Shown: piece after piece, positions 1 through 13,880 of the stretch
How the letters are laid out: every line of letters starts with the position of its first letter
Numbering within the stretch: the stretch's first letter is position 1
DNA from: a virus
Reading direction: 5' to 3' (one strand)
DNA length: 13,880 nt
Virus genome (UHGV): UHGV-1775278
Program-made: the position numbers and the translations under genes
Notes under the pieces: generated by a model
Seen by the model: only the letters and a program-made list of their open reading frames with translations
Told to the model about the DNA's origin: nothing
Databases searched by the model: none

Positions 1-92
1 CAGCGGGGGTGCCTCCCCCTGGGGATATCCCCGGCCTTACCCCATTCTTTCAAGACACAATGCAAGGCCGCATCCGCATAGGTGCATTACCG

Positions 93-159
93 CAACATTA
101 AGGAGACTTAGGGCAAAAGGTAATCGCCACAAAAAAATCCCTATGCCTCCTTAATGTTG
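93..159. repeat. 13-bp perfect inverted repeat (CAACATTAAGGAG / CTCCTTAATGTTG) with 41-bp spacer
   Basis: Arms at 93-105 and 147-159 are exact reverse complements. Each arm contains an AAGGAG/CTCCTT core. A nested 5-bp inverted repeat TAGGG/CCCTA lies inside the spacer (109-113 and 139-143). Non-coding region with no ORF of 60 aa or more. Confidence 0.6.
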
Positions 160-365
160 AGGATGTGCATTGATGATGATTCGATGCGGCGAGTCCCGTT
201 ACTCTCTGCCGGACCATCATCAATGAACATCTTAAAAAGACCTTCCGTGGCTCAACATGTCTTGTTGTTTACTCCGTAAAGTGCTCTCTCTGAAACCACT
301 TTACGCACTAAACCTGCTGAACTTTGGCTTGCTCGGTGCCAAAGCGAGTCCCTGTATGCATGTAA

Positions 366-375
366 TTTTCTAACA
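366..375 (-). promoter_or_regulatory. Copy 1 of conserved element TTTTCTAACA (minus-strand reading TGTTAGAAAA)
   Basis: Exact 10-mer in the non-coding 1-533 region; one of five copies, all in the same orientation. Confidence 0.5.
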
Positions 376-389
376 CTTTAATTTGTTAT

Positions 390-465
390 TTGCTGGTGGG
401 CGAACAACAACCAATAAGTGACTATCAAGCCCAGCAAGCGAAATGTGGCAACGCTCCACCAGCAA
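390..465. repeat. Inverted pair of Chi octamers within a 10-bp inverted repeat (TTGCTGGTGG ... CCACCAGCAA)
   Basis: GCTGGTGG at 392-399 and its reverse complement CCACCAGC at 456-463. The flanking bases extend the match to a perfect 10-bp inverted repeat (390-399 and 456-465). Non-coding DNA. Confidence 0.6.
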
Positions 466-521
466 GGAAAATTCTAAGTTAAGTTACTCTCACAATCAAT
501 ATGTTCGTTTGATGAAATTAG

Positions 522-531
522 ATTTCTAACA
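522..531 (-). promoter_or_regulatory. Copy 2 of conserved element (ATTTCTAACA, 9 of 10 identical to the other copies)
   Basis: Begins 2 nt after the stop codon of the 406-aa gene. The flanks AAATTAGaTTTCTAACATATT closely match copy 3 (AAATTAGtTTTCTAACATATT). Confidence 0.5.
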
Positions 532-533
532 TA

Positions 534-1754
534 TTATTTCCCATAAAGATCTTCTACGCCCCCATTCTTCTTGTCCCATTCGTTAGCCCACACCCGGCAG
601 GCATCAATAATTTCTTGACGACGGTCGCCCTGCATAAAGGGGATGCTTTCATGAAAACTACTTGGGATACAGGCCACGCTGAATACGGTATCAAACGCAG
701 TCTGTTTGATAGCTTCCAACGTCTCTGGGCGCATTTTCAATTCATCGATCGGCGCATCCTTAGAGTCCATAATCCGGCGATGCAGGCGCGGGAAATCAGT
801 CTCCAGGTACGCCATAATTTTATCTGCCAGGCATTCGTCTATATCGGTATTCCAGTCCGTTTCGAAGCCGGGCAGGCGATAGTAAAGCGGCGTTCCCCAT
901 ACTGATGGGATCACATCCATCGTCAGCAGGCGGTTGGTTCTAATTTGTTGATGGTAATTAGCCGTCAACAGAGCTTCACCACGCTGACCAGTCTCCGCAA
1001 CCAGACCATGCGGGTACTCATGGATATAGGCAATAGCATCCACCCCGTCATACATGAGCGGGAATGTCTCTGGCCTTTGTCCCATACCACAAGCGCGGTT
1101 CAGATCATGACCAAGCTGTGAACACTCTCGTTTCAGCGTTTCAATAATGTTCTGCGCTGCTGCTAACTTTTTACGCAGTGTGACACCTTCGCCTTGATAC
1201 TTAATGCACTGCTGATTCAGCTCTGTTAAACGCTCTTTTAGTTCCCGACGCTCTCTTTTCAGCGCACGGTTATCCTTCTCCGCAACATCCAGTCGTTTTG
1301 ACAGGCTGGCTGGATAGTCTTTTTTGTAACGACTCAAATCGGCTTCTGCGGATTTGCGCAGTGTGTTTGCCTGTTCAAGACGCGCTTCCAGATTGCCGAT
1401 CTCACTACGCATACTCGCGGCAAATTGATTAACAGCATCGCCAAGACTTTCAACTGTCGCTGATACGCCTGTGACTCGTGAAAAACGGAGCAAGCCATCA
1501 TTAACAGCTTGTTGATATTCCTCAAACTGATCCACCAGCTTGTTGTAATCAACCGTCCCTTCCTCAAGTAGCTGGTTGATCTCCGCGACCAGGTTATCAG
1601 TCGTGGCAATGACGCTCTCATGTAACCGTCTGGACAGGTCATCCCCCGGATTCCGCTTTTGAATAAGGGCGATCTGTGTCCGCAGCGTTTCAATCGCGGC
1701 TGAGATGATTTCCAGATTAGAAGTATCAGTTTGTTGACTCATTGCAGTTCCCAT
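534..1754 (-). CDS. Hypothetical protein, N-terminal coiled-coil plus C-terminal globular domain (406 aa)
   Basis: Long uninterrupted minus-strand ORF. The N-terminal ~200 aa is charged and Leu-rich with heptad-like spacing (e.g. LEARLEQANTLRKSAEADL, RERRELKERLTELNQQ); the C-terminal ~200 aa is non-repetitive. A second in-frame ATG at 1742 has GGGA about 6 nt upstream, so the true start may be 1742. Element copy 3 and the terminator of the upstream operon lie just 5' of it. No family recognised. Confidence 0.7.
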   Translation of the reverse strand: MGTAMSQQTDTSNLEIISAAIETLRTQIALIQKRNPGDDLSRRLHESVIATTDNLVAEINQLLEEGTVDYNKLVDQFEEYQQAVNDGLLRFSRVTGVSATVESLGDAVNQFAASMRSEIGNLEARLEQANTLRKSAEADLSRYKKDYPASLSKRLDVAEKDNRALKRERRELKERLTELNQQCIKYQGEGVTLRKKLAAAQNIIETLKRECSQLGHDLNRACGMGQRPETFPLMYDGVDAIAYIHEYPHGLVAETGQRGEALLTANYHQQIRTNRLLTMDVIPSVWGTPLYYRLPGFETDWNTDIDECLADKIMAYLETDFPRLHRRIMDSKDAPIDELKMRPETLEAIKQTAFDTVFSVACIPSSFHESIPFMQGDRRQEIIDACRVWANEWDKKNGGVEDLYGK

Positions 1755-1770
1755 TGTTTTGCAAAATTAG

Positions 1771-1780
1771 TTTTCTAACA
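1771..1780 (-). promoter_or_regulatory. Copy 3 of conserved element TTTTCTAACA
   Basis: Located 17 nt upstream of the 406-aa gene start and downstream of the terminator at 1823-1849. A TAAAAT -10-like hexamer lies just 5' of it on the minus strand. Confidence 0.55.
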
Positions 1781-1822
1781 TATTTTATTAGTATGAGAAC
1801 AAGATCGAAAGATGTGATAAAC

Positions 1823-1849
1823 AAAAAACCCGCTAATCGGCGGGTTTTT
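1823..1849. terminator. Intrinsic terminator hairpin, bidirectional (A-run, CCCGC stem, 6-nt loop, GCGGG stem, T-run)
   Basis: Sequence AAAAAACCCGCtaatcgGCGGGTTTTT. On the minus strand the hairpin is followed by TTTTTT and sits directly after the stop of the 1856-2155 gene, closing the VRR-NUC operon. Confidence 0.65.
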
Positions 1850-1855
1850 GAGCGG

Positions 1856-2155
1856 TTATTGTGTCATTGCCTGGTAGATAAAATACACGATGCATACCGG
1901 TACGATAGCCCATTGCAGCAATGAAAGCAGCCTCATGGCTGTCATTGGAGTAACTCCGTCTACGTATTCCTTCTCTGACATTTTCCCTAACCAACTAACC
2001 GACAAAAGGGTCGAGTTCTCCCCCATTTCCAGCTCCCTGAGGGCTTCCCGGATTAAAGGCGCTGTTACCACCTTGCGGGCGGTGTTGAGCGTAATGCTCC
2101 GCGTCCTCCCGGCGTCATCGGCAAACGCCAGGTTCACATGATATTTTTTGCTCAA
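1856..2155 (-). CDS. Small hypothetical protein with C-terminal hydrophobic (probable transmembrane) segment
   Basis: The ORF track gives 1856-2170, but that start has no Shine-Dalgarno. An in-frame TTG at 2155 has GGGAG 8 nt upstream and overlaps the upstream stop as TTGA. C-terminus LLSLLQWAIVPVCIVYFIYQAM is hydrophobic. No family recognised. Confidence 0.5.
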   Translation of the reverse strand: MSKKYHVNLAFADDAGRTRSITLNTARKVVTAPLIREALRELEMGENSTLLSVSWLGKMSEKEYVDGVTPMTAMRLLSLLQWAIVPVCIVYFIYQAMTQ

Positions 2156-2352
2156 TGTACAAACTCCCAATCATCAGCGCCTGTACTTTCCGGGGTAATG
2201 TGAACCTTATCACCAGTGACAATATTCCGAGCCTCTATTGTTCCATTGCTGTGTTTCAACAACTCAACACACAATGGTTGCTGCCAGGAACGACGGCGAG
2301 CAACAACGTTAGCACCAGCAGGGATAAGTTCAGCCACGTTAAGTAAACGCAA
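2152..2352 (-). CDS. Small 66-aa protein, paralog of the 11762-11959 gene; tentatively DUF2829/Tad2-like
   Basis: TTG start with GGAGA 7 nt upstream, 14 nt after the VRR-NUC stop. Shares with the other copy the layout A..G.A.V.RR..W near the N-terminus and DW(E/I)(F/V)V at the C-terminus (GANVVARRRSW ... GADDWEFVH). Family assignment is from memory of the family pattern, not a search. Confidence 0.5.
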   Translation of the reverse strand: MRLLNVAELIPAGANVVARRRSWQQPLCVELLKHSNGTIEARNIVTGDKVHITPESTGADDWEFVH

Positions 2353-2366
2353 AACGATTTCTCCGT

Positions 2367-2675
2367 TTAATCAAGACAAACATATTCCGTGATAGCTTTT
2401 ATGGCTTCAGCGGCACTGCGCGCCTCAAAGCAGTAGTAACCTGCTTCGGTGAGGCGAGTCATCCAGACGAGTTGTTCGGGAGTCAGGCGATTTCTCCCAT
2501 GTTTCATCTCAATGCGCATTCCGTGGTATCCCCCACAAGCAAGGTCTATAGAAAGATCGGGATATCCCTTCTTTTGGCCCTCTGCCACCATTTTTATTGC
2601 CGTCCTTATGCCTCGCAGACCGCCGTTTGGAGTGGCGTGTGTATGCTCATACACATAGCGCATATTGCGATACAA
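2367..2675 (-). CDS. VRR-NUC domain nuclease (PD-(D/E)xK superfamily)
   Basis: Motifs HATPNGG, KGYPDLSI, GMRIEMKHGRNRLTPEQ and a C-terminal EAGYY..EARSAAEAIKAI helix match the VRR-NUC pattern. The only canonical start is TTG at 2675, but the frame stays open to 2810 and the extra codons still look like VRR-NUC helix 1 (HYEQVRVLDWL). Confidence 0.75.
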   Translation of the reverse strand: MYRNMRYVYEHTHATPNGGLRGIRTAIKMVAEGQKKGYPDLSIDLACGGYHGMRIEMKHGRNRLTPEQLVWMTRLTEAGYYCFEARSAAEAIKAITEYVCLD

Positions 2676-2812
2676 CCAATCCAGGACGCGTACCTGCTCG
2701 TAATGCTCATGGTTCCTTTTGATTAGATCTGGGTTTTTCTCCAGTTCTCTGAGAGCTGCGGCATGTGGGGACGTTTCAGAATATTCACTGCGACGCCTTC
2801 TTTTCCTCGCTA

Positions 2813-2822
2813 TTTTCTAACA
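2813..2822 (-). promoter_or_regulatory. Copy 4 of conserved element TTTTCTAACA
   Basis: Lies at the head of the VRR-NUC operon; the TAG inside the element is the stop that opens the VRR-NUC reading frame. Confidence 0.5.
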
Positions 2823-2996
2823 CACCCATTGATAGTAAATAAGCGAAATAATAACAACTGCGTTAGATTTGTAAAACAAGAGAGATACTACTCAAGGCTG
2901 GGCTATATGCAACAGGTAGGATTTGCTTTTAGAGTAAAAAGTGACCTTAATCAACAAGGAGGGTAAATCGCATGGCATTTACCCAACTTGTTATTT

Positions 2997-3257
2997 TTAA
3001 AGGTTTATTTTATCCGGTTCGGATATTTCTGTGATTGTCTTGTCGATTGCGATCAACCACCCTTCATAGGTTAAATCATCAACAAGCTCTACCAGTTTGT
3101 CTTCTGTATGAGGGAAGTATACCCAGCTCCAGCTCGCTGGGTTTTCTGCTTTTCGCAGCGTAAAAACCTTCTTGTAACGGTGAAACTCAAGGACATACCC
3201 CTTCGATATGGAATATTCCTTTAGGTCTTCGACCGTAAACCTACGATTCTTTCGCAT
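2997..3257 (-). CDS. Hypothetical protein (86 aa)
   Basis: ATG start 2 nt after the stop of the 144-aa gene (TAGccATG) with a G-rich stretch upstream. Last gene of the operon that contains the giant gene. No family recognised. Confidence 0.5.
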   Translation of the reverse strand: MRKNRRFTVEDLKEYSISKGYVLEFHRYKKVFTLRKAENPASWSWVYFPHTEDKLVELVDDLTYEGWLIAIDKTITEISEPDKINL

Positions 3258-3259
3258 GG

Positions 3260-3694
3260 CTACCCCATGATTCGATATTTCTCTATTGACTCGTCGTAAC
3301 TTGTGTACACGTATGGCTCTGTATCATCAGCATAAGGTGCGACTTCCAGAGCATGAACGGGATTGTATACCGCGTCATTTTCCAGGCGATCGCTCGAATA
3401 CAGATGCCCAGCCAAAACCGTAAGCGCCGGGCGACTCATTTTGTAGATCTCTGCCACATCACTATCTACAACTTGTCCAAATGATATGTCGCCGCGCTCC
3501 AGCAATATCGTTTTGAGCGCGGGCCACCACGGACCATAAAGGTGATAAAGCTGTGGATTTTTCTTCAGCCTTTCTACCATGCCATCAAGATAAACTGTCA
3601 GGTATTCTTCTTCACTCCTGCCATTGAGTGCCTGCGGCAAGATTTCCTCAAGGTAGGATTCCGTCGGTTTTACAGTGTCAATTAGTGTCGTCAT
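3260..3694 (-). CDS. Hypothetical protein (144 aa), immediately downstream of the giant methyltransferase-helicase gene
   Basis: ATG at 3694 lies 36 nt after the giant ORF stop. Same strand, acidic protein, no family recognised. Confidence 0.6.
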   Translation of the reverse strand: MTTLIDTVKPTESYLEEILPQALNGRSEEEYLTVYLDGMVERLKKNPQLYHLYGPWWPALKTILLERGDISFGQVVDSDVAEIYKMSRPALTVLAGHLYSSDRLENDAVYNPVHALEVAPYADDTEPYVYTSYDESIEKYRIMG

Positions 3695-3701
3695 TCAAAT
3701 T

Positions 3702-3719
3702 CGGCCCCGGTTGGGGCCG
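3702..3719 (-). other. GC-rich hairpin (CGGCCCC ggtt GGGGCCG) between a Shine-Dalgarno sequence and the start codon of the 144-aa gene
   Basis: 7-bp perfect GC stem with 4-nt loop. On the minus strand the order is TAA (giant ORF stop), cagat, AAGGAG, hairpin, aatttga, ATG. Confidence 0.55.
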
Positions 3720-3730
3720 CTCCTTATCTG

Positions 3731-6700
3731 TTAGGCCGCATCGGCGATTATTTTACGCAGTTCATCTACCGAGTAACGCGTAGATACCATCCATGCCGGA
3801 CGGTCAAAGTTCACATCAGCAACCGGGTTTGCTTCAAAATTCCAGAAACGCCCGCCAATCTTCTTAATCGCGTCCTTGGCGTTCCGTATTGTCGAGGAAC
3901 CGGGCTGATCGGCAATGAGATAAACGGCTCCCACATCTTCACTGACACTCCACCAGCGCCCGCGAACACGGGCTTTAGCGCGAATCGGCTTATCATTAAC
4001 CACAATGATATAGTCATCATTCGCCGCTTCATCAGCTCTGGCTTCAGCCACTGCCGCCTGCTCTTCTCTTTTGCTTTCAGCCTGCTCAAGCCTTTCCGCG
4101 ATCTCTGATTCAGTGGCCCCGCCGTTTTTCAGCGATACATAGTCCTGCCACGTTGCCGATTTGAGCGCATCCGGCAACTCATTCACATAGTCGCCGTCTT
4201 TCAACTCACGGGCGCGACGGGTAGCCATTTCTACCAGGCGATTAACAGAAACAGCATCAGCAAAATCGTCCTTACTAATGTGTTTTTCATCAAATGCATT
4301 GATGACAGCCCCCACCTTAATCCACTGCGCTGCTGGCGAATCCAGAGGATTATCGGCCTGAACAATGGCTAATTTCGCTCCATCGACACCATTATTAGCC
4401 AGCTGCTCCAATGCCGACCAGCCATCGGCATCGCTGAGTGATTTATATTGCTCAAACAATGCATCGCGCCAGGCCACCAGCGCAGCTCGTGTTTTCTCAA
4501 TTTTCGCCGTAATTTTCGCGGCCTTCACCTGATTAAACATCCGTTCAATGTCATCAGTGTTGCTAAAGGCTTTCATCCTGCCCTGGAATAAACGGTATGC
4601 CACCACGGTCTTCCAGAAAGATTCCAGCCCTTCTCCGGACGGTTTACGGAACAGGCTAAGAATATCTTCAGAAGTAACTTTATTAAGTGAGCGACTGGAC
4701 AAACCACGCCCTGCCATCCAGTTTTCAAACTCCTGGGAAACATCATCCATCGTGGCCTGTGCCCCCCATGCCTGCATTCCCTGGATGTAATCATATCCAT
4801 ACAATGCCTGGAGGAATCCCTCGCCGTCCACGACATTCAGCGGGTTATCACTGGCTTGTATTTTTGCCACTTCACGCTTCAGCGCCTCATCGTTGCCATC
4901 AGGGTAAATCCACCGCTCAGGCGCTATATCCGATGCTCGCCCGATTTTTTGACCTATTACGCCATCATAAGCCGATGACAGTGCAATCTGACCATCATCG
5001 GTGCGATAAGCCCAGTATTTAATAGCTGAACCACCGCCCCATACTCTACCAGGCTTCCCGGCAGTGACATTCATTACCCCATTGCGAATAGCATCATAGA
5101 ACTGATCGCGCGTAAGTGTTGTTGATAGCTGGTGGCATTGAACACCACGTGCAGCTGTTTCACGCGATTCTGCAACTCCCTCTTCAAAGGTTACCGATTC
5201 AATTATCAGGTTAAAGGGCAAAAATAATGCCGTACCCGGAGAACGAGAGTAACGACTAGCCACATCCAGCCAGGATATGCGGCACGTACACCCGCCCCTT
5301 TCCGCATCAATGGCGGTAACACGAACAATTGCTGTCGTATTGTGATTCTCATCGATGATCGCGCGATAATGGCTGTCCTTGTGCAACAAGATATTTTTCT
5401 CAGTGCGTACATACTCCTGTGGGTTCTGCAATACATCGGCATCAAGCTCCAGAACCCCGGCTTTAATCGCACGTTCCAGATCACCACGGGAACGTTTCAT
5501 AACGGTGTCAGCGTCTTTAGCTCTGGTGATCGCAAAGCGTAGCTCCCGCACACGTTTTCTGTAGTCTCGCAACTGTTCCAGAACATATTTCTGCCCGTTC
5601 CTGTTCGTCCCCGCTTTAATCAGGTCGTCAAGATTGCGCTGGTAATGCTCTACCTGCTCCATCGCGCTTTTCAGTTCTGTCTCCATCATGCCGATATCTT
5701 TCCCGGCAGCATTCGCCGCTTTCAGGTAGTTATCGAGAGCATTATTGGCTTCGCGTAGGGCTTTCAGTTTCAGACGTTCTTCACGCTCTTGCGCCTGACG
5801 ACTCATGATTGCACGGCGTTCTTCCGGATTTGCCGCCAGCATAATGGCGCGTTCATCTGCGTCATCCGCATCACCATTGGCGATCTCTGACATGTCGGAG
5901 GTCATCACCATATTGATCCAGTCCTTCTTACGTTTCAGCGTATCCAGACGGAAGTCGTCGAATGTGCCTTTGCCACAATAGTAGTGAACATTGACCTTTT
6001 CTTGCGGTGAACCTACGCGCGCACCGCGCCCATTTCGTTGGTCGATACTGGCTGGTGTCCAGGGTAGTGTCAGGTGGTGGATATCGGTTGTCCCGATGTG
6101 CAGGTTAATACCTACTTCAGCCTTCTTGTTACAGATTATGATGCGCGTGCGACCTTCGTTATAGTCGGCGGCAATACCTTCCATGCCCTCAAGGCCAGCA
6201 TCATTTTTAGCTGAGAGATAATCCTCATATTGGGCAAGTTTGCTGTAGTAGGTTTCCCATGCACCTTCTTTGTATTCACCGTTTTTATTTGGCGTAGGTT
6301 CAGTAGGCTTATTCACCTTCTTCAGCTTGACGCCGCCAGCCTGGCTAACTGTCGTCGCATTGATAATGCCTATCTCCTGCTCCGGCATTTGCAGTGCACT
6401 GGCAATAATACGGCGCAGCTTCTGGTGCTGGGCTTTTTCATCAATGAAGACGATTTGTTTACCGTTCTTCAGACCTTCACGAAGGTTTTCGATCAGCGCG
6501 GCATACTTCGGCGGGATGGGGTGTGATACCTGCTGCATATCAATACCGGCAGCCGCAATGGCCTTCAGTATTTCAGCTTCCAGTTCAATGCCAGCACGTA
6601 TTTCAACATGCGACGGATGTTCGCTAAAGGTGGTCTTCACTACCTTGCTGGTACGCGTACTGACCAGCCCACCAGCGCCATCTTCTTCGGCCTCGTCTGC

Positions 6701-9700
6701 ATCATCTGCCACTTTACCGCCAGCTACTTTTGGCAGGGCATCAGCAATAGCTTTTACCTTGTCTGCAAGCTCAACGGGGAACTGGAATGTAATCGCACTG
6801 GCATACAGATCAGGATCTATAGCAACCTTATCCATGTCGCGGATGATGGAGAAGATGAAATCATCCGGTTTTTCGTTTGTGATATGCCCGTTTTCATCGA
6901 CCGTCAGCGCATCTTTACTACTTAACTCCTGTGCACGCTTACGAAGTTCTTCGTAAATGGCCTCTTGCTCTCCTGTCATCGGGATCTGCAAGGTATTCTC
7001 GACAATATCAGGGATTTTTACCGTCGCCCCGACGTCCGCAGCAGTCTTCAGAGTAGTCCAGCGATGGAAAATACCACGCAGACCATCCAGGTTCTGGAAG
7101 CCCACCAGCCCCTGCTTCTCTTCCACCTCACCGGAAATTTTCTGAACCTGAACTGTGGCTGTTTTACCGAACACGCGAACGAAATCATCCGGCGTAACAA
7201 TACCCATGCGCATCCACTCTTCCTGCGGAATGACAGTAGACAGCATGTTGAAAGCATCAATCGGGCTGTTCACCAGCGGTGTTGCCGTCAGCATAACCAC
7301 ACCACGCCCGTTGTTGCGTTTCATCATGTACGCAGCTTTTACAGCCATATCACGAGCCATTTTGGATACTGCCGGGTTAGGCAAATATGCCAGTTGCCCC
7401 GCTTCGCGCCCGGCGCTAAAGGAGTTGCGGTAGTTATGCCCTTCGTCGGCAATTACGCTATCGAAGTTCATATCCTCAAAGTACGGGATATTCTGCTTCT
7501 TCGTTGTACCGGTATTTGCGGCCTGGTCCTTAATCTTGTTCTTCTTCTGCGCGTCACGGTGTTTGCCAGATGCCAGGTCAAGACGCCCCATTTCCACAGC
7601 ATTAAAGACCGCTTGCTGTGAGTTTTCCTCAATGGTTTCTTCTCGTAGCGGGATAGACGCGAATTGCTCTTTTGTCATGATGACCGTTCGCCAATTTGAC
7701 GACGGGATCATGTTCATGCGCTGAACGATAACGGCGCTGGCGGACTCTTTCACAACATTTCTGGTAAGAGCCTGCCCGTTACTGTCGAGGCGTGGTTCGC
7801 CATTTTCATCAAGCACCGGCGCGGTCAGAATATTTCCGCTGTCATCACGAACTTCATCCAAACCGATAAACATCATATTAGCGAAGGCATCAGCACTGTA
7901 GAAACTCTGTGCCTCGTGATACCAGTTCTGATAAACCGCCTTCGGAACAACAATACACGTGCGTTTAGTGCGACCTGTTTCGAAGTTATACGCCTCAAGC
8001 GCAAGCGCGGTCGTGGTTTTACCCAGCCCGGTGCCAAATCCCATGATGCCGCGCCCATCTTCTGATAAGCGACGAACTTCTTCATTCTGATAAGTCAGAG
8101 GAATGCGCTTCCCACTAATCCCCTCCAGGCCAAGCGGTGCGTCAGAATGCGTAAACGGGATGAAGCCATTAAATGCGTCGTTATAGTCGCGGGCTATCTG
8201 ATCAGCCTGCGGGTGAGTGCGTAACCAGTCGTTGAAGCTAATTTCCAATTGAGCAATCTTATCCAGGTACTCGTTAGCGTTCTGCCCACGCGGTTTAATG
8301 CCGTTCAGGTAGTTTTCTAACTGGTTCAGGAAGCCGTCTTTATTGTTGGCCTTCTTGAACTCATTCCCGTTTTTGCCGTTTACGGTTCGTAGTTGATAGC
8401 CAGTAAATACCCCGTCCTTACCTTCGTAATCGTCCGGAGATACCAGAATGCCGTCCTCAACCTTAAGGTCGGGTTCTGTATACTTAAACTCGTCATAGCC
8501 CTGCTCTGCCAGGAACTCTTTTATCAAGCGGCGATCCAGCCAGCGGGCGTTCAGATTAACGGTGACTTTATTTAGTGGCGTGAAAATGCGTTTCTCTTCG
8601 ATTTTCGCCAACTGACGCTCAAAGTTCGCTTTCTGCTCACCTGTTGACGCATCACGCCAGCCCACCAGCAATGCTGTTTTGGTTGCAATATCGCCGCTGG
8701 TGGCGCGGTCCATCGGCAGCAGGCAGCCATACCCATCAATAGCGATATCATCAAATTTCGCCAGGTATTCCAGAGCAGCATCGTCGTCTCCTGGCAGTTC
8801 GCCAGCAAACGCCTCACGAAAATCGTCCAGTGTGATTGGATTAAGTGCCACGTCACTGAAAAGGTGGGTTACAACTTGTTCCGGGCGTGTAAAATCAATA
8901 CCGGCAGCACCATCCGTTACATCAAGTCGTCCAGCAAGGAGGTCAGAAGCAGAGCCGTCCTGTTTCACGTTGCCAGTGAAAGTCATCCAGTTTTTAGCGC
9001 CAGCTTCAGCAATCCCATTCAGCTTAATCGCGTGCGGCGGACCATACTTCGCAATTTCGGCTTCCGCCAGGCGCGCGGCATCAGCAAGTTCATCATCAAC
9101 ATTTTCCCCCAGATTACGCTTATCAAGCGCCTTGTTGATCAACTGCCCTATCAGTGCGCCGCGCATAACGCGTTCTCTGTCTTTTTCTCTCTGCTTGCCA
9201 GCAAAGCGAATCATTGCCGCTACTTCATCACTGATAACCGATGGATAGTCGGACGCGATCGCCGATATCTGGTCCCATGACAACGCCAGAATGCCATTTG
9301 TTGACTGAAACGCGATCTGCAGATCGCCAAACGTCGAAACACCATATCGGCTTACATCAAGCGCGGAGGATTTGGTTGTCGTGTCCTTGACCCATTTCAG
9401 GCCATCAAACTCATGCCAGATGCCGCCTACAAGGCGTTTATCGCCCACTTTCGCGCCCTGCCATGCCTGAGTAGTTACGCCGAGCAAATCCCAATTAATG
9501 CGGCTTTCAAAGCGGCGCGATAGAGCGGTTTTCATCGACTCATTGGATACACGACCGTCCTTTTTCACCACCAGGGTATTGCGGAAGCTGGTACGCTCCA
9601 TATCGCCGTAAACAAATCGCTTCCCTTCGGTTGTAAACCATTTTCCTTTGAGGAAGGTATCCCAAAGGACGTTTGCCGATTTGAGCGTCGAATCATCCGT

Positions 9701-10687
9701 ATCGGGGATCATCTCCAGAAAGGCTTCCGGGTGTTTACGCAATACCCATACGTCCACCACGGTATCTGTACCTGATTCACTGAACGTACCGGAAGGCATA
9801 CGATGCGCGCCCAAAAATTCCGCTTTACGGCTGACTTTATCGCGCAATTTTTTGTATTTCGTACCATCAGTCATGCCATTCGGCACCACCAATACGATAA
9901 GCCCACCAGGTTTAACCTTGTCGATCGTGCGCAGCACAAAGTAATTGCCAACGTTCTTCTCGTTTGCATATGCCGGATCAAGCCCTGCAACGCCGGAACG
10001 GCCTTCGCCAAACGGTACGTTACCAACAGCGTGATCATACATTGCGTCTTTCGCCGCCAGAGCCTCGAACGCCCCAATGTTCACATCGTCTTCCGGGTGC
10101 AACAGCTGGTTGATTCGACCGGAGATCGGAGACAGCTCGGCGCTGGTCATTATCATTCCCTGCCGTTTTGTCTCCTGGAAAATACCCGTGCCAGCTGATG
10201 GTTCCAGTACGTGACCGCCATCAATACCGTAGTCAGCAAACAGCTCCCATATACCTTCAGCCATAAACTGTGGTGTGTAGTATTCGTATTGACTGCCTTC
10301 GCCGTCAGTAAGGCCGCCTTCACCTGTATACCCTGCAAGAATCTGACGCTGTTCGTCAGTTAATTTCGCCCCATCGAATCCGGGCGGAAGGGAATTAAGA
10401 AGATCTACTGCGGCGTTGTTTGCTGCCCGCCGTGTTTTTTGAATGCTGACACCATCGACTTTCTTAACGCCAAAGGTCGCAACAGATCGCGGTTTATGCA
10501 ACCGACTAACAATTTCAATCAGCGCCCCAATGCTGGTGGCCTGGCTAATTGAATCAATTATTTTGTCCAAAGGAAGCCCCCTCAAAACCGTTAAATCCGC
10601 CTGTAGCGGTACGGTTTGAAAGGGTATGGAGTGTGTTAATTTGGAAGAATAAGAGCGGAAAAGGTCAGGCGATACGAACGAACTCAC
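3731..10687 (-). CDS. Giant fused N6-adenine DNA methyltransferase / SNF2-like helicase (2318 aa), DarB-like anti-restriction candidate
   Basis: Single 6.96-kb ORF. Codons verified by hand: methyltransferase motif I LEPSAGTG (10184-10207) and motif IV NVPFG (10007-10021); helicase Walker A GFGTGLGKTT (8012-8041), motif II DEGH (7436-7447), LTATP motif and motif VI QRNGRGAR (about 6017-6040). About 760 C-terminal residues have no recognised domain. GTG start with weak Shine-Dalgarno. Confidence 0.9.
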   Translation of the reverse strand: MSSFVSPDLFRSYSSKLTHSIPFQTVPLQADLTVLRGLPLDKIIDSISQATSIGALIEIVSRLHKPRSVATFGVKKVDGVSIQKTRRAANNAAVDLLNSLPPGFDGAKLTDEQRQILAGYTGEGGLTDGEGSQYEYYTPQFMAEGIWELFADYGIDGGHVLEPSAGTGIFQETKRQGMIMTSAELSPISGRINQLLHPEDDVNIGAFEALAAKDAMYDHAVGNVPFGEGRSGVAGLDPAYANEKNVGNYFVLRTIDKVKPGGLIVLVVPNGMTDGTKYKKLRDKVSRKAEFLGAHRMPSGTFSESGTDTVVDVWVLRKHPEAFLEMIPDTDDSTLKSANVLWDTFLKGKWFTTEGKRFVYGDMERTSFRNTLVVKKDGRVSNESMKTALSRRFESRINWDLLGVTTQAWQGAKVGDKRLVGGIWHEFDGLKWVKDTTTKSSALDVSRYGVSTFGDLQIAFQSTNGILALSWDQISAIASDYPSVISDEVAAMIRFAGKQREKDRERVMRGALIGQLINKALDKRNLGENVDDELADAARLAEAEIAKYGPPHAIKLNGIAEAGAKNWMTFTGNVKQDGSASDLLAGRLDVTDGAAGIDFTRPEQVVTHLFSDVALNPITLDDFREAFAGELPGDDDAALEYLAKFDDIAIDGYGCLLPMDRATSGDIATKTALLVGWRDASTGEQKANFERQLAKIEEKRIFTPLNKVTVNLNARWLDRRLIKEFLAEQGYDEFKYTEPDLKVEDGILVSPDDYEGKDGVFTGYQLRTVNGKNGNEFKKANNKDGFLNQLENYLNGIKPRGQNANEYLDKIAQLEISFNDWLRTHPQADQIARDYNDAFNGFIPFTHSDAPLGLEGISGKRIPLTYQNEEVRRLSEDGRGIMGFGTGLGKTTTALALEAYNFETGRTKRTCIVVPKAVYQNWYHEAQSFYSADAFANMMFIGLDEVRDDSGNILTAPVLDENGEPRLDSNGQALTRNVVKESASAVIVQRMNMIPSSNWRTVIMTKEQFASIPLREETIEENSQQAVFNAVEMGRLDLASGKHRDAQKKNKIKDQAANTGTTKKQNIPYFEDMNFDSVIADEGHNYRNSFSAGREAGQLAYLPNPAVSKMARDMAVKAAYMMKRNNGRGVVMLTATPLVNSPIDAFNMLSTVIPQEEWMRMGIVTPDDFVRVFGKTATVQVQKISGEVEEKQGLVGFQNLDGLRGIFHRWTTLKTAADVGATVKIPDIVENTLQIPMTGEQEAIYEELRKRAQELSSKDALTVDENGHITNEKPDDFIFSIIRDMDKVAIDPDLYASAITFQFPVELADKVKAIADALPKVAGGKVADDADEAEEDGAGGLVSTRTSKVVKTTFSEHPSHVEIRAGIELEAEILKAIAAAGIDMQQVSHPIPPKYAALIENLREGLKNGKQIVFIDEKAQHQKLRRIIASALQMPEQEIGIINATTVSQAGGVKLKKVNKPTEPTPNKNGEYKEGAWETYYSKLAQYEDYLSAKNDAGLEGMEGIAADYNEGRTRIIICNKKAEVGINLHIGTTDIHHLTLPWTPASIDQRNGRGARVGSPQEKVNVHYYCGKGTFDDFRLDTLKRKKDWINMVMTSDMSEIANGDADDADERAIMLAANPEERRAIMSRQAQEREERLKLKALREANNALDNYLKAANAAGKDIGMMETELKSAMEQVEHYQRNLDDLIKAGTNRNGQKYVLEQLRDYRKRVRELRFAITRAKDADTVMKRSRGDLERAIKAGVLELDADVLQNPQEYVRTEKNILLHKDSHYRAIIDENHNTTAIVRVTAIDAERGGCTCRISWLDVASRYSRSPGTALFLPFNLIIESVTFEEGVAESRETAARGVQCHQLSTTLTRDQFYDAIRNGVMNVTAGKPGRVWGGGSAIKYWAYRTDDGQIALSSAYDGVIGQKIGRASDIAPERWIYPDGNDEALKREVAKIQASDNPLNVVDGEGFLQALYGYDYIQGMQAWGAQATMDDVSQEFENWMAGRGLSSRSLNKVTSEDILSLFRKPSGEGLESFWKTVVAYRLFQGRMKAFSNTDDIERMFNQVKAAKITAKIEKTRAALVAWRDALFEQYKSLSDADGWSALEQLANNGVDGAKLAIVQADNPLDSPAAQWIKVGAVINAFDEKHISKDDFADAVSVNRLVEMATRRARELKDGDYVNELPDALKSATWQDYVSLKNGGATESEIAERLEQAESKREEQAAVAEARADEAANDDYIIVVNDKPIRAKARVRGRWWSVSEDVGAVYLIADQPGSSTIRNAKDAIKKIGGRFWNFEANPVADVNFDRPAWMVSTRYSVDELRKIIADAA

Positions 10688-11009
10688 CGTCTATTGCGTG
10701 TTCACCCCCGGCATCATCTCGCATAACAGCACACTGACCTGGAAGGCCATAACGAACAACCATACAACGAACACCATCGCCACAACCGCTCTGAGTCCTG
10801 TTTTGTCTCCTCTCATACGATTTTACCCGTTCAAGTGTTCGCCTTGTTGATTCGAGATAATACTGTTTGTCGATTGCATCCGTACTATGCAGCAAGTAAG
10901 CCACCCCGGACACATCAAACGGAGGCGATCCAATCTCCATTGTCACCCACTCACGGTTATCCGGTTCAAAGTAGCTGAGTATCTCTTTTTTTCTTCTTGT
11001 CAGTCTCAT
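10665..11009 (-). CDS. Hypothetical protein (114 aa) whose 3' end overlaps the giant gene start by 23 nt
   Basis: ATG at 11009 with GAGG 8 nt upstream. Sits directly downstream of the palindromic control region. The C-terminal third is low complexity, so the true extent is uncertain. Confidence 0.5.
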   Translation of the reverse strand: MRLTRRKKEILSYFEPDNREWVTMEIGSPPFDVSGVAYLLHSTDAIDKQYYLESTRRTLERVKSYERRQNRTQSGCGDGVRCMVVRYGLPGQCAVMRDDAGGEHAIDGEFVRIA

Positions 11010-11020
11010 GTTTGCAACCT

Positions 11021-11052
11021 CTTATTGTGGGATAGCTCTATCCTACAATAAG
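11021..11052. promoter_or_regulatory. 32-bp near-perfect palindrome (CTTATTGTGGGATAG ct CTATCCTACAATAAG), candidate operator
   Basis: 15-bp arms at 11021-11035 and 11038-11052 with one mismatch. Lies 12 bp upstream of the 114-aa gene start, in the divergent region between the giant-gene operon and the lysin gene. Confidence 0.6.
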
Positions 11053-11067
11053 AAACGTAACAACATT

Positions 11068-11083
11068 TATGATTTAAATCATA
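11068..11083. promoter_or_regulatory. 16-bp perfect palindrome TATGATTTAAATCATA, candidate operator
   Basis: Exact self-complementary 16-mer in the same divergent intergenic region, 16 bp from the 32-bp palindrome. Confidence 0.5.
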
Positions 11084-11243
11084 TGGTTAATTAATGAGAA
11101 AGCTCAAACATTCAGTATACGGTTAACACTCAACATGCCACGGACAAGGAAGGCTTAGGGGCGTACCGGGGTAAGAAAATTGCTGCCATGAAAATCACAT
11201 ACTCCCCATAGTTTATGTTCATTTGTTAATCAGAGGGGTAGTT

Positions 11244-11729
11244 ATGGTAAGTTCCGATCCTCGTTGGCTGATGGAAGCCCGTAAACATATTGGCCTGACC
11301 GAAATCAAAGGGGCTAAACACAATCCTGAAATCGTCCAGTTCTGGCGGGATATTAAACGCGGTGGGATTAAAGACGATGAAACTCCGTGGTGCGCAGCAT
11401 TTGTTGGCGCAATGTTAGAGCGTGTGGGTATCCGCTCAACAAGATTTGAGTCGGCAAAATCCTATCTGGATTGGGGCGAGAAACTGGATACACCAGCATA
11501 CGGATGTATCGTTGTATTTACCCGCGTAGGCGGTGGGCATGTAGGCTTCGTCGTCGGACGCCGCGCCAATGGCGATCTGCTTGTCCTTGGTGGGAATCAG
11601 GGGGATGCGGTGAATATTCGCGCATTCCCGACATCAAGAGTGTCGGGCTATCGCTGGCCTGCTGGCGAACCACGCAATACAGCTCTGTTACCAGTCGGAG
11701 ACGCAGCAACCTCAACCAATGAGGCATGA
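11244..11729 (+). CDS. Papain-like Cys/His hydrolase (CHAP / NlpC-P60-like, TIGR02594-type), candidate endolysin
   Basis: ATG at 11244 has GAGGGG 5 nt upstream; the ORF-track start at 11223 is a TTG with no Shine-Dalgarno. Candidate catalytic Cys in ETPWCAAFVGA and His in GGGHVGFVVG, spaced as in CHAP-type amidases. Only plus-strand gene in the window. Confidence 0.75.
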   Translation: MVSSDPRWLMEARKHIGLTEIKGAKHNPEIVQFWRDIKRGGIKDDETPWCAAFVGAMLERVGIRSTRFESAKSYLDWGEKLDTPAYGCIVVFTRVGGGHVGFVVGRRANGDLLVLGGNQGDAVNIRAFPTSRVSGYRWPAGEPRNTALLPVGDAATSTNEA

Positions 11730-11759
11730 AAAAAGCCCCGGCCAGGCCGGGGCATCACG
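11729..11759 (-). terminator. Intrinsic terminator for the minus-strand Rha operon (GC hairpin GCCCCGGCC a GGCCGGGGC followed by T-run on the minus strand)
   Basis: Perfect 9-bp arms at 11735-11753. The minus-strand reading is hairpin then TTTTTT. On the plus strand the hairpin follows the lysin stop but has no T-run. Confidence 0.7.
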
Positions 11760-11761
11760 CT

Positions 11762-11959
11762 TCAAGTCACGATCCAATCATTACCGACTATATCAGCCGT
11801 CGCTAAATCAACTTCCCGGATCTGGAGTCCATTAATACAAAACCACCCGGTAGTAGAGCAATTATCAGGCCAGGCCCATACACCAACACTCCATGCTTTA
11901 CGGCGGCACACTTCAGCCTGTCCTTCGCTGATTTTTTTTACCGCCTGCATGATGTCCAT
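11762..11959 (-). CDS. Small 65-aa protein, paralog of the 2152-2352 gene; tentatively DUF2829/Tad2-like
   Basis: ATG at 11959 has GGGGAGG 6 nt upstream and overlaps the Rha stop (TGATG). Carries the shared motifs GQAEVCRRKAW ... IVGNDWIVT. Last gene before the terminator. Confidence 0.55.
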   Translation of the reverse strand: MDIMQAVKKISEGQAEVCRRKAWSVGVWAWPDNCSTTGWFCINGLQIREVDLATADIVGNDWIVT

Positions 11960-12666
11960 CACTCACCTCCCCAACCGATCACCTGGAATTGCCCCATTTT
12001 GGGGTGATACCAGCGTTTTCCTCGGTGTTCAGCCTCAGACATCATCCGGTTAAAGGCATTCATAAAGGGAGATAAGGCCACAATAGAACGACGCGACAAT
12101 ACCCCCTCTGGCGTTAAAAACTCATGCGTATCGGTGGGGATACGGTAAGCATTGACCAGGTTACGGCATTTGGCTTCAGTCAGGCCGCATTTCGCCGCTA
12201 ACTGGCGGTAGCCAATGTAACCATCTGGCATGTTACCCTTCTTGATTTGCTCGACGGTTTCTACCACCTGGCTAACCTTTGACTCAACAACATGAAGCCG
12301 CTTTTGCTGCTGAACTGCATTTGCAGCCATTGCGGCGATCATCTCTATTTCGGTCAACGGCTGGCGTACTTGTTCTTCCAGTTCGCGCCAGCGGTCCACC
12401 AGCCGGGCGGTGAATTCCGGAGAGAGCTGCGCAACGACAATAATGCTGTCTCGTTTGCCTTGCTCGCCTTCGAAGACGTAAGCCTCGACACTACGGCGTA
12501 GTCCTAAGTTATTGATTTTTTCGAAAACCTGCAATGCAGGAAGTTGAATAACTCCAGATTTAGCCAGGCGCTCTATTGATATTTTTACGTTATCTGGACG
12601 ACTTCCCACCAGCTCCGCGATCTCAATGCTGGTCATTGATGGCTTTTCAAGAATGCAGATATCCAT
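11959..12666 (-). CDS. Rha-family phage regulatory protein (antirepressor-like)
   Basis: N-terminal MTSIEIAELVGSRPDNVKISIERL matches the Rha-family start pattern. Preferred start is the ATG at 12666 (GGAGG 7 nt upstream, ATGA overlap with the upstream ORF stop); the ORF-track start at 12711 has no Shine-Dalgarno. Confidence 0.8.
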   Translation of the reverse strand: MDICILEKPSMTSIEIAELVGSRPDNVKISIERLAKSGVIQLPALQVFEKINNLGLRRSVEAYVFEGEQGKRDSIIVVAQLSPEFTARLVDRWRELEEQVRQPLTEIEMIAAMAANAVQQQKRLHVVESKVSQVVETVEQIKKGNMPDGYIGYRQLAAKCGLTEAKCRNLVNAYRIPTDTHEFLTPEGVLSRRSIVALSPFMNAFNRMMSEAEHRGKRWYHPKMGQFQVIGWGGE

Positions 12667-13088
12667 CAGTGTGCCTCCGCAATTCCGGGATTGGTAATAT
12701 TGCGATACCAAGGATTAGTGTTTGGTTGTGATGAAGTAGAGAAACGGCCAGTCAGGACGCCATGTTGATCAGGGATCAGAGAACGGGCTTCTTTTTCAGT
12801 TGCGGCAATTGCGAAGTGATCACAGTGTTTTTGCAGGGAGTGGAAACGCCAGATAAATTCCGGGCGCGAGCAAGGATTGGCATTAACCATAGTTACGGCC
12901 TCATTCGTAGGTTTAACAACCTGCGCCCCGCTGCTAAACGGGTGGCAGGACGTGACGGGGTTAGCAGACTGGCACGAATGAAACCAGCAGGCCGAAGCCT
13001 CCCCATCACGCCCCACCATAATTCGGGCGTAACGTGGTTTTACGGACACAAAAATACCGCAATATCGGATATCTGCGGTTGTCCGCAT
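12666..13088 (-). CDS. Hypothetical Cys/His-rich protein (140 aa), uncertain
   Basis: Open frame between element copy 5 and the Rha gene, ending in an ATGA overlap with the Rha start. Six Cys and several His (CWFHSC, SCHPF, HCDHF). No convincing Shine-Dalgarno at either candidate ATG, so it could instead be a long 5' leader. Confidence 0.35.
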   Translation of the reverse strand: MRTTADIRYCGIFVSVKPRYARIMVGRDGEASACWFHSCQSANPVTSCHPFSSGAQVVKPTNEAVTMVNANPCSRPEFIWRFHSLQKHCDHFAIAATEKEARSLIPDQHGVLTGRFSTSSQPNTNPWYRNITNPGIAEAH

Positions 13089-13240
13089 TCGTATTCAGGC
13101 TGCTAAACCCGGTCGCAGAATTTGCTACGACGACATGAATATAAGCCTGAAAACATGGAAGATCAACTAAAAATTTCAGCAATGGATGACTTCAGTCGAT
13201 GATGCAGATCATACATTCCGATTTAGAAACAGCAAATTAA

Positions 13241-13250
13241 TTTTCTAACA
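13241..13250 (-). promoter_or_regulatory. Copy 5 of conserved element TTTTCTAACA, with inverted partner TTAGAAA 12 bp away
   Basis: Lies in the intergenic region between the stop of the partial gene (13305) and the 140-aa ORF / Rha operon. TTAGAAA at 13223-13229 is the reverse complement of TTTCTAA at 13242-13248. Confidence 0.5.
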
Positions 13251-13304
13251 CAAATTATCGGGCGAGCATTTTCCGATCATTGGGATGCTTTGTAGACACA
13301 CAGG

Positions 13305-13880
13305 TCATCCCCTAAATCCCGCAGGGATTAACCAATCCTCACGGTCAAATTCAGACCGATAGCCACGCTGTTTCATCAGGTCAAAGGCTTCACCAATGGT
13401 TGCACACCCCTGGGAGCCAGAATAATCCATTGAGAAATCCAAGGCACTGGATTGTTTAGGCTTATTCACTGCGGTAGCGGCACTACGTATCCATGCAAAT
13501 TTTTTTGCCAGCTTTTCAGCGGTACGATACAGAGCCTGCCGTTTTGTGTGCCCCTCGTCTGAACGACGCTTTGCAGCTCTCGCTTTTGCCGCCGCCAGGC
13601 AGTGGTTGGTATGTTCTTCCCTGATTACTGTTTTTTTATCCAGTACCCCGTTATCCGTTTGAGAACTATCTGCTGGTGAAGCCTTTGGCTGAACCGCGCA
13701 TGATCTTTCTCTTCTTTTGGCTATAGAGTGACTCTTATTTTCTATTGGCTGTTCATTTTGAACATGGGGGGACTTGTTCAATTTGAACAGGGGGTTCCCA
13801 GTTTCAAAAAAATAACGAACCTTTGAAATCAACTGCTTAACCAGTTTTGTGGCGTTGGCAAATTTGATGCCCTGCTTACC
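13305..13880 (-). CDS. Hypothetical protein, 5' end outside the window (partial)
   Basis: The minus-strand frame is open from the window edge to the TGA at 13305-13307; the ORF-track TTG at 13832 is probably internal. Basic, Ala/Lys/Arg-rich middle region. No family recognised. Confidence 0.5.
   Translation of the reverse strand, partial: GKQGIKFANATKLVKQLISKVRYFFETGNPLFKLNKSPHVQNEQPIENKSHSIAKRRERSCAVQPKASPADSSQTDNGVLDKKTVIREEHTNHCLAAAKARAAKRRSDEGHTKRQALYRTAEKLAKKFAWIRSAATAVNKPKQSSALDFSMDYSGSQGCATIGEAFDLMKQRGYRSEFDREDWLIPAGFRG

Follow-up and report, generated by a model that had tools for sequence, protein, structure and literature searches.

Five copies of a short asymmetric element in the 13,880-nt stretch of DNA analysed here (the window) are probably operators of a heteroimmune C1-family repressor from a D6-like, P1-related phage-plasmid. 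We infer binding by this repressor, and the assignment of the sites to C1 rests on synteny and co-variation. The window is 99.8% identical to E. coli plasmid NZ_CP116989.1 and is a D6-like relative of the phage-plasmid P1. A preliminary description of the repeats had left open whether they mark a phage-specific promoter or activator site, act as an operator or belong to the RNA of a 5' leader; of these the operator fits, because the positions of mapped P1 operators are matched, the sequence changes with the C1 clade and the replicon encodes a C1 homologue. A recognition sequence of the TTTTCTAACA type was not found described in the literature, though it is the kind of site expected.

Distribution of the motif in the window and the replicon

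Exact copies of TTTTCTAACA are present at 366-375, 1771-1780, 2813-2822 and 13241-13250, with a one-mismatch form, ATTTCTAACA, at 522-531, and these five copies proved to be real. Allowing at most one mismatch, the window contains six matches (four exact, two with one mismatch) compared with 0.95 +/- 0.93 in 200 dinucleotide-preserving shuffles, which served as the null model for window counts; none of the 200 reached six. The sixth match, TTTTCTAACT (8313-8322), lies inside a DarB-like ORF and was treated as chance because its score with the 19-nt matrix is under 5 bits. All five copies are in non-coding DNA as first described, with copy 2 directly after the pmgS stop codon and the TAG of copy 4 a stop codon in frame with the VRR-NUC gene that follows it in this window.

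The complete motif is an asymmetric 19-nt consensus, T-R-TGTTAGAAAA-Y-TAA-W-W-T, the 3' half of which corresponds to the AAATTA(G/A) flank noted earlier for copies 2, 3 and 5. On the 19-nt matrix, copy 5 (13234..13252, minus strand; TGTGTTAGAAAATTAATTT) is a full consensus match with 30.1 bits, followed by copy 3 (1764..1782, minus; TATGTTAGAAAACTAATTT) with 29.2 bits, copy 2 (515..533, minus; TATGTTAGAAATCTAATTT) with 26.6 bits and copy 1 (359..377, minus; AGTGTTAGAAAATTACATG) with 15.6 bits; copy 4 (2806..2824, minus) consists of TGTGTTAGAAAA and a non-consensus 3' half and reaches less than 5 bits on the full matrix. Copies 1 and 4 may be weak or non-functional sites, since they retain the 5' half only (TGTGTTAGAAAA or AGTGTTAGAAAA), the AT-rich 3' half being weak or absent, and in view of the low score of copy 4.

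Across the replicon (~92 kb) there are approximately 16 sites, including those in the window, which adjoin or overlap candidate sigma-70 promoters. At the threshold of 15 bits or more on the 19-nt matrix, D6 has 16 sites by comparison with 0.25 in shuffled sequence, nearly all of them intergenic in a genome of which 10.2% is intergenic; in NZ_CP116989.1 all 10 exact copies of the 10-mer are intergenic. Phylogenetic footprinting showed the site cores to be invariant and the flanks variable. A chance origin, or a by-product of base composition, would be in keeping with the AT-richness of intergenic DNA and with the low-complexity A/T sequence in the 3' half of the motif; this reading has next to no credibility and is refuted by the shuffle statistics and by conservation of the cores where the flanks diverge.

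The single orientation at the heads of minus-strand units, as initially described, holds within the window but not replicon-wide, where both orientations relative to neighbouring genes occur. At lpa, repL and in the ppp/pdcB spacer, the motif reads antisense to the gene next downstream. D6 also contains two divalent (overlapping inverted) pairs, 64114-64132(+)/64129-64147(-) and 80707-80725(+)/80722-80740(-), its hrdC-dmt site being such a pair, and an E. fergusonii relative has a motif pair at lpa; the window contains no overlapping inverted pairs. These arrangements bear on the proposal of a conserved 5'-leader RNA element bound by an sRNA, a protein or the ribosome. All five window copies are sense to the downstream unit and some are near start codons, which would favour a leader element, but the mixed orientation genome-wide and the two inverted overlapping pairs make it highly improbable. 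Moreover, at c4 the motif overlaps the -35 hexamer and is therefore upstream of the transcript, and no Rfam family matches the motif.

Correspondence with P1 operators and the C1 repressor

C1 of P1 binds 22 dispersed asymmetric 17-bp operators (PMC8546580). In the P1 GenBank record C1 operators are annotated at ref (Oref, with Omat overlapping the ref 3' end), c4, kilA-repL, dmt and ban (divalent), and further at 26/pmgL, after pmgM, at pmgR/pmgS, pmgT and lpa. The D6-type motif precedes c4, repL, hrdC-dmt, pmgM, pmgS, lpa and c1, heads the tRNA operon and lies on both sides of ref, with one copy overlapping the last ref codons; P1 operator places are thereby matched at c1, lpa, c4, repL, both sides of ref, hrdC-dmt, pmgM, pmgR/S and the tRNA/ban operon. 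The two sets share an asymmetric site of ~17-19 bp in ~16-22 dispersed copies, in both orientations, on a plasmid-prophage genome of ~90 kb, with single sites as well as divalent pairs. As in P1/P7, the sites are located at a common set of operons (c1, lpa, c4-ant, repL, ref/mat, dmt, ban/tRNA and pmgR/S), and a homologous repressor is encoded next to a recombination site and a cre-like gene.

What differs from P1/P7 is the recognition sequence, and at some sites (lpa, c4) the orientation or the spacing relative to the target gene. The P1 consensus, ATTGCTCTAATAAATTT, has 14 matches in half of P1 and none in D6 within three mismatches, on which count identity with P1-immunity operators was rejected; reciprocally, the D6 motif occurs in P1 at chance level with no enrichment. 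The two consensus sequences are alignable at ~10/17 positions (TTG...TA..AAATT) in our own alignment, made without statistics. On these comparisons the D6 element shares the architecture of the P1-type C1 operator regulon but belongs to a separate specificity class. At lpa, the orientation of the site relative to its target gene differs from that in P1, which counts against the operator assignment.

The C1-family repressor is a protein of 345 amino acids (WP_047647013.1, or the orf1 product in D6), the gene for which lies on the same replicon, ~8 kb leftward of the window. C1 of P1 has 283 amino acids and is 21% identical to the D6 protein (BLASTP, E = 2e-8); the plasmid, D6 and P1 proteins all match phrog_1678 (E = 7e-159 to 3e-140). 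Among relatives with a C1 68-90% identical to that of D6, the motif is kept at the same places. It is absent from Leclercia and Citrobacter plasmids (C1 ~30% identical), which instead have CCTTAGAAT... at c1, ref, rdgC, cre and repL, and twice just after pmgS.

A DNA-binding protein other than C1, such as the HTH protein orf72, a Coi-like or second repressor, another phage regulator or a host nucleoid protein, is an unlikely candidate for recognition of the motif. The motif is AT-rich and intergenic, like many regulator sites, and in the distant relatives all phage proteins diverged along with it; as almost everything diverged there, C1 included, co-variation does not single out C1 among phage regulators. 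Against such a protein, the sites coincide one-for-one with experimentally mapped P1 C1 operators, down to unusual placements (the overlap with the ref stop codon, the overlapping inverted pairs). Further, a strong copy precedes the start codon of c1 by 11 nt, in line with autoregulation, and in the phage remnant pK91, which has kept c1, the motif beside c1 persists. We therefore favour C1, although no homologue of the Lxc co-repressor was reported for one D6-like plasmid, pYU39_89 (PMC6799933), and parts of the P1 model may therefore not apply.

Predicted operators and the units they head

In the proposed mechanism, the 345-amino-acid repressor would bind the asymmetric ~19-bp site and, in the prophage state, silence lytic and accessory operons. 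Beyond the window, c1 itself, lpa, repL, ref, hrdC-dmt and others would be shut off too. Promoters beside the copies are presumed candidates, consensus matches occurring at approximately the chance rate for the region.

Copy 5 is the predicted operator heading a c4-icd-ant(Rha) operon and is the positional equivalent of P1 Oc4 (Op51). When aligned with P1, it falls where Oc4 lies, 5' of the conserved c4/icd DNA. The C4 antisense RNA (12938-13023, minus) and its a1/b1 target region (13092-13144, minus) were found by Rfam, with RF01695 at 71.9 bits and RF03163 at 52.2 bits in 12938..13144, both exceeding the gathering score. The C4 RNA and target region are the first products of the unit headed by copy 5. 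icd (12667-12891, minus) and a Rha-family antirepressor gene (11960-12667, minus), both taken from the annotation of the 99.8%-identical plasmid and of D6, are presumably the cargo regulated via this copy.

The last 2-3 nt of copy 5 overlap the -35 hexamer of TTGCTG-16-TATGAT in a promoter scan. This candidate repressible sigma-70 promoter (13208..13236, minus; alternatively TTTGCT-17-TATGAT) is a consensus match only and is the analogue of P1 P2c4/P51a, while a second promoter-like site, TTGATC-17-TATATT (13138..13166, minus), aligns with P1 TTGACC...TATAGT as the analogue of P1c4/P51b. In P1, Oc4 (48140-48156) overlaps the P2c4 -35 (48154-48160). The c4/icd DNA is 86-88% identical to P1, yet the D6-type motif stands in place of Oc4 with the same -35 overlap. 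The immI operon of P1 (Oc4/P51a-P51b) thus resembles the present unit in having an operator upstream of tandem promoters, its 3' end overlapping the upstream -35, after which come the C4 RNA with its target sites, icd and an antirepressor. It differs in the antirepressor (Ant1/Ant2 there, a Rha/Roi-type here), in the operator sequence and in the spacing between operator and downstream promoter, which is ~29 nt longer here. Repressor bound at copy 5 would occlude the -35 and switch the c4-icd-antirepressor operon off.

Copy 3 would be the equivalent of P1 OpmgRa/b (Op86), which is annotated in P1 as 'controls expression of pmgR and pmgS'. It lies between the pmgR terminator and pmgS; an intrinsic-terminator-like hairpin ending the pmgM-pmgR unit (1824..1849, minus) is upstream of it. 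The copy is invariant in four genomes in which both flanks vary. A candidate promoter, TTTCGA-17-TAAAAT (1782..1810, minus), is a consensus match only and its -10 extends to the first base of copy 3, such that bound repressor would cover the -10/+1 region and turn off pmgS.

Copy 4 is located at the 5' boundary of the unit containing pmgM (VRR-NUC). Its core is kept in pPSS-08-1_2, where the segment is only ~70% identical, and in P1 the C1 operators O26 and Oppp flank pmgL-pmgM. Approximately 17 nt upstream is a strong promoter-like site, TTTACA-16-TGtTATTAT (2848..2877, minus), with 10/12 matches and an extended -10, the hexamers of which, with CTAACG, are conserved in four genomes. A weak inverted half-site, CGTTAGATTT (2859-2877, plus; 7.1 bits), overlaps its TTTACA -35. 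Occupancy of copy 4 would keep the pmgM-pmgR unit off. The suggestion that the element lies at or just after a transcription start is plausible for copy 3, with its abutting TAAAAT, and for copy 4, but is not general.

Copy 2 (515-533) begins directly after the pmgS stop codon and is the predicted upstream operator of the tRNA/tci unit. Its core is conserved, and relatives from E. fergusonii, Leclercia and Citrobacter have a site at the corresponding position, immediately following the stop codon of pmgS. Copy 1 lies 156 nt downstream and would be the equivalent of P1 Obanab (Op72). The two copies head a minus-strand leader running out of the window toward tRNA genes on that strand, followed by tciA/B on the same strand; between them is a promoter-like site, TTGATT-17-TAGAAT (471..499, minus; 9/12 matches), conserved in four genomes. 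The leader is ~95% identical to that of the P1 ban operon (dicF-like region, tRNAs, tciABC, ban), with which the unit also shares tRNAs and tciA/B, but the head has been replaced: Obanab consists of two overlapping inverted sites by comparison with two same-orientation sites 156 bp apart here. No match to DicF was found in the Rfam search and no ban gene is annotated in D6. Repressor bound at copies 1 and 2, on either side of the promoter-like site, would keep the tRNA/tci operon off; for these copies and copy 4, the route would be a downstream block or loop.

The preliminary description also offered an activating role, and a phage-specific promoter element or Lpa late-activator site that switches units on would draw on the resemblance of the core TGTTAGAAAAT to an extended -10 (TGnTAGAAA / GAAAAT), the position of copy 3 close upstream of a start codon and the term 'morphogenetic' applied to the adjacent pmg genes in P1. 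We consider this very unlikely, as most late operons (lydA/darA, R/S, sit/pmgB, prt, 7, 26), structural and lysis operons included, are without the motif and have instead a common box, AAATCACA-N-ACT with a -10 after it, in a position like that of the P1 -22 box. The latter reads AAGTKACTT in P1, and TGTTAGAAAA is absent upstream of lydA, R, pmgB, prt, 7 and 26 in D6. The motif lies beside lysogeny genes and early genes (c1, c4, repL, lpa, ref, dmt), in both orientations and in inverted pairs, and so does not conform to a P1 Lpa-dependent late promoter, in which a box ~22 nt upstream of the start is combined with a -10 before late morphogenesis and lysis operons.

Proposed operator specificities among P1-family phage-plasmids

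Three consensus types can be distinguished: P1 ATTGCTCTAATAAATTT, D6-type TGTGTTAGAAAAYTAATTT and Leclercia/Citrobacter-type CCTTAGAAT.... It seems reasonably likely that P1-family phage-plasmids hold at least three mutually exclusive repressor/operator specificities which have been exchanged operator by operator. If so, they would constitute a natural set of orthogonal, dispersed-operator immunity systems, and this would explain the co-existence of related phage-plasmids as heteroimmune elements. The lambdoid heteroimmune sets (lambda, 434, P22, HK022) are comparable in that related phages keep the architecture and swap the repressor with all its operators, but in lambdoid phages the operators are palindromes grouped at two control regions, whereas those described here are asymmetric and dispersed around the genome. 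Where operator heads have been replaced, the operons downstream are up to 95% identical.

Occurrence of the motif in the window and in whole replicons

The window is 99.8% identical to the 92.5 kb E. coli plasmid NZ_CP116989.1 (the source plasmid, L002) and 91.8% identical to phage D6, a plasmid prophage and relative of P1. Encoded on its minus strand are repL, truncated at the window end, c4 RNA, icd, an antirepressor of the Rha type, darB, ulx, pmgM (VRR-NUC), pmgR and pmgS; Rfam placed the C4 antisense RNA at 12938–13023 and the C4 a1/b1 targets at 13092–13144, both on the minus strand. A match to the Hfq-binding sRNA isrK (13050–13131, minus), sub-threshold in Rfam at 46.5 bits against a gathering score of 50, overlaps this a1/b1 target region. 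A 114-aa ORF with no annotated function (10666–11010, minus), between darB and the TIGR02594 gene, is not in D6, which explains the gap in the 96% coverage, and was found in an E. fergusonii relative.

Exact copies of TTTTCTAACA lie at 366–375, 1771–1780, 2813–2822 and 13241–13250 of the window, with one-mismatch copies at 522–531 and 8313–8322. With up to one mismatch allowed there are six matches where 0.95 would be expected, and 200 dinucleotide-preserving shuffles never yielded as many. The copy at 8313, inside a 2,300-aa DarB-like ORF and low-scoring on the extended motif, is taken as a chance match. The remaining five are non-coding and share one orientation, as the preliminary description had claimed for the window, with the core reading TGTTAGAAAA on the minus strand, i.e. 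the coding strand of the neighbouring genes. When the window was aligned with D6 and two other plasmids the cores were invariant and the immediate flanks variable; the region of copy 4 (2806–2824) is only about 70% identical in pPSS-08-1_2, yet TGTGTTAGAAA is retained.

The non-coding location extended to the source plasmid, in which all ten exact copies of the 10-mer are intergenic; the single orientation did not hold genome-wide, as D6 sites face either way with respect to the genes beside them, with overlapping inverted pairs at two loci. A 19-nt asymmetric consensus, T-R-TGTTAGAAAA-Y-TAA-W-W-T, was derived from fifteen D6 sites, and a matrix scan of D6 returned 16 sites of at least 15 bits versus 0.25 in shuffled genomes; P1 and the source plasmid were analysed by sequence searches and direct reading. 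Thirteen of the 16 sites are fully intergenic, the intergenic share of D6 being 10.2%; two extend over the final codons of ref and cre, and the remaining one lies within a pmgM N-terminal extension that is itself doubtful. Elsewhere in the replicon, downstream of ref, is another icd-like and antirepressor module, immI-like in kind (L002 13384–13737; D6 74022–75178), about 200 nt downstream of the motif copy overlapping the ref stop codon.

The N-terminal part of PmgM (SPHAAALRELEKNPDL...; window 2676–2812, minus) is conserved and homologous to P1 PmgM residues about 38–70, and lies ahead of any canonical start in frame, the first being TTG at 2675. In the window and in pPSS-08-1_2 the motif's in-frame TAG forms its boundary; D6, with one extra A, reads through this TAG ahead of pmgM. 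A non-canonical start, a frameshift or a pseudogene could account for this arrangement.

Correspondence with the C1 regulon of P1

P1 C1 has 22 dispersed operators with an asymmetric 17-bp consensus, ATTGCTCTAATAAATTT (PMC8546580). Among the positions annotated in the P1 GenBank record, ref is preceded by Oref and overlapped at its 3' end by Omat; operators also precede ssb (Ossb), c4 (Oc4), kilA-repL (OrepL), uhr-hrdC-dmt (Odmt) and lpa (Olpa); the ban operon is headed by the divalent Obanab; Orlf separates repL from rlfA, and O26 separates gene 26 from pmgL; Oppp follows pmgM; OpmgRa/b stands ahead of pmgR (annotated 'controls pmgR and pmgS'); and OpmgT has pmgS and pap on one side and pmgT on the other, in that order. 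The same genes have the D6-type motif: it precedes c4, repL, hrdC-dmt (here an inverted pair), pmgM, pmgS, lpa and c1, and ref has it on either side, one copy overlapping its final codons. The c4/icd DNA is 86–88% identical to P1, this homology stopping before the control region, where P1 Oc4 is replaced by the D6-type motif in an equivalent layout. The last 2–3 nt of copy 5 (13234–13252) overlap the -35 of a candidate promoter, TTGCTG-16-TATGAT; Oc4 of P1 shares this feature, overlapping the -35 of P2c4. In pPSS-08-1_2, an IS200/IS605-type TnpB gene (12965–14134) lies between the c4-icd-ant control region and repL, near the position of copy 5.

The two recognition sequences are distinct: with up to three mismatches the P1 consensus gave 14 matches in half of P1 and none in D6, and the frequency of the D6 motif in P1 is at chance level. 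A 345-aa C1 homologue adjoins a cre-like gene in D6 and in the source plasmid and matches the same PHROG as P1 C1, although D6 C1 and P1 C1 are only 21% identical; a Pfam search of the C1 proteins gave no match. C1 of the source plasmid is 89.6% identical to that of D6, and variants in other plasmids are 80%, 70% and 68% identical. Salmonella plasmid pK91 (C1 68%) keeps TGTTAGAAAATTAATT 11 nt before the c1 start; this plasmid is a phage remnant only, informative for the site upstream of c1. The E. fergusonii plasmid (C1 70%) has the motif before c1, pmgS and the VRR-NUC gene, twice after pmgS, and as an inverted pair before lpa. Where gene order is shared but C1 identity drops to about 30%, the D6 motif was not found. 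In Leclercia pE1_003, four copies of CTTAGAATCTAT all lie in intergenic DNA, among them copies preceding c1 and immediately following pmgS. In a Citrobacter plasmid, CCTTAGAAT is the commonest intergenic 9-mer and 16 of 21 related sites are intergenic; besides rdgC-dam, ref, cre, c1 and repL, their locations include +8 and +188 nt from the pmgS stop codon, a geometry matching that of copies 2 and 1 of the window, which follow this stop by 0 and 156 nt. In these comparisons, the type of motif tracks the C1 clade.

An operator was one of the functions offered in the preliminary description, and the correspondence with P1 operators and the tracking of the C1 clade make it the most likely of these, C1 being the predicted ligand. 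Binding by a DNA-binding protein other than C1 is disfavoured given the site-by-site agreement with mapped C1 operators and the strong site immediately upstream of c1. Two further partial copies, AAGTTAGAAATTT and an inverted TTTTCTAAATT, were seen 70–180 nt upstream of this c1-proximal site in the source plasmid (L002 28040–28165); they resemble the P1 operator cluster upstream of c1/coi, Op99a-e.

In architecture the set of sites matches the P1 C1 regulon; its recognition sequence differs and is, as far as checked, undescribed. The D6-type motif is the expected counterpart of the P1 system and represents no new principle. A full-text literature search (for the motif, and for D6 with 'operator') returned no relevant description; the D6 genome paper (Gilcrease & Casjens, 2018) lay outside that search and may already list the sites. 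No operators are annotated in the GenBank record of D6, which does list rox and cix sites. Phage-plasmids of the D6-like group occur commonly in E. coli, Shigella and Salmonella, with over 100 PLSDB records covering 80% or more of the window, and resistance genes are present on some P1-family phage-plasmids. Knowledge of the operator sequence would define the C1 regulon of the D6-like group, showing which genes are silent in the prophage (antirepressor, lytic replication, late activator, tRNA/tci operon and ref), and would predict mutual immunity between elements. It would also place a second repressor/operator pair, probably orthogonal, beside the classical P1 one.

Late promoters, candidate promoters and the tRNA unit

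Earlier suggestions also included a phage-specific promoter or activator site, and we considered whether the motif could be an Lpa-dependent late promoter. A pattern built from five P1 late promoters, which share an AAGTKACTT box, was almost absent from D6 (two matches); the D6 late operons (prt, ddrB, R, pmgB/sit, 23, 7, mat and orf16) have instead a common box, AAATCACA-N-ACT, followed by a -10, and most of them lack the D6-type motif. The motif is therefore not an Lpa-dependent promoter, and this option was rejected. The AAATCACA-N-ACT box is probably the D6-type Lpa-dependent late promoter, unlike the P1 -22 box AAGTKACTT. One copy of this box, AAAATCACATACTCCCCATAGT (window 11192–11199, plus), precedes the TIGR02594 lysozyme-like gene (11245–11730). 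A conserved 5'-leader RNA element, likewise suggested earlier, is at odds with sites that lie in either orientation, form inverted pairs or overlap a -35.

As C1 operators, the sites would be occupied in the lysogen and sigma-70 promoters thereby blocked. All promoter positions are candidates only, as they are consensus matches and such scans yield about as many matches in shuffled sequence. Copy 5, overlapping a candidate -35, would fit such a block; copy 3 (1764–1782) would cover the start site, since it begins at the final base of a candidate TAAAAT -10. About 17 nt separate copy 4 from a strong promoter-like sequence upstream of it, TTTACA-16-TGtTATTAT, the -35 of which overlaps a weak inverted half-site.

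Because the D6 record assigns the tRNA genes nearby to the plus strand, copies 1 and 2 (359–377 and 515–533) seemed orphaned. By ARAGORN and Rfam, however, the tRNAs are on the minus strand in both D6 (7145–7850) and the source plasmid (L002 34115–35309), and these copies therefore head a minus-strand unit consisting of a leader of about 1 kb, tRNA genes and tciA/B. Copy 2 at roughly -60 and copy 1 at roughly +96 flank a promoter-like TTGATT-17-TAGAAT, an arrangement that would be compatible with a roadblock or with repressor-mediated looping, which has been reported for P1 C1. Downstream of these two copies Rfam at E ≤ 1 showed no sRNA, DicF-like or otherwise: its matches were confined to C4-related RNAs within the window and to the tRNAs beyond it.

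The section of the leader that starts about 590 nt past copy 1 and runs to the tRNAs is about 95% identical to the ban-operon leader of P1, which follows Obanab; the head of the tRNA unit is unrelated, a pattern like that at c4. The neighbour of tRNA-Thr is tRNA-Asn (gtt) in D6 versus tRNA-Arg (tct) in the source plasmid. The P1-like non-coding stretch spans about 550 nt (L002 about 35310–35795, just left of the window; P1 68.8–69.35 kb), starts at a terminator-like hairpin (TTTGCCCATCTTCGGGTGGGC-Tn) and is far better conserved than the surrounding DNA.

Follow-up and report, generated by a model that had tools for sequence, protein, structure and literature searches.

Selection has probably raised the density of Chi, the RecBCD signal octamer (5'-GCTGGTGG-3'), in both orientations and beyond coding expectation, in a pac-proximal flank of a D6-like phage-plasmid. 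The stretch of DNA analysed (13,880 nt; hereafter the window) contains 13 exact Chi octamers, 4 on the plus strand and 9 on the minus strand. A sequence-only reading of the same DNA had reported 12, each with the right coordinates and orientation; its total was one short, a plus-strand copy at 8696-8703 having been overlooked. Its estimate of less than one copy by chance was confirmed with dinucleotide-preserving shuffles of the window (mean 0.46, maximum 3), and 13 copies were reached in 0 of 200. Chi occurred once per 1.07 kb in the window, once per 1.68 kb in the whole replicon and once per 3.85 kb in a 150-kb sample of the E. coli K-12 chromosome, for which PMC12315714 gives 1 per 4.6 kb. 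The window is thus about four times denser than the chromosome (1 per 1.07 kb vs 1 per 4-4.6 kb), as had also been proposed.

Identity and genomic context of the window

The window was aligned over 100% of its length, at 99.8% identity, to the circular 92.5-kb E. coli phage-plasmid NZ_CP116996.1 (hereafter p92), and over 96% of its length, at 91.8% identity, to phage D6 (MF356679). More than 100 plasmids in public collections matched at least 80% of the window, and the matches were plasmids of E. coli, Shigella and Salmonella together with phage D6. The enterobacterial host suggested earlier is therefore upheld, all close relatives coming from E. coli, Shigella or Salmonella; enteric bacteria use this octamer as the RecBCD signal (PMC12315714).

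Gene names were taken from the curated D6 annotation, and the window covers pmgS, pmgR, pmgM, ulx, darB, c4-icd-ant and the start of repL. The Rfam models for the C4 RNA (71.9 bits) and for its a1/b1 targets (52.2 bits) were matched at 12938-13144. The darB-like gene (3731-10570, minus strand) encodes a predicted SNF2 helicase/methyltransferase for defence against restriction and holds 8 of the 13 Chi; its product is 94.7% identical to DarB of D6 and 43% identical to DarB of P1. For NZ_CP116996.1 and D6 the annotation also lists, on the same replicon, the headful terminase genes pacA and pacB, a recombinase of the Cre type together with a lox/rox site, and functions for plasmid replication and partition. 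In the D6 annotation pacA, pacB, c1, rox and cre lie 4-9 kb to the left of the window, which is at a distance of 4-18 kb from the pacA/pac region. Judged by these alignments, the window is part of a P1-family (D6-like) phage-plasmid of E. coli. The exposure of double-strand ends during packaging, as earlier proposed, is in keeping with pac/headful packaging and with pacA and pacB 4 kb from the window. Neither a recombinase module nor a RecBCD inhibitor is annotated in NZ_CP116996.1 or D6, in annotations that label many genes 'hypothetical'; all that they list in this respect is Ref and an RdgC-like protein.

Chi excess, specificity and conservation

Two types of null were used, a synonymous shuffle and a dinucleotide-preserving shuffle, both of which kept the protein sequence and the codon counts of each gene. 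Eleven genic Chi were observed in the window, against 1.4 (synonymous; Poisson P = 3.5e-7) or 2.7 (dinucleotide-preserving; P = 1e-4) expected. With the two fixed intergenic sites counted in, the shuffle means for the window were 3.4 and 4.7, and 13 was not reached in 3000 trials, so that the excess withstood the codon-preserving control that had been called for. For the whole replicon, 55 Chi were found against 12.4 or 20.8 expected, and no shuffle attained 55. The dinucleotide-preserving shuffle has limited freedom and may keep some sites, so that the true enrichment lies between about 4-fold and 8-fold. Codon usage as the complete cause of the Chi count was ruled out by both kinds of protein-preserving shuffle. 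An earlier caveat on codon usage was right for the strand bias, which the shuffles matched, and wrong for the count, which they did not.

The enrichment was specific to the octamer. Chi outnumbered every other octamer both in the window, with 13 copies against 7 for the runner-up, and in the replicon, with 55 against 34; its 24 one-mismatch neighbours, averaging 0.9 copies (window) and 5.4 copies (replicon), were about ten times rarer. In the K-12 sample Chi (39 copies) did not exceed GCTGGCGG (43), its observed/expected ratio was 2.3 and the enrichment was confined to the sense strand (34 vs 12.4 expected, 2.7-fold; antisense, 5 vs 4.7). Antisense Chi of the phage numbered 13, against 2.26 expected (P = 8e-7). 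Enrichment was 2-3 times stronger in the phage than in the host, with another strand pattern. The window shares octamer and enzyme with the chromosome, and in both the sites favour the coding strand and the Leu-Val frame; unlike the chromosome (about 1 Chi per 4-4.6 kb, about 2.3-fold enriched, antisense sites unenriched), the window is enriched on both strands.

Conservation was scored for each site as presence among seven D6-like sequences. Two Chi, at 392-399 (plus), in DNA without a convincing ORF, and at 456-463 (minus), in the same non-coding stretch, were kept in 7/7, and being non-coding they are beyond the reach of codon usage. Also kept in 7/7 were the sites at 1532-1539 (minus; sense in the pmgS-like gene, in the Leu-Val frame, K-L-V-D), 3950-3957 (minus; sense in the darB-like gene, R-W-W-S frame), 4474-4481 (minus; sense in darB, Leu-Val frame), 5128-5135 and 8696-8703 (both plus; antisense in darB) and 12396-12403 (minus; sense in a Rha/Roi-type anti-repressor gene, Leu-Val frame). 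The sites at 7102-7109 (minus; sense in darB, Leu-Val frame) and 12606-12613 (minus; sense in the anti-repressor gene, Leu-Val frame) were present in 6/7, and that at 8662-8669 (minus; sense in darB, Leu-Val frame) in 5/7. Two sites were polymorphic: 10532-10539 (plus; antisense near the 5' end of darB) was present in 4/7, with GCTGGAGG in the rest, and 6669-6676 (minus; sense in darB) in 3/7, with CCGCCAGC in the rest. Two relatives carry a compensating polymorphic Chi at window position 6333.

Eight of the 13 sites were thus invariant, against 38% of background octamers (permutation P = 0.006, shared ancestry ignored), and D6 retained 11 of the 13, against 55% of background (P = 0.03, shared ancestry ignored). 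The region holds 10-14 Chi across the seven relatives. P1 darB contains 11 Chi despite the 43% protein identity, 2 of them at alignment columns shared with the window gene, where the site at 7102 coincides with a sense Chi and that at 8696 with an antisense Chi. The alignments suggest that Chi sites are under purifying selection, with turnover of individual sites and maintenance of density.

An origin of the excess free of selection on Chi, whether through codon usage, proteins rich in Leu-Val, an oligonucleotide bias like that of the host or a recent acquisition of host DNA, is very improbable. It would account for the 6 of 8 sense sites in the G-CTG-GTG-G frame, CTG being the Leu codon that E. 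coli uses most (PMC12315714), for the 2.3-fold enrichment already seen in K-12 and for the strand asymmetry, which codon composition explains wholly. It is opposed by the shortfall of shuffles that keep protein, per-gene codon counts and even dinucleotides, by the enrichment of antisense and non-coding sites, by the rarity of one-mismatch neighbours of like composition, by the above-background conservation and by the difference from the host in both strength and strand pattern.

Selection of the octamer for a function other than RecBCD recognition, as a site bound by some protein of phage or host, or as part of a dispersed repeat or structured RNA, is the most remote of the readings considered. 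In its favour, the Chi at 392 and 456 pair up as an invariant 10-nt inverted repeat (TTGCTGGTGG / CCACCAGCAA) in non-coding DNA; the hairpin or structured RNA that it could form was rejected, its stability not being significant (z = -1.9). A longer dispersed repeat containing Chi was likewise rejected, as the flanks of the 55 replicon copies were near-random and the repeat search gave no family. Most copies are genic, on both strands and in varied frames; what is enriched is precisely the Chi of enteric bacteria, and the phages are restricted to Chi-using hosts.

Strand bias and layout around pac

The 9:4 split between the minus and plus strands was not significantly different from 1:1 (binomial P = 0.27). 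Nearly all window genes are on the minus strand, where Chi suits a Leu-Val reading (G-CTG-GTG-G), and the surplus of minus-strand Chi follows from this. Among the genic sites 8 of 11 were sense, the shuffle-expected sense fraction being 0.75-0.87 (P = 0.17 to 1.0), and the 3 antisense Chi (0.19-0.68 expected) were enriched at least as much as the sense sites. The strand bias is a by-product of gene direction and has no directional meaning. A coding-compatible motif calls for a codon-aware null before its strand bias is read; here the bias vanishes and the count stays.

The pac position of the D6-like genomes was inferred from pacA homology and from a cluster of five GATC sites at positions 316-447 of the D6-like pacA gene; P1-type HEX (TGATCA/G) clusters were sought in this gene and were absent. 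The packaging direction was presumed to be that of P1; an explicit statement of it was not found in the literature, and the P1 record gives pac cleavage positions only. With 55 (p92), 53 (D6) and 50 (P1) Chi in total, all three genomes were Chi-dense between about -22 and +40 kb relative to pac, and darB was rich in Chi on whichever side of pac it lies (P1 vs D6-like). A Chi-poor zone from +40 to +70 kb was marginal (codon-aware P = 0.04 in p92 and 0.22 in P1). Gene class (late structural vs others) was considered as a determinant of Chi density and lacks support; in P1 as in D6, Chi is present in tail genes 5, 6, 24, 7 and 25 but absent from the darA-to-gene-23 block. The blocks are syntenic, so that position and gene content are not fully separable.

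Directional selection, in which minus-strand Chi would stop RecBCD moving away from pac after entering at a rolling-circle tail or where the pac cut leaves DNA unpackaged, is unlikely. The layout agrees with it provided that packaging proceeds from pacA in the direction of pacB, c1 and rox; the window would then lie 4-18 kb out on the unpackaged side, with 9 of its 13 Chi oriented for RecBCD travelling away from pac. The orientation split was 13:4 (p92), 13:3 (D6) and 13:5 (P1) in the 22 kb upstream of pac, and 34:21, 33:20 and 31:19, respectively, over the whole genomes; in P1, no more than 38% of the coding sequence runs in the packaging direction. Phages LLS and lambda follow such a logic, oriented to cos (PMC12315714). 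Against it stand the 9:4 split, indistinguishable from 1:1, and the agreement of the bias with the coding-strand expectation (8/11 vs 0.75-0.87), which leaves no relation of orientation to pac beyond gene direction. Moreover, upstream of pac in p92, enrichment was 7.8-fold for the favoured orientation (12 vs 1.54 expected) and 12-fold for the opposite one (3 vs 0.25), and sense Chi in genes opposing the packaging direction were enriched 10-12-fold (p92, D6). All four classes of site (sense or antisense, in genes with or against packaging) were enriched 3-12-fold in p92, D6 and P1, and the suggestion of selection in one direction was accordingly dropped.

Proposed use of Chi and comparison with known phages

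A selected Chi excess has been described before, in P1 and three phages related to it. Chi occurs 50 times in P1, more often than any other octamer, and the majority of sites lie within or near the terminal repeats; P1 needs RecA and RecBCD, and the three P1-related phages behave likewise (PMC12315714, citing Subramaniam and Smith 2022). The present replicon resembles P1 in its pacAB, c1, cre/lox-type site, darB, pmgS, c4-icd-ant and repL, and in a similar number of Chi (P1 50, D6 53, replicon 55) concentrated around pac and the terminal-repeat region. It differs in that D6-like genomes are rearranged: darB and the immI/repL block flank pac on the side opposite to that in P1.

For selection on Chi as a RecBCD signal, we infer a mechanism transferred from the published work on P1. 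Headfuls would be packaged from pac, and linear, terminally redundant DNA would be injected. Dependence on host RecBCD and RecA is expected because no recombinase module or RecBCD inhibitor is annotated. RecBCD could enter at any exposed double-strand end, be it of virion DNA, of the DNA that a pac cut leaves unpackaged or of a rolling-circle tail, and would quickly reach a correctly oriented Chi, where it would halt degradation and load RecA; cyclisation or recombination-dependent replication would then take the place of destruction. Both orientations would be useful because headful ends are permuted and RecBCD may enter from either side.

The Chi-dense zone is common to P1 and D6 although darB and the immunity/repL block have switched from one side of pac to the other. 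It might, more tentatively, be centred on pac and reach some 20 kb into the DNA on its unpackaged side, the window included, where Chi cannot serve cyclisation through the terminal repeats. A second use is then conceivable, in which the concatemer end left by each pac cut would be rescued through recombination-dependent replication driven by RecBCD and RecA. If so, enrichment in both orientations, which the host chromosome lacks, would be a signature of permuted genome ends.

A widespread group of plasmid-prophages of E. coli, Shigella and Salmonella would thus share the unusual strategy of P1, in which the DNA is filled with the regulatory signal of the main host nuclease for double-strand ends and that nuclease is left unblocked. 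Chi density would mark both an enterobacterial host and a phage that is probably RecBCD-dependent rather than RecBCD-inhibiting, and it is relevant to the recoding of P1-type vectors.

Phage LLS offers a further comparison (PMC12315714). Its density is about 1 Chi per 1.9 kb, no octamer is commoner in it and the sites are clustered beside the packaging site; no recombination module is annotated, and host RecBCD is proposed to promote growth and not to be evaded. LLS is, however, a cos phage with 20 of 23 sites biased towards one end, whereas the present replicon and P1 are enriched in either orientation, in a ratio that matches the coding-strand expectation.

Identity and gene content of the window

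The window was matched over its full length, with 99.8% identity, to positions 36016–49896 of NZ_CP116996.1 (92,487 bp, circular), an E. coli plasmid referred to below as p92 or the replicon (L001–L002). Phage D6 (MF356679), a plasmid prophage of the P1 family, was 91.8% identical across 96% of the length, and more than 100 plasmids from E. coli, Shigella and Salmonella spanned at least 80% of the window, which bears out the enterobacterial host proposed in the sequence-only reading. The 4% left uncovered in D6-type matches is due to the absence there of the region at ~10600–11240, which comprises a gene for a 114-aa hypothetical protein (ORF 10665–11009, minus strand) with its flanks, is shared with pIso00270_02 and is missing from D6 and most relatives.

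Gene names were taken from the curated D6 annotation, and nearly every gene is on the minus strand. They are pmgS (534–1742), pmgR (1856–2155), pmgM (VRR-NUC; 2367–2675), ulx (3260–3694), darB (SNF2 helicase/methyltransferase, defence against restriction; 3731–10570), a peptidoglycan hydrolase gene (11244–11729, plus strand), a Rha/Roi-type anti-repressor gene (11959–12666), icd (12666–12890) and the 3' part of repL (13305–13880). C4 antisense RNA and its targets were located with Rfam at 12938–13144. To the left, at 4–9 kb from the window, the replicon carries lpa, pacA, pacB, c1, the rox site and a Cre-type recombinase.

Excess, specificity and conservation of Chi

Chi, the RecBCD recognition octamer (GCTGGTGG), was found 13 times in the 13,880 bases by exact search, with four copies on the plus strand (392, 5128, 8696 and 10532) and nine on the minus strand (456, 1532, 3950, 4474, 6669, 7102, 8662, 12396 and 12606). 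The sequence-only reading had listed twelve, all at correct coordinates, and had overlooked the plus-strand copy at 8696–8703. The enrichment that it described was upheld: dinucleotide-preserving shuffles gave a mean of 0.46 copies (maximum 3), and the density of one per 1.07 kb exceeds that of E. coli K-12 (one per 3.85 kb in a 150-kb sample; one per 4.6 kb as published, PMC12315714).

Codon usage as the source of the count was assessed with two shuffles. Codons were permuted synonymously within each gene, keeping the protein sequence and the per-gene codon counts, or by a stricter synonymous permutation that kept every dinucleotide as well; neither shuffle moved the two intergenic Chi. The window totals expected were 3.4 (synonymous) and 4.7 (dinucleotide-preserving), and none of 3000 shuffles reached 13. 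For coding sequence only, 11 copies were observed against 1.43 and 2.68 (Poisson P = 3.5e-7 and 1e-4, respectively), and for the whole replicon 55 against 12.4 (maximum 22) and 20.8 (maximum 34). The excess thus survives codon-preserving controls, and codon usage fails to account for the count.

The excess was specific to the exact octamer. For the 24 one-mismatch neighbours of Chi the replicon mean was 5.4 copies (maximum 17), against 55 for Chi itself, and the window mean was 0.9, against 13; no extended repeat was found in the flanks of the 55 replicon copies. Chi occurred 39 times in the K-12 sample against 43 for GCTGGCGG, one-mismatch neighbours averaging 12. Under identical shuffles the observed/expected ratio for K-12 was 2.3, and enrichment was limited to sense Chi, on the coding strand of its gene (34 against 12.4 expected; antisense, 5 against 4.7), whereas the phage-plasmid is enriched on both strands (antisense, 13 against 2.26 expected).

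Eleven of the 13 window Chi were intact in D6, compared with 55% of background octamers (P = 0.03). Among seven aligned D6-like sequences (89–99% pairwise identity), 8/13 were invariant, against 38% of background, and mean retention was 5.15 of 6 (background, 3.56; permutation P = 0.006), in statistics that ignore shared ancestry. Polymorphic sites showed single-base differences among relatives, and the window region held 10–14 Chi in every D6-like relative aligned. The copies at 392 (plus) and 456 (minus) were both invariant, in a stretch without a convincing ORF. DarB of P1 is only 43% identical to window DarB at the protein level; P1 darB carries 11 Chi (6 sense, 5 antisense) and window darB 8, just two being at common alignment columns, and Chi is maintained through turnover in this highly diverged gene. 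The Chi excess in the window is a real, selected feature.

Chi abundance is already known from P1 and its relatives, and the window is a further instance of it, in a D6-like phage-plasmid. The codon-aware null model, the contrast with a host enriched for sense-strand Chi only, the above-background conservation in D6-like plasmids and the upkeep of Chi through turnover in darB are added here, although part of this may already be published.

Orientation, layout around pac and proposed role

All eight genic minus-strand Chi were on the coding strand, six being read as Leu-Val (frame G-CTG-GTG-G), and the three genic plus-strand Chi were all antisense, in darB. The sense share of coding Chi (8/11) was as expected from the shuffles (75–87%; P = 0.17 to 1.0), and the raw 9:4 strand split did not differ from 1:1 (P = 0.27). 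Antisense Chi were at least as enriched (3 against 0.19–0.68 expected) as sense Chi (8 against 1.24–2.0). The strand asymmetry is a coding-strand effect.

p92, D6 and P1 were then re-oriented to start at pac, the headful packaging site, and to read along the inferred packaging direction, and Chi were sorted by strand (sense or antisense) and by whether the gene runs with or against packaging, giving four classes. In p92, D6 and P1 alike each class was enriched 3–12-fold, and neither absolute orientation was consistently favoured in this test. The earlier suggestion of selection in one direction is therefore unsupported.

Chi totals were 50 in P1 (in agreement with the literature), 53 in D6 and 55 in p92. 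Relative to pac, Chi were dense between ~−22 and +40 kb in all three genomes and infrequent from roughly +40 to +70 kb, a contrast of ~2.5-fold after codon-aware normalisation that was only of marginal significance (P = 0.04 for p92 and 0.22 for P1). For the Chi-rich darB the position is +18 kb in P1 and −12 kb in D6. Both phages have Chi in tail genes 5, 6, 24, 7 and 25, and almost none in the block that runs from darA via S, sit and tub to genes 22 and 23, the part of either circle most distant from pac.

The position of pac in D6-like genomes was inferred from pacA homology and a GATC cluster. In P1, pac is defined by two clusters of TGATCA/G HEX repeats. Repeats of this type were not found in D6-like pacA (L001 30832–32196 in the replicon, and D6 pacA), where five GATC sites fall within 130 bp (gene positions 316–447), and so the details of pac in this subgroup are probably not those of P1. 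If packaging runs from pacA towards pacB, c1 and lox, as we presume from P1, the window would be on the unpackaged side of pac; if it runs the opposite way, the window would be inside the first terminal repeats. Under either direction it is close to pac.

According to PMC12315714, P1 needs host RecA and RecBCD, and its DNA, which is linear and terminally redundant, has to recombine into circles and concatemers; the proposed role of its 50 Chi, mostly located within the terminal repeats or close to them, is to make RecBCD stop degrading DNA and load RecA instead. The same text reports that three P1 relatives behave alike and describes a parallel phenomenon for lambdoid phages without a recombination module, LLS among them. 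By analogy with this account of P1, Chi in the D6-like phage-plasmid, where the excess, octamer specificity, conservation, dual orientation and family-wide layout were observed directly, would switch RecBCD from degrading DNA to loading RecA. The D6 and p92 annotations list neither a recombinase module nor a RecBCD inhibitor, just Ref and an RdgC-like protein. RecBCD may enter from either end of headful DNA, the ends being permuted, and enrichment in both orientations fits this model.

Immunity region, repeats and replicon cargo

C4 antisense RNA (RF01695; 12938–13023, minus strand, 71.9 bits) and its a1/b1 target element (RF03163; 13092–13144, minus strand, 52.2 bits) form an immI-type c4-icd-ant immunity module. 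A second icd/Rha-anti-repressor copy is present on the replicon (record positions 12674–13737). The 17-nt motif AAATTARTTTTCTAACA occurs four times in the window (359–375, 515–531, 1764–1780 and 13234–13250) against 0.10 expected, with a weaker copy near 2810–2823. The copies are placed upstream of pmgR/pmgS and in the c4–repL interval, at sites that in P1 are occupied by C1-repressor operators, and may be D6-type C1 operators.

Positions 1–533 contain no convincing ORF, are left unannotated by both PGAP and the D6 annotation, and belong to a ~1.2-kb gap after the tRNA genes. The oppositely oriented Chi at 392 and 456 form a 10-nt inverted repeat, and further imperfect inverted repeats are found at 69–236. 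Further cargo of NZ_CP116996.1 includes a Tad2 anti-Thoeris gene, a glutaminyl-tRNA synthetase, four tRNA genes and two toxin-antitoxin pairs, and an IS200/IS605 TnpA/TnpB insertion adjoins its RepB replication gene.

Follow-up and report, generated by a model that had tools for sequence, protein, structure and literature searches.

A conserved stem-loop with Chi-containing arms in the predicted early leader of a tRNA operon of D6-like phage-plasmids

The stretch of DNA analysed here (the window; 13,880 nucleotides) is part of a D6-like phage-plasmid of the P1-related kind. Phage D6 of Escherichia, a P1-related phage-plasmid, matches the 13.9-kb window with 92% identity over 96% of its length, and bases 1-700 have a 100% match in several E. 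coli plasmids of ~90 kb. Of the PLSDB plasmids, 122 carry these 700 bases, their hosts being Escherichia, Salmonella, Shigella and Enterobacter; 99 complete E. coli genomes also have them, in each case on a plasmid and never on a chromosome. The minus strand carries almost all window genes (Table 1).

The segment of interest, positions 390-465, sits in a 1.24-kb untranslated, co-directional spacer that reaches from the stop codon of the pmgS-like gene (534) to the first tRNA gene, ~700 bp past the left end of the window. Read along the minus strand, the order is the pmgS-like stop, an operator-like site (O1), a sigma-70 promoter, a hairpin and a second operator-like site (O2), followed by ~620 nt of structured non-coding leader, an intrinsic terminator, tRNA-Arg/Asn, tRNA-Thr, tRNA-Ser, tciA/tciB homologues and tRNA-Ile. 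The terminator at the end of the leader, GCCCATCTTCGGGTGGGC followed by a T run, is common to the P1 'dicF-like region'. ARAGORN (D6 and an identical plasmid) and PGAP (NZ_CP047663) place the tRNA genes on the minus strand. The D6 RefSeq record annotates the neighbouring tRNA genes on the plus strand.

Table 1 Features of the window and of the segment at 390-465.
Feature	Position	Strand	Description
Untranslated, highly structured leader, continued	1-358	-	Continues ~250 nt past the window to an intrinsic terminator, then tRNA genes
Operator-like 17-mer O2	359-375	-	TGTTAGAAAATTACATG; left-hand copy; ~90 nt downstream of the predicted start
Stem-loop, 76 nt	390-465	-	5' arm 465-456, 3' arm 399-390; 'loop' of 56 nt
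Chi octamer GCTGGTGG	392-399	+	Met by RecBCD moving right to left; 3' arm of the hairpin on the transcribed strand
Most conserved loop motif	416-428	-	TTGATAGTCACTT (plus strand: AAGTGACTATCAA); identical in the window, D6, type C and the L167 hairpin
CCAGCAAG	431-439	-	Conserved across lineages: GCAAGC only (minus strand GCTTGC)
Chi octamer GCTGGTGG	456-463	-	Met by RecBCD moving left to right; 5' arm of the hairpin
Sigma-70 promoter	471-499	-	-35 TTGATT (499-494), 17-nt spacer, -10 TAGAAT (476-471); 9/12 match (promoter scan)
Operator-like 17-mer O1	515-531	-	TGTTAGAAATCTAATTT; right-hand TTTCTAACA copy; 3 bp past the pmgS-like stop, 15 bp upstream of the -35
pmgS-like gene	534-1754	-	Stop codon abuts O1; Chi-independent anchor for gathering relatives
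darB-like gene, 2318 aa	3731-10687		Almost all genes on the minus strand
pmgR/pmgM-like genes, ulx	window		Almost all genes on the minus strand
ant/icd/c4 and part of repL	window		Almost all genes on the minus strand

A similar arrangement is found in P1, where Pban/Op72ab is followed by a dicF-like region ending in the terminator GCCCATCTTCGGGTGGGCG and a T run, a leader of ~450 nt, tRNA-Asn, tRNA-Thr, tciA-C, trnI and ban. Both loci share the downstream order (tRNAs, tciA/B homologues and a tRNA-Ile with a CAT anticodon), the intrinsic terminator together with pre-tRNA leader sequence, and a sigma-70 promoter with repressor-operator-like sites, which are 17-mers here. In the D6 family, the 1.24-kb spacer corresponds to the region that heads the ban operon in P1. 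The two differ in several respects. Pban has one overlapping divalent operator, whereas here two single direct operators 156 bp apart flank the promoter and the hairpin; the P1 leader contains neither an equivalent hairpin nor Chi; the leader is ~720 nt long here and ~180 nt in P1; and D6 has no downstream ban. The earlier note had proposed a replication, packaging or recombination locus. Instead, the segment appears to belong to the leader, close to the promoter, of a tRNA/tci operon that is early and under repressor control, in a position homologous to P1 Pban/Op72.

A role in packaging is likewise not borne out. In P1, pac lies within pacA and consists of clustered GATC-containing hexamers. 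The window belongs to the same genome family, but GATC is absent from positions 340-540; the densest GATC cluster of D6 is found at 3715-3885, in pacA, and this cluster, ~5 kb off, is the likely pac. An origin was rejected along with pac, since repL and repA are annotated elsewhere.

The predicted transcription start, 7-8 nt past the -10 hexamer, falls at ~463-464, on the second or third base of the stem. The pattern TTGATT-N17-TA[GAC]AAT occurs at a fixed offset in all 26 of 26 D6-group loci, in three Enterobacter-type loci and in L128, a degenerate relative. As expected of a sigma-70 promoter, the hexamers and their 17-bp spacing are kept while the sequence of the spacer changes, which is the signature of a working promoter. 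Conservation extends as far as the Enterobacter hormaechei type, in which PmgS is 47% identical, and the distance from the -10 hexamer to the stem is kept at 5-8 nt in the D6 and Enterobacter lineages. An equivalent promoter is present in relatives of the Pantoea and Citrobacter groups, whose PmgS is 25-30% identical; there it is followed by an RNA of 60-95 nt with its own intrinsic terminator.

The promoter and the hairpin are flanked by a direct repeat. A pair of TTTTCTAACA elements had been reported here; two copies of a repeat are indeed present, but they are exact for 9 nt only (TTTCTAACA at 367-375 and 523-531), and the right copy reads ATTTCTAACA, beginning with A instead of T, and so is not TTTTCTAACA. 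On the minus strand the repeats read TGTTAGAAAAyTAATTT, i.e. TGTTAGAAA(A/T)nTAATTT. The window contains five exact copies of the motif, all on one strand. In the D6 genome, 13 exact copies of the 9-mer core TGTTAGAAA are found, 12 of them intergenic as annotated and the 13th inside the longer pmgM annotation of D6. The core is found 20 bp upstream of c1 and next to both ref and cre; it also precedes c4-icd, pmgM and pmgS, precedes hrdC-dmt as an inverted pair, and occurs twice at the locus studied here. The P1 record lists as C1 operators Op51 at c4, which abuts the -35, Op68 at dmt, Op82 at pmgL/26 and Op72ab at ban. P1 also carries C1 operators at c1 (Op99) and ref (Op2).

Because several of the motif copies coincide with the positions of P1 C1 operators, so that an asymmetric 17-bp site recurs at early promoters and at c1 itself, the flanking 17-mers are most likely D6-type C1 repressor operators, to which C1 would bind. 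They do not follow the P1 operator consensus ATTGCTCTAATAAATTT: the match is ~9/17, with a similar 3' half (AAyTAATTT) and a different 5' half. This mismatch would fit a repressor of different specificity, and thus an operator of D6 type and not of P1 sequence. O2 was found in every lineage whose hairpin lies between promoter and operator. Unlike P1 Op72, neither operator overlaps the promoter core. Repressor looping at a fixed helical phase was rejected, as the O1-O2 distance varies (140, 150, 156 and 163 bp) and the phase is not constant. We also dismissed TGTTAGAAA as the box of an Lpa-dependent late promoter, since its copies lie at early and immunity sites (c1, ref, c4 and hrdC-dmt) and the late genes of D6 have another common box, AAATCACAN-N6-TAnnnT.

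Direct reading and a repeat finder agree on a perfect 10-bp inverted repeat, in which TTGCTGGTGG (390-399) and CCACCAGCAA (456-465) are 100% complementary across 56 nt. An exact Chi octamer lies at 392-399 (+) and another at 456-463 (-). Facing arrows of this kind would, in principle, give RecBCD a correctly oriented Chi whichever side it enters from, and also if it starts at a break within the pair. A third copy had been placed at 431-438; CCAGCAAG is present there, but it is not Chi and has just CCAGC in common with the Chi complement. In the fold, one bulged base allows three extra pairs, between 400-402 and 452-454. The pair lies outside codons, as had been claimed: the only open reading frame across the segment, of 31 aa, is broken by stop codons in two relative lineages. 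A small protein was therefore rejected, the minus-strand frame (370-465) being interrupted in types C and D; the differences between the window and D6 within this frame are mostly non-synonymous.

Several further identities were considered and rejected. The length of 76 nt suggested a tRNA-like or degenerate tRNA, but ARAGORN found no tRNA in the window, and Rfam covariance models gave zero matches at 390-465 even at E<=10, whether to tRNA, tmRNA or any other family. A scan of positions 1-800 found no intrinsic terminator, and the stem is followed by AAAUAACAAAUU. A mobile element or MITE does not fit, since the segment occurs once per replicon, on D6-like plasmids only and never on E. coli chromosomes, and the direct repeats are set apart from the inverted repeat. 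The C4 antisense RNA of P1/P7 (77 nt) resembles the segment in length, in its closing stem and in the kind of phage that carries it; in contrast to C4, the segment has no Rfam match at the same threshold and no complementary target was found, and the true c4 homologue lies at ~12.8-13.15 kb of the window. A search of the D6 genome for an antisense target of the loop motif returned matches with two mismatches only, at about the number expected by chance on our own estimate. Two alternative pairings, a local GUGGG/CCCAC hairpin and pairing of the 3' arm with an internal CUUGCUGG copy, are each found in some types only.

To keep the sampling independent of Chi, relatives were gathered by their PmgS-like protein, from plasmids and from IMG/VR and GTDB genomes. 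The D6 group comprises four sequence types, with a PmgS identity of 74% or more and a local DNA identity as low as ~73%; one contig ends before the segment. Both octamers are kept in this group, with the exceptions of L152, in which one arm is mutated, and the degenerate copy of L128. The octamer at 392-399 is invariant in this group save for L152, where a C->T change turns one pair into G.U on the sense strand. Covariation between UA and GC is seen at the outermost stem pair, and at 73% overall identity the segment is conserved far above its flanks. In the Enterobacter type, the same place between promoter and O2 is occupied by a 12-bp perfect repeat, TTGTCGGTGCTG/CAGCACCGACAA, whose stem contains a single Chi: the octamer at 456-463 is retained and the pairing register is shifted. 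The more distant L167 (30% PmgS identity) has the stem TTTTGCTGGTCGT/ACGACCAGCAAAA and no Chi; a G-C to C-G swap within the octamer abolishes both Chi sites and keeps the pairing. The L167 hairpin comes after an sRNA terminator rather than a promoter. Stem length at this place is 10-13 bp among the relatives, and no hairpin element was found at this position in P1, the Citrobacter group or the Pantoea group. Conservation analysis had been named as a check; the pair is kept in close relatives, but distant ones keep the hairpin without it. What is conserved thus appears to be the hairpin and not Chi. Scans for the promoter/operator pattern (metagenome data and one viral set) returned chance matches and one ordinary D6-like locus, but no new lineages.

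Over eight stem variants, pairing holds in 97.5% of stem cells, both partners have changed in 5 of the 10 pairs and none of 500 shuffles reached this, although the arms and register were chosen by us as the inverted repeat of each lineage, so that the statistic is partly true by construction. Pairing is kept through two-sided changes in the register so chosen. Because of this choice, the homology argument rests on position for the Enterobacter type and on the loop for L167. The L167 element is found, with 25.5 bits, by a covariance model whose input was the D6 group only, and the closing stem folds in 6/6 lineages (z = -2.5 to -7.0). Three single changes (L152, D6v2 and CP085065) give G.U pairs on the sense strand.

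RNAalifold found no conserved structure inside the 56-nt loop, and the closing stem alone appears in the consensus. The loop instead keeps islands of sequence, GCTTGC and GATAGTCAC. Type D retains just GTCAC of the most conserved motif. The L167 hairpin has at its apex an almost perfect palindrome of 20 bp, GTAACTATC-TT-GATAGTCAC.

These islands raise the possibility that the segment acts as DNA, the inverted repeat and its interior motifs forming a protein-binding site or cruciform, perhaps as part of a repressor/operator architecture or as the site of another phage regulator. A loop with motifs and no conserved structure could equally mean a protein-binding DNA site, and the L167 palindrome is what a dimeric DNA-binding protein would be expected to recognize. 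The location between two operator copies, and the resemblance of the loop 9-mer AAGTGACTA to the P1 late-promoter -22 boxes AAGTGACTT and AAATGACTA, point in the same direction. Yet the D6 types retain only one half of the palindrome, the variable O1-O2 spacing gives no constant helical phase for looping, and AAGTGACTT-like 9-mers occur in the window at chance frequency. A P1-type late promoter (Lpa-dependent, with a -22 box and TAnnnT 4 bp on) was rejected, as the loop reads AAGTGACTA-TCAA and then GCCCAG, with no -10 hexamer; D6 late genes, moreover, use the different box named above. Single changes of the G.U type also suit RNA better than DNA. We therefore regard a DNA-level element as quite improbable.

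The abundance of Chi in these genomes bears on how the pair is to be read. The window contains 13 Chi octamers where 0.46 would be expected, and the 11 outside the pair all lie within the pmgS-like, darB-like and ant-like ORFs. In D6, Chi is the commonest octamer, with 53 copies against 2-7 expected from Markov models; 38 are in gene sense orientation, mostly in the frame G-CTG-GTG-G. Chi density is 5-15 per 10 kb in every relative examined, L167 included. P1 contains 50 Chi sites, likewise its commonest octamer, and depends on RecA and RecBCD both for growth and for cyclisation (PMC12315714). Since the enrichment in the D6 family matches that published for P1, selection for Chi in the family is real and already known (PMC12315714). 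The octamers of the segment are identical to those of this genome-wide enrichment; they differ in being the only two non-coding copies of D6 and in forming the arms of a conserved hairpin that relatives pair without Chi, and as Chi sites they are known here from sequence. These 2 non-coding copies among 53 compare with 5.5 expected under an even spread, non-coding DNA making up 10.5% of the genome. Nothing therefore suggests that non-coding DNA has been a favoured place for Chi.

At such densities the pair might have arisen by chance, as two Chi sites of a very Chi-rich genome that ended up 64 bp apart, in opposite orientations, by accident and have no function. Opposite-orientation pairs within 100 bp are expected ~0.5 times per window and 1.45 times in the D6 genome, and two are seen in each; because such pairs are expected at this Chi density, the spacing is not significant by itself. 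The T or TT that precedes Chi, and that extends the repeat to 10 bp, is common beside Chi across the genome. Chance nevertheless leaves unexplained the perfect inverted repeats of 12-13 bp, of other sequence, at the homologous place in two further lineages, when the expectation for one such repeat per 510-nt search window is ~0.002 on our own estimate, and also the much better conservation of the segment than of its flanks. A purely fortuitous origin is thus highly improbable. What makes the pair remarkable is that relatives conserve it and that its stem shows compensatory changes, not where the two sites lie.

Alternatively, the pair could be a dedicated two-way Chi gate, which would switch RecBCD from nuclease to recombinase from either side or after an internal break, and so protect and recombine phage-plasmid DNA. 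Both octamers are canonical and, apart from the two exceptions described above, invariant in the D6 group, where the outermost stem pair nevertheless covaries, and the Enterobacter type holds one Chi despite its altered stem; these observations fit some selection on Chi itself. The strong enrichment of the family, the requirement of P1 cyclisation for RecA and RecBCD (PMC12315714) and the presence of further non-coding Chi-stem hairpins elsewhere in Pantoea-group relatives are also as this explanation would have it. L167 argues the other way: in a Chi-rich replicon it keeps the hairpin and the loop motif and loses both Chi sites by compensatory G-C to C-G exchange. The Chi pair is also missing at this position from the Citrobacter and Pantoea relatives and from P1, non-coding Chi is not enriched in D6, opposite pairs within 100 bp occur near the chance rate, and nothing cuts or ends DNA here, with pac likely in pacA and the annotated repL and repA elsewhere. 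Nothing about the Chi pair marks it out as a dedicated device, and we consider such a gate unlikely. A stem that differs from Chi by a single mutation, as that of L167 does, could readily become Chi through a compensatory pair of changes, which would create two sites at once.

A broader form of the idea, to which we give rather little credence, is that non-coding hairpin stems in Chi-dependent phage-plasmids purposely carry Chi both ways, the leader hairpin serving as a bidirectional RecBCD checkpoint by the early tRNA operon. If this were true, the Chi-stem hairpins of the Pantoea group would be independent cases of the same design.

With moderate confidence, we favour the explanation that the segment is a structural stem-loop forming the paired 5' end of a C1-repressed early leader, that it probably protects or defines this 5' end, and that its Chi content is secondary or incidental. 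In the plasmid prophage, C1 repressor at O1 and O2 would hold the promoter silent. Upon infection or induction, host RNA polymerase would initiate at ~463-464, and the first 76 nt would fold into the hairpin, leaving no free 5' tail. The hairpin may then shield the long leader/tRNA precursor from 5'-end-dependent decay (RNase E, RppH) or, alternatively, mark a processing point. We infer that the active form is RNA rather than DNA. As duplex, the arms are two canonical Chi sites in a Chi-selected genome, a property that is most likely secondary or incidental and not the element's raison d'être.

Stem-loops at the very 5' end stabilize bacterial transcripts of the ompA 5' UTR type. The segment resembles these in that its stem starts 0-2 nt from the predicted start and in the 5-8 nt kept between -10 hexamer and stem in the D6 and Enterobacter lineages. 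It differs in enclosing 56 nt, which is very large, in being known here from its sequence, and in that the L167 hairpin is internal to any transcript. Because the L167 hairpin follows an sRNA terminator and not a promoter, a strictly 5'-terminal role cannot be universal.

The Chi richness of P1-type genomes and the presence of C1 operators at early promoters are established. An earlier description of the hairpin was not found in a literature search that did not include the D6 genome paper; the element is of an ordinary kind. D6-like phage-plasmids are frequent in E. coli, Salmonella and Shigella. For them, the analysis replaces the attractive but unsupported idea of a RecBCD trap in a packaging or origin region with a testable map of early control, comprising a likely repressor operator sequence, a conserved early promoter, a hairpin in the leader and, ahead of the phage tRNA genes, a long, structured, non-coding leader. 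The compensatory swap of the L167 type, with both Chi sites gone, is a natural experiment that separates Chi from the stem, and it could be used to probe whether single Chi sites matter to phages of the P1 family.

The operator-like motif that flanks the hairpin recurs in three further exact copies in the window (see the table): one lies upstream of the pmgS-like gene, a second upstream of the pmgM-like gene and a third upstream of the c4-icd-ant module. The last of these is directly followed by a -35-like TTGCTG, an arrangement resembling that of P1, in which Op51 abuts P2c4. A second type of regulatory signal emerges from the D6 sequences (L196/L197), where the element AAATCACAN-N6-TAnnnT is common to the intergenic regions upstream of late genes. 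We consider this element a candidate late-promoter signature of D6; it differs from the -22 boxes of P1, AAGTGACTT and AAATGACTA. The densest GATC cluster of the D6 genome, with five sites in 170 bp (D6 3715-3885), is found near the 5' part of pacA. By analogy with P1, this cluster inside pacA is likely to be the pac site.

Inverted Chi pairs also occur at other positions in the wider group. Within the pmgV coding sequence of P1, P7, SJ46 and their relatives lies another such pair, 67 nt long and distinct from the one studied here (TGCTGGTGGG...TCCACCAGCA), which we found at 43 IMG/VR loci (for example L013, L014 and L028). The Pantoea-group relatives have short hairpins with Chi as the stem (e.g. 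TGCTGGTGGCG-13 nt-CGCCACCAGCA); in L135, L181 and L190 the hairpin lies in non-coding DNA, directly upstream of an operator-like palindrome and the pmgS-like gene. The window itself holds a second pair of opposite orientation within the darB-like gene, shared with D6, with the two sites back to back and 34 bp apart.

Positions of the leader, Chi pairs, operator-like motifs and late-gene elements
Feature	Location	Strand	Sequence	Context
Leader	window 1-358 plus ~250 nt further left (L006:2753-3470)	minus		
13-bp perfect inverted repeat	window ~92-104 and 146-158	minus	CAACATTAAGGAG / CTCCTTAATGTTG	leader
P1-type inverted Chi pair	P1 AF234172.1 85870-85936			pmgV coding sequence
Chi-stem hairpin	L135, L181, L190: 2804-2840			Pantoea group
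Chi-stem hairpin	L134, L176: 6226-6256			Pantoea group
Chi pair	window 8662-8669 and 8696-8703	minus and plus, respectively		darB-like gene
Operator-like motif, exact copy	window 1772-1780		plus TTTCTAACA, minus TGTTAGAAAAnTAATTT	upstream of pmgS-like gene
Operator-like motif, exact copy	window 2814-2822		plus TTTCTAACA, minus TGTTAGAAAAnTAATTT	upstream of pmgM-like gene
Operator-like motif, exact copy	window 13242-13250		plus TTTCTAACA, minus TGTTAGAAAAnTAATTT	upstream of c4-icd-ant module
D6 late-gene element			AAATCACAN-N6-TAnnnT	upstream of R, mat, 23, prt, ddrB, pmgB, 7

In plasmids of the window type and of the CP091837 type the tRNA cluster opens with tRNA-Arg(TCT) (L005:3218-3294, L003:1718-1794); in D6, CP085065 and P1 it opens with tRNA-Asn(GTT) (L001:3219-3294; P1 L195:749-824). 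The acceptor, D and T arms of the two are near-identical and the anticodon arm alone is replaced, which looks like a natural anticodon-arm swap. The D6 RefSeq record NC_050154.1 lists three tRNAs on the plus strand (features 7145-7850). Both ARAGORN, run on D6, and PGAP, for close relatives, assign these tRNAs to the minus strand, the direction in which the flanking genes also run, and ARAGORN detects a fourth D6 tRNA, with a CAT anticodon, that is absent from the record.

With a length of ~720-820 nt, the leader is non-coding, very rich in hairpins and closed by an intrinsic terminator. The core of the leader (window ~1-190) hardly varies, even across lineages with 73% identity elsewhere. The RNAalifold prediction for the leader comprises 176 pairs, 16 of them with compensatory changes; an Rfam search of the leader returned no match. 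The 13-bp inverted repeat buries a Shine-Dalgarno-like TAAGGAGG. In the type-C lineage both of its arms carry CAACGTTAAGGAG, a compensatory change, and the enclosed loop is wholly replaced. Homology to the P1 'dicF-like region' (GGCGGTAAGTATGGC...CAGGTTGACCATACGCCTAAGTG) persists over one segment of the type C and D leaders (L002, L003, L004); the window-type and D6 leaders (L006, L001) are without this segment (alignment A8, columns 702-832). A different block, of 125 nt, is missing from type D leaders. The leader is thus a mosaic.

Follow-up and report, generated by a model that had tools for sequence, protein, structure and literature searches.

Two distantly paralogous small proteins of a D6-like phage-plasmid are candidate members of a minimal Tad2-like branch

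A D6-like phage-plasmid encodes two small proteins, orfA and orfB, which are the products of real genes and are distant paralogues of one another. Our tentative explanation, held with somewhat less than even confidence, is that they constitute a minimal (~65 aa) branch of the Tad2-like proteins (DUF2829, PF11195) and may sequester nucleotide signals. The branch has so far been seen only in D6-related phage-plasmids of Enterobacteriaceae, and is characterized by an N-terminal helix ending in G-x5-RR-x2-W, four short strands, and a C-terminal (T/S/A)-P-x-(D/S)-x4-DW-hydrophobic strand, all with the spacing seen in Tad2.

The window (the entire 13,880-nucleotide stretch of viral DNA analysed, UHGV-1775278) belongs to a D6-like (P1-family) E. 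coli phage-plasmid, with identities of 91.8% to D6 and 99.8% to plasmid NZ_CP116989. Clinical E. coli, Shigella and Salmonella often carry phage-plasmids of the D6-like or P1-like type. The sole Tad2-type gene noted in these elements so far is a canonical 'Tad2/AcrIIA7' gene, and 'Tad2 AcrIIA7' is reported in 93% of D6-like phage-plasmids (preprint 10.1101/2025.09.12.675607).

Gene content and operon organization

Both open reading frames lie where the initial annotation had placed them, on the minus strand, which it had not given. It described each product as a 66-aa protein, which holds for orfA, whereas orfB has 65 aa. The strong Shine-Dalgarno sequences it pointed out are present at both genes, and its placement of the genes as penultimate or last in two different operons also stands. 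The features of the orfA operon are as follows.

2875-2848, minus strand: candidate sigma-70-like promoter 5' of the VRR-NUC gene (TTTACA-16-TG-TATTAT, 10/12 matches; consensus match only)
2367..2675, minus strand: pmgM-like gene for a VRR-NUC nuclease, opening the operon (Pfam PF08774, E 6e-5; RefSeq and D6 annotation)
2364-2361, minus strand: orfA Shine-Dalgarno GGAG, 8 nt 5' of the TTG (read from sequence)
2352-2152, minus strand: orfA, 66-aa CDS with a TTG start, corresponding to D6 orf11 and phrog_7206; divergent minimal Tad2-like candidate
1856..2155, minus strand: pmgR-like gene, whose TTG start overlaps the orfA stop (TTGA, 4 nt; annotation and sequence)
1849-1824, minus strand: intrinsic terminator-like hairpin and T-run 3' of the pmgR-like gene, closing the three-gene operon

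The order is thus promoter-like site, VRR-NUC, orfA (the middle and penultimate gene), pmgR-like gene and terminator. The VRR-NUC stop codon (TAA, 2369-2367) is separated from orfA by a 14-nt gap, and the TTGA overlap at the other end of orfA implies translational coupling to the pmgR-like gene. The orfA motifs RRRSW and DWEFV occupy residues 19-23 and 61-65, and their counterparts at the same residues of orfB are RRKAW and DWIVT. The orfB gene is the last of the immunity operon immI, with the following features.

13166-13138, minus strand: promoter-like site of immI
13092..13144, minus strand: a1/b1 target sites of the C4 RNA (Rfam RF03163, 52.2 bits)
12938..13023, minus strand: C4 antisense RNA gene (Rfam RF01695, 71.9 bits)
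12666..12890, minus strand: icd-like cell-division inhibitor gene (annotation)
11959..12666, minus strand: ant, Rha-type antirepressor gene, its product sharing 63% identity with the Ant part of P0130
11970-11966, minus strand: orfB Shine-Dalgarno GGAGG, 6 nt 5' of the ATG (read from sequence)
11959-11762, minus strand: orfB, 65-aa CDS, corresponding to D6 orf17 and phrog_7385; divergent Tad2-like domain protein
11753-11735, minus strand: strong intrinsic terminator directly 3' of orfB, an 8-bp all-GC hairpin followed by TTTTTT

Here the order is C4 RNA, icd, ant and orfB, then the terminator, and the A of the orfB ATG is also the last base of the ant stop codon (TGATG), an overlap that implies coupled translation. 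This arrangement resembles immI of P1 (c4 RNA - icd - ant1/ant2) in having C4 RNA, a1/b1 targets, icd, and then an antirepressor gene and terminator. It differs in that the antirepressor is of the Rha/Roi type rather than P1 Ant and in the presence of an extra Tad2-like gene; no similarity was found between orfB and the C-terminus of P1 Ant1.

Both genes are intact, conserved open reading frames in ~25 related viral contigs. In such contigs orfA has a pN/pS of 0.26 at a pS of 0.37 and is clearly under purifying selection, while the value for orfB (0.67) is uninformative because the divergence is too low (pS 0.064).

Relationship of orfA and orfB

The initial annotation proposed that the two proteins are paralogues, and they align to each other better than shuffled controls do. 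Pairwise Smith-Waterman alignment, confined to the N-terminal 23 aa, scores 37 against 22.3 +/- 4.2 for shuffles (p ~0.007), and the orfA profile aligns with an enlarged orfB-family profile over 61 columns (hhalign score 29.8, 81%, E 1.3e-5), where 400 column shuffles give 10.6 +/- 2.2 and a maximum of 19.5 (z ~8.7). Against only the three distant members of the orfB family, P0130, P0131 and P0133, hhalign gives 83.6%. In searches of the complete element (1083 six-frame ORFs), the orfB-family HMM ranks orfA first among its remaining matches (E 0.02), and the orfA HMM has orfB and an orfB-like domain, that of a second Ant, as its two best non-self matches. A (T/A/S)-P-E-x motif is common to orfA and the orfB family, at identical spacing to the terminal DW.

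Similarity to Tad2

The proposed resemblance to DUF2829/Tad2 is partly borne out, and differently for the two proteins. A HMMER search with PF11195 (Tad2-like, formerly DUF2829) matches neither of them, even at E <= 10, and an in-house Tad2 HMM scores orfA at -0.2 bits and orfB at 3.3 bits, both inside the range of shuffles. The relatives of orfB come closer. A phmmer search of 1.84e9 proteins with orfB recovers P0130 (E 1e-8), P0131 (1.3e-6) and P0133 (7.7e-5), of which P0133 aligns with positions 2-71 of the 73 in PF11195 at 23.9 bits (E 6.2e-5; the Pfam gathering threshold is 25 bits) and P0131 scores 14 bits (E 0.076); both also match orfB's own PHROG at ~4e-10. The solved Tad2 proteins are SPO1 gp34.65 (PDB 8SME, 8WJE), HgmTad2/AcrIIA7 (8KBI), SptTad2 (8WJD) and ModTad2 (8V3E, 9EIB), and the orfB family aligns with their sequences end to end over 63 columns (hhalign 93.7%, E 1.9e-7, score 39.0); the highest of 400 column shuffles scores 19.1 and a reversed control 8.5. 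Adding the element's own PF11195 domains gives 94.2% (E 1.2e-7), and P0130, P0131 and P0133 without the others give 85.5%. At the superfamily level, orfB is thus likely to be homologous to the Tad2-like proteins.

For orfA the connection to Tad2 is indirect and would run through the orfB family (81-84%). Two direct profile comparisons with Tad2 give 4% and 25% in hhalign, and a direct score of 16.9 falls at the ~99th percentile of the orfA-versus-orfB-family shuffle null and no higher; orfA gives 50.9% against the PF11195 domain of the element's 191-aa protein and 64.5% against the merged profile. An AF2 model of orfA (pLDDT 80) has a helix, beta1-beta4, a short helix and beta5, which is the order of elements in Tad2, whose N-terminal helix packs against an antiparallel sheet of five strands, and the model's top fold match in BFVD is a 66-aa DUF2829 protein, albeit a weak one (E 0.013, TM 0.36). 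No Tad2 chain is among the top matches of a PDB fold search, which are generic small barrels. The predicted model of orfB is unusable (pLDDT 46.5).

Both proteins are, like Tad2, small and phage-encoded, with a similar predicted order of secondary structure elements, an N-terminal helix with G-x-x-V-x-R-x-x-W, and an equally spaced C-terminal x-D-x4-DW-x-(I/V) strand. They are shorter than Tad2, however (~65 aa versus 89-104 aa). The beta2-beta3 insertion, which with helix alpha2 forms the V-shaped dimers that build the Tad2 homotetramer, and in long forms a cyclic-dinucleotide pocket, is reduced to ~8 residues in orfB (PDNCSTTG) and ~5 in orfA (KHSNG), and alpha2 is missing.

The ligand pocket is also mostly missing. 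HgmTad2 contacts gcADPR through W21, N22, G23, W87, S90, T92 and D93 (10.1101/2023.11.15.567273). The corresponding positions, mapped by hhalign, are W23, S24, a gap, V50, A53, A55 and D56 in orfB (2/7 kept, W and D), and W23, Q24, no counterpart, V50, T53, E55 and S56 in orfA (1/7, the W). Both have therefore lost W87, S90 and T92, and orfA D93 as well, and the WNGKG of Tad2 has become W-(S/P)-x-G in the orfB family and WQQP in orfA. Neither protein is likely to be an exact gcADPR sponge. Switches of ligand between gcADPR, cyclic dinucleotides and His-ADPR are documented for Tad2 clades (10.1101/2023.05.01.538930, 10.1101/2023.11.15.567273, 10.1101/2024.01.03.573942).

The same element encodes two canonical DUF2829 proteins outside the window, which belong to the same superfamily but are longer: WP_001061874 (225 aa, adjoining dut) and WP_171763672 (191 aa, D6 orf6). 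Each carries the PF11195 domain at its C-terminus, scoring 80 and 38.7 bits respectively. The 225-aa protein keeps the pocket pattern W-N-G ... W-x-x-S-x-x-D, and the 191-aa protein has in common with the orfB family the variant motif RRxSWPxG.

Antirepressor fusions and alternative explanations

A difference from P1 immI is that D6-like elements possess another icd-ant module, where a second Rha-type Ant carries an orfB-type domain at its C-terminus. This fused form is present in the element studied here and in ~100 plasmids. It is seen in P0130, in D6 orf82 and in NZ_CP116989 at 12446-13441, and its Ant part is 63% identical to the Ant of the window; in 102 of the 124 matching plasmids the domain is at least 80% identical to the fused form. 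The domain is linked to a Rha-type Ant 3' of icd and C4, translationally in the window and physically in the fused forms, and orfB is a free-standing form of a domain elsewhere fused to an antirepressor. P0131 and P0133, the nearest of the free-standing relatives, are found at another accessory locus that is distant from every ant gene, and have intergenic space of their own on the 5' side.

The fusion points to a function within the immunity switch rather than that of a sponge. It is accordingly possible, though we think it less probable than not by some distance, that orfB represents a C-terminal module which has become detached from a Rha-type antirepressor, with its Tad2-like fold a mere scaffold, and that orfA is a further diverged copy co-opted elsewhere. 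As such a module, orfB might associate with Ant for oligomerisation, C1 repressor binding or regulation of antirepression. The overlap with the ant stop, the abundance of the fused form, the loss of the Tad2 pocket and a weak match of orfB to the C-terminus of the Ant PHROG phrog_63 (E 0.007) all favor this. The positions of P0131 and P0133 argue against it, as does the absence of any documented antirepression role for a Tad2-like domain; moreover, anti-defence domains are often fused to unrelated phage proteins, so that fusion need not mean shared function.

It is rather unlikely that the resemblance of orfA to Tad2 (and, less probably, that of orfB) is convergent or fortuitous, with orfA an unrelated SH3/Sm/Tudor-like small beta-barrel that partners or inhibits the adjacent VRR-NUC or acts in P1-type 'pmg' morphogenesis. 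The barrels returned from the PDB, the lack of a Pfam match, the modest direct score against Tad2, and the tight coupling of orfA to both of its neighbors fit such an origin; against it stand the full-length register with the orfB family, the reciprocal ranks of orfA and orfB among the element's ORFs, the equally spaced (T/A/S)-P-E-x motif, and a top BFVD match to a DUF2829 protein of equal length. Very improbable is that one or both ORFs are functionless, decaying remnants, orfB for example having been left by a split Ant::Tad2-like fusion. The high pN/pS of orfB and the truncated or frameshifted variants P0007, P0008 and P0134 might suggest decay, but that ratio is uninformative, the ORF is intact in 21/21 full-length viral-contig matches and 16 metagenome variants, orfB retains its strong Shine-Dalgarno sequence, coupled start and dedicated terminator, and orfA is under purifying selection.

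Predicted roles and implications

If orfA and orfB are the minimal Tad2-like proteins that we tentatively favor, they would be small oligomeric binders sequestering a nucleotide-derived host immune signal, presumably one that differs from the ligand of canonical Tad2. The fold of orfB is a prediction, as are oligomeric state, ligand binding and any anti-defence effect. That the two might be sponges for different ligands, as the initial annotation suggested, is likewise a prediction. As judged from operon anatomy, orfB, being coupled to ant and within the C1/C4-controlled immI, would be made immediately on infection or induction, and orfA would be co-translated within the VRR-NUC/pmgR-like operon. 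Such a role may add to those of the element's two canonical DUF2829 proteins and of its Dar anti-restriction system.

A speculative extension, to which we attach little probability, is that the Tad2-like domain has turned from sponge to sensor: whether fused to the Rha-type Ant or co-translated with it as orfB, it would bind a nucleotide signal of host immunity or stress and gate antirepression, and orfA would feed a comparable input into the VRR-NUC operon. In that case the phage-plasmid would time its exit from lysogeny by reading host defence signalling.

Screens that depend on HMM thresholds (Pfam, DefenseFinder) overlook such diverged members in early operons. If the homology holds, the Tad2-like domains of a single element would number five (two of the canonical type, two minimal and free-standing, and one fused to an antirepressor), and these would provide a natural series for the minimum size of the sponge fold, the diversification of its pocket, and its wiring into the lysis-lysogeny switch.

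Genomic context

By nucleotide comparison (megablast) the window belongs to the D6 group of P1-family phage-plasmids, with 91.8% identity to Escherichia phage D6 (96% of the window aligned) and 99.8% identity to the E. coli plasmid NZ_CP116989 (100% aligned); in 103 plasmids the match spans 80% or more of the window. The gene order is taken from the annotation of the D6 and plasmid records together with Pfam, and only one of the genes listed is on the plus strand.

Features of the window (RA, record annotation)
534-1754, minus: pmgS-like gene (RA, Pfam)
1849-1824, minus: terminator, downstream end of the orfA operon
1856-2155, minus: pmgR-like gene (RA)
2152-2352, minus: orfA, D6 orf11 (RA)
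2367-2675, minus: VRR-NUC/pmgM-like gene (RA, Pfam)
2875-2848, minus: promoter-like site, upstream end of the orfA operon
Between VRR-NUC and the DarB-like gene, minus: two small genes, an 86-aa gene and, second, ulx (3260-3694)
3731 to about 10570-10687, minus: giant DarB-like methyltransferase/SNF2-helicase, 2279-2318 aa by start codon
10665-11009, minus: 114-aa ORF upstream of darB, hypothetical in RefSeq
11223-11729, plus: CHAP/TIGR02594 peptidoglycan hydrolase
11753-11735, minus: 8-bp all-GC hairpin and T-run, directly after orfB
11762-11959, minus: orfB, D6 orf17 (RA)
11959-12666, minus: Rha-type antirepressor, ant (RA, Pfam)
12666-12890, minus: icd (RA)
Beyond icd, minus: C4 antisense RNA and the a1/b1 targets of C4 (Rfam, 71.9 and 52.2 bits)
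Last in the gene order, minus: repL, start only

The DarB-like ORF, the ulx-like gene and the 86-aa gene form a Dar anti-restriction block immediately upstream of the orfA operon. The 114-aa ORF has no Pfam match and sits in sequence left unaligned by phage D6, whose 96% coverage falls into two pieces. For the D6-like plasmids H36 and H38-H40 the alignment to the window is split into three segments and an IS200/IS605 TnpB gene underlies it, which points to a hotspot for insertions within this region.

orfA and orfB are conserved, coupled small genes

The coordinates of both ORFs agree with the initial annotation, and their strand is the minus strand; orfA does code for 66 aa, but orfB for 65 aa rather than the 66 claimed. 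The shared motifs are present at identical positions (RRRSW in orfA and RRKAW in orfB at residues 19-23, DWEFV and DWIVT at 61-65). The Shine-Dalgarno sequences are there too (GGAG 8 nt upstream of the orfA start, GGAGG 6 nt upstream of that of orfB), and the proposed operon places also hold. The start codon of orfA, TTG, is 14 nt past the stop of VRR-NUC; at the other end, the orfA stop codon and the TTG with which the pmgR-like gene begins overlap in TTGA. The promoter-like site and the terminator delimit an operon of three genes with orfA in penultimate place. The orfB ATG and the ant stop codon have one base in common (TGATG), and this overlap together with the hairpin and T-run downstream makes orfB the last gene of immI. 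The CHAP hydrolase gene converges on orfB, and the GC-rich hairpin between them (11735-11753) may terminate transcription in both directions.

orfA is intact in 26 related viral contigs and orfB in 21 full-length matches among viral contigs, a 22nd being cut by the contig end; the two are usually on one contig, about 9 kb apart. They are two conserved, efficiently initiated and translationally coupled small genes. Existing annotation calls them hypothetical only (in D6, as orf11 and orf17, and in RefSeq, with PHROGs whose function is not assigned), and no paper on orfA, orfB or the Ant fusion was found in the literature. The pN/pS ratio of orfA is 0.26 (pS 0.37), and that of orfB is 0.67, which at a pS of only 0.064 carries little information. 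Among near-identical orfB alleles, codon 45 (window 11825-11827) has five residue states (L, R, H, C and Y) and residue 34 has three (C, Y and S), with codon 53 listed alongside; the position of residue 45 is in the beta3-beta4 hairpin, adjoining the canonical Tad2 pocket. Such variation may mark a diversifying hotspot and would then agree with the orfB ratio.

orfA and orfB are probably paralogues

Pairwise support for kinship is thin, with a BLASTP alignment limited to the N-terminal 23 residues and a Smith-Waterman score of 37, where shuffles give 22.3 +/- 4.2 (p about 0.007); it is profiles that settle the question, after enlargement of the orfB family. An exhaustive phmmer search with orfB against 1.84 billion representative proteins yields P0130, a Rha-family protein of 313 aa that ends in an orfB domain of 57 residues (E 1e-8), and the free-standing relatives P0131 (68 aa, E 1.3e-6) and P0133 (96 aa, E 7.7e-5), which both match orfB's own PHROG (about 4e-10 each). 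Two further candidates, P0129 (PKD repeats) and P0132 (LRR/AAA), were discarded as repeat-driven false positives.

The orfA profile aligns with that of the orfB family at 80.7% in hhalign (E 1.3e-5, score 29.8, residues 1-63 and 4-66), and at 83.6% with the three distant members alone, a profile that holds no sequence from the window. Column shuffles of the orfA alignment (n = 400) score 10.6 +/- 2.2 and the reversed alignment 13.3, so that the two proteins align better than shuffled controls (29.8 against a shuffle maximum of 19.5). When HMMs of both are run against the complete set of 1083 six-frame ORFs from NZ_CP116989, the orfB-family HMM ranks orfB, then the second Ant (counterpart of D6 orf82, outside the window), then orfA (E 0.02, full length), and the best two non-self matches of the orfA HMM are orfB and the orfB-type domain of the second Ant. 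A C-terminal (T/S/A)-P-(E/N)-x is also common to both, at exactly equal spacing to the terminal DW. From these comparisons orfA and orfB are probably distant paralogues.

Relationship to Tad2

The initial annotation had likened both proteins to DUF2829, the family of the Thoeris anti-defence sponge Tad2, now PF11195. HMMER finds a PF11195 match in neither at E <= 10, and searches of Pfam, NCBIfam and PDB sequences give no usable match (the PDB phmmer search was empty); orfB also matches DUF1233 at E 0.047, which was taken to be noise. Against a Tad2 HMM built here and dominated by long HgmTad2-like sequences, orfA scores -0.2 bits and orfB 3.3 bits, both within shuffle range, and hhalign comparisons of shallow profiles are in register but not significant. 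K-mer homologue searches and tblastn against phages recover D6-like near-identical copies only, and genome and metagenome pattern scans add no diversity to the family; their single Nitrospirota match spans just 28 residues and was disregarded.

The orfB relatives provide a bridge. P0133 aligns with PF11195 ('Thoeris anti-defense 2-like domain') over positions 2-71 of 73 (E 6.2e-5, 23.9 bits against a cut-off of 25), and P0131 does so at E 0.076. Tad2 sequences of solved structures, fetched from PDB with a consensus sequence (E 1e-15 to 1e-17), align end to end with the orfB-family profile (A5) at 93.7% in hhalign (E 1.9e-7, score 39.0; maximum of 400 shuffles 19.1), and at 94.2% when the element's own two PF11195 domains are added. 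By profile comparison orfB is therefore homologous to Tad2 at the superfamily level, and to this extent the proposed likeness stands. The direct link of orfA is weak, at 4-25% against Tad2 and 50.9% against the PF11195 domain of the element's 191-aa protein. That protein contains RRASWPKG, with the W-P-x-G form characteristic of the orfB family.

Tad2-like domains outside the window (L101, NZ_CP116989; L100, locus with D6 orf83/orf82)
L101 24773-25450, minus: 225-aa PF11195 protein adjoining dut (80 bits, domain C-terminal)
L101 33086-33661, minus: 191-aa PF11195 protein, D6 orf6 (38.7 bits, domain C-terminal)
L100 3075-4231 (D6 orf83/orf82), and L101 12446-13441, minus: second icd-ant module

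Counting the two bona fide PF11195 proteins, the element would have five Tad2-like domains. The 225-aa protein retains the W-N-G ... W-x-x-S-x-x-D pattern. A 'Tad2 AcrIIA7' reported in 93% of D6-like phage-plasmids (2025 preprint, 10.1101/2025.09.12.675607) is most probably this gene, because neither window protein matches the Tad2 models tried here.

In the second icd-ant module, which D6-like elements carry, the Rha-type Ant is 63% identical to that of the window and has an orfB-type domain fused C-terminally. By tblastn the domain is present in 124 plasmids; 102 match the fused form at 80% identity or more, and most hold both a fused and a free copy. The orfB domain and the Rha-type antirepressor are related by fission or fusion; derivation of orfB as a leftover of the P1 Ant C-terminus was considered and rejected, the two showing no similarity. 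In D6-related elements, those of Raoultella among them, P0133 (L052 5001-5291) and P0131 (L055 5001-5207) fill a different accessory slot, away from any ant gene and flanked by a plus-strand gene of 116-152 aa on one side and the 153-aa/PAAR/parM block on the other; the slot is vacant in NZ_CP116989 (86594-86748).

Predicted structure and ligand pocket

An AF2 model of orfA from a six-sequence alignment (pLDDT 80.4) shows one short helix at the N-terminus, then strands at residues 15-20, 27-33, 39-43 and 62-65, a predicted element order matching that described for Tad2 (alpha1, beta1-beta5) minus helix alpha2. In BFVD it best matches, though weakly (E 0.013, TM 0.36), a 66-aa protein from Pectobacterium phage CBB named 'DUF2829 domain-containing protein'. 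The orfB model, from two sequences, is unusable (pLDDT 46.5).

HgmTad2 contacts gcADPR through W21, N22, G23, W87, S90, T92 and D93 (10.1101/2023.11.15.567273). Transferred through the hhalign alignments, these seven positions correspond to W23, S24, a gap, V50, A53, A55 and D56 in orfB, and to W23, Q24, no counterpart, V50, T53, E55 and S56 in orfA; on these alignments the canonical Tad2 pocket is lost in both. The V-shaped Tad2 dimer is built by a beta2-beta3 insertion with helix alpha2 (10.1101/2023.05.01.538930), which in long forms also makes the cyclic-dinucleotide pocket; in orfA and orfB this insertion is shrunk to a loop of 5-8 residues. Only about 1% of Tad2 proteins are estimated to have no functional gcADPR site (10.1101/2023.05.01.538930), which makes orfA and orfB atypical. 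Changes of ligand are known between Tad2 clades, for example to His-ADPR in ModTad2 (10.1101/2024.01.03.573942).

Possible roles

We infer all functional statements on orfA and orfB, and the biology is plausible. We tentatively prefer to read both as minimal Tad2-like binding proteins, which would sequester a nucleotide-type host signal other than the canonical one; the composite statement offered as the best explanation falls a little short of probable. In the main rival reading the orfB domain belongs to Ant as a module and would serve oligomerisation, the binding of C1, or regulation. The fused copy in the second Ant and the place of orfB next to ant are what this would lead one to expect, and P0131 and P0133 stand away from any ant gene; we give this rival nearly the same weight as the sequestering mechanism. 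It is rather improbable that orfA is an unrelated small barrel functionally tied to the VRR-NUC or pmgR genes, between which it is coupled, the profile alignment with the orfB family standing on the other side.

In P1, immI is derepressed at once upon infection or induction. By analogy with P1 immI, orfB would be made early and jointly with Ant. orfA and orfB are best described as a new, minimal, pocket-divergent variant of the Tad2-like fold, and the element that hosts them is clinically common.

Follow-up and report, generated by a model that had tools for sequence, protein, structure and literature searches.

The coding region of the small nuclease gene in UHGV-1775278, a virus genome whose full 13,880 nucleotides we call the window, has its real 5´ limit at approximately 2807–2813 and not at TTG 2675. 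The window is a D6-like phage-plasmid of the P1 family, and the gene, which is on the minus strand with its stop at 2367, is the D6-lineage homologue (orthologue) of P1 pmgM. Its product is, judging from sequence, a small VRR-NUC (PD-(D/E)xK) nuclease with a short basic N-terminal tail. In the D6 lineage a C1-type operator (core GTGTTAGAAA) would sit on the 5´ end of this gene, and the best reading of the locus, which we hold at somewhat less than even confidence, is weak, Shine-Dalgarno-independent initiation at an invariant ATA codon, 2813–2811. The features at issue are these.

2367–2675, minus strand: the sole canonical open reading frame (ORF), with a TTG start and 102 residues, identical to RefSeq WP_001350898.1 and judged a truncated call, the orthologous codon being different.
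2367–2813, minus strand: the probable full pmgM-family VRR-NUC coding region, 148 codons from ATA 2813–2811 to TAA 2369–2367, drawn from frame, purifying selection, homology, AF2 and Foldseek.
2811–2813, minus strand: ATA, the proposed non-canonical initiation codon and the sole near-cognate codon after the TAG and before the SPHAxAL helix conserved in the family.
2813–2816, minus strand: a polymorphic A-tract, with the A4 allele in the window; A5 is the majority and ancestral length and A6 is rare.
2814–2823, minus strand: the core of a repeated element (copy 4), a putative D6-type C1 repressor operator that holds the in-frame TAG 2817–2819.

A sequence-only reading of this DNA had reported that the frame runs open from a TAG inside copy 4 of the repeated element to the nuclease domain, with no in-frame ATG, GTG or TTG in the upstream stretch. 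Both observations hold. The TAG falls within GTGTTAGAAA at 2814–2823, and the minus-strand frame of the 102-residue ORF is open 5´ as far as TAG 2819–2817, which adds 47 codons (KIARKRRRRSEYSETSPHAAALRELEKNPDLIKRNHEHYEQVRVLDW), none of them a canonical start. The only near-cognate codons in this stretch are ATA (2813–2811), CTG, ATC and CTG. The ATA is unchanged in all 45 D6-clade loci examined, with the next codon varying among GCG, TCG and GAG, and in the L008 clade its aligned counterpart is the TTG of a 'TTG ATG' start. The selected coding sequence is preceded by a conserved near-cognate ATA and by no canonical in-frame start, as expected of a gene with a non-canonical start codon. Because 47 open codons alone are not significant (~(61/64)^47 = 0.1), homology and the substitution pattern carry the case.

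Several other routes into the frame were considered, and all of those below except ATG 2829–2827 were rejected.

2708–2710, minus strand: an out-of-frame ATG preceded by AAGGA, no start for the nuclease gene; it is not conserved and is TAC in L008, a sister clade.
2785–2829, minus strand: an out-of-frame small ORF from ATG 2829–2827 (MGVLENSEEKKASQ and then a stop in the A4 allele of the window), whose ATG is in the nuclease frame only in A6 alleles.

ATG 2710, with its AAGGA, had been assigned to another frame by the sequence-only reading and is indeed out of frame (2710–2708) as well as unconserved. A frame-2 ORF from GTG 2788, with a good GAAGG spacer (VNILKRPHMPQLSENWRKTQI and then a stop), differs in length in L008 and is missing from L009 and L010, and is therefore not a conserved gene; it would be unable to feed the nuclease frame without a heptamer. 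UAG read-through from GTG 2825 (GTG TGT TAG AAA ATA) is possible in A4 only and has no supporting feature, and a leaderless mRNA from the ATA would lack a −10 at the right distance.

VRR-NUC homology had been placed about 45 codons upstream of the sole canonical start, and alignments to Pfam, PHROG, P1 and PDB entries bear this out. Compared with the Pfam VRR_NUC profile (PF08774), the extended translation scored 26.4 bits (curated cutoff, 23.8 bits), residues 31–135 matching profile positions 11–115 of 116, so that the match begins 17 residues upstream of the TTG. The phrog_2363 (P1 PmgM family) match covers residues 13–148 (E = 1.1e-48) and includes the SPHAxAL helix. In tblastn comparisons to P1 and P7, P1 PmgM aligned from residue 14, with 57% identity over residues 14–148. 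Upstream of the TTG, 14 columns are unchanged across homologues from D6-like elements to P1 (H18, A19, A21, L22, L25, N28, P29, L31, N35, E37, H38, Q41, V42 and D46). The sequence match to PDB 4QBL (E = 8.5e-14) begins at Q41, and the solved 4QBL structure reaches ~10 residues N-terminal of this point. The AF2 model of the nuclease (pLDDT 83.7, pTM 0.79) has as its best Foldseek match the 4QBL VRR-NUC (probability 1.00, 34% identity over 116 columns), followed by 4QBN and 4QBO. Helices 16–26 and 35–50 of the model have block-mean pLDDT values of ~76–94, and TTG 2675 corresponds to residue 47, near the end of helix 35–50.

2697–2699, minus strand: GAG, which encodes E40 (numbered on the extended translation) within 'EH(Y/F)xQV', a motif of the long N-terminal helix; it is upstream of TTG 2675.
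2502–2558, minus strand: core nuclease motifs from GYPD (D87, 2558–2556) to IEMK (E103, 2510–2508; K105, 2504–2502), invariant columns that align to 4QBL.

With numbering from K1, D87, E103 and K105 are invariant across sets of 6 and 28 homologues and aligned to 4QBL, and E40 is near-invariant in the same sets, being D in three. The acidic/lysine motif of VRR-NUC proteins (helix-1 Glu, PD, ExK) is thus present, and family knowledge suggests that E40 supplies the first acidic residue of a PD-(D/E)xK site, with a probable catalytic role. Metal-dependent, structure-specific nuclease activity is predicted for the pmgM-family product. A basic tail of 13–40 residues precedes SPHAxAL in 26 of 27 homologues (46–84% identity), and the N-terminal P1-type motif LRF(S/T)E(D/E)W is absent in the D6, L008, L010 and L037 clades.

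Purifying selection acts from codon 4 onward. Among 33 intact D6-clade genes, codons 4–46 carry 7 synonymous and 1 nonsynonymous alleles and codons 48–149 carry 21 and 0, respectively; Arg at codon 3 is retained via AGG, CGA and AGA. By contrast, the 13 codons between an upstream TTG and the operator carry 9 nonsynonymous and 2 synonymous alleles (Fisher test, p = 6e-6 versus the gene body and p = 0.005 versus codons 4–46). This pattern indicates that the sequence 5´ of the A-tract evolves neutrally and that 3´ of it is strongly constrained, with the boundary of constraint at the operator. Far from being unlike VRR-NUC N-termini, the upstream peptide forms part of the fold and evolves under purifying selection.

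The sequence-only reading had left three alternatives, namely a protein that starts at TTG 2675 without helix 1, a non-canonical start, and a start or frameshift lesion. The first fails and the other two are both left standing. A functional protein from TTG 2675 (or ATG 2663), with the upstream similarity a relic, would fit the sole canonical ORF in the A4 allele of the window, its RefSeq call WP_001350898.1 and the status of the 98- and 102-residue forms as the commonest gene calls in public data. However, comparison of the orthologous loci shows that orthologues do not start at the equivalent position: the L008, L009 and L010 clades have CTG or CTC there and P1 has TTC, and within the D6 clade the codon is TTG, ATG or CTG. 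The 102-residue call is a truncation, as follows from the CTG or CTC in the sister clades. A start at 2675 would also forfeit 43 upstream codons under purifying selection, helix 16–26 and 12 of the 16 residues of helix 35–50, together with the conserved Glu and the invariant H, Q and V, and the solved 4QBL itself extends further N-terminally than its alignment. The 98-residue call is made on A4 and A5 DNA alike, which points to gene-caller habit and not to biology; tract alleles were for that reason counted from the DNA directly and not from gene calls. We consider a functional short protein highly improbable.

The nuclease gene lies after darB-ulx-orf13 and before homologues of pmgR and pmgS, and a scan of genome contigs gave only P1-type relatives.

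2961–2984, minus strand: a terminator-like hairpin 3´ of the upstream gene (orf13 homologue, 2997–3257), which parts the nuclease gene from the darB-ulx-orf13 unit.
2848–2875, minus strand: a predicted sigma-70-like promoter with −35 TTTACA (2875–2870), a 16-nt spacer, TG (2856–2855) and −10 TATTAT (2853–2848), 10/12 matches.
2855–2857, minus strand: the upstream TTG, the start in the D6 annotation and in the RefSeq 163/164-residue calls for A5 alleles, out of frame in the window and overlapping the extended −10.

The homologous stem of the hairpin in L009 and L010 then runs into TTTTTT. Within the promoter, TTGTTATTATTT is invariant in 37 D6-clade loci with variable flanks, and the sister clades have TGTTACTAT or TGTTAATTT. 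Transcription is predicted to start near 2841, downstream of the upstream TTG. RNA around the start folds no better than shuffled controls (z-scores −0.1 to −1.6).

The element core GTGTTAGAAA has six matches on the minus strand of the window, a number reached by none of 200 shuffles; at the other copies, T and A usually occupy positions +3 and +4 beyond the core. The TAGAAA of the element resembles TAGAAT, the −10 of P1 LP26. D6 contains 12 exact cores, upstream of c1, flanking ref, and near repL, cre and pmgS; an inverted partial copy frequently accompanies them. In the window, copy 6 lies ~100 nt upstream of a1b1 and the C4 RNA, a position that we take to resemble that of P1 Op51. A dispersed, oriented and conserved motif is thus found at c1, immI (c4), ref and other early-gene promoters, and from these genomic positions (c1, ref, the c4 region) we infer that the element is a putative D6-type C1 repressor operator. 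A P1-type late (Lpa) promoter or a plain extended −10 was rejected, there being no conserved 9-bp box upstream and the positions fitting C1 operators. A text search for the motif in the accessible literature gave nothing relevant.

In the alignments, the canonical starts of relatives fall within a few codons of the ATA/operator point. At the exact ATA GCG position, just 3´ of the core, the 7 loci of the L008 clade carry TTG and/or ATG, and 6 of the 7 have an in-frame stop just upstream; L037 and L038 have AGGTGA and then ATG. A Raoultella relative reads GTG AGA AAA ATA GCA (MRKIA), and its GTG is GTT in the D6 clade. In the L009/L010 clade the operator lies inside the ORF, downstream of ATG or GTG, and one sister clade has an ATG or GTG six codons 5´ of the GTT. 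The whole D6 clade is without a canonical start for the conserved region, save in the rare A6 allele.

The 1-nt-shorter A4 allele is a common natural polymorphism. Across 45 loci from isolates, plasmids and metagenomes, the tract is A5 in 34, A4 in 8 (the window included) and A6 in 3; A4 occurs in at least three sequence or haplotype backgrounds and arose at least three times, and there were at least four independent tract indel events. Each length alters the frame: the operator TAG is in frame with A4, with A5 the frame runs back to the upstream TTG, and with A6 it includes the ATG. No indels were found at the two A5 runs inside the gene, and frameshifts in its body are limited to 2 singletons; under equal mutability and equal neutrality of the three A5 runs, four events on this one run would have a probability of (1/3)^4, ~0.012. 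The hypermutable repeat tracts of phase-variable contingency loci are typically 7 nt or more, and this tract is 4–6 nt, yet it has undergone at least four independent length changes, and similar runs within the gene have undergone none. Long-read assemblies often contain single-base homopolymer errors, and an extra G in a G-run of the related record CP042620 may be such an error. A sequencing or assembly artefact is nonetheless an almost negligible explanation for the missing A in the window, as A4 is present in many independent complete plasmids of E. coli, Shigella and Salmonella from different laboratories, in IMG/VR contigs, draft assemblies and an ENA metagenome, and in several haplotype backgrounds.

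We favor initiation at the ATA. The T that completes the operator core would have replaced the G of an ancestral GTG, converting GTG AGA AAA ATA GCx to GTT AGA AAA ATA GCG. The sister clades would then have re-made canonical starts nearby, and the D6 clade, including the window, would not have done so. ATA initiation on a transcript from the conserved promoter 2875–2848 would give low output of a potentially toxic nuclease. The A-tract would lie in the 5´ leader, so that the A4, A5 and A6 alleles could all persist, and the in-frame TAG of the A4 allele would be harmless. ATA initiation in E. coli reaches ~1–15% of ATG, with AUA output at ~1–2% of AUG in vivo, 7.5% for HB-3 murein hydrolase and ~15% for a T4 rIIB AUG-to-AUA mutant (bioRxiv 10.1101/063800; PMC5499595). 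There is no Shine-Dalgarno sequence at a useful distance of the ATA, GGGUG being 10–11 nt off and variable, and invariance of the ATA could instead reflect operator constraint. To our knowledge, natural initiation at AUA is not well documented in E. coli or its phages, and the prior for an ATA start is accordingly low.

A different account places the start of the A5 majority at the equivalent of TTG 2857–2855, giving 163–164 residues (D6 orf12) with the operator inside the coding sequence. A4 would then have lost 1 nt and thereby acquired an in-frame TAG; as a tolerated null allele of a dispensable gene, it would make no full-length nuclease and yield at most an inactive fragment from TTG 2675 or ATG 2663. 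Every A5 locus has an uninterrupted frame back to the TTG, the ancestral tract is itself A5, this TTG is the start in the annotation by the D6 authors and in some PGAP runs, and the L009/L010 clade likewise has its operator inside the ORF, 3´ of the start. P1 pmgM is non-essential, being dispensable for plaque formation (PMC10695390), so null alleles could persist, and the A4 alleles are so recent that they have accumulated no substitutions as a sign of continued selection. However, the only good predicted promoter includes this TTG in its conserved extended −10 (TTGTTATTAT), so the transcript probably begins downstream of it. No Shine-Dalgarno sequence precedes the TTG, and the 13-codon extension that it would add is neutral (9 nonsynonymous, 2 synonymous) and hydrophobic, unlike the basic tails of relatives; in the L008 clade the TTG–operator stretch contains a stop. 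Moreover, the gene body is under strong purifying selection, yet the supposed null tract alleles have at least four origins and make up about one quarter of loci, when frameshifts elsewhere are 2 singletons and none is at the equivalent A5 runs. We therefore regard a start at the upstream TTG as rather unlikely.

The tract might alternatively act as a mutational expression switch on ATG 2829–2827, with A6 'on' (MGVLEKIARK...), A5 low and A4 'off'. In A5 the nuclease frame would be reached either by a −1 tRNA-Lys slip on A_AAA_A beside the UAG (a 'shifty stop') or by re-initiation at the overlapping AUAG. The ATG is in frame in A6, whose 154-residue product MGVLEKIARK... is present on 59 contigs, the tract length has changed recurrently, and, as read from the sequence, the A5 small ORF ends ...GAA AAA TAG, where a −1 slip would give exactly the A6 protein. 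But the ATG is lost in three A5 loci (ATT in L026, ATA in L056 and L062), there is no X_XXY_YYZ heptamer, and no downstream RNA structure stands out (z-scores −0.1 to −1.6, folds no better than shuffles), so that the features of programmed −1 frameshifting are absent at this locus. In addition, known contingency loci have tracts much longer than 4–6 nt, A6 as the supposed 'on' allele is the least frequent (3 of 45), and purifying selection across A5 lineages would need to act via a low-efficiency slip. Such a switch is improbable. A broader proposal that retains the ATA start is doubtful but a real possibility: a natural AUA start that arose after the operator overwrote the GTG, with A4/A5 (AUA only, low) versus A6 (AUG in frame, high) providing a heritable dosage dial on a potentially toxic resolvase.

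The gene is recorded in public databases as 98, 102, 154, 163 and 164 residues, and the commonest of these calls drop the helix with the conserved active-site-type Glu; the extended coding region corrects this annotation. The clade, of phage-plasmids from E. coli, Salmonella and Shigella, is very common (thousands of contigs). The locus would be a natural example of a regulatory DNA site evolving atop a start codon, with three sister lineages and three solutions that open start-codon turnover to direct test. Should the ATA be in use, an enterobacterial phage would provide a rare documented case of natural AUA initiation, on a genetically tractable element whose A4, A5 and A6 alleles could serve directly as controls. 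Since plaque formation does not require the P1 orthologue, the biological stakes are modest.

Among known systems, P1 PmgM (gp086, 192 aa) and P7 Upf81.2 belong to the same family and have the basic N-terminal tail, SPHAxAL helix and VRR-NUC core in common with the D6-type product. In P1 the pmgM start is a canonical ATG, coupled to the stop of pmgL, and the protein has an additional conserved motif at its N terminus, LRFSEDW, not found in the D6-type product; the neighboring genes are also different. P1 Op82 and Op83 flank pmgL-pmgM, and a candidate C1 operator adjoins the D6-clade gene too. The P1 C1 operators are dispersed, asymmetric 17-bp sites, mono- and bivalent, with the consensus ATTGCTCTAATAAATTT. 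The element copies are likewise numerous, have one orientation relative to the controlled genes, and lie upstream of c1, ref, c4-icd-ant, repL, the pmgS gene and the pmgM-family gene, often with an inverted partial second copy; the element, a candidate C1 site by its positions, reads RTGTTAGAAAAyTAAtt in contrast to ATTGCTCTAATAAATTT. The GYPD...ExK motif is shared with PDB 4QBL, 4QBN and 4QBO and with the FAN1 nuclease domain; small prokaryotic and viral VRR-NUC proteins were reportedly found in structural work from 2014 to be dimeric Holliday-junction resolvases. The extra N-terminal helix (SPHAAALRELE) and basic tail fall outside the alignment to 4QBL. With regard to tract-dependent decoding, as in homopolymer phase variation or −1 frameshifting (dnaX A_AAA_AAG), the length of the A-run here picks the in-frame start and a Lys codon beside a stop could slip; unlike dnaX, the tract is 4–6 nt, there is no heptamer or stimulatory structure, and the upstream ATG is dispensable. 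With regard to initiation, infC, with its AUU, is a gene with a conserved non-canonical start codon, and a near-cognate codon proposed to set low expression would be common to both, the use of AUA here, at a gene with no sign of autoregulation, being suggested by comparative data and lacking a Shine-Dalgarno sequence.

The frame of the 102-aa open reading frame (2367..2675, minus strand, TTG start) stays open for 47 further codons before meeting a TAG (2819-2817), and these codons contain no in-frame ATG, GTG or TTG, just as the sequence-only reading had stated. Near-cognates among them are limited to ATA (2813-2811), CTG, ATC and CTG. The ATG at 2710 is, as also stated there, in a different frame, and it is not conserved in relatives. 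The same reading had proposed that VRR-NUC homology continues upstream of TTG 2675, and profile alignment bore this out: numbering residues from just after the TAG, Pfam VRR_NUC aligns to residues 31-135 of the extended translation (26.4 bits; cutoff 23.8 bits), phrog_2363 aligns to residues 13-148, and the alignment of P1 PmgM begins at residue 14. Upstream of TTG 2675, 14 columns are invariant in six orthologues (down to 53% identity), and the conserved columns there recur in 27 homologues. In the AlphaFold model of the extended protein (pLDDT 83.7), the TTG codon is residue 47, within a confident helix (35-50) that bears the conserved EH(Y/F)xQV motif and is preceded by another helix (16-26). 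The best structural matches of the model are the solved VRR-NUC proteins 4QBL, 4QBN and 4QBO, and 4QBL also matches at the sequence level. The upstream extension of the coding region is confirmed. Profile, motif and fold all point to a VRR-NUC protein of the P1 PmgM group with putative nuclease activity. Because homology, invariant columns and predicted helices run upstream of TTG 2675, a protein that starts there and lacks helix 1 does not hold up; the 102-aa RefSeq protein is a truncation, and the short frame as a functional protein is essentially excluded.

Region 2100-3300 matches non-mobilizable E. coli and Shigella plasmids of ~92 kb at 100% identity and Escherichia phage D6 at 92.6%, which marks the window as a D6-like phage-plasmid of the P1 family. 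On the minus strand, a darB homologue (2318-aa ORF) is followed by ulx, orf13, the nuclease gene, orf11, and pmgR and pmgS homologues; D6 annotates the nuclease gene as orf12, 'similar to P1 pmgM'. The orf13 homologue and the nuclease gene are separated by a hairpin (2961-2984, both strands), which has homologous sites in three sister loci, where stem bases change with pairing preserved (TT/TC to TT/GG; in L009 and L010 the stem, CTGGGT, is shorter). Only in these last two does a run of T's come after it on the gene strand; in the window, its features better fit an opposite-strand terminator.

The TAG lies, as first read, within a repeated element, GTGTTAGAAA (2814-2823), which has six sites in the window, every one on the gene strand, a count matched by 0 of 200 shuffles.

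Element sites and the immunity region of the window
367-376, minus strand: element, RTGTTAGAAA(A/T)yTAAtt
523-532, minus strand: element, same consensus
1772-1781, minus strand: element, same consensus
2814-2823, minus strand: element, same consensus, at the nuclease gene
12258-12267: weaker match within an ORF, which may be a chance match
12938-13023, minus strand: C4 antisense RNA (Rfam, 71.9 bits)
13092-13144, minus strand: a1/b1 target region of C4 RNA (Rfam, 52.2 bits)
13242-13251, minus strand: element, same consensus

D6 carries 12 exact cores: immediately ahead of c1 (the repressor gene), flanking ref, beside repL and cre, before pmgS and at the nuclease gene. Many are accompanied, at a distance of 12-16 nt, by a partial copy in inverted orientation. 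In the window, the copy at 13242 precedes the a1/b1 targets and C4 RNA by ~100 nt and occupies the place of Op51 in P1, where C1 operators also flank pmgL-pmgM on either side. These positions and the many inverted partners indicate that the element is a putative operator of a D6-type C1 repressor and not a mobile element. The C4 RNA and its targets constitute a P1-type immI module. Downstream of the copy at 367-376, a conserved inverted repeat (CTTTGGC-N9-GCCAAAG, ~320-345, minus strand) lies in a stretch lacking a convincing ORF, and could be a small RNA or terminator; the short ORF after this copy differs in frame between the window and D6.

The A-run directly after the operator core varies in length among otherwise near-identical sequences. 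Across 45 D6-clade loci from complete plasmids, IMG/VR contigs, draft genomes and metagenomes, 34 are A5, 8 A4 (the window included) and 3 A6. A4 sits on three or more haplotype backgrounds and A6 on yet another, so the tract has changed at least four times independently and A4 is not a sequencing artefact, an explanation that is likewise essentially excluded. With A4, the operator TAG falls in frame with the nuclease. With A5, no stop intervenes as far as a TTG 15 codons upstream, the reading that D6 annotates (164 aa) and PGAP sometimes calls (163 aa). A6 brings the equivalent of the ATG at 2829 into frame, giving a 154-aa MGVLEKIARK... form found on 59 contigs. The gene body holds two more A5 runs and a G5 run, yet only two singleton frameshifts, neither in an A5 run. 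Their only carriers among the 45 loci are L044 (CP042620.1) and L040 (IMGVR_UViG_2778261184_000002); one change is G5 to G6 at the equivalent of ~2535, the other the loss of one G in ATATCCC(G)ATC, and each may reflect a genuine null allele or an error of assembly.

Public gene calls disagree, with at least five lengths for this one gene (98, 102, 154, 163 and 164 aa), the 98-aa call being made on both A4 and A5 DNA. RefSeq has 102 aa (WP_001350898.1) and 163 aa (WP_223231459.1), and PGAP assigns 102 aa to some A5 plasmids and 163 aa to others.

Coding constraint was compared in 33 intact D6-clade genes, with codons numbered from the ATA.

Synonymous and amino-acid-changing alleles
Codons 48-149: 21 synonymous, 0 amino-acid-changing
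Codons 4-46: 7 synonymous, 1 amino-acid-changing
Stretch of 13 codons, upstream TTG to operator, in the A5 frame: 2 synonymous, 9 amino-acid-changing

The upstream stretch differs from the gene body (Fisher p = 6e-6) and from codons 4-46 (p = 0.005). The ATA does not vary, codon 2 does (Ala, Ser, Glu), and codon 3 preserves Arg through AGG, CGA and AGA. Together these patterns put the onset of protein-level selection at the ATA or no more than three codons from it. Also invariant is TTGTTATTATTT, which includes the upstream TTG (2857-2855) and forms the extended -10 in a good predicted sigma-70-like promoter (TTTACA, 16 nt, TGtTATTAT), a motif preserved in sister clades. Transcripts from this promoter are predicted to begin near 2841, past that TTG.

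Relatives start close by. In the L008 clade (7 loci, ~76% DNA identity), TTG ATG aligns with ATA GCG, at least one of the two being present in every locus, and six of the seven have an in-frame stop just upstream of the operator; PGAP calls just 74 aa in this clade despite the clear TTG ATG start. L037 and L038 each carry an ATG after AGGTGA, with a stop before it. L009 (NZ_CP099330) and L010 (NZ_CP026816) have an ATG or GTG six codons upstream of GTT, some 25-40 nt ahead of the operator core. This start lies exactly 6 nt past a conserved extended -10 (TGTTAATTT or TGTTACTAT) and has no Shine-Dalgarno sequence upstream, which suggests a leaderless nuclease mRNA. Between these two loci, the first 26 codons show 11 nonsynonymous and 0 synonymous changes, and after 'HAAAL' the differences are synonymous only. 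A relative on a Raoultella plasmid, 70% identical in protein, has GTG AGA AAA ATA GCA (MRKIA) where D6 reads GTT AGA AAA ATA GCG. In the simplest history, an ancestral GTG start would have been destroyed by the T that completes the operator core, after which two lineages would have acquired new canonical start codons close by and the D6 lineage none.

We tentatively favour translation from ATA 2813-2811, at slightly less than an even chance. It would be the sole start downstream of the TAG and upstream of the SPHAxAL helix that is usable in A4, A5 and A6, and would account for the sharp constraint boundary, the freely varying tract, its contrast with a gene body poor in frameshifts despite A5 and G5 runs, and the start positions in relatives. 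AUA initiation in E. coli systems reaches ~1-15% of AUG (bioRxiv 10.1101/063800; PMC5499595). Such low output would fit a junction-cutting nuclease. Against the ATA, it has no Shine-Dalgarno sequence, the promoter is a prediction, and its conservation may be owed to the operator instead of initiation; to our knowledge, a natural AUA start also carries a low prior.

The main alternative, rather unlikely in our estimate, is initiation at the upstream TTG, the gene being dispensable and A4 a tolerated null; P1 pmgM is non-essential (PMC10695390). Less probable still is a switch at the out-of-frame ATG set by tract length, with -1 slippage or re-initiation in A5: that ATG is lost in three loci, and neither a slippery heptamer nor a structure was found at the tract.

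The gene itself is ordinary. Its start problem is real, reproducible over thousands of isolates and readily testable. Three features are unusual: a very common clade lacks a canonical start codon in this region, a putative repressor operator sits atop the presumed former one, and a recurrently changing A-tract lies beside it. The kinds of phenomena involved, non-canonical initiation and start-codon turnover, are known ones, and this is no new kind of system.

Follow-up and report, generated by a model that had tools for sequence, protein, structure and literature searches.

In phage P1, the giant gene darB is followed by ulx and then, with a 4-nt overlap, by lxc. Ulx is a virion protein of the Dar system and has been reported to aid the localisation of DarB, whereas Lxc (Bof) works together with the C1 repressor as its co-repressor (PMC8546580). 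D6-like plasmid prophages have been reported to be without Lxc ("not detected"), which was taken to reflect a different mechanism of lysogeny (PMC6799933).

The window, that is, the whole stretch of 13,880 nt analysed here, represents an E. coli phage-plasmid of the D6-like type (P1 family). Taken as a whole, the locus can with good confidence be read as the darB-ulx-lxc module of such an element, with an unrelated cargo gene inserted upstream. The small genes around darB do not constitute one set of partners; they are a ulx homologue, most likely a diverged copy of lxc, and a sporadic, partly deleted regulator gene. Most of this is known biology; what is new is one re-annotation (that of the 86-aa gene) and one small RNA feature (at the darB-ulx junction), and the understanding of how DarB acts is unchanged by these results. 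The features concerned are the following, in the direction of transcription:

11026..11047, no strand assigned: palindrome TGTAGGATA-N4-TATCCCACA, 16 nt upstream of the 114-aa start and abutting its Shine-Dalgarno sequence
10665..11009, minus: 114-aa ORF, a 9-residue in-frame deletion allele of a ~123-aa predicted winged-helix family; sporadic cargo
10571..10664, minus: non-coding spacer of 94 nt from the 114-aa stop to the probable true darB start, with the darB Shine-Dalgarno sequence GAGGGGG at 10577..10583
3731..10687, minus: longest giant ORF, its most upstream start being GTG 10687
3731..10570, minus: darB-like giant gene (2279 aa, TTG start) with an N6-adenine methyltransferase region and an SNF2/helicase region
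3695..3730, minus: darB-ulx junction, with AAGGAG at 3725..3720, a hairpin directly after it, then 7 nt and the ulx ATG
3719..3713 (5′ arm), 3712..3709 (loop) and 3708..3702 (3′ arm), minus: 7-bp GC hairpin of the junction, from stem extraction with RNAfold
3260..3694, minus: ulx homologue (144 aa), DarB accessory protein of the Dar anti-restriction system
2997..3257, minus: 86-aa gene (D6 orf13, phrog_6844), a probable diverged homologue of P1 lxc/bof, starting 2 nt after the ulx stop
2961..2984, minus: terminator-like hairpin from the terminator scan, 12 nt after the 86-aa stop

The darB start codon and the Ulx homologue

All four ORFs listed by the preceding sequence-only reading (114 aa, giant ORF, 144 aa, and 86 aa) were recovered on the minus strand at the same positions, as were the gaps of 36 nt (3695..3730) and 2 nt (3258..3259) between the last three. 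The 23-nt overlap it described between the 114-aa ORF and the giant gene, in contrast, turned out to be an artefact of choosing the longest ORF, which begins at GTG 10687. Three results point to TTG 10570..10568 as the true start of darB. The darB ORF of phage D6 begins, even at its longest, at the equivalent TTG, and homology to D6 begins only ∼75 nt upstream of that codon. Residue 40 of the long ORF aligns with residue 1 of P1 DarB. The match to phrog_1685 spans residues 41-2318, and a product of 2279 aa is predicted by PGAP as well as by the gene calls of the contig. In addition, the Shine-Dalgarno sequence GAGGGGG lies 6 nt upstream of the TTG, whereas GTG 10687 has none. With darB starting at TTG 10570, the 114-aa gene is therefore followed by a gap of 94 nt rather than overlapping darB, and the two do not abut in the way of a coupled pair.

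The giant protein contains the Pfam domains N6_Mtase, SNF2-rel_dom, and Helicase_C and matches phrog_1685 together with DarB-like phrogs; its methyltransferase and SNF2/DEAD helicase regions and its homology to P1 DarB place it among the DarB-like anti-restriction proteins, and its D6 counterpart, orf15, already carries the annotation "similar to P1 darB". Like P1 DarB, it is a giant of ∼2,280 aa with N-terminal as well as overall homology and with ulx downstream. The upstream neighbourhood is different: darB adjoins prt in P1, whereas here a variable cargo slot and a divergent gene for a peptidoglycan hydrolase precede it. No match to the late-promoter-like motif of P1 (modelled on LPpro) was found in the window.

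The 144-aa gene, for which a role as DarB partner had been proposed without a recognisable family, is indeed such a partner gene but does belong to a known family: its product is 48% identical to P1 Ulx over the full length (BLASTP, E 3e-46) and matches phrog_1629, "Ulx-like anti-restriction" (E 4.9e-59), and D6 orf14 is already annotated as ulx-like. It lies immediately downstream of the darB-like giant gene, at a distance of 36 nt as compared with 33 nt in P1, and a DarB-like ORF precedes ulx in 14 of 15 genome loci. P1 Ulx and the D6-like protein differ in nothing substantive, the same Shine-Dalgarno–hairpin element preceding a gene that starts 30-42 nt 3′ of darB; incorporation of Ulx into the virion and its requirement for protection by DarB are known, from the literature, for P1 only, and the D6-like protein is assigned to Ulx by sequence.

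The Shine-Dalgarno–hairpin element between darB and ulx

The 36 nt between the darB stop and the ulx start hold a conserved Shine-Dalgarno sequence and a hairpin. Because MAFFT misaligned the junction hairpins, RNAfold was used instead to extract the stems and compile them in a table. In the P1-like loci examined, the order Shine-Dalgarno sequence, hairpin, ATG was present in all 19 distinct junction sequences, with compensatory changes in the form of CG-to-GC swaps at all six stem positions. The hairpins are GC-rich and stable (−13 to −18 kcal/mol), and the folding z-scores of the junctions range from −2.4 to −5.0. Across the same 19 junctions, the stem begins 0-3 nt after GGAG (in three loci the two share one base), and the distance from stem to ATG is always 5-10 nt.

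In genes 38 and 25 of phage T4, split ribosome-binding sites are formed by a hairpin that brings the Shine-Dalgarno sequence close to the AUG. The darB-ulx junction shares with them the Shine-Dalgarno sequence, the stable hairpin, and the short spacer before the AUG, with an effective spacing of ∼4-11 nt when folded; there is, however, no sequence relationship, and the function suggested here derives from conservation and covariation only. The folded hairpin would bring the Shine-Dalgarno sequence to a normal distance from the ulx ATG, that is, form a split ribosome-binding site, and ulx would thereby be translated from the darB message. Coupling of the two genes is possible either by bridging of the ribosome-binding site or by melting of the hairpin. 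A GC-rich, stable hairpin just after a very long gene might also serve as stabiliser of the mRNA 3′-end, as processing site, or as weak attenuator setting the DarB:Ulx ratio, and in the window it is in fact followed by a short T-run. Such a role is less likely, as most loci have no T-tract at this place, and it is at odds with the strict placement of GGAG and ATG relative to the stem. The position of GGAG and the constrained stem-to-ATG distance point to a role in translation initiation. The junction is a compact candidate, backed by covariation, for translation initiation assisted by RNA structure in a phage that has been studied well.

The 86-aa gene and its relationship to P1 Lxc

The 86-aa gene follows ulx in every context examined and occupies the slot that lxc occupies in P1. 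A third gene of 79-95 aa, positioned −8 to +10 nt relative to the end of ulx, was found in diverse P1-like loci of Escherichia, Salmonella, Cronobacter, Pantoea, Enterobacter, Citrobacter, Serratia, Erwinia, and Xenorhabdus. In the window, the junction reads TAG-CC-ATG, the ulx stop abutting the start of the 86-aa gene as in coupled gene pairs; homologous loci have overlaps of 4 nt or 8 nt, or gaps of 1 to 10 nt. Of the translational coupling that had been proposed for the small genes, that of the 86-aa gene to ulx, by termination-reinitiation after the ulx stop, is probable, judging from this arrangement; that of the 114-aa gene to darB is not supported, given the 94-nt spacer. The terminator-like hairpin behind the 86-aa gene (2984..2961) is kept in D6 and in the loci L020 and L022 despite sequence changes and likely ends the darB-ulx-lxc-like transcription unit.

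Pairwise comparison did not relate the 86-aa protein to P1 Lxc: BLASTP of one against the other returned nothing, the shuffle test of their global alignment was not significant (z 1.5), and hhalign with a shallow profile of nine sequences gave a probability of only 0.35%. The profile search that had been suggested for this gene detected homology to Lxc once the profiles were enriched with intermediate sequences and distant relatives, on which the link rests. The first enriched profile gave a probability of 88.5% against Lxc; with the fuller one, it reached 95.9% (E 5.2e-9) over 72 collinear columns (of 82 residues), with a score of 46.9 as compared with at most 20.8 in 200 column shuffles. Identity over the aligned columns is ∼17%. 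The intermediate sequences have matches to both HMMs, and all members of the BLAST graph, P1 Lxc included, are linked into one component. Another profile match, to P0152 (2146 aa), was discarded as spurious, being to a eukaryotic Sushi-repeat protein. Pfam, NCBIfam, and PADLOC contained no match for either the 86-aa protein or Lxc, and the AF2 model of the 86-aa protein (pLDDT 76) had no significant match in BFVD or PDB.

The 86-aa protein and P1 Lxc (phrog_2160) are thus alike in their full-length profile-profile homology, in size (86 versus 82 aa, within the ∼80-95 aa of the genes found directly after ulx), in the slot and coupling to the ulx stop, and in the presence of a C1-type repressor in the element type. 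The latter is indicated by the annotation of D6 orf1, "similar to P1 C1" (c1 itself falls beyond the window), and by PF27008, Phage_P7_repressor_C1, in the sister locus L022. They differ in that pairwise similarity is undetectable, in belonging to separate PHROG families, and in that no lxc-like promoters were detected inside ulx, where the P1 record annotates three lxc promoters and a search for sigma-70-like promoters here found none. The D6 C1-type repressor was itself not detectable by tblastn against P1, which makes co-divergence of C1 and Lxc plausible. The 86-aa protein is, by homology and gene order, most likely the Lxc/Bof C1 co-repressor of the D6 lineage; it would act on an equally diverged D6-type C1 and not, as had been proposed, as a partner for loading DarB into the capsid, for which no support was obtained.

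Common ancestry with Lxc need not imply a common function, and the tight coupling to ulx in all lineages, the lack of a detected promoter within ulx, and the very low identity would also suit a protein with a Dar-related or other late function in place of C1 co-repression. This is unlikely, as slot, size, and homology are all conserved, a C1-type repressor is present in D6, and D6-like elements yielded no other candidate for Lxc; furthermore, the paper on the virion proteome of P1 names Ulx and DarB, and the word "Lxc" does not appear in it. A further, very unlikely reading starts from the physical and translational tie of an Lxc-family co-repressor to the late darB-ulx operon in all P1-like phage-plasmids examined and has Lxc also made late, at the same time as the injected Dar proteins, and maybe delivered or acting together with them. 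If so, how strongly C1 represses when the next cell is infected would be pre-set by the previous lytic cycle, anti-restriction would be linked to the lysis-lysogeny decision, and the DarB:Ulx:Lxc ratio would depend on the Shine-Dalgarno–hairpin–ATG element. Assignment as C1 co-repressor is preferred. If D6 orf13 and its relatives are indeed diverged Lxc, P1-like phage-plasmids from many genera of Enterobacterales have the C1–Lxc repression module in common, and phrog_6844, a family of "unknown function", would gain a testable role.

The 114-aa gene and the cargo slot upstream of darB

The 114-aa protein belongs to a family of 478 clusters, whose members of ∼123 aa contain the nearly invariant segment LDAMVRDGL, which is deleted here. 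Neither length variant has a match in Pfam, NCBIfam, or PADLOC, nor a significant one among the PHROGs. Compared with pPSS-10_3, 27 nt are missing between CTTGA repeats (junction 10836/10835), the loss of the nine residues having arisen by microhomology slippage. The AF2 model of a full-length 123-aa homologue (pLDDT 81) resembles a winged helix, with the order H-H-H-H-beta-beta; Foldseek against PDB returned winged-helix proteins such as RTP, DnaD-N, and Fur/PerR, these matches being weak and generic (best E 0.025). The palindrome in front of the gene also precedes homologues in four genomic contexts unrelated to one another, and it is a putative operator of the predicted winged-helix protein. 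With such a candidate cognate site near its own promoter, the protein would regulate its own synthesis. A role as regulator of darB was considered as well; only one full copy of the palindrome is present in the window, half-site matches elsewhere being at chance level, and there is accordingly no second copy through which darB could be addressed.

Because the deletion falls in the predicted recognition helix, the 114-aa protein may be inactive. It is a realistic possibility that the ORF is a dead remnant persisting only by hitch-hiking, the lost segment being nearly invariant and its loss due to slippage; on the other hand, frame, start codon, Shine-Dalgarno sequence, and palindrome are all intact, and the deletion allele is found on ∼75 contigs according to the cluster table and in 156 blocks of the contig index. 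The reading in which all three small proteins serve DarB as dedicated, co-translated partners, either in anti-restriction or in its loading into the capsid, is extremely improbable by comparison with the mixed origin preferred here. Ulx is such a partner in P1, the 86-aa gene always adjoins ulx and darB, and the terminator scan of the spacer (10571..10664) detected no terminator-like site between the 114-aa gene and darB. The 86-aa protein, however, is homologous to a transcriptional co-repressor, and the 114-aa gene, 94 nt away from darB, is missing in D6 and in most D6-like plasmids. The insert carrying it occurs in only four PLSDB plasmids (plus two partial instances), and the same slot holds other cargo in sister elements. 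A co-occurrence analysis with DarB-like genes had been suggested as a check; in the three chromosomal clusters whose contexts were read, the 114-aa homologues lie at the edges of prophage- or satellite-like islands, and in none of the three is a DarB-like gene adjacent. The proposal that the 114-aa protein is a DarB partner thus found no support, and of the alternative idea, that it is cargo acting in immunity or anti-defence, the word "cargo" fits well enough, whereas nothing was found that speaks for such a role.

The 114-aa gene together with its operator-like site is, as far as can be judged from sequence, a self-contained accessory cargo module outside the conserved darB module. It resembles the small autoregulated winged-helix moron regulators of prophages and satellites in its predicted fold, in the palindrome at its own ribosome-binding-site/promoter region, and in being a stand-alone gene at island edges, and it differs from them in the recognition-helix deletion of the window copy and in matching no family library. 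The variable slot in front of darB, and the module made up of winged-helix gene and palindrome, extend the list of known phage-plasmid cargo in a small way.

Gene layout and the start of darB

The window matched Escherichia phage D6 at 91.8% identity across 96% of its length, and E. coli plasmid p92_MLI108-1 at 99.8% identity. Because of these two matches, it is identified, by sequence, as a D6-like, P1-family phage-plasmid. An ORF check returned the coordinates claimed by the sequence-only reading, with the giant gene and the three small genes all on the minus strand:

3731..10570, minus strand, giant gene read from TTG 10570; orf15 of the D6 record, "similar to P1 darB"
3260..3694, minus strand, 144-aa gene; D6 orf14, "similar to P1 ulx"
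2997..3257, minus strand, 86-aa gene; D6 orf13, "hypothetical"
10665..11009, minus strand, 114-aa gene; no counterpart in the D6 record

Overall, the region mostly represents known biology, with a DarB–Ulx pair, what is very probably a hidden homologue of Lxc, and a damaged cargo gene unrelated to these. Two points are new, if modest: D6 orf13/phrog_6844 can be re-annotated as Lxc-like, and the darB–ulx junction carries a conserved hairpin.

The gaps of 36 nt (darB–ulx) and 2 nt (ulx–86-aa gene) were both correct. The 23-nt overlap between the 114-aa gene and darB, however, is not real, as it requires initiation at the upstream-most GTG (10687), which has no Shine–Dalgarno sequence upstream. 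A GAGGGGG Shine–Dalgarno sequence lies 6 nt upstream of TTG 10570, and the longest possible darB ORF of D6 begins at the equivalent of this TTG, with homology between the window and D6 setting in only ∼75 nt upstream of it. Residue 40 of the long ORF aligns with residue 1 of P1 DarB, the phrog_1685 match starts at residue 41, and the product is 2279 aa long in both the PGAP annotation and the contig gene calls. With the true start at TTG 10570, the 114-aa gene therefore stops 94 nt before darB.

Ulx and the Lxc-like protein

The small genes had been proposed as candidate DarB partners, or else cargo, matching no recognized family. For the 144-aa gene the partner idea was right, and already established knowledge: its product matched phrog_1629 ("Ulx-like anti-restriction") with an E-value of 4.9e-59 and shares 48% identity with P1 Ulx, one of six Dar proteins of P1, which is found in virions and listed as aiding DarB localization. 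A genome-wide scan recovered Ulx relatives at 15 loci (Pantoea, Enterobacter, Citrobacter, Xenorhabdus, Serratia, Erwinia, and Escherichia), 14 of which have a long DarB-like ORF ending 30–42 nt upstream of ulx. In a Xenorhabdus bovienii megaplasmid (L027, 665..8498), an IS630 transposase gene interrupts the darB homologue, and the downstream ulx and Lxc-like genes are intact.

The 86-aa gene occupies the same slot after ulx as lxc does in P1, where ulx starts 33 nt after darB and overlaps lxc (82 aa) by 4 nt. Its close family is tiny (eight clusters at 90% identity) and lies downstream of ulx in every context retrieved. In more distant P1-like elements, among them Pantoea and Xenorhabdus plasmids, Cronobacter phage JK004, and the 15 genome loci, the same place is taken by a gene for 79–95 aa, whose offset from the stop codon of ulx ranges from −8 to +10 nt. 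Neither direct BLASTP of the 86-aa protein against Lxc (no match) nor a comparison of shallow profiles (not significant) connected the two, and PHROGs lists them as separate families, both of unknown function. When a profile search over 1.84 billion representatives had contributed some dozen small, distant relatives, the enriched profile aligned with the Lxc group at 88.5% probability (hhalign). After the syntenic third genes had been added, this rose to 95.9% (E 5.2e-9) over 72 collinear columns, with a score of 46.9 versus a maximum of 20.8 among 200 column-shuffled controls. Two intermediate sequences (from loci L035 and L042) matched both HMMs, the D6-type HMM hit P1 Lxc itself (E 7e-6), and an all-against-all BLAST graph formed one single component. 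Thus, rather than a candidate partner without a family, the 86-aa protein is, judged from these enriched profiles, very probably a diverged homologue of Lxc. Its AF2 model (alpha-beta-beta-beta-alpha, pLDDT 76) yielded no informative structural neighbour.

In P1, Lxc forms a ternary complex in which the C1 repressor binds its operator more tightly, and Lxc also opposes the action of the anti-repressor Coi (PMC8546580). In D6-like prophages, Lxc "was not detected" according to a published analysis (PMC6799933). D6 encodes a C1-type repressor of 345 aa (c1, at L045 227..1264), and tblastn with this protein matched no phage record, that of P1 included, at E 1e-5. In D6-like elements, the primary immunity repressor is thus as far diverged from P1 as is the Lxc-like protein, and since tblastn does not bridge the distance between D6 C1 and P1 C1, co-divergence of repressor and Lxc-like protein is plausible. 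We infer co-repressor activity for the 86-aa protein. A scan of the window found no promoter-like site inside ulx, although three promoters for lxc are annotated within the ulx gene of P1.

Elsewhere in the window, Rfam matched a C4 antisense RNA at 71.9 bits (12938..13023, minus strand), and the a1/b1 element that it targets at 52.2 bits (13092..13144, minus strand). Both belong to the immI region, which lies upstream of icd-like and Rha-type anti-repressor genes; ORFs of 140 and 114 aa listed over this stretch are probably not genes.

The darB–ulx junction hairpin and transcription signals

Three features bear on expression of the unit:

3695..3730, minus strand, Shine–Dalgarno–hairpin–ATG junction; also at L003 1937..1969 and at the junctions of L019–L042 (comparison loci)
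2984..2961, minus strand, conserved terminator-like hairpin
2848..2875, minus strand, strong sigma-70-like promoter (TTTACA, 16 nt, TG-TATTAT; 10/12 matches)

At all 19 distinct darB–ulx junctions of P1-like loci, GGAG precedes the hairpin by 0–3 nt (with a one-base stem overlap in three), and the ATG follows 5–10 nt past a GC-rich stem of 6–8 bp with a loop of 3–5 nt. Each of the six innermost stem positions is paired in all 19 sequences and shows compensatory CG-to-GC swaps, and folding energies lie 2.4–5.0 standard deviations below those of shuffled sequence. When folded, the hairpin would bring the Shine–Dalgarno sequence to within roughly 4–11 nt of the ATG. Hairpin-bridged ribosome-binding sites are known from T4 genes 38 and 25, to which the junction can be likened, and such a site is the reading we favour, albeit tentatively; the main alternative is that the hairpin serves mRNA stabilization or attenuation. 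The 86-aa gene, 2 nt past the ulx stop codon, would be a good candidate for termination–reinitiation. The terminator-like hairpin probably ends the darB–ulx–lxc-like transcription unit. The promoter follows it and precedes a pmgM/VRR-NUC-like gene, which fits the start of a new transcription unit.

The 114-aa gene and its cargo slot

The sequences considered here are as follows:

10571..11222, variable slot from a divergent CHAP/TIGR02594 hydrolase gene to darB; compared with L001, L019, and L022
11026..11047, palindrome TGTAGGATA-N4-TATCCCACA, just upstream of the Shine–Dalgarno sequence of the 114-aa gene
L006 ∼5905-5960, L012 ∼4955-4990, and L016 ∼4955-4990, other palindrome copies, with the winged-helix gene family

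The family of the 114-aa gene comprises 478 clusters across Enterobacterales, typically of 123–124 aa, and has no Pfam domain. AF2 models the full-length homologue as a winged helix, a prediction with weak PDB support. Due to a 27-nt deletion between CTTGA repeats (compared with plasmid pPSS-10_3), the copy in the window lacks nine nearly invariant residues (LDAMVRDGL) of the predicted recognition helix, and the gene is possibly inactivated. The palindrome is conserved in front of homologues from four unrelated contexts (a plasmid and three chromosomal); fis-adjacent islands carry two copies, and the window has no full copy other than 11026..11047.

As a DarB partner the gene does not hold up: it is a rare insert (four PLSDB records and two partial ones, versus 125 with the 86-aa gene), a 94-nt spacer separates it from darB, and no DarB-like gene adjoins the homologues in three chromosomal clusters, which edge prophage- or satellite-like islands (by fis, by guaB–xseA, and in a Yersinia prophage region). 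It is sporadic cargo, and a self-contained and probably autoregulated module. The slot itself is a hotspot for cargo: D6 has nothing there, the window has the winged-helix gene, L019 has a gene pair for a HigB-like toxin and an HTH protein (PADLOC matches to the PD-Lambda-2 A and B components), and L022–L024 have a gene for a 165-aa phrog_14789 protein with a weakly Cor-like N-terminus.

At chromosomal loci downstream of dusB–fis (L006–L011), small islands are bordered on their fis-proximal side by homologues of the 114-aa gene. These islands encode terminase, portal, capsid-protease, and primase-like genes and look like capsid-forming phage satellites. An identical 124-aa protein is common to two different types of these islands.

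Follow-up and report, generated by a model that had tools for sequence, protein, structure and literature searches.

DarB of phage P1 is a virion-associated protein that is present in about 40 copies per head, and its N-terminal 30 amino acids suffice for capsid targeting (PMC9024508). The described life history of P1 DarB comprises N-terminal capsid targeting, dependence on Hdf, DarA, DdrB and Ulx, co-ejection, and protection in cis against EcoK and EcoB (PMC9024508, PMC12810830, PMC12707154; protection in cis also in PMC5512222). Protection in cis from EcoK/EcoB is a genetic phenotype known from P1 alone (Iida et al. 1987; Piya et al. 2017; both as cited in PMC12707154 and PMC11109961). According to PMC11109961 and PMC12707154, the molecular mechanism of DarB is undefined. 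When carried on a plasmid, darB can give the appearance of anti-restriction through restriction alleviation that depends on Chi and EcoKI sites, which complicates older DarB assays; some plasmid-based read-outs proved to be DNA-level artefacts of this kind (PMC11109961).

DarB also resembles the MTase-SWI2/SNF2 "dyad" of the "polyvalent" proteins, in which a helical domain, LPD36, precedes an EcoKI/TaqI-like MTase (Iyer, Burroughs, Anand, de Souza, Aravind 2017; PMC5512222). With the dyad, the protein studied here shares an LPD36-like helical domain, an N6A MTase with TP cap and a SWI2/SNF2 ATPase with inserts. In sequence matches, these proteins and the "DarB-like antirestriction" proteins of Bcep22-like and other podophages have only the MTase and helicase modules in common with it (14-45% query coverage, 24-33% identity).

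A darB gene in a D6-like phage-plasmid

The window, i.e. the whole stretch of 13,880 nucleotides analysed here, is 91.8% identical to Escherichia phage D6 over 96% of its length and 99.8% identical to the E. coli plasmid p92_MLI108-1 (NZ_CP116989.1) over 100% of its length. D6 is a P1-like myovirus with a plasmid prophage lifestyle. These matches assign the window to a D6-like phage-plasmid of the P1 family in E. coli. More than 100 plasmid records (Escherichia, Salmonella, Shigella, Klebsiella) contain 80% of it or more, and the 3' 4 kb of darB are present in 98 of 5426 complete E. coli genomes (about 2%), every time on plasmids. The following features define the gene and its surroundings (all on the minus strand):

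3260..3694, minus: ulx homolog, 144 aa; 48% identical to P1 Ulx (E 3e-46), PHROG "Ulx-like anti-restriction" (4.9e-59)
3731..10570, minus: darB coding sequence, 2279 aa; most likely TTG start at 10570-10568, stop codon at 3731-3733
10577..10583, minus: Shine-Dalgarno sequence GAGGGGG, 6 nt 5' of the TTG start, kept in D6
10571..10687, minus: 39-codon 5' extension of the maximal open reading frame; leader, probably untranslated, with three in-frame stops in D6

An earlier note on this DNA had pointed out that the fusion of an MTase and a helicase in one polypeptide is the architecture described for P1 DarB, and had left it to an alignment whether the gene is a DarB ortholog or founds a distinct family. 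In BLASTP against P1 DarB (AAQ13985.1, 2255 aa) the two proteins gave one co-linear alignment with 42.9% identity, covering residues 1-1953 of the window protein and 1-1941 of P1. The tail (2143-2279 versus P1 2131-2255) is weakly similar, with 26% identity and an E-value of 2e-5 from a two-sequence search without composition correction. D6 gp15 (D6_15; ASR76325.1 / YP_009914692.1), annotated in GenBank as "defense against restriction; similar to P1 gene darB", is 94.7% identical to the window protein over the full length. A full-length homolog search returned a continuum of relatives of 2220-2320 aa with identities from 98% down to 36%, encoded in Enterobacterales and Aeromonas on contigs mostly of tens of kb, many of 80-100 kb. 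Within this family two branches can be distinguished, the P1 type (a cluster of 16,340 sequences) and the D6 type (4,384 sequences in a 90%-identity cluster). Judged by these alignments, the window gene is an ortholog of P1 darB in the strict sense and does not found a family of its own.

The gene order agrees with this assignment. The ulx homolog lies directly downstream of darB, the order darB-ulx is the same in P1, and D6_14, the gene after D6_15, is annotated as "similar to P1 gene ulx". Around darB the P1-like genes pmgS/R/M, icd/ant and repL are found; D6 gp15 has the same neighbours (ulx-like, pmgS/R/M-like, icd/ant, repL) as well as the same TTG start and Shine-Dalgarno sequence. P1 DarB has the same domain order, a similar length and identical catalytic motifs, and is encoded on a P1-like myovirus phage-plasmid backbone. 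The two loci differ upstream of darB, where P1 has prt/pro and the window a CHAP-domain gene and the immI region. The window further differs from D6 in an insertion of about 530 bp just upstream of darB, which carries a 114-aa ORF. The window does not extend to hdf, darA, ddrA and ddrB. D6 has all four genes, and in NZ_CP116989.1, which served as proxy for the window's own replicon, tblastn located them with 80-96% identity to their D6 counterparts. The window also contains a C4 antisense RNA together with its a1/b1 targets.

The gene, its architecture and its assignment to darB are already known, as the D6 counterpart is in GenBank. The useful yield of the present analysis is descriptive: a corrected start codon, a domain map of DarB, two confident structure models, and the exchange of a C-terminal cassette. 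Such a map could guide the design of constructs (domain deletions, cassette swaps) directed at the mechanism of DarB.

Start codon and catalytic domains

The open reading frame is uninterrupted from 3731 to 10687 on the minus strand and comprises 2318 aa if counted from a GTG. The earlier note had treated it as a single 2318-aa ORF and named frameshifts as the sign of a pseudogene. The frame is intact over the 6.8 kb of darB, but the translated part is shorter. Both Met1 of P1 DarB and the annotated start of D6 DarB align with codon 40 of the 2318 codons; the aligned start position is common to at least 90% of 58 family members; the RefSeq call in the 99.8%-identical plasmid NZ_CP116989.1 is 2279 aa; and the counterpart of the upstream 39 codons in D6 contains three in-frame stops. 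Together with the Shine-Dalgarno sequence, these observations suggest that darB most likely starts at the TTG at 10570 and encodes 2279 rather than 2318 aa. The first 39 codons of the longer frame are, on the same grounds, almost certainly untranslated. Consensus scans for promoters and terminators around darB gave scores no better than in shuffled sequence. Residues are numbered here from the TTG, i.e. as in the 2318-aa ORF minus 39, and the N-terminal two thirds are organized as follows:

10481..10570, minus: residues 1-30, at the position of the capsid-targeting sequence of P1 DarB; 14% identical to P1, fastest-evolving segment versus D6 (dN/dS 0.31)
10286..10480, minus: residues 31-95, N-terminal helical domain (LPD36-like); 66% identical to the P1 type
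9671..10285, minus: residues 96-300, predicted gamma-class N6-adenine DNA MTase domain; YYTP97, EPSAGTG123, NVPF184
8111..9670, minus: residues 301-820, MTase-helicase linker with beta-rich and helical sub-domains; conserved
7031..8110, minus: residues 821-1180, SNF2-type SF2 ATPase lobe 1; GTGLGKT846, DEGH1042, TATP1095
6431..7030, minus: residues 1181-1380, insertion between the ATPase lobes, including an acidic stretch
5966..6430, minus: residues 1381-1535, SF2 lobe 2 (Helicase_C); QRNGRGARVG1511

In the N-terminal part, where no motif had been recognized in the first about 110 aa, a Pfam search with the isolated segment likewise found nothing significant. By position, however, this part matches the P1 capsid-targeting signal followed by the LPD36 domain. 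The start position is conserved with P1, but the first 30 residues have only 14% identity; capsid targeting and packaging into the virion, which are shown only for P1 (PMC9024508), would apply to this part by orthology.

The MTase and helicase motifs that had been identified by hand were all recovered (YYTP, EPSAGTG, NVPF, GTGLGKT, DEGH, TATP and QRNGRGARVG), and the profile searches proposed for N6 DNA methylase, SNF2_N and Helicase_C were positive as well. In Pfam, N6_Mtase, SNF2-rel_dom (1e-13), ResIII and Helicase_C all scored above their gathering scores; in the numbering of the 2318-aa ORF, N6_Mtase covers 190-320, SNF2-rel_dom 879-1089 and Helicase_C 1503-1559. PF28555, suspected from precomputed annotations to be a C-terminal family, is named "Helicase_dom" and follows SNF2-rel_dom in the position-ordered listing. 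An AlphaFold2 model of residues 1-840, built on the alignment of 58 sequences, had a mean pLDDT of 82. With its Rossmann part, Foldseek retrieved BsaXI, type I HsdM subunits including EcoKI M, PacII, M.BseCI, M.TaqI and CamA (E 6e-9 to 1e-5). Residues ~96-300 of the window protein thus have the same fold as EcoKI HsdM, M.TaqI and BsaXI, with motifs I and IV in common. Unlike in these enzymes, the MTase of DarB is fused to motor and virion-targeting parts. Neither an HsdS-type specificity subunit nor a recognizable target-recognition domain was found in the window protein.

In the alignment of 58 family members (36-98% identity), MTase motifs I and IV are either invariant or kept in 90% or more of the sequences, and the latter also holds for SF2 motifs I, II, III and VI, which speaks for a role of both enzymatic activities in DarB. 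Motif IV reads NVPF and not the canonical NPPF/Y, as it also does in P1 DarB; given this motif, MTase activity would not be guaranteed. The 520-residue linker between the MTase and the helicase has 33-42% identity to P1 and many invariant residues, and no family match was obtained for it with Pfam on the isolated segment. When PDB sequences were searched with a profile of the family alignment, only weak matches to SNF2 and EcoKI-M were obtained.

About 5% of the residues differ from D6, and these are concentrated in 1-30 and 1521-2140. Overall, dN/dS versus D6 is 0.088. The MTase and the lobes of the ATPase have 0.03, the segments behind the helicase and in the distal C-terminus 0.13, and residues 2-30 as much as 0.31, while not one amino acid differs in the final 139 residues. 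As far as codon substitutions can tell, darB is not a pseudogene, and its uncharacterised parts are constrained coding sequence.

The C-terminal third and its exchange by recombination

Four parts can be distinguished behind the helicase in an AlphaFold2 model of the C-terminal region (mean pLDDT 85, pTM 0.55), where they span residues ~1537-1703, ~1720-1870, ~1895-2180 and ~2187-2279; in the domain map they are delimited as follows:

5456..5965, minus: residues 1536-1705, long-helix bundle or coiled coil predicted by AlphaFold2
4961..5428, minus: residues 1715-1870, predicted beta-rich domain with Tudor/SH3-like barrel; 14% identical to the P1 type
4031..4888, minus: residues 1895-2180, predicted helical domain without fold relative; 15% identical to the P1 type
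3734..4015, minus: residues 2186-2279, predicted alpha/beta C-terminal tail; K2236 and W2260 family-wide, no amino acid changes versus D6

A conserved YPD..(L)K motif (Y1889 P1890 D1891 L1897 K1898) precedes the helical domain. The structure prediction proposed earlier thus led to confident models for residues 1-840 and for the C-terminal region, the parts of the latter having no informative structural relative. Foldseek of the C-terminal model against the PDB gave no match at E<=1e-3, only local similarities to Tudor/SH3-like barrels. The sequence-profile search of the PDB gave nothing significant after motif VI, and Pfam had no match in any of three isolated C-terminal pieces after the helicase. 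A word-indexed homolog search with the last 759 aa gave only near-identical fragments, and the full-length query and an exhaustive phmmer search were used instead. With the same 759 aa, phmmer found only 106 proteins among 1.84 billion representatives. Most of these matches cover only the first ~240 residues; the full-length ones are mostly ~2000-2480 aa long and carry the region at the same position after the helicase. The distal ~520 aa hence hardly occur outside the DarB family.

The earlier note had regarded the C-terminal third as uncharacterised, and it is so to the extent that no known fold or function could be assigned. It is, however, not a novel addition, but homologous to the C-terminus of P1 DarB and highly diverged from it. 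The region can be aligned across the DarB family, with invariant positions as far as K2236 and W2260. Compared with the P1 type, the catalytic domains have 57-62% identity, the coiled coil 30%, the beta-rich and helical domains 14-15% and the tail 23%. The window and P1 proteins hence differ most in the capsid-targeting N-terminus (14%) and in the distal C-terminal ~560 aa (14-23%), for which no fold relative could be recognized. From this comparison, the C-terminal third is the DarB family's own fastest-diverging region, equally uncharacterised in P1.

Within the D6 type, the same part of darB has been exchanged. From 5760 to 13880 the window has zero mismatches to a contig encoding the protein P0014. 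From 1 to 5700 it is only 66-92% identical to this contig, and near-identical to another one, which encodes P0012. The window darB is a recombinant of two D6-like lineages with different C-terminal alleles. The crossover falls into the following interval:

5700..5956, minus: recombination crossover interval, DarB residues ~1539-1624, just after helicase motif VI

The 3' third of darB is the most divergent stretch between the lineages (66-71% nucleotide and 65-70% amino acid identity), and the flanking genes differ between the two darB lineages too. Between the two C-terminal alleles dS is saturated at about 2 and dN/dS is about 0.1. Thus the alleles are old, under purifying selection, and shuffled rather than recently diversified. 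Diversifying selection on the C-terminal cassette was considered as well and is rejected by the same two values.

Possible roles of the D6-type DarB

The D6-like darB very probably encodes an anti-restriction protein that is carried in the virion as is P1 DarB. Orthology, intact motifs, purifying selection and gene context are observed for the window gene; packaging, ejection, protection in cis and enzymatic activity would apply to it by analogy with P1. If the D6-like phage follows P1, DarB, with about 250 kDa, would be a late product of the infection. Sorting into the procapsid would reside in its first ~30 residues and would need Hdf, DarA, DdrB and Ulx, with tens of copies in each head. 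Ejected with the DNA, it would then act in cis and protect it against type I restriction of the EcoK/EcoB type. As to how this protection is brought about, we favour the possibility that the SNF2 motor tracks the entering duplex and the fused N6-adenine MTase modifies the DNA. Alternatively, the motor might displace or block translocating type I complexes; displacement was suggested by Iyer et al. (PMC5512222). We prefer these two because both catalytic centres have been retained in Aeromonas as well as in E. coli, and passive shielding seems less likely than DNA tracking or displacement. The fast-evolving C-terminal ~650 aa could serve as a lineage-specific module for partner binding or targeting.

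A virion-carried anti-restriction protein has to be weighed against a role on the side of the host, in which the gene would encode a defence or restriction-modification enzyme of the plasmid-prophage that protects the lysogen, similar to type ISP enzymes or to the SNF2 proteins of DISARM, Zorya or Dpd. MTase-helicase fusions do occur in type ISP enzymes, and Foldseek returned LlaBIII as a weak fold match at the level of the MTase; there were also weak matches to the DrmD, ZorD and DpdE models. These remain far below what family membership would demand: the NCBIfam models for DrmD and DpdE scored 43 and 32 bits versus cut-offs of 610 and 500 bits, and the PADLOC matches reached at most 37.5 bits, the best-scoring stretches listed being short helicase or MTase parts only. 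Type ISP enzymes such as LlaGI and LlaBIII are built as Mrr-like nuclease, helicase, MTase and target-recognition domain, whereas in the window protein the MTase precedes the helicase and no nuclease domain was detected anywhere by Pfam, NCBIfam or PADLOC scans. As the gene is moreover orthologous and syntenic to P1 darB-ulx, and the P1 product is a virion protein (PMC9024508), we consider a host-side function very improbable. Still less credence can be given to the idea that darB is a decaying, non-functional relic, a pseudogene in the making. The very large size of the gene and its near-cognate TTG start could be taken as hints in this direction, but the 6.8-kb frame is intact with all catalytic motifs present, dN/dS is 0.088, and the gene recurs in 98 of 5426 complete E. 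coli genomes and in a 4384-member cluster at 90% identity.

An alternative that concerns the specificity and not the nature of the protein is that the window gene encodes a DarB ortholog whose diverged C-terminal module gives it an allele-specific function and a target spectrum unlike that of P1, such as other type I systems, BREX or other defences. The distal C-terminus is only 14-23% identical to P1, far less than the catalytic domains with 57-62%. Outside the DarB family hardly any homologs of it can be detected, and D6-like proteins that are otherwise 95-100% identical carry two C-terminal alleles of ~65-70% identity, exchanged by recombination just after the helicase. Yet the low dN/dS between the alleles at saturated dS speaks for old alleles under purifying selection and shows no sign of an arms race, the flanking genes differ between the two lineages as well, and the C-terminal region could equally bind lineage-specific capsid or Dar partners. 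A different target spectrum is thus rather unlikely in our view. It is similarly doubtful that the C-terminal ~650 aa act as an exchangeable specificity cassette which sets the host defence systems or the capsid partners, with the D6-type alleles, the recombinant one of the window among them, countering other restriction systems than P1.

No EcoKI or EcoBI site occurs in darB; as the number expected by chance is below one, this is not evidence of site avoidance. Against a strict parallel with P1 speak the first 30 residues, which are only 14% identical to the P1 capsid-targeting sequence, and DdrB of the D6 type, which has about half the length of P1 DdrB; the dependencies for packaging of DarB could hence differ between the two phages.

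Two lineages joined within darB

The window is a mosaic in which two D6-like lineages are joined. Across 5760-13880 it shows no mismatch to L008, the contig that encodes the DarB relative P0014, and positions 1-5700 are near-identical to L007, the contig that encodes P0012. The crossover lies within darB, at 5700-5956, directly after helicase motif VI. It is in the 3' third of darB that the two lineages diverge most, with 66-71% nucleotide identity, a dS of about 2 and a dN/dS of about 0.1.

The predicted methyltransferase motif IV of DarB (residues 184-187, window ~10010-10021, minus strand) reads NVPF in place of the canonical NPPF/Y. Across 58 family members including P1, the V is at least 90% conserved, and the other three residues do not vary.

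Directly upstream of darB, an insertion of ~530 bp relative to phage D6 and L007 occupies ~10643-11182. It contains a 114-aa ORF (10665-11009, minus strand), which had no significant matches in Pfam or PHROG and is also found, annotated as hypothetical, in the E. coli plasmid NZ_CP116989.1 and in L008. The 3' end of this ORF overlaps, in another frame, the spurious N-terminal extension of darB that the ORF of the earlier note includes.

Neighbouring genes and immunity region

The following features accompany darB in the window:

534-1754, minus strand: PmgS-like head morphogenesis protein
2367-2675, minus strand: VRR-NUC nuclease (PHROG 'Holliday junction resolvase')
2997-3257, minus strand: 86-aa protein, no function given (phrog_6844)
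11223-11729, plus strand: CHAP-domain peptidoglycan hydrolase (PHROG 'baseplate hub subunit and tail lysozyme')
12938-13023, minus strand: C4 antisense RNA (Rfam, 71.9 bits)
13092-13144, minus strand: a1/b1 target element of C4 antisense RNA (Rfam, 52.2 bits)

Together, the two RNA elements represent the immI immunity region of the P1 type, which lies upstream of icd/ant.

Chi sites

Chi (GCTGGTGG) occurs 13 times in the 13.9-kb window, where ~0.4 sites would be expected by chance, and eight of these fall within darB:

Plus strand: 392, 5128, 8696, 10532
Minus strand: 456, 1532, 3950, 4474, 6669, 7102, 8662, 12396, 12606

This enrichment, in the window as well as in its darB, agrees with that reported for the P1 genome and the P1 darB gene (PMC11109961).

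Size of DdrB

Homologs of ddrB were located as follows:

MF356679.1 26333-27697 (locus L005 2334-3698): ddrB homolog of D6
NZ_CP116989.1 53243-54628: D6-type ddrB homolog

They encode proteins of about 455-461 aa, approximately half as large as a mass of ~109 kDa implies for P1 DdrB (PMC9024508). Therefore the Dar packaging hierarchy in the D6 type may differ from that in P1.

Follow-up and report, generated by a model that had tools for sequence, protein, structure and literature searches.

Two palindromes lie in the 234-bp spacer (11010-11243) to the left of a lysin gene in the virus genome UHGV-1775278, and their position raises the question of which gene each of them serves. An earlier note on this DNA took both to be operators of a dimeric regulator, through which an anti-restriction operon and the lysin gene would be controlled together. 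We analyzed the whole stretch of 13,880 nt that contains the spacer, referred to below as the window, and compared it with related phages, plasmids and chromosomal loci.

The sequences and coordinates of both palindromes were confirmed. Palindrome P1 (11021-11052) is a 15-2-15 inverted repeat, CTTATTGTGGGATAG-CT-CTATCCTACAATAAG, with arms complementary at 14 of 15 positions and a single mismatch at G11029/T11044; a repeat search widens it to 16-nt arms (11020-11035 and 11038-11053, 94% complementary). We propose that it is the operator of the small gene beside it, possibly combined with a core promoter. Palindrome P2 (11068-11083) is a perfect 16-bp palindrome, TATGATTTAAATCATA. Not one repeat like palindrome P1 (15-nt arms, no more than one mismatch, spacer no longer than 4 nt) arose when the window was block-shuffled 100 times, and palindrome P1 is clearly non-random.

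Replicon and gene map

The window is 100% identical to part of the E. coli plasmid p92_MLI108-1 (NZ_CP116989.1, 92,487 bp), which encodes a pacase, portal and tail proteins, RepL, icd/ant, Lpa and ParM. Judged by sequence, this replicon is a D6-like, phage P1-related phage-plasmid of E. coli. Replicon-wide counts given below refer to the whole 92-kb plasmid.

To the right of the spacer lies the lysin gene (11244-11729, plus strand, ATG at 11244), which encodes a CHAP/TIGR02594 family peptidoglycan hydrolase and reads rightward as previously described. The giant gene, however, is not the leftward neighbor of the spacer. That place is taken by a small ORF of 114 aa (10665-11009, minus strand, ATG at 11009-11007), whose product is a predicted winged-helix protein. 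The giant gene itself (3731-10570, minus strand) is DarB-like and combines a methyltransferase with an SNF2 helicase. A mechanical ORF list puts its start at GTG 10687, which would overlap the small ORF; comparison with phage D6 and the presence of its own Shine-Dalgarno sequence support TTG 10570 as the likely start, giving a protein of 2279 aa. The replicon also carries two icd plus Rha/antirepressor (immI-like) modules, at 12674-13737 and 47778-48906 of the plasmid record, one of which has a truncated Rha gene. The icd-Rha module in the window (11762-13088) is convergent with the lysin gene.

Predicted late promoters of the lysin and giant genes

When k-mers of the spacer were screened for recurrence in the replicon, the sequence that stood out was AAATCACATACT at 11192-11203, and the palindromes did not. 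With up to one mismatch, the box AAATCACANACT occurs 9 times in the replicon where 1.7 occurrences are expected. All nine boxes are intergenic and point in the sense direction. A start codon follows each at 39-146 nt (mostly 39-59), and the genes downstream encode tail, portal, head, holin and lysin functions. Each box is followed by exactly 3 nt and then by an nAnnnT hexamer; we write the class as AAATCACANACT-N3-(T/C)AnnnT. Late-promoter boxes were located in NZ_CP116989.1 at 6408, 10916, 53220, 54667, 58444, 66584, 75248 and 85627 (also at 32625 and 88398); the class stands upstream of essentially every structural or lysis operon of the replicon, and the same set is present in phage D6. In the first 46 kb of D6, the box was found 6 times against 0.8 expected, before the genes lysin, prt, ddrB, lydA, R and pmgB, and again each box is intergenic, in sense and within the range of 39-146 nt; darB is preceded by a two-mismatch copy.

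The lysin late promoter in the window (11192-11212, plus strand) consists of the box AAATCACATACT (11192-11203), 3 nt and the -10 hexamer CATAGT (11207-11212); both box and -10 are identical to those of the D6 lysin. A candidate late promoter for the giant gene (10621-10641, minus strand) has the box AATTAACACACT (10641-10630), CCA and the -10 hexamer TACCCT (10626-10621). This box is a two-mismatch copy situated between the stop codon of the small ORF and the TTG start at 10570, and D6 darB has AAATAACATTCT-CCA-TACCCT at the homologous place.

An Lpa-like activator is encoded in the replicon (L001:32193-32585, minus strand; phrog_1704 "Lpa-like transcriptional activator", E = 7.6e-60), and the D6 record annotates orf4 as lpa-like. 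The Lpa-dependent late promoters of phage P1 (LPlyz, LPdar and LPpro) consist of a 9-nt "-22 region", 4 nt and a -10, and the GenBank record of phage P1 shows late promoters of like layout, in which a short spacer separates a box at -22 from the -10 and a -35 is missing. The class described here resembles them in having a box at a fixed spacing from the -10 and no -35, in recurring before head, tail and lysis operons, and in the presence of an Lpa homologue in the replicon. It differs in the box itself and its spacing: the window and D6 have AAATCACANACT with a 3-nt spacer, whereas phage P1 has a AAGTGACTT-type box with a 4-nt spacer. The D6-lineage late box, AAATCACANACT-N3-(-10), is defined here from sequence. 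We conclude that the lysin and the giant gene would each be driven by its own Lpa-type late promoter outside both palindromes, and we infer that these two promoters depend on Lpa. This corrects the regulatory map of the locus, in that the lysis and anti-restriction genes would be assigned to Lpa-type late promoters and the palindrome to an inserted accessory gene.

The spacer as a composite

In D6, the darB-like gene and the lysin gene are divergent and separated by a 151-bp spacer in which the late boxes stand about 30 bp apart; this D6 spacer contains neither palindrome and no small ORF. Window positions 10545-10641 align with the start, leader and promoter of D6 darB, and positions 11189-11213 align with the D6 lysin promoter. 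Between them, a segment of 547 bp (10642-11188) stands in place of 20 bp of D6 and holds the small ORF and palindromes P1 and P2. A 1.2-kb query matched 117 plasmids, a handful of which share sequence left of the lysin, and the remainder match only rightwards from window position 11161, 11191 or 11256. Because most D6-like plasmids match only from these points, we place a mosaic boundary within the spacer. On this comparison, the spacer of about 234 bp is a composite, in which a cassette has been inserted between two back-to-back late promoters, and not a single divergent control region.

The proposal that palindrome P1, palindrome P2 or both serve a dimeric regulator coordinating the giant-gene operon with the lysin gene is hard to reconcile with these data. 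The palindromes do lie between divergent genes, and palindrome P2 overlaps a promoter-like -10. Against this, the same gene pair exists in D6 without either palindrome, both genes have late promoters of their own outside the palindromes, and in most D6-like plasmids the shared sequence is confined to the part rightward of 11161-11256. Palindrome P1, moreover, travels with the small ORF to places where neither the lysin nor the giant gene is present. We consider coordinated control of the two genes very improbable.

The earlier note had also looked to further copies of the palindromes elsewhere in the replicon. No second copy exists in the 92 kb for palindrome P1, with up to four mismatches allowed per half-site, or for palindrome P2, with up to four allowed per 16-mer. 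The lack of further copies rules out a regulon operator and is compatible with a local, autoregulatory one. Palindromes P1 and P2 differ in this respect from regulon operators such as the C1 operators of phage P1. The replicon likewise has no recurring perfect inverted repeats that could serve as a regulon signature, and no matches to, or enrichment of, the phage P1-type C1 operator consensus. The sequence ATTGCTGCCATGAAAAT at 11179-11195, just left of the lysin late box, agrees with that consensus at 11 of 17 positions; it is kept in cassette-bearing relatives and missing from D6, and the replicon shows no similar sites elsewhere and no enrichment. Likenesses to a Fur box and to an IHF site were poor matches by eye and were dropped.

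Linkage of palindrome P1 to the small ORF

Among distant BLASTN matches, Klebsiella and Raoultella plasmids of unrelated content share window positions 10830-11061, which comprise the 5' half of the small ORF and palindrome P1, and nothing beyond. A protein search extended this association: in every locus that holds the start of the ORF (about 30), palindrome P1 is found at -45 to -14 from the ATG. These loci comprise 28 species representatives and others reached via their encoding contigs, and they come from Yersinia, Serratia, Erwinia, Pantoea, Mixta, Buttiauxella, Lonsdalea, Klebsiella, Enterobacter, Kluyvera, Shimwellia, Tatumella and Symbiopectobacterium. Upstream of palindrome P1 the loci have unrelated DNA, and conservation begins exactly at the palindrome.

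The linkage holds when the search is made with DNA only. Of the 23 sites that a palindrome pattern matched in IMG/VR, every one precedes the start codon and N-terminus of the family ORF, which is intact in 22 cases and truncated in one. The palindrome is present in 442 of 5426 complete E. coli genomes (about 8%), almost always once per genome. Given the fixed-distance linkage, the unrelated flanks and the lack of covariation between the arms described below, palindrome P1 is most likely the operator of the small ORF, possibly together with its core promoter. An unannotated family of 476 homologues is thereby paired with a probable DNA site, which gives a signature for finding the cassette.

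Enterobacter loci downstream of fis (L034-L039) carry two tandem palindromes 50 bp apart, at 5907-5938 and 5957-5988. After the distal palindrome comes what is left, in degenerate form, of the Shine-Dalgarno sequence and start of the D6 lineage (AAGAGATTGATAATTGAAC). This looks like a recombination scar between cassettes and not a designed second operator. Different satellites or prophages come after the same cassette at the fis site.

Palindrome P1 as a probable DNA site

Across the family, the half-site consensus of palindrome P1 is CTTAWTGT-DK-GATA. An alignment of 31 different upstream regions gave no covariation between the arms: the score was 0.042 against 0.046 in shuffles, and 2 cells were changed on both arm sides against 2.4 in shuffles. 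Of the 31 sequences, 14 fail to pair at positions 13/36, 23 at 17/32 and 21 at 18/31, and each arm is conserved in its own right. Since the arms lack covariation and the three pair positions are for the most part unpaired, the alignment indicates that palindrome P1 is a DNA site and not an RNA stem. No terminator-like sites were found in 10900-11350; a reading of palindrome P1 as an intrinsic terminator was dropped, as no T-run follows it on either strand.

The two arms are not equivalent. The gene-distal arm reads GTATGATA and the gene-proximal arm GTGGGATA, and this asymmetry is conserved; a plain symmetric site for a dimer would not account for it. Within the gene-distal arm is a -10-like hexamer, TAGGAT (11040-11045, minus strand), which is TATGAT in most family members. 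On the sense strand of the ORF, T16, the invariant A17 and T21 match -12T, -11A and -7T, and the variable position corresponds to -10. The resulting pattern, T-A(invariant)-K-G-A-T, resembles a -10 hexamer in which the least constrained position is the one that varies, and either G or A is accepted at the matching position of the other arm. The sequence upstream of the hexamer shows no enrichment of a -35 element. As a hypothesis, the hexamer would be the candidate -10 of the winged-helix gene, with transcription starting near 11033. An alternative promoter for this gene, of the sigma-70-like type and overlapping palindrome P2, lies 40 bp upstream. If that promoter is the real one, palindrome P1 would fall at about +19 to +50, a less common position for an operator. 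The Shine-Dalgarno sequence of the ORF, AAGAGG (11018-11023, minus strand), overlaps the last 3 nt of palindrome P1, and either AAGGA or AAGAGG occupies the same place in all family members.

The small ORF family and a deleted allele

The earlier note saw no regulator gene in the window except Rha, which overlooks the ORF adjacent to palindrome P1. Its family comprises 476 homologues of ~123 aa from Enterobacterales, all labelled "hypothetical". The small ORF had no family match in Pfam, NCBIfam, PHROG or PADLOC, a sequence-profile search of the PDB gave nothing relevant, and a fold search of BFVD returned only unnamed relatives. A literature search by accession number found no paper on the family or its site, and both appear to be undescribed. 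The predicted fold of the family is that of a winged helix, and we predict a winged-helix DNA-binding protein, with the invariant residues E-S-T-R-R-T-L-E placed where its recognition helix starts. The C-terminal portion is a beta-rich tail with an invariant Cys.

The copy in the window carries a 27-bp in-frame deletion. Its junction (10830-10836, minus strand; breakpoint 10836/10835) lies between two 5-bp CTTGA repeats, and alignment of both protein and DNA, the latter with the full-length alleles in L043 and L040, shows that the deletion takes out LEAMVRDGL (9 aa), the C-terminal half of the predicted recognition helix. Plasmid NZ_AP027688, which is near-identical, has the full-length allele, as does contig L043. 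In the lineage of the window, the deleted allele is the commoner one, being present in 75 contigs with the full-length allele on very few. A structure model of the deleted allele was poor (pLDDT 42.6), and as it was built from a shallower alignment it does not allow a controlled comparison with the full-length protein.

With nine residues of the recognition helix removed, the window copy of the winged-helix protein may not bind DNA at all. If it is inactive, palindrome P1 would here be an orphan operator, and the cassette promoter would be de-repressed. No terminator was found after the small ORF, so read-through into the giant gene is possible; a de-repressed cassette promoter feeding such read-through is a speculative extension of this idea.

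Palindrome P2 as a probable part of a promoter

The first six bases of palindrome P2 on the minus strand (11083-11078) are TATGAT, the -10 hexamer of a sigma-70-like promoter, TTGAGC-18 nt-TATGAT (11078-11107, minus strand), that a promoter scan identified with 9 of 12 consensus matches. This promoter is aimed at the winged-helix gene, and its start site is predicted near 11071. D6-like relatives from E. fergusonii and Salmonella that have the same cassette retain the half TATGATTTAAA of palindrome P2 (TTAACnnTATGATTTAAA is conserved), and the other, right half reads AGTGTA in them. The TATGAT hexamer is kept in these relatives, and the -35 TTGAGC is poorly conserved.

The statistical case for palindrome P2 depends on the scale at which it is considered. 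The window has two perfect palindromes of at least 16 bp where 0.18 are expected, and the 92-kb replicon has two where 1.15 are expected; if just the 234-bp spacer is considered, the probability of such a palindrome is 0.004. The other such palindrome in the window, GCGATCTGCAGATCGC (9312-9327), lies within the coding sequence of the giant gene. Palindrome P2 thus departs only weakly from chance. It is probably part of a promoter, contributing the -10 region, and not an independent operator, and we take its perfect symmetry to be probably a lineage-specific accident.

An independent operator at palindrome P2, bound by another regulator of this plasmid lineage, would account for a perfectly symmetric intergenic site that overlaps a -10 and is rare for a spacer of this size. 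Against it, one half is replaced in the relatives that keep the cassette, the replicon has no second copy with up to four mismatches, and about one palindrome of this kind is expected by chance at replicon scale. We regard such an operator as doubtful. The idea that the palindromes are operators for dimeric regulators thus survives for palindrome P1, which is operator-like and co-travels with a predicted winged-helix gene, and has little in its favor for palindrome P2, the symmetry of which is not conserved in its closest diverged relatives.

Proposed autoregulation and its alternatives

A small gene cassette was inserted between the back-to-back late promoters of a D6-like phage-plasmid, and we propose that palindrome P1 is the operator through which the winged-helix gene in this cassette controls itself. 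A dimer of the winged-helix protein would bind the two half-sites (CTTAWTGT..GATA) of palindrome P1. Because these half-sites take in the predicted start site together with the -10-like hexamer and reach the edge of the ribosome-binding site, the protein is proposed to repress its own transcription. The conserved half of palindrome P2 would serve as the -10 of the sigma-70-like promoter reading toward the winged-helix gene, and the lysin and the giant darB-like gene would each remain under an Lpa-type late promoter outside palindromes P1 and P2. By analogy with known repressors, we judge negative autoregulation through palindrome P1, including both the putative binding and its presumed repressive effect, to be fairly likely. 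One point against it is that no biological role is evident for a regulator with no conserved site other than its own promoter.

Other readings of palindrome P1 draw on some of the same observations. It could act as RNA, forming a leader hairpin in transcripts from the P2 promoter that sequesters the Shine-Dalgarno sequence and so controls translation of the winged-helix gene or stability of its mRNA. The 68-nt leader does fold at -20.1 kcal/mol (z = -3.9) with the Shine-Dalgarno sequence in the stem, and 84% of arm cells are able to pair across the family. A strong fold follows trivially from any palindrome, however, and the changes expected of a selected stem are absent: there are no compensatory changes, covariation equals that of shuffled controls, and the conserved mismatch is a C/A on the sense RNA. 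The leader matches no Rfam family, and because the upstream promoters differ among contexts, the full hairpin may go untranscribed in many loci. A function as RNA is, in our view, unlikely. A similarly low probability attaches to palindrome P1 being mainly a core promoter or a host-factor site that the adjacent protein does not bind, with its symmetry reflecting a bidirectional or otherwise unusual promoter. This reading agrees with the presence of a -10-like hexamer in each arm (sense strand, TATGAT/TAGGAT; antisense strand, TACAAT), with the conserved arm asymmetry and its invariant A at a -11-like position, and with the start of conservation exactly at the palindrome. Against it, a -35 is absent, possible -35/-10 pairs within palindrome P1 are only 13 nt apart, and conservation is symmetric over 14 nt per arm, well past the hexamer. 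The neighboring gene, moreover, encodes a predicted winged-helix protein with an invariant start to its recognition helix.

The sharp outer edge of palindrome P1 could alternatively mark a recombination or insertion site of the attC, dif or hairpin type, at which the small gene is mobilized. Homology between unrelated contexts begins at this edge, the lineage adjacent to fis has a second, scar-like copy 50 bp upstream, and the cassette sits precisely between two D6 promoters. Yet each locus has one site with no partner at the 3' end of the cassette, no recombinase co-travels with it, and what is conserved is sequence rather than structure; we also take palindrome P1 to be unlike dif or attC cores. 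We give a recombination site very little weight.

Relation to known systems

Repressors of the ArsR, MarR and BlaI types exert negative autoregulation. The ArsR/SmtB, MarR and BlaI/MecI families are autoregulated winged-helix proteins with inverted-repeat operators at their own promoters, and ArsR/SmtB operators are 12-2-12 sites. As in these systems, the two-fold symmetric palindrome P1 adjoins a predicted winged-helix gene, and the two are conserved together. The likeness does not extend to family membership: unlike MarR (PF01047), ArsR/HTH_5, BlaI/Penicillinase_R and Fur proteins, the small ORF has no significant match to a family profile. It also differs from the ArsR, MarR and BlaI proteins in its beta-rich C-terminal tail with the invariant Cys and in having no known ligand or target operon.

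Phage "morons" are autonomous extra genes with their own control signals placed between conserved phage genes. The cassette resembles them as a 547-bp unit with promoter-like and operator-like signals between two conserved D6 late promoters, missing from D6 and most D6-like plasmids, and with its gene found elsewhere at the ends of prophages, satellites and islands. It is unlike morons in lacking a terminator after the small ORF, so that transcripts could run into the giant gene, and in that its product resembles a regulator and not a fitness factor of known type. The biology to be expected is otherwise conventional, namely that of an autoregulated winged-helix gene inserted as a moron.

A more far-reaching possibility is that the palindrome and the winged-helix gene together form an undescribed self-contained cassette that moves among the prophages, satellites, islands and phage-plasmids of Enterobacterales and does more than control itself. 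In the D6-like plasmids, where it stands immediately before the darB-like anti-restriction gene with no terminator between them, its role could be Lpa-independent expression of that gene in the lysogen. The winged-helix protein would set the level of this expression, and the deletion allele found here would lift that control. We offer this tentatively and think it rather unlikely. In a bolder variant, the palindrome would also be the site at which the cassette inserts.

Genomic settings of the winged-helix gene

The winged-helix gene is typically monocistronic and lies at the ends of prophages, of capsid-bearing or P4-like satellites and of islands, with fis, xseA, dinD and an integrase remnant among its neighbors. 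Typical enterobacterial copies of the cassette are also found in two assemblies labelled as non-enterobacterial, L006 (Pseudomonas lundensis) and L031 (Chryseobacterium sp.), where they probably reflect contamination or mislabelling. In Klebsiella and E. coli, islands that are P4-like or carry an integrase have a gene of the "plasmid pRiA4b ORF-3 family" convergent with the winged-helix gene, its 3' end overlapped by the latter by a few bases; this pairing recurs in L003 (2286-3180), L075 (5046-5940) and L076 (4046-4940). In L003 (3270-3620), the interval that separates the cassette from a divergent integrase gene contains repeated TGTACAC...GTGTACA motifs, which are also present in the upstream regions of L004, L015, L019 and L031. 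These motifs are probably sites of another protein, serving as integrase arm sites or as binding sites of a regulator.
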